In this document: piece after piece, positions 1 to 9,488 of the stretch
Layout: the number at the start of each line of letters is the position of its first letter
Numbering within the stretch: the stretch's first letter is position 1
From: Candidatus Iainarchaeum sp.
Lineage (GTDB): Archaea > Iainarchaeota > Iainarchaeia > Iainarchaeales > CSSED10-239
DNA length: 9,488 nt
Assembly (NCBI GenBank): GCA_003559395.1
Contig: PWLL01000066.1
Location: 1 to 9,488 of the forward strand
Reading direction: 5' to 3'
Notes under the pieces: model-generated
What the model was told of the DNA's origin: nothing
Databases searched by the model: none
The model's input: the letters and a program-made list of their open reading frames with translations, nothing else
Program-made: the position numbers and the translations under genes

Positions 1-2514
1 GTGTGCTATTGTCTTTACGGAGATTTCCCTAACAGAGCAAACAGAAAAATAAATCTCTTAGAAGCCATAATGTTTAAACCAGTAAAAAAAGAAACAGCAA
101 AACTTATTTTAGAACTAGAAAAACAAAACAATCATTACAGAATAGAAAGAGAAATACAAAAAAACAAAATAAACACAGCCAAGCTATATAAAAACAATCA
201 ACTAATAGCAGGACCAAAACAAAAAGAAGTAACTCAAAAGGTTTCAGAGATATTAGGCTTAGACTATTCTTTATTTGTTACAATCGTTTACTCAGAACAA
301 AACGAACTAGACTATTTTTTAAAAATACCACCTAACAAAAGAAAAGAAAAATTTGATGAGCTTTTTGGAATCTCAGAATTGTCTTTTATAAAAGATAACG
401 CTAATGAAATTTCTAAAGAACTTATAAAAGACCAAAATACACAAGAAGCAATACTAAAACAAATTGTTTCACAGCTTTCTTCAATAGATATTAATAAACT
501 TAAAAAAGAACAACTAGAAGAACAGCAAAAAATACAAAAACTTTTAGAAGAAAAAGAAAAACAAAGCTTTCAGAAAACAACACTTTTTGAAACTTTAAAA
601 CAATTAAAAGAAAAAAAACAAAAACATGAACACTATGGCGCAGAAATAAACATTTGTGAGTTTAAGATAGAAGAAATAAAAAAAGATCTTAAAAAACTAG
701 AAGAAAAACATAATGACTATTTTTTAAAAAAAGCACAAGAACTTCTAGACGAAAAACAAAACACACAAACTAAAAAAAAAAAACTAAAAGAACTTTTAGA
801 AGAAAAACAAAAACTCTCTTTAAAGATAAATAGTTTTAATAAAAATATAGAATATATAGAAAAACAAATACAAGAAAAAGAAACACAAGAAACACCAAAA
901 GAAATTTCTGAAAAAATAGAAGTTTTAGAAAAAGAAATATCTTTACAAACTAAACAACTAGAACAAAAACAAGAAGAAAATAAAAAAAAAGAACTAGAAC
1001 AGAAAAATCTAGAAAATACACATAAATTTTATGTTTCTGAAAAAGAAAAACAAGACCAAAAGATAACCCTTCTAGAACAAAAAAAACATAAAATAACACT
1101 TGCAGAAACACAACTAAAAAAAGAACTAGAACTCTTAAAAGAAGAACATAAACAACAACAAGAAAAACAAATTAATCTAAAAACACAAAACAAAGATCTA
1201 GAAAAAGCAATAAACGCACTAGAAAAAGATATTTTTAAATGCCCTGTGTGTGATTCTTCTTTATCTCAAGAAGAAAGAAGAAAGAAACTAGAAGAAAAAC
1301 AAGAAAAATTAGCTTTAAACATAAAAGAATTAGAACAAACAAATGATCTTTTAAAAGAAATTTTAGAAAAACAAAAAAAAACAGAAATACAAGAAAAAAA
1401 TTTAGAAGAAAATAAACTTCTAGAAAAACAAATACAAGAACATGACGAACAAAAACAAATATATTTAGAAAAAATAAATCACCTAGAAAAAGAATTACTA
1501 AAAAAAACACCAATAATAGATATAAAACAAGAAAAACAAAAACTAGAAGATGCAAAAAAAAACTTAGATGTTTTTTATAAACAAAAACAAACTTATGAAA
1601 ATATTTTAAAACTTAAAAAAGATCTAAAACAAATCTTTTCAGAAAAAAAAGATTTAGAGAAAATGTTTGAAGATATAAAGATAACAGATAAAGATCTTGA
1701 AGAAATAGAACAAATAGAAAAACAAATAACTCTTGCAGAAGAACATCTTTATAAAAAAAAAGAACAACAAGAATATTTAGAAAAATATAATCTATACAAA
1801 CACGAAAAAGAAAAAATAAACTATAAAGAAGAAGAATATTTAAAAATTAGCTCAGAAGAAAGAAATTTAGAAAATAATCTTAAAAATCTAGAAGAAAAAA
1901 CAAATCTTTTTTCTAAAAACATAAAAGATAGACAAGAAAGAATAGATCACTACAACAAACAAAAAGAAGAAGAACAAATAAAAAAACAAGTCTATGATAA
2001 AATATTATTAAGAAAAAAAAGTGTTTCTGATTTTATGGTATCTATAGAACATACAAAAGAACAACTAAGAAAAGAAATTATCTCAGAAATAAATCAAGCT
2101 TTAGATATTATATGGCCAAAAGTATATCCATATAAAGACTATCTTTCAGCAAGACTTTCTTCAAAAAATGACTATATCTTAGAAGTTTTGACAACAGAAA
2201 AAGAATGGTTGAGAGTTGAAGGTTTTTTAAGTGGTGGAGAAAGAGCTTGTGCTGCATTAAGTATAAGGATTGCTATTGCTTTGATTTTAACAAAATCATT
2301 AGGGTTGTTGATATTAGACGAACCCACTCACAATTTAGATGTAGAAACAATTACTGCACTTTCTCAAGTTTTAGATAATCAATTACCTTCTTTAGTAGAC
2401 CAAATATTTGTAATCACTCATGATCAAAAGCTATTAGACATAACAACTTCTAAAAAGTTTTTATTAGACAGAGATAAAGAAATTGATGGTGTTTCTTCTG
2501 TTGTAGAATATTAG
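1..2514 (+). CDS. rad50: DNA double-strand-break repair ATPase Rad50 (SMC-like). The 5' end is cut by the window edge, so roughly the first 40 codons including Walker A are missing.
   Basis: Frame 1 is open from base 1, and the GTG at base 1 is not a start. The N-terminus '..CYCLYG' matches the segment just after the Rad50 P-loop, and 'YSEQNELDYF' is Q-loop-like. A K/E/Q-rich coiled coil of about 600 aa follows. The central zinc hook CPVC is at nt 1240-1251. The ABC signature LSGGE is at nt 2227-2241. Walker B is 'LLILDEPTHNLD' (nt 2305-2340) and the H-loop is 'VITHD'. The stop TAG is at 2512-2514. Confidence 0.9.
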   Translation: MCYCLYGDFPNRANRKINLLEAIMFKPVKKETAKLILELEKQNNHYRIEREIQKNKINTAKLYKNNQLIAGPKQKEVTQKVSEILGLDYSLFVTIVYSEQNELDYFLKIPPNKRKEKFDELFGISELSFIKDNANEISKELIKDQNTQEAILKQIVSQLSSIDINKLKKEQLEEQQKIQKLLEEKEKQSFQKTTLFETLKQLKEKKQKHEHYGAEINICEFKIEEIKKDLKKLEEKHNDYFLKKAQELLDEKQNTQTKKKKLKELLEEKQKLSLKINSFNKNIEYIEKQIQEKETQETPKEISEKIEVLEKEISLQTKQLEQKQEENKKKELEQKNLENTHKFYVSEKEKQDQKITLLEQKKHKITLAETQLKKELELLKEEHKQQQEKQINLKTQNKDLEKAINALEKDIFKCPVCDSSLSQEERRKKLEEKQEKLALNIKELEQTNDLLKEILEKQKKTEIQEKNLEENKLLEKQIQEHDEQKQIYLEKINHLEKELLKKTPIIDIKQEKQKLEDAKKNLDVFYKQKQTYENILKLKKDLKQIFSEKKDLEKMFEDIKITDKDLEEIEQIEKQITLAEEHLYKKKEQQEYLEKYNLYKHEKEKINYKEEEYLKISSEERNLENNLKNLEEKTNLFSKNIKDRQERIDHYNKQKEEEQIKKQVYDKILLRKKSVSDFMVSIEHTKEQLRKEIISEINQALDIIWPKVYPYKDYLSARLSSKNDYILEVLTTEKEWLRVEGFLSGGERACAALSIRIAIALILTKSLGLLILDEPTHNLDVETITALSQVLDNQLPSLVDQIFVITHDQKLLDITTSKKFLLDRDKEIDGVSSVVEY
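2493..2514. repeat. Left copy of a perfect 22-bp direct repeat, TTCTTCTGTTGTAGAATATTAG. It covers the last codons SSVVEY plus the stop of rad50.
   Basis: Base-by-base identity with 3265-3286. The repeat ends exactly on the last base of the rad50 stop codon. Confidence 0.95.
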
Positions 2515-2516
2515 TA

Positions 2517-2521
2517 TTTTT
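2517..2521 (+). terminator. Oligo-T tract (T5) 2 nt after the rad50 stop, a possible archaeal intrinsic terminator.
   Basis: 'TAG ta TTTTT' in a 21-nt convergent spacer before the minus-strand toxin stop. T5 tracts are common in DNA this AT-rich, so support is weak. Confidence 0.25.
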
Positions 2522-2535
2522 AAGAAGTTGTTAAA

Positions 2536-2925
2536 TTAATTATCTCTTTTGTGTTTAATACTTTTATTTTGGTTTTTTAAGGCTTTATCATTTGACCAGA
2601 TGTGTGTATTAGTTCTTAGCGCTAATGCAAAATAGCAAACATCATTTTCATCAGGACAAATTTCTTTTGCTTGTTTTAAATATTTTTGATAGTTTTTTAA
2701 TGGAATCATTTCTATATGTTTAAATAAAATTGTAATTAGTATTTCTATTTCTTCTAAAGACAGTCCTGATTTTTTACAAATTTCTTTTTTGTATTTATTT
2801 ATTTCTAACAATAAAAAATCTGGGGTTATAAGTAAAAATTTATTATTAATAATTATTTTGGCTGTGTTATTTTTTTGTTTGATTAGTGCAGATATAATAA
2901 TATTTGCATCTATTATAAACTTCAT
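2536..2925 (-). CDS. vapC: PIN-domain ribonuclease toxin (VapC-type), 129 aa.
   Basis: The N-terminal 'KFIIDANIIISAL' carries the first PIN acidic residue. 'PDENDVCYFALAL' and 'IWSNDKAL' supply the distal acidic residues. Its ATG overlaps the upstream antitoxin stop in an ATGA arrangement at 2922-2925. The size is typical of VapC. Confidence 0.8.
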   Translation of the reverse strand: MKFIIDANIIISALIKQKNNTAKIIINNKFLLITPDFLLLEINKYKKEICKKSGLSLEEIEILITILFKHIEMIPLKNYQKYLKQAKEICPDENDVCYFALALRTNTHIWSNDKALKNQNKSIKHKRDN

Positions 2926-3152
2926 AAACTTTCTTGTTTAGTTTTTTTAGTTATTCCTTTATTAATCTTTTTAGAAATTTCTATTGCATCTTTTTCTGTT
3001 AGTTTTGATTTTTTTATAATTGAATTAAATAATTTTAATTCGTACATTTTTTCTGTGATTGCTTTTCTTGCAATTTCTGACCAGTTTATTTCTTTATGTT
3101 CTTTCATTTCTTCTTTAATATCTTGAGATATAGATAAAGTTATTGTTGGCAT
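2922..3152 (-). CDS. vapB: Ribbon-helix-helix-type antitoxin (VapB-like), 76 aa.
   Basis: 'TITLSISQDIKEEMKE..INWSEIARKAITEKM' fits the beta-strand plus two helices of an RHH DNA-binding fold. It lies upstream of the PIN gene and overlaps it by 4 nt. A GGTGA SD (3157-3161, minus strand) sits 4 nt upstream of the ATG. Confidence 0.7.
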   Translation of the reverse strand: MPTITLSISQDIKEEMKEHKEINWSEIARKAITEKMYELKLFNSIIKKSKLTEKDAIEISKKINKGITKKTKQESL

Positions 3153-3176
3153 TTTATCACCTTTTTTTTATTGTTT

Positions 3177-3250
3177 ATAATATATTTAATACACTTAATA
3201 TATTTATCACGCATAATATATTTAATACGCGTAAAATATATAAATGTATC
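3177..3250 (-). promoter_or_regulatory. Array of 3-4 imperfect direct repeats with a period of about 17-19 bp (core TAATATATTTA). It is a putative vapBC promoter/operator region.
   Basis: ATAATATATTTAATAC is exact at 3177-3192 and at 3213-3228. A third core copy is at 3197-3207 and a degenerate fourth is near 3232-3250. The array lies 25-100 nt upstream of the antitoxin start, and the middle copy overlaps TATA-like sequence on the minus strand. Confidence 0.4.
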
Positions 3251-3264
3251 TATAACATAGATTA

Positions 3265-3286
3265 TTCTTCTGTTGTAGAATATTAG
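3265..3286. repeat. Right copy of the perfect 22-bp direct repeat, TTCTTCTGTTGTAGAATATTAG.
   Basis: Identical to 2493-2514. The flanks are unrelated, and there is no rad50-like reading frame upstream of this copy. Confidence 0.95.
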
Positions 3287-3563
3287 ACTTATATTAAGTT
3301 TAAAAGATATAAAGGCAATACATGATCCTTTTCTTTAGAACACTGTTTTTTAAAAATAAAGATATATTTATATATTGTTTAAAATTTTGACTTAAATGTC
3401 CCTTTTTTAGTCATTTTTTTGCACAAAACCTCTTTTTCTTTTTCTTTTAATTGCCTTTTTAAGTGTTTTCTTAAGTTTTTTGTTGTAATTGCTAATCACA
3501 ACTTTTGCTTGTTTTTTTAAAAAACCAAACCAAATTAAAAGGTTATTGTACAATATATTATAT

Positions 3564-4808
3564 ATGACCCCTTTTGATCAAAATACAATCAGAAACATAT
3601 ACTATACAAAGAACCTTATTAAAGACTATTACAAAGCAAAAGACGTTTCTACAGCAATAGATATTTCAAAAAGAGAATTTGGAATAGGAACATATGGTAA
3701 AAAAATAAGCCAAAGACATCTTACTTTTGAAAATAAAGACCAATTTAATGATTATTTAAGAAAACAAACCCCTTTCTTTGTTTCATACTCAGTAGCCTAT
3801 TATAAATTTCCAGAAAAAAGACCAATGGAAAATAAAGAAATATATGGCTCAGATCTTATATATGAGTTTGATTCAGATGACTTTGATCTTCCTTGTCATA
3901 ACACGCATAATATCTGGCATTGTAAAGAATGTAACCTCTCAGGCGTAGGTAATAACAAAACCTGCCCAGAATGTGAAAAACCAACCAAGATAGACGAATG
4001 GACTTGTGATCACTGCCTTAACAAAGCTAAAAAAGAAACAATAAGACTTGTTGATTTTCTAGAAAATGAACTTAATCTTGATCCAAATTCTTTTGTGATT
4101 AGTTTTTCAGGATCAAAAGGATATCATATACGAGTAACAGACAAAAATGTTCTTCCATTATCTAAATCAGCAAAAATACAACTTACATCATATGTTTCTG
4201 CAGAAGATCTTAAGCTTAAAGAGCTTGGGTTTGTATACGAAAACAAACAATGGTATTGCTCATCTCCAAAACAAGCCTATGGTTGGGCAAAAAAGATACT
4301 TTCTTATATTCAAGAGATCATTAATAGTTATACAACAGAACAATTACAAGAAACCTTCAATATAGGAAAAAAGAAAGCAAGGGTTATTTTTGAAAATAAA
4401 GAAGTTATTTTAAACAATTTGTACCATAATTTCTTATGGAGTCAATTTGTTGGGGCTTCTAATTTTTGGAAAGCTTTTTTAGAAAAAGCAATAAGTGATT
4501 TAAGATTTGAAATTGATGTACAATCATCTGTTGATGTTTATAAGATAATGAGAGTGCCAGATACGATTCATGGTGGTACTGGATTTTTGTCTACGTACAT
4601 AAAAACAATAGAAGAACTAAAAGAATATGATCCTTTTAAAGATCCTGTTGTTTTAGGAGAAAAAAAATATAAAAAAATAAAAATAATAAAACAAACTCCA
4701 AAATTTAGAATAAAAGAAGAAACGTACGGGCCATATATGCCCAATGAAGAAATAGAACTTTTAGAAGACGTTTGTGTTTTTTTAATATTAAAAGGTGTTG
4801 CAATATGA
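3564..4808 (+). CDS. priS: DNA primase small (catalytic) subunit PriS of the archaeo-eukaryotic primase family, 414 aa.
   Basis: Catalytic motif I is 'DLIYEFDSDD' (Asp codons at 3870-3881). Motif II is 'SGSKGYHIRV'. Motif III is 'YKIMRVPDTIHGGTGF'. A Cys/His zinc module 'CHNTHNIWHCKEC..CPEC..CDHC' lies between motifs I and II. I prefer the ATG at 3564 over the track's TTG at 3489, because the 25-aa extension is hydrophobic junk. The TGA stop overlaps the next ATG (ATGA at 4805-4808). Confidence 0.9.
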   Translation: MTPFDQNTIRNIYYTKNLIKDYYKAKDVSTAIDISKREFGIGTYGKKISQRHLTFENKDQFNDYLRKQTPFFVSYSVAYYKFPEKRPMENKEIYGSDLIYEFDSDDFDLPCHNTHNIWHCKECNLSGVGNNKTCPECEKPTKIDEWTCDHCLNKAKKETIRLVDFLENELNLDPNSFVISFSGSKGYHIRVTDKNVLPLSKSAKIQLTSYVSAEDLKLKELGFVYENKQWYCSSPKQAYGWAKKILSYIQEIINSYTTEQLQETFNIGKKKARVIFENKEVILNNLYHNFLWSQFVGASNFWKAFLEKAISDLRFEIDVQSSVDVYKIMRVPDTIHGGTGFLSTYIKTIEELKEYDPFKDPVVLGEKKYKKIKIIKQTPKFRIKEETYGPYMPNEEIELLEDVCVFLILKGVAI

Positions 4809-5365
4809 GTGAGAATTACGAACTTGATTTTGATGAACTAAGAAAAATATACAGACATGAGAAAAACTCAGCAAGATTGTATAATCTAGATCCAGAGTTT
4901 TATAAAGCACTTAAAAAATTTATAACCCAAGAAAAGAAAAAATATCTAGAAGCACTAGAAACAATGTCGCAAGTAGATCTTAAAAAATTTGAGAACTTAA
5001 AAAAAATGGTTATGAAAGTAAGAGAGCTTAGACTTAAAAAATGTTTAAACCTTTGTTTAATTTATGGAAGAACTAACGAAGTAAAAGAAGAATACCTTAT
5101 AGACTTTGAAACAGATTTTGTAAACGGAGTTTTAAAACTTATGGAAAAACAAGTTGAATATACAAATAACTTGTTTGGTATAAAGAAAAAGAAAAAAGAT
5201 GTAGCATCTAATCTTATTAAAACAAAAGTTCTTCAAAGTATTCCAGCTTTTATTGGAACAGATATGAAAGAATATGGACCTTTTGAAGAAAACGATGTTT
5301 GTGAGATTCCAGAAGAAGTATACAATATACTTGTAAGTAAAAATATAGTTGAAGAAATAGAATGA
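4805..5365 (+). CDS. gins51: GINS complex subunit Gins51 (also called Gins15), 186 aa.
   Basis: The N-terminal helical A-domain contains 'RHEKNSARLYNLDPEFYKALKKFI', matching the GINS 'E+..+.L..lp.dFY' pattern. The C-terminal B-domain is 'IPAFIGTDMKEYGPFEENDVCEIPEEVYNILVSKNIVEEI'. The position immediately downstream of priS matches the known archaeal priS-gins15 linkage. The start ATG at 4805 is coupled to the priS stop, and a GGTG lies at 4794-4797. Confidence 0.72.
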   Translation: MSENYELDFDELRKIYRHEKNSARLYNLDPEFYKALKKFITQEKKKYLEALETMSQVDLKKFENLKKMVMKVRELRLKKCLNLCLIYGRTNEVKEEYLIDFETDFVNGVLKLMEKQVEYTNNLFGIKKKKKDVASNLIKTKVLQSIPAFIGTDMKEYGPFEENDVCEIPEEVYNILVSKNIVEEIE

Positions 5366-5378
5366 TTGGTGATAAAAC

Positions 5379-6143
5379 ATGGTAGAATATCCAAAAGCAA
5401 ATGAAATAATAATATGTAAAGTTAAAAAAATAACAAACTATGGAGTTTTTGTAGAACTTATAGAATATGATAATGTTGAAGGATTTATTCATATTTCGCA
5501 AGTATCTTCAACATGGATCAAAAATATTCATAACCATGTTAAACAAAACCAAATAAGAGCAGCAAGAGTGTTATCAATAAATACACAAAAAAACCAAATT
5601 GATTTGTCCTTTAATAGAATCTCATCAGCAGATGAAAAAAGAAAAATATCTGAATTTCGTTTGTTTAAAAGAGCACAAAGTGTGTTAGCAAGTGTGGCTA
5701 AACAAATGAATCTAGAATACGATGATGTTTGGGAAAAAATTGCTGAACCTTTATTAGATAAAGAAAATGATCTTTATACAGGGTTTGTTAATCTTTTAAA
5801 ATACGGACCTGAAAAATATCCAACAATAGATAAAAAAATATTGCCAAGTGTTATAGAGATTCTTGAAAAAAACATAACTATTAAAGACAAAATTGTATCA
5901 GGTGTTGTAAAGATTACTTGTTTTAAAGAAGATGGTGTGAAAACAATAAGAGAAAACGCAACAAACATTCTAAAAAAACACGAAAAAGCAAATATGATAT
6001 ATGTTGGGCCTGGAAAATATAGTTTGAAAGTTTCTGGAATTGATTATAAAACCACTTCTAAAGAATTTAATGAAATTACAAAAGACTTAGAAAAAAATCT
6101 AAAAGAATGTGAAATAAGCGTAATAGAAGATGAGAAAAAATAA
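5379..6143 (+). CDS. eif2a: Translation initiation factor aIF2 alpha subunit, 254 aa.
   Basis: The N-terminal S1/OB domain reads 'YPKANEIIICKVKKITNYGVFVELIEYDNVEGFIHISQVSSTWIKNIHNHVKQNQIRAARVLSINTQKNQIDLSFNRIS', close to the aIF2alpha/eIF2alpha consensus. A helical domain and an alpha-beta C-terminal domain of the right length follow. GGTGA is at 5368-5372, 6 nt before the ATG. Confidence 0.9.
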   Translation: MVEYPKANEIIICKVKKITNYGVFVELIEYDNVEGFIHISQVSSTWIKNIHNHVKQNQIRAARVLSINTQKNQIDLSFNRISSADEKRKISEFRLFKRAQSVLASVAKQMNLEYDDVWEKIAEPLLDKENDLYTGFVNLLKYGPEKYPTIDKKILPSVIEILEKNITIKDKIVSGVVKITCFKEDGVKTIRENATNILKKHEKANMIYVGPGKYSLKVSGIDYKTTSKEFNEITKDLEKNLKECEISVIEDEKK

Positions 6144-6158
6144 ATGAATGGTGAAAAA

Positions 6159-6953
6159 ATGACTACAAAAATAAAAACAATAAAATCTCAAAAATTAAAA
6201 GACCCTGTCTTGTTTGTAGGCTTGCCTGGAATTGGACTTGTTGGTAAAATTGCAATAGATTATCTTTTAAATGAGATGAAATCTAAAACAAAACTTTATG
6301 CAAAAGTGATCTCTGATTCTTTTCCACCTGCAGTGCATACTAAAAACGGAGTGTTAGATTTAATTTCTGATGAAATTTATTTGTATAGATCCAAGAAAAG
6401 AGACTATCTTTTTTTAGTAGGACCAGTACAACCAAGCTTGATGATGCCAATAAACGCAAAACAACACTATGAGTTTTCAGAAACTATTGCATCTTTTGTA
6501 AAAAAACAAGGAGTAAAAGAAATATACACTTTTGCAGGAATAAATGTTGGAGAAAAAAGACTCAAAACAAATCCGTCAGTTATAGGAGTTGCAAGTGATA
6601 AAAAAACTAAAGATAAAATAAAAAAGAAAAAAATAAATAATCTTGTTTTTGATAAATCAGATAGAGATGCTTTAATATCAGGTGTTGCAGGACTTTTGAT
6701 TGGTGTTGGTTATGACACTTATAAAATCCCTGGTTGTTGTTTTATGGGAGAAACTGATCAAAAATTAGTTTTAGGAGATCAAGGTTCTGCAAAAAACATC
6801 TTACAAGTCATTTCTAAACTTGTAGATTTTAAGTTTGATCTTAAGAAAATAGATAAAGAAGCTAAAAAAATAGAACATTCTTTTTCAGAAATGTCTAACA
6901 AAATAAAAGATATAGAACAAAAAAAAGAAACACCAGTAAGATATATAAGATAA
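6159..6953 (+). CDS. PAC2-family protein (archaeal proteasome assembly chaperone, PbaA/PbaB-like), 264 aa from the preferred start.
   Basis: 'LKDPVLFVGLPGIGLVGKIAIDYLLNEM..AKVISDSFPPAVH..NGVLDL..DEIYLY' matches the PAC2 N-terminal core (GxPGxGxVG). The ATG at 6159 has GGTGA (6150-6154) 4 nt upstream. The alternative ATG at 6144 abuts the aIF2alpha stop and has no SD. The C-terminal tail '..PVRYIR' is HbYX-like but out of register. Confidence 0.75.
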   Translation: MTTKIKTIKSQKLKDPVLFVGLPGIGLVGKIAIDYLLNEMKSKTKLYAKVISDSFPPAVHTKNGVLDLISDEIYLYRSKKRDYLFLVGPVQPSLMMPINAKQHYEFSETIASFVKKQGVKEIYTFAGINVGEKRLKTNPSVIGVASDKKTKDKIKKKKINNLVFDKSDRDALISGVAGLLIGVGYDTYKIPGCCFMGETDQKLVLGDQGSAKNILQVISKLVDFKFDLKKIDKEAKKIEHSFSEMSNKIKDIEQKKETPVRYIR

Positions 6954-6965
6954 AAAGGTGAGACC

Positions 6966-7742
6966 TTGTTTAAGAAAAAAAGAGAAAATACACTTGAAAA
7001 ACCATTATCACAATCATCAATAAAACAAGTATATCTTGATATACAAGATGGACAAAAAACACTTTTAGGAGAAGATCAACTAGGTTTGATTTATCTTGGA
7101 AAAGCAGTTTTTAAAAATCAAGATCGAATGCCTGTTTCTATAAAGATATATCACATACCTTTAGAAAAAGATGTTGTAAAAGAATATTTAGACGCAATCT
7201 TAATACTAAAAGAACTTAAGAAAAAAAAAGATATTTTATTTAACACCAACTCAAAAAACGTTTTTTTAAAACTTAATTTCCTAAAAACTCAAACAGAAAG
7301 ACATATAGAAGGAGAATGGGTGTATGTGTCTTATTATCATGAGAAAAAAAACTTTGAATATCATCCAGATCTTAAAAAAATAAAAATTCCTTTTGAAGAA
7401 AAAAAAGAAGAACTAGTGTGGATATTTACTAAGTTTTTAGAAAATAGAATCTATCCTACTAACCAATTGATTTTAGAGTTTTTAAACATAGATACAAAAA
7501 AAAACATAAACTTAGATAAAATTGTAAAAGAAAGAGACCAACTAAAAAATCCAGAGATACAATTTGATTTGTTGATGATGAAACTAAAATGGCTTGCAAG
7601 AGAAATTTCTAGAAATAAAAAAAACATGTACGATTGTGATCTTTATGAGTTGTGTGATGTTGTAAATAAATATAGTAGTTTTAGAAAAATAAAAAACAAA
7701 ATAAACGAATATAAAAAGAAAATAAGGTTTGAAAAAGCATGA
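6966..7742 (+). CDS. Hypothetical protein of 258 aa. It may be a highly divergent RIO/Bud32-like atypical kinase fold lacking the catalytic Asp. It is translationally coupled to herA.
   Basis: The TTG start has GGTGA (6957-6961) 4 nt upstream, matching the spacing at neighbouring genes. The stop overlaps the herA ATG (ATGA at 7739-7742). Residues 40-63 'GLIYLGKAVFKNQDRMPVSIKIYH' resemble the RIO glycine loop plus beta3 Lys, and N166 and D176 are spaced like the catalytic-loop Asn and metal-binding Asp. No HxD is present. The confidence value refers to it being a real CDS; the fold assignment is about 0.25. Confidence 0.75.
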   Translation: MFKKKRENTLEKPLSQSSIKQVYLDIQDGQKTLLGEDQLGLIYLGKAVFKNQDRMPVSIKIYHIPLEKDVVKEYLDAILILKELKKKKDILFNTNSKNVFLKLNFLKTQTERHIEGEWVYVSYYHEKKNFEYHPDLKKIKIPFEEKKEELVWIFTKFLENRIYPTNQLILEFLNIDTKKNINLDKIVKERDQLKNPEIQFDLLMMKLKWLAREISRNKKNMYDCDLYELCDVVNKYSSFRKIKNKINEYKKKIRFEKA

Positions 7743-9277
7743 TGAATCTAAAAGATATAGGCACAATCATTTCTACGATAGATGGACCATCTACAACAAA
7801 GATTTCTTTTGTGTGTACAAGTAAGGTTGTACATAAAGGAAGCTATGTTCAAATCAACTATTCACAAGGAAGCTTAATAGGCGTCGTAACAGACGTAATC
7901 AAAAGAAATAGATATTTTGAAAACCCAGACTCAGTAAAAGAATTTGAAATTTCACAAGAAGATATTTCAAAAGTTTTGCCAAGTGAAGAATGGGAGTTTT
8001 TAGAAAGTGTTGTAAAACCTTTGGGAGTTTGTTTAGAAAAAAGAATTTCTAAAATCACTGTCCCTCCATCACCAGGAGCAAAAGTATATCTTGCTGATGA
8101 AAAACTTTTGTCTAGATTTTTAAAATTTGCAGAAAACGGCTTGTTTTTAGGAAATATAGATAACCCTTCTACAAAAGTAAAATTTGATCTTGATAAATTG
8201 TTTCAAAAACACTTAGCGATTCTTGCACAATCAGGTGCTGGGAAAAGTTATTTGACATCTGTTATTTTAGAAGAACTTTTAGACAGAAAAAAAGAAGATG
8301 GCAGACTTGCAGTTGTTCTTTTTGATACGCATGGAGAATATTATAGCTTTGCAGACCCTACAACAAATAAAGAACATACAGACTATTCATCAAAAACAAC
8401 ATATATAAACTCAAAAGATATAAAAATTGGATGTACTGGTTTACAATCTTCTTTTTTTTATTCAATTTTGCCAAATCTTTCACATGCACAAAAAAGAGAA
8501 TTGTCCTTAATTATTGAAGATCTTAAAAAAGAAACCAAAACAGGAGCAGGACCATTTGATCTAAGAGCTATTATTAATAAAACAAAAATTTTAAATGTTT
8601 CAGAAAAAGTAAAAAATATACTTATTAACGAACTATATTCTTTAGAATCAATGAGGTTGTTTGGAAAAACAGACTCTCCATCTATCTATGATATAGTAAA
8701 TCCTGGAAAATTAACCTTAGTTGATTTTTCAAAAGAAACTAATCAAAAAAGAAAACAAACCATTCTTTATTATTTTGCACATAAGCTTTTTTATGGAAGA
8801 GTCAATAACGATAATGTGCCTCCGTGTCTTATGATAATAGAAGAAGCACATCAGTATGCTCCAGAAACAACAACTAAAGAAAACGCACTATCTAAAAACC
8901 TATTAGAAAGAATTGCACGAGAAGGACGAAAGTTTGGTTGTTGTATTTGTTTGATTTCTCAAAGACCTGTTAGATTGTCATCAACCATCTTATCACAAGC
9001 AAACACCCACATTATGTTAAGAGTAACCAATCCTCACGATCTTAAACATATAGGACAATCAAGTGAAGGGCTAGATCAAAGATCAATTGATATGATCTCT
9101 TCTTTAAAAGTAGGAGAAGCAATTGTTGTTGGAGAAGCCAGCAGTTTTCCTGTGTTTTTTAGTGTTAGACAGAAAAAGTCCAAAGACTCACATCTTGCTA
9201 ACGACCTATCTTCTTTATCTAAGAACTATGAGCTTAATAAAGAACTACAAGACAAAGATATAGAAAGTTTTATGTGA
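7739..9277 (+). CDS. herA: HerA-type hexameric DNA translocase/helicase ATPase (FtsK-HerA superfamily), 512 aa.
   Basis: The N-terminal HAS-barrel-like segment is 'IGTIISTIDGPSTTKISFV...GSYVQINY..GSLIGVVTDV'. Walker A is 'ILAQSGAGKSY' (nt 8228-8248). Walker B is 'CLMIIEEAHQYAP' (EE at 8840-8845). The Arg-finger region is 'REGRKFGCCICLISQRP'. The C-terminal 'GEAIVVGEASSFPVFFSVR' is typical of archaeal HerA. Confidence 0.9.
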   Translation: MMNLKDIGTIISTIDGPSTTKISFVCTSKVVHKGSYVQINYSQGSLIGVVTDVIKRNRYFENPDSVKEFEISQEDISKVLPSEEWEFLESVVKPLGVCLEKRISKITVPPSPGAKVYLADEKLLSRFLKFAENGLFLGNIDNPSTKVKFDLDKLFQKHLAILAQSGAGKSYLTSVILEELLDRKKEDGRLAVVLFDTHGEYYSFADPTTNKEHTDYSSKTTYINSKDIKIGCTGLQSSFFYSILPNLSHAQKRELSLIIEDLKKETKTGAGPFDLRAIINKTKILNVSEKVKNILINELYSLESMRLFGKTDSPSIYDIVNPGKLTLVDFSKETNQKRKQTILYYFAHKLFYGRVNNDNVPPCLMIIEEAHQYAPETTTKENALSKNLLERIAREGRKFGCCICLISQRPVRLSSTILSQANTHIMLRVTNPHDLKHIGQSSEGLDQRSIDMISSLKVGEAIVVGEASSFPVFFSVRQKKSKDSHLANDLSSLSKNYELNKELQDKDIESFM

Positions 9278-9279
9278 TA

Positions 9280-9284
9280 TTTTT
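9280..9284 (+). terminator. Oligo-T tract (T5) 2 nt after the herA stop, a possible operon terminator.
   Basis: 'TGA ta TTTTT ataag', followed by a 158-nt non-coding spacer, the second longest in the window. Support is weak because of the AT bias. Confidence 0.3.
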
Positions 9285-9395
9285 ATAAGAAACCTAAATA
9301 ATACTATAGAAAAATATATAAATCCTTTCGCTACTTTTAAAATAAAAGTACGTTTATAAACTAAACTATGTCTAAGAATATTGGTAATAATATAA

Positions 9396-9420
9396 TAAAA
9401 GATTTTTAATAAATCTTTTA
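9396..9420. repeat. Inverted repeat with 10-bp arms, TAAAAGATTT / AAATCTTTTA, and a 5-nt loop.
   Basis: The arms 9396-9405 and 9411-9420 are perfectly complementary. The repeat ends 5 nt before the GGTGA (9426-9430) of the next ORF. Confidence 0.5.
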
Positions 9421-9435
9421 GAAAAGGTGATATAT

Positions 9436-9488
9436 ATGAAAAATATAATGAAAGACTTTGATGAAGACTTTGAAGAATATGAAGAAGA
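9436..9488 (+). CDS. 5' end of an unidentified ORF (MKNIMKDFDEDFEEYEE...) that runs off the window.
   Basis: The ATG at 9436 has GGTGA 5 nt upstream, the same SD geometry as the other genes. Only 17 acidic codons are visible, so no family assignment is possible. Confidence 0.35.
   Translation, partial: MKNIMKDFDEDFEEYEE

What the first reader, a model, noticed from the sequence alone, without database searches (positions are those of the whole stretch)
2493..3286. A perfect 22-bp direct repeat copying the rad50 3' end and stop codon brackets an opposite-strand vapBC cassette
TTCTTCTGTTGTAGAATATTAG occurs at 2493-2514, where it encodes the last codons SSVVEY plus the TAG of rad50, and again at 3265-3286. 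The roughly 750 bp between the copies holds exactly one self-contained unit: a PIN toxin, an RHH antitoxin and their promoter/iteron region. These are the only minus-strand genes in an otherwise co-directional window. The repeat ends exactly on the stop codon, and identity stops abruptly on both sides. A rough estimate allowing for AT bias puts the chance of a 22-mer match within 9.5 kb far below 1 (order 1e-3 or less; this was not rigorously computed). Integrative elements that target gene 3' ends and carry a replacement copy of the target (attL/attR) leave this footprint. Here, though, no integrase or transposase is present, and 22 bp is longer than typical IS target-site duplications. The locus could be a decayed integrated element reduced to its addiction module, or evidence of a recombinase-in-trans mechanism that moves TA cassettes.
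Basis: partly seen in the sequence, partly recalled or inferred. Interest (0 to 1): 0.72.

Follow-up and report, generated by a model that had tools for sequence, protein, structure and literature searches.

The report
Toxin-antitoxin cassette inserted at rad50's stop codon
A single toxin-antitoxin gene pair was inserted exactly at the end of the rad50 DNA-repair gene of a tiny soda-lake archaeon. The insertion duplicated the last 22 bases of rad50, which gives an unusually clean footprint of how such "addiction" cassettes enter genomes, although the enzyme or process responsible is still unknown.

Summary
TTCTTCTGTTGTAGAATATTAG occurs exactly twice (2493-2514 and 3265-3286). It is the longest exact repeat in the window and is not a chance match. 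It brackets 750 bp that hold only a PIN_2 toxin, an RHH antitoxin and their operator repeats.

Three independent assemblies carry both copies. A relative (PriS 77% identical) has the identical 22-mer once, at its rad50 stop, followed directly by priS. That is an empty site. Nine further relatives also have rad50 next to priS with no toxin-antitoxin pair. So this is a lineage-specific insertion with a 22-bp duplication.

The 22-mer is not a dispersed motif. None of 82 related rad50 loci repeats its own 3' end. No close second copy of the cassette exists. There are no terminal inverted repeats and no recombinase.

New findings:
- The toxin's C-terminus is clipped.
- The only two strong local inverted repeats in the window each enclose one repeat copy.

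Best reading (about 0.5): the att-type footprint of an integrative element, now reduced to its addiction module. Main rival (about 0.25): recombinase-free capture by template switching or end joining. Interest is moderate, because this is a single example and the mechanism is unproven.

The parts
1..2514 (+). rad50 (5' end cut by the window); the target gene
   Evidence: NCBIfam Rad50 models at E=1e-33 over residues 29-813, below the equivalog cut-offs. SbcC/Rad50 Walker B. A CPVC zinc hook is visible in the translation. The C-terminus DGVSSVVEY* is identical in the empty-site relative L004.
2441..2456 (.). IR-L arm a (TAACAACTTCTAAAAA), inside the rad50 coding sequence
   Evidence: 15/16 complementary to 2518-2533. 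The RNA fold of 2436-2540 is -24.2 kcal/mol, z=-3.5, matched by 0/200 shuffles. No such hairpin is found in 11 relatives with empty sites.
2493..2514 (+). Left copy of the 22-bp direct repeat: last rad50 codons plus TAG
2518..2533 (.). IR-L arm a' (TTTTAAGAAGTTGTTA), starting 3 nt after the rad50 stop, between the repeat and the toxin's stop codon
   Evidence: (I12)
2536..2925 (-). PIN_2 (VapC-like) toxin, 129 aa, C-terminus clipped
   Evidence: Pfam PF10130 E=2.5e-26. TIGR00305 scores above its cut-off. D6, E41, D92, D95 and D113 are conserved. The sequence diverges from 27 homologues near the C-terminus (within or just after the QNKSIK stretch, about nt 2554-2563) and lacks their last ~10 residues.
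2922..3152 (-). RHH antitoxin (VapB-like), 76 aa, overlapping the toxin by 4 nt
   Evidence: PF26688 RHH_12 on the antitoxin gene of the Logan contig L001, which shows no mismatch to the window in that gene. Weak NCBIfam VapB hit at E=3e-5, below the cut-off. No hit in the local Pfam copy. Clear homology to the antitoxins of six other cassettes.
3177..3242 (.). Three 18-bp-spaced operator-like repeats (core ATAATATATTTAATAC)
   Evidence: family D14. The motif ATTAAATATATTAT, or close variants of it, recurs upstream of the antitoxin in the L091, L101 and L106 cassettes, so the repeats belong to the cassette.
3235..3251 (.). IR-R arm b (AATATATAAATGTATCT); contains a TATA-box-like TTTATATA on the cassette's sense strand
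   Evidence: 16/17 complementary to 3360-3376. A similar TATA-like element sits at the same relative position in the L106 cassette.
3265..3286 (+). Right copy of the 22-bp direct repeat
3287..3359 (.). 73-nt spacer of uncertain origin, with no clear counterpart in L004's intergenic region
3360..3376 (.). IR-R arm b' (AGATATATTTATATATT), at the point where homology to the empty-site intergenic region of L004 resumes
3377..3563 (.). Native rad50-priS intergenic DNA, homologous to L004
   Evidence: Local alignment with L004, including GTCATTTTTTTGCACAA and the conserved priS upstream block.
3564..4808 (+). priS (DNA primase small subunit); the right-hand native neighbour
   Evidence: NCBIfam PriS E=3e-52. 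160 homologues; the gene is called from M26 in all assemblies.

Best explanation
The locus is the footprint of a site-specific (att-type) integration at the 3' end of rad50.

Proposed sequence of events:
1. A mobile element carried a 22-bp copy of the rad50 terminus, up to and including the stop codon.
2. It recombined with the chromosomal copy. This left rad50 intact (attL, 2493-2514) and displaced a second copy (attR, 3265-3286) next to the original downstream DNA.
3. The element later lost everything except its self-stabilising RHH-PIN toxin-antitoxin (TA) operon. A deletion running from the attL side into the toxin's dispensable C-terminal tail is the likeliest cause.
4. What remains is a 750-bp, integrase-less mini-island flanked by att sites, comparable to a bacterial CIME (cis-mobilizable element).

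Shown directly: the duplication, the insertion relative to empty sites, the TA identity of the cargo, the clipped toxin, and the absence of a recombinase and of terminal inverted repeats.

Inferred: that a tyrosine-type integrase made the junctions, and that other element genes once lay between attL and the toxin.
For: - The 22/22 direct repeat is non-random.
- The identical 22-mer occurs once, at the rad50 stop, in the empty-site relative L004. Rad50-priS adjacency without a TA pair holds in nine further relatives.
- The repeat covers exactly the last codons plus the stop, so the target gene is reconstituted. The C-terminus DGVSSVVEY* is the same as in L004.
- This is the standard geometry for archaeal integrated elements. 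[quoted passage not shown]
- Elements that lost their integration genes but kept attL and attR are a recognised class, the CIMEs (PMC5704250).
- The toxin lacks the last ~10 residues present in 27 homologues, which is consistent with a deletion from the attL side.
- There are no terminal inverted repeats (p=0.97).
Against: - There is no integrase or any other element gene, and no room for one in 750 bp.
- None of 82 related rad50 loci shows a repeat of its own rad50 3' end longer than 14 nt. The upstream control reaches 15 nt. So there is no sign that any element family uses this target.
- No third, attP-like copy of the 22-mer exists in viral or JGI metagenome collections.
- No close relative of the cassette sits on any virus or plasmid.
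- The remnant is very tight: 21 nt and 22 nt of spare DNA at its two ends.
- The att model does not explain why the only two strong local inverted repeats in the window each enclose one repeat copy, each pairing an insert-side arm with a host-side arm.
Confidence: 0.5

Rival explanations
1. Recombinase-independent capture. A break or stalled fork at the rad50 stop codon was repaired by microhomology-mediated, synthesis-dependent end joining or serial template switching (MMBIR/FoSTeS-like). A foreign DNA fragment carrying the toxin-antitoxin (TA) operon was copied in. Short stretches of nearby sequence were copied at the junctions: 22 nt directly (the repeat) and 16-17 nt in inverted orientation (arms a' and b or b').
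For: - The only two local inverted repeats in the window (15-nt arms, at most 1 mismatch, loop at most 120 nt) each enclose one repeat copy. Each pairs an insert-side arm with a host-side arm.
- Such repeats are expected 0.33 times per shuffled window. They occur 0.44 times per 10 kb in 662 kb of related genomes, and not at all in 40 kb around other cassettes.
- The left hairpin is absent from 11 empty-site relatives.
- All three repeats are near-perfect (22/22, 15/16, 16/17), which suggests a single recent event.
- The toxin is clipped as if by a random fragment end.
- There are no terminal inverted repeats, no recombinase and no recurrent use of the target.
Against: - The model needs several template switches.
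- The duplication ending exactly on the stop codon has to be put down to selection or coincidence.
- The right-hand inverted repeat is AT-only and TATA-box-like, so it may simply be two similar promoters.
- I chose the inverted-repeat thresholds after seeing the first one, so the significance is overstated.
- No donor sequence is available to check junction microhomologies.
- No other short templated pieces were found in the junction DNA.
Confidence: 0.25
2. Campbell-type single crossover by general (RadA-dependent or short-homology) recombination. A circular DNA fragment from a related strain happened to carry the rad50 terminus next to the cassette, and it recombined with the chromosome through the 22-33 bp of identity.
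For: - The rad50 terminus is highly conserved between lineages. The last 33 nt are identical in the window and L004 despite 77% PriS identity, so short identical tracts exist for recombination.
- A homologous cassette shows 99.2% identity between two lineages whose flanking ArgRS genes are only 84-89% identical. Such blocks are therefore exchanged among related DPANN archaea.
Against: - It only moves the problem: the circle must first have acquired the 22-mer next to the cassette.
- 22 bp is very short for homologous recombination.
- It does not explain the inverted repeats.
- No donor locus was found.
Confidence: 0.12
3. Transposition with a 22-bp target-site duplication, carried out by a transposase or casposase supplied in trans (a MITE-like, non-autonomous element carrying the toxin-antitoxin pair).
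For: - Direct repeats flank an insert that lacks its own mobility gene.
- Casposons are known to target the 3' ends of protein-coding genes (PMC6563490).
Against: - There are no terminal inverted repeats at or near the insert ends (p=0.97 and 0.41).
- 22 bp is longer than known target-site duplications of DDE transposases and casposons (my own knowledge: 2-15 bp).
- The cassette is single-copy everywhere that was searched.
- No transposase is present in the window.
Confidence: 0.05
4. Chance repeat or assembly artefact.
For: The genome is AT-rich and low in complexity, so repeats of 15-20 nt are common.
Against: - The expected number of extra copies of this 22-mer is below 1e-7.
- Three independent assemblies agree.
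- The repeat exactly brackets DNA that is absent from relatives.
Confidence: 0.02

Closest known systems
Archaeal integrated mobile elements inserted in the 3'-distal region of protein-coding genes (for example the thaumarchaeal iMGEs of Krupovic et al. 2019, PMC6563490)
   Same: - Direct repeats (att) flank the insert.
- The target is the 3' end of a housekeeping gene, and the reading frame is reconstituted.
- The att length (22 bp) falls within the reported range (8 to more than 25 bp, median 17).
- The integration site was validated against an empty site in a relative.
   Different: - Those elements carry a tyrosine integrase (or a casposase) and other genes. This insert is 750 bp with no mobility gene.
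- No related element using rad50 as a target was found in 82 loci.
CIMEs (cis-mobilizable elements) of Firmicutes: decayed ICE/IME remnants that keep attL and attR (PMC5704250)
   Same: - Flanked by att-like repeats at the 3' end of a gene.
- Lacks integration and transfer genes.
- The cargo can be retained by selection.
   Different: - CIMEs are bacterial and usually kilobases long.
- They are recognised because related intact ICEs use the same att site and can join onto them. No intact partner element is known here, and the host is a DPANN archaeon.
Toxin-antitoxin cassettes in chromosomal (super)integrons
   Same: - A single toxin-antitoxin operon with its own promoter forms a compact, repeat-bounded cassette.
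- It is often oriented against its neighbours.
   Different: - There is no IntI and no cassette array.
- The repeat is a copy of a host gene end, not an attC.
- The junction inverted repeats have unrelated arms and, by inspection, lack the R''/R' (RYYYAAC/GTTRRRY) cores.
VapBC-type type II toxin-antitoxin systems (PIN_2 toxin with RHH_12 antitoxin)
   Same: - Antitoxin-then-toxin gene order with a 4-nt overlap.
- Conserved PIN acidic residues.
- Operator-like repeats upstream.
- Homologous pairs occur in other DPANN genomes.
   Different: - The toxin lacks the C-terminal ~10 residues of its homologues.
- Activity is untested.
Template-switch or microhomology-mediated insertions (MMBIR/FoSTeS; polymerase snap-back synthesis in alternative end joining)
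   Same: A short duplication at the insertion point, plus short inverted copies of nearby sequence at the junctions.
   Different: - These are described mainly in eukaryotes and in bacterial quasi-palindrome mutagenesis (my own knowledge).
- As far as I know, capture of a whole functional operon in this way has not been described in archaea.

Membership tests
Type II toxin-antitoxin, VapBC-like (PIN_2 / RHH_12) | PIN-domain toxin with the conserved acidic residues | tested here: met
   PF10130 E=2.5e-26 and TIGR00305 above its cut-off. D6, E41, D92, D95 and D113 are conserved in an alignment of 28 sequences.
Type II toxin-antitoxin, VapBC-like (PIN_2 / RHH_12) | Small DNA-binding antitoxin gene immediately upstream, translationally coupled to the toxin | tested here: met
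   A 76-aa ORF overlaps the toxin by 4 nt. RHH_12 is assigned to the antitoxin gene of contig L001, which shows no mismatch to the window in that gene. Homologous to six other cassette antitoxins. The local Pfam scan gave no hit, and the NCBIfam VapB hit is below its cut-off.
Type II toxin-antitoxin, VapBC-like (PIN_2 / RHH_12) | Operator repeats in the promoter (autoregulation) | tested here: inconclusive
   Three 18-bp-spaced repeats. The motif ATTAAATATATTAT or close variants of it recur upstream in three homologous cassettes. Binding was not tested.
Type II toxin-antitoxin, VapBC-like (PIN_2 / RHH_12) | Toxicity that is neutralised by the antitoxin | not testable with these tools
   Needs expression experiments. 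The C-terminal truncation of the toxin leaves its activity uncertain.
Integrated element made by a site-specific (tyrosine) recombinase | Insert flanked by direct repeats that occur once at the empty site of a relative | tested here: met
   Two copies in the window; one identical copy at the rad50 stop in L004.
Integrated element made by a site-specific (tyrosine) recombinase | Integrase gene within the element | tested here: not met
   Only the PIN and RHH genes lie between the repeats. No recombinase domain occurs anywhere in the 9.5-kb window.
Integrated element made by a site-specific (tyrosine) recombinase | Same target site used by related elements in other genomes, or an attP-bearing free element | tested here: not met
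   None of 82 related rad50 loci has a downstream repeat of its own 3' end of 15 nt or more. The 22-mer is absent from viral contigs, and in JGI metagenomes it occurs only in the same locus.
Integrated element made by a site-specific (tyrosine) recombinase | Excision to a circle and restoration of the empty site | not testable with these tools
All four assemblies show the filled site.
CIME-like decayed element | attL and attR retained while integration and transfer genes are lost | tested here: inconclusive
   The repeats are retained and the genes are absent. The clipped toxin suggests a deletion. However, no ancestral or partner element is known.
DDE transposon / MITE / casposon | Terminal inverted repeats at the insert ends | tested here: not met
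   Local alignment of the insert ends gave p=0.97 excluding the repeats and p=0.41 including them.
DDE transposon / MITE / casposon | Multiple copies at different sites | tested here: not met
   Only one protein cluster at 90% identity or more, always in the same locus. The next best toxin homologue is about 53% identical.
Integron gene cassette | IntI integrase, attI, and an array of attC-bounded cassettes | tested here: not met
   No integrase and no array in the window. The two junction inverted repeats have unrelated arms. No formal attC model search was run.

The most novel reading that the evidence does not exclude
The cassette was not moved by any recombinase. It was copied into a break at the rad50 stop codon by serial template switching or snap-back synthesis. 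That single event would have left three near-perfect scars: a 22-nt direct re-copy of the rad50 end, and a 16-17-nt inverted copy at each junction. If so, this would be a concrete, sequence-level example of how toxin-antitoxin modules, which have no mobility genes, colonise streamlined archaeal genomes. The addiction property would then fix the rare event. A second homologous cassette in groundwater DPANN archaea hints that such footprints may recur. It has an imperfect 20-bp bracketing repeat, and its block is 99.2% identical across lineages whose flanking genes are only 84-89% identical.
Probability: 0.25. Interest if true: 0.7.

Novelty: new variant of a known kind. Interest (0 to 1): 0.5.

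Why it matters
Toxin-antitoxin modules are among the most horizontally mobile genes in prokaryotes, yet they carry no mobility genes. How an individual cassette enters a chromosome is rarely visible.

This locus preserves an unusually clean before-and-after picture:
- an empty site with the same 22-mer in a relative;
- a 750-bp insert that contains nothing but the operon;
- an exact duplication that keeps an essential repair gene intact.

The host is a DPANN (Iainarchaeota) archaeon, a group whose mobile elements are almost unknown.

If the junctions were made by an integrase, this would be, as far as I know, the smallest att-flanked remnant described in archaea. It would show that an addiction module can outlive its carrier element. 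If they were made without a recombinase, it would document a different route for gene gain in streamlined genomes. Either outcome can be tested with existing read data and closer genomes.

Tried and rejected
1. Chance or artefact. Rejected by Markov-model random sequences, the expected frequency of the 22-mer, and three independent assemblies.

2. Dispersed motif. Rejected: exact-match scans found it only at this locus and, once, at L004's rad50 stop.

3. Transposon or casposon. Rejected: no terminal inverted repeats, and the cassette is single-copy.

4. rad50 3' end as a hot spot for integrative elements. I scanned 80 GTDB Iainarchaeota or related loci plus L003 and L004. No locus repeats its own rad50 end (maximum 14 nt against 15 nt in the upstream control). 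The larger rad50-priS gaps in L010, L015 and L016 hold ordinary co-directional genes, not toxin-antitoxin pairs or elements.

5. Deciding which flank is native by aligning the DNA after each repeat copy to L004 and L003. Inconclusive: left flank p=0.07-0.08; right flank p=0.03 by local and 0.8 by anchored alignment. Even L003 against L004 shows no significant similarity directly after the stop.

6. A conserved native rad50 3' hairpin as the explanation for the left inverted repeat. Rejected: absent in 11 relatives. L004's weak helix has z=-0.6.

7. General test of whether RHH_12-PIN_2 cassettes are bracketed by repeats. Five of seven show nothing, and one (L100) has an imperfect 18/20 repeat that could instead reflect paralogous gene starts.

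8. Search for further templated fragments in the junction DNA. Only chance-level matches.

9. Donor search on viruses and plasmids. One distant viral hit (36%) and haloarchaeal plasmid PIN genes at 31-35%; nothing close.

10. Rfam and tRNA scans of the window. Nothing found.

11. The bacterial promoter/terminator scanner was not used, because the host is an archaeon.

Full report
**1. The observation**

The 22-mer TTCTTCTGTTGTAGAATATTAG is present at 2493-2514 and 3265-3286. It occurs nowhere else in the window, even with three mismatches, and never in 200 shuffles. It is the longest exact repeat in the window.

In random sequences generated from Markov models of orders 1-5, an exact repeat of 22 nt or more arises in 0.3-1% of windows, mostly from A-rich low-complexity runs. 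The expected number of extra copies of this particular, compositionally ordinary 22-mer is about 1e-9 to 4e-8.

The left copy is the end of the long ORF 1-2514 and stops on the G of its TAG. Identity ends abruptly on both sides.

The ORF is Rad50. It matches the NCBIfam Rad50 models at E=1e-33 and has a Walker B motif and a CPVC zinc hook. The right-hand neighbour is PriS.

The 750 bp between the copies hold:
- a PIN_2 toxin at 2536-2925(-) (Pfam E=2.5e-26; TIGR00305 above its cut-off);
- a 76-aa RHH antitoxin at 2922-3152(-), overlapping the toxin by 4 nt;
- three 18-bp-spaced repeats at 3177-3242.

All other supported genes in the window are on the + strand.

**2. Not an artefact, and not a dispersed motif**

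A Logan assembly of SRR490129 (L001) is 99.8% identical to the window over 8455 bp, with 15 SNPs, and carries both copies. A JGI contig (3300000563, SL_3KL_010_SED) also carries both. Two SRR490128 contigs each cover one junction.

The 22-mer is absent from IMG/VR. In 241 million JGI metagenome records it occurs only on that same contig.

**3. It is an insertion**

PriS homologues place the organism among the DPANN archaea labelled Iainarchaeum or Diapherotrites. Three close relatives were fetched.

| Locus | Source | PriS identity | What lies upstream of priS |
|---|---|---|---|
| L004 | GCA_036681025.1 | 77% | rad50 ends ...GATGGTGTTTCTTCTGTTGTAGAATATTAG, the identical 22-mer, once. A 242-bp intergenic region and priS follow |
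| L003 | GCA_015657915.1 | 73% | rad50, then priS after 198 bp, with a different rad50 terminus |
| L005 | JGI 3300001335 contig (ML8 prefix) | 78% | a different upstream gene |

The window's intergenic DNA from about 3377 onward aligns with L004's intergenic region.

A scan of GTDB genomes with the Rad50 C-terminus returned 80 further loci. In the nearest clade, rad50 is directly followed by priS in L011, L012, L014, L017, L018 and L019, with gaps of 70-391 bp. In L010, L015 and L016 it is separated by one co-directional gene. No locus has a PIN or RHH gene there.

The toxin-antitoxin (TA) pair is therefore a lineage-specific insertion at the rad50 stop codon, accompanied by a 22-bp duplication of the target.

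**4. What the insert is**

The antitoxin and toxin are clear homologues of RHH_12-PIN_2 pairs found in other DPANN-like contigs. The operator-like motif ATTAAATATATTAT, or close variants of it, recurs upstream of the antitoxin in three of those cassettes. The 'iterons' therefore belong to the operon, not to a recombination system.

The catalytic acidic residues of the PIN domain are intact. However, the window's toxin diverges from 27 homologues near its C-terminus and ends five residues later (HKRDN*). It lacks the last ~10 residues of its homologues. The foreign DNA, or a later deletion, therefore cuts into the 3' end of the toxin gene.

The cassette is single-copy. Among 5.8 billion proteins, the only cluster at 90% identity or more is this same locus, and the next best hit is about 53% identical. 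Nothing close lies on known phages or plasmids.

**5. Tests of mechanism**

- *Transposon or casposon.* There are no terminal inverted repeats, only one copy, and 22 bp is longer than known target-site duplications (my own knowledge).
- *Site-specific integration.* The geometry is right. The repeat equals the target gene's last codons plus its stop, so the gene is reconstituted. Its length lies within the range reported for archaeal elements. In Thaumarchaeota, 14 of 68 elements sit in the 3'-distal parts of protein-coding genes, with a median att of 17 bp (PMC6563490).
- *CIMEs.* Elements that lost their integration genes but kept attL and attR are a known class in bacteria, called cis-mobilizable elements (PMC5704250). 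One deletion from the attL side into the toxin's tail would give the present structure.
- *Against site-specific integration.* There is no integrase. None of the 82 related rad50 loci repeats its own terminus (maximum 14 nt against 15 nt in the upstream control). No attP-like copy of the 22-mer was found.
- *Generality.* Of seven independent RHH_12-PIN_2 cassettes, only the window has a perfect bracketing repeat. One (L100) has an imperfect 18/20 repeat, and five have none. None has an integrase within 4-5 kb.

**6. An unexpected feature**

I scanned the whole window for local inverted repeats with 15-nt arms, at most one mismatch and a loop of at most 120 nt. Exactly two were found, and each encloses one copy of the 22-mer.

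| Repeat | Host-side arm | Insert-side arm | Match |
|---|---|---|---|
| IR-L | 2441-2456, inside the rad50 coding sequence | 2518-2533, 3 nt after the stop | 15/16 |
| IR-R | 3360-3376, where homology to L004 resumes | 3235-3251, the distal TA promoter with a TATA-like element | 16/17 |

Such repeats are expected 0.33 times per dinucleotide shuffle of the window. They occur 0.44 times per 10 kb in 662 kb of related genomes, and not at all in 40 kb around the other cassettes.

The left hairpin folds at -24.2 kcal/mol (z=-3.5). It has no counterpart in 11 relatives with empty sites.

Each repeat pairs an insert-side arm with a host-side arm, so it exists only in the integrated configuration. 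The att model does not predict this. A repair or replication event that copies nearby sequence at the junctions (snap-back synthesis, template switching) would predict it.

Caveats:
- The right-hand repeat is AT-only and may simply be two similar TATA regions.
- I set the thresholds after noticing the first repeat.
- No other templated pieces were found.
- The flank alignments to L004 cannot decide which side of each repeat copy is native.

**7. Verdict**

The mechanism remains unproven. My weights are:

| Explanation | Weight |
|---|---|
| att-type integration footprint, now an integrase-less remnant reduced to its addiction module | about 0.5 |
| Recombinase-free templated capture | about 0.25 |
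| Short-homology Campbell integration | about 0.12 |
| Transposition in trans | about 0.05 |
| Chance or artefact | about 0.02 |

I classify it as a new variant of a known kind, of moderate interest. It is a very clean single example in a poorly known archaeal lineage. The junction features deserve a systematic survey.

Noticed in passing
window 2441-2456 / 2518-2533 and 3235-3251 / 3360-3376: The only two strong local inverted repeats in the 9.5-kb window each enclose one copy of the 22-bp direct repeat. Each pairs an insert-side arm with a host-side arm. Background is about 0.4 per 10 kb, and the left hairpin is absent from empty-site relatives.
   Followed up: partly
window 2536-2565 (toxin C-terminus): The PIN toxin diverges from 27 homologues near its C-terminus, ends HKRDN*, and lacks their last ~10 residues. 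The boundary of the foreign DNA, or a later deletion, therefore clips the toxin gene.
   Followed up: partly
L100 2033-2052 / 2766-2785; L091 5701-6440: A homologous RHH_12-PIN_2 cassette in Hainich groundwater contigs is bracketed in one strain by an imperfect 20-bp repeat (18/20) that copies the start of a neighbouring gene. The cassette block is 99.2% identical between two lineages whose flanking ArgRS genes are only 84-89% identical, which suggests recent exchange of the cassette. Paralogous gene starts are an alternative explanation for the repeat.
   Followed up: partly
L091 6397-6480 vs 9036-9115: An ~80-bp repeat reflects tandem paralogous gene pairs (254-aa and 263-aa genes, each followed by an X-type gene start) in an AAA_5-containing minus-strand operon. 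The copy of the X gene next to the cassette is reduced to its first few codons.
   Followed up: no
window 3479-3500; L004 about 1296-1345: An inverted-repeat motif, GTTGTAAY-N5-ATYACAAC, is conserved upstream of priS in the window and (twice) in L004. It may be a regulator binding site.
   Followed up: no
L010 8596-9270; L015 8606-9322; L016 8627-9514: The rad50-priS gap varies in content among relatives. A conserved 224/238-aa gene of unknown function lies there in L010 and L015, and an unrelated 295-aa gene in L016.
   Followed up: no
L003 16687-19437: The 916-aa aRF1/eRF1 gene of the relative GCA_015657915.1 carries intein and LAGLIDADG endonuclease domains (precomputed Pfam list).
   Followed up: no
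window 6966-7742: A 258-aa ORF between the PAC2-family gene and herA has no Pfam or NCBIfam match. It is conserved in position in L001-L003.
   Followed up: no
window about 3438-3445: Strain-level length polymorphism in a T/C-rich run of the rad50-priS intergenic region, seen between the window/L001 and L002/L007.
   Followed up: no
window 3143-3286 (+): A mechanical 47-aa ORF antisense to the toxin-antitoxin promoter ends in the right repeat copy, in the same frame as rad50 (…SSVVEY*). It is probably not a gene.
   Followed up: no
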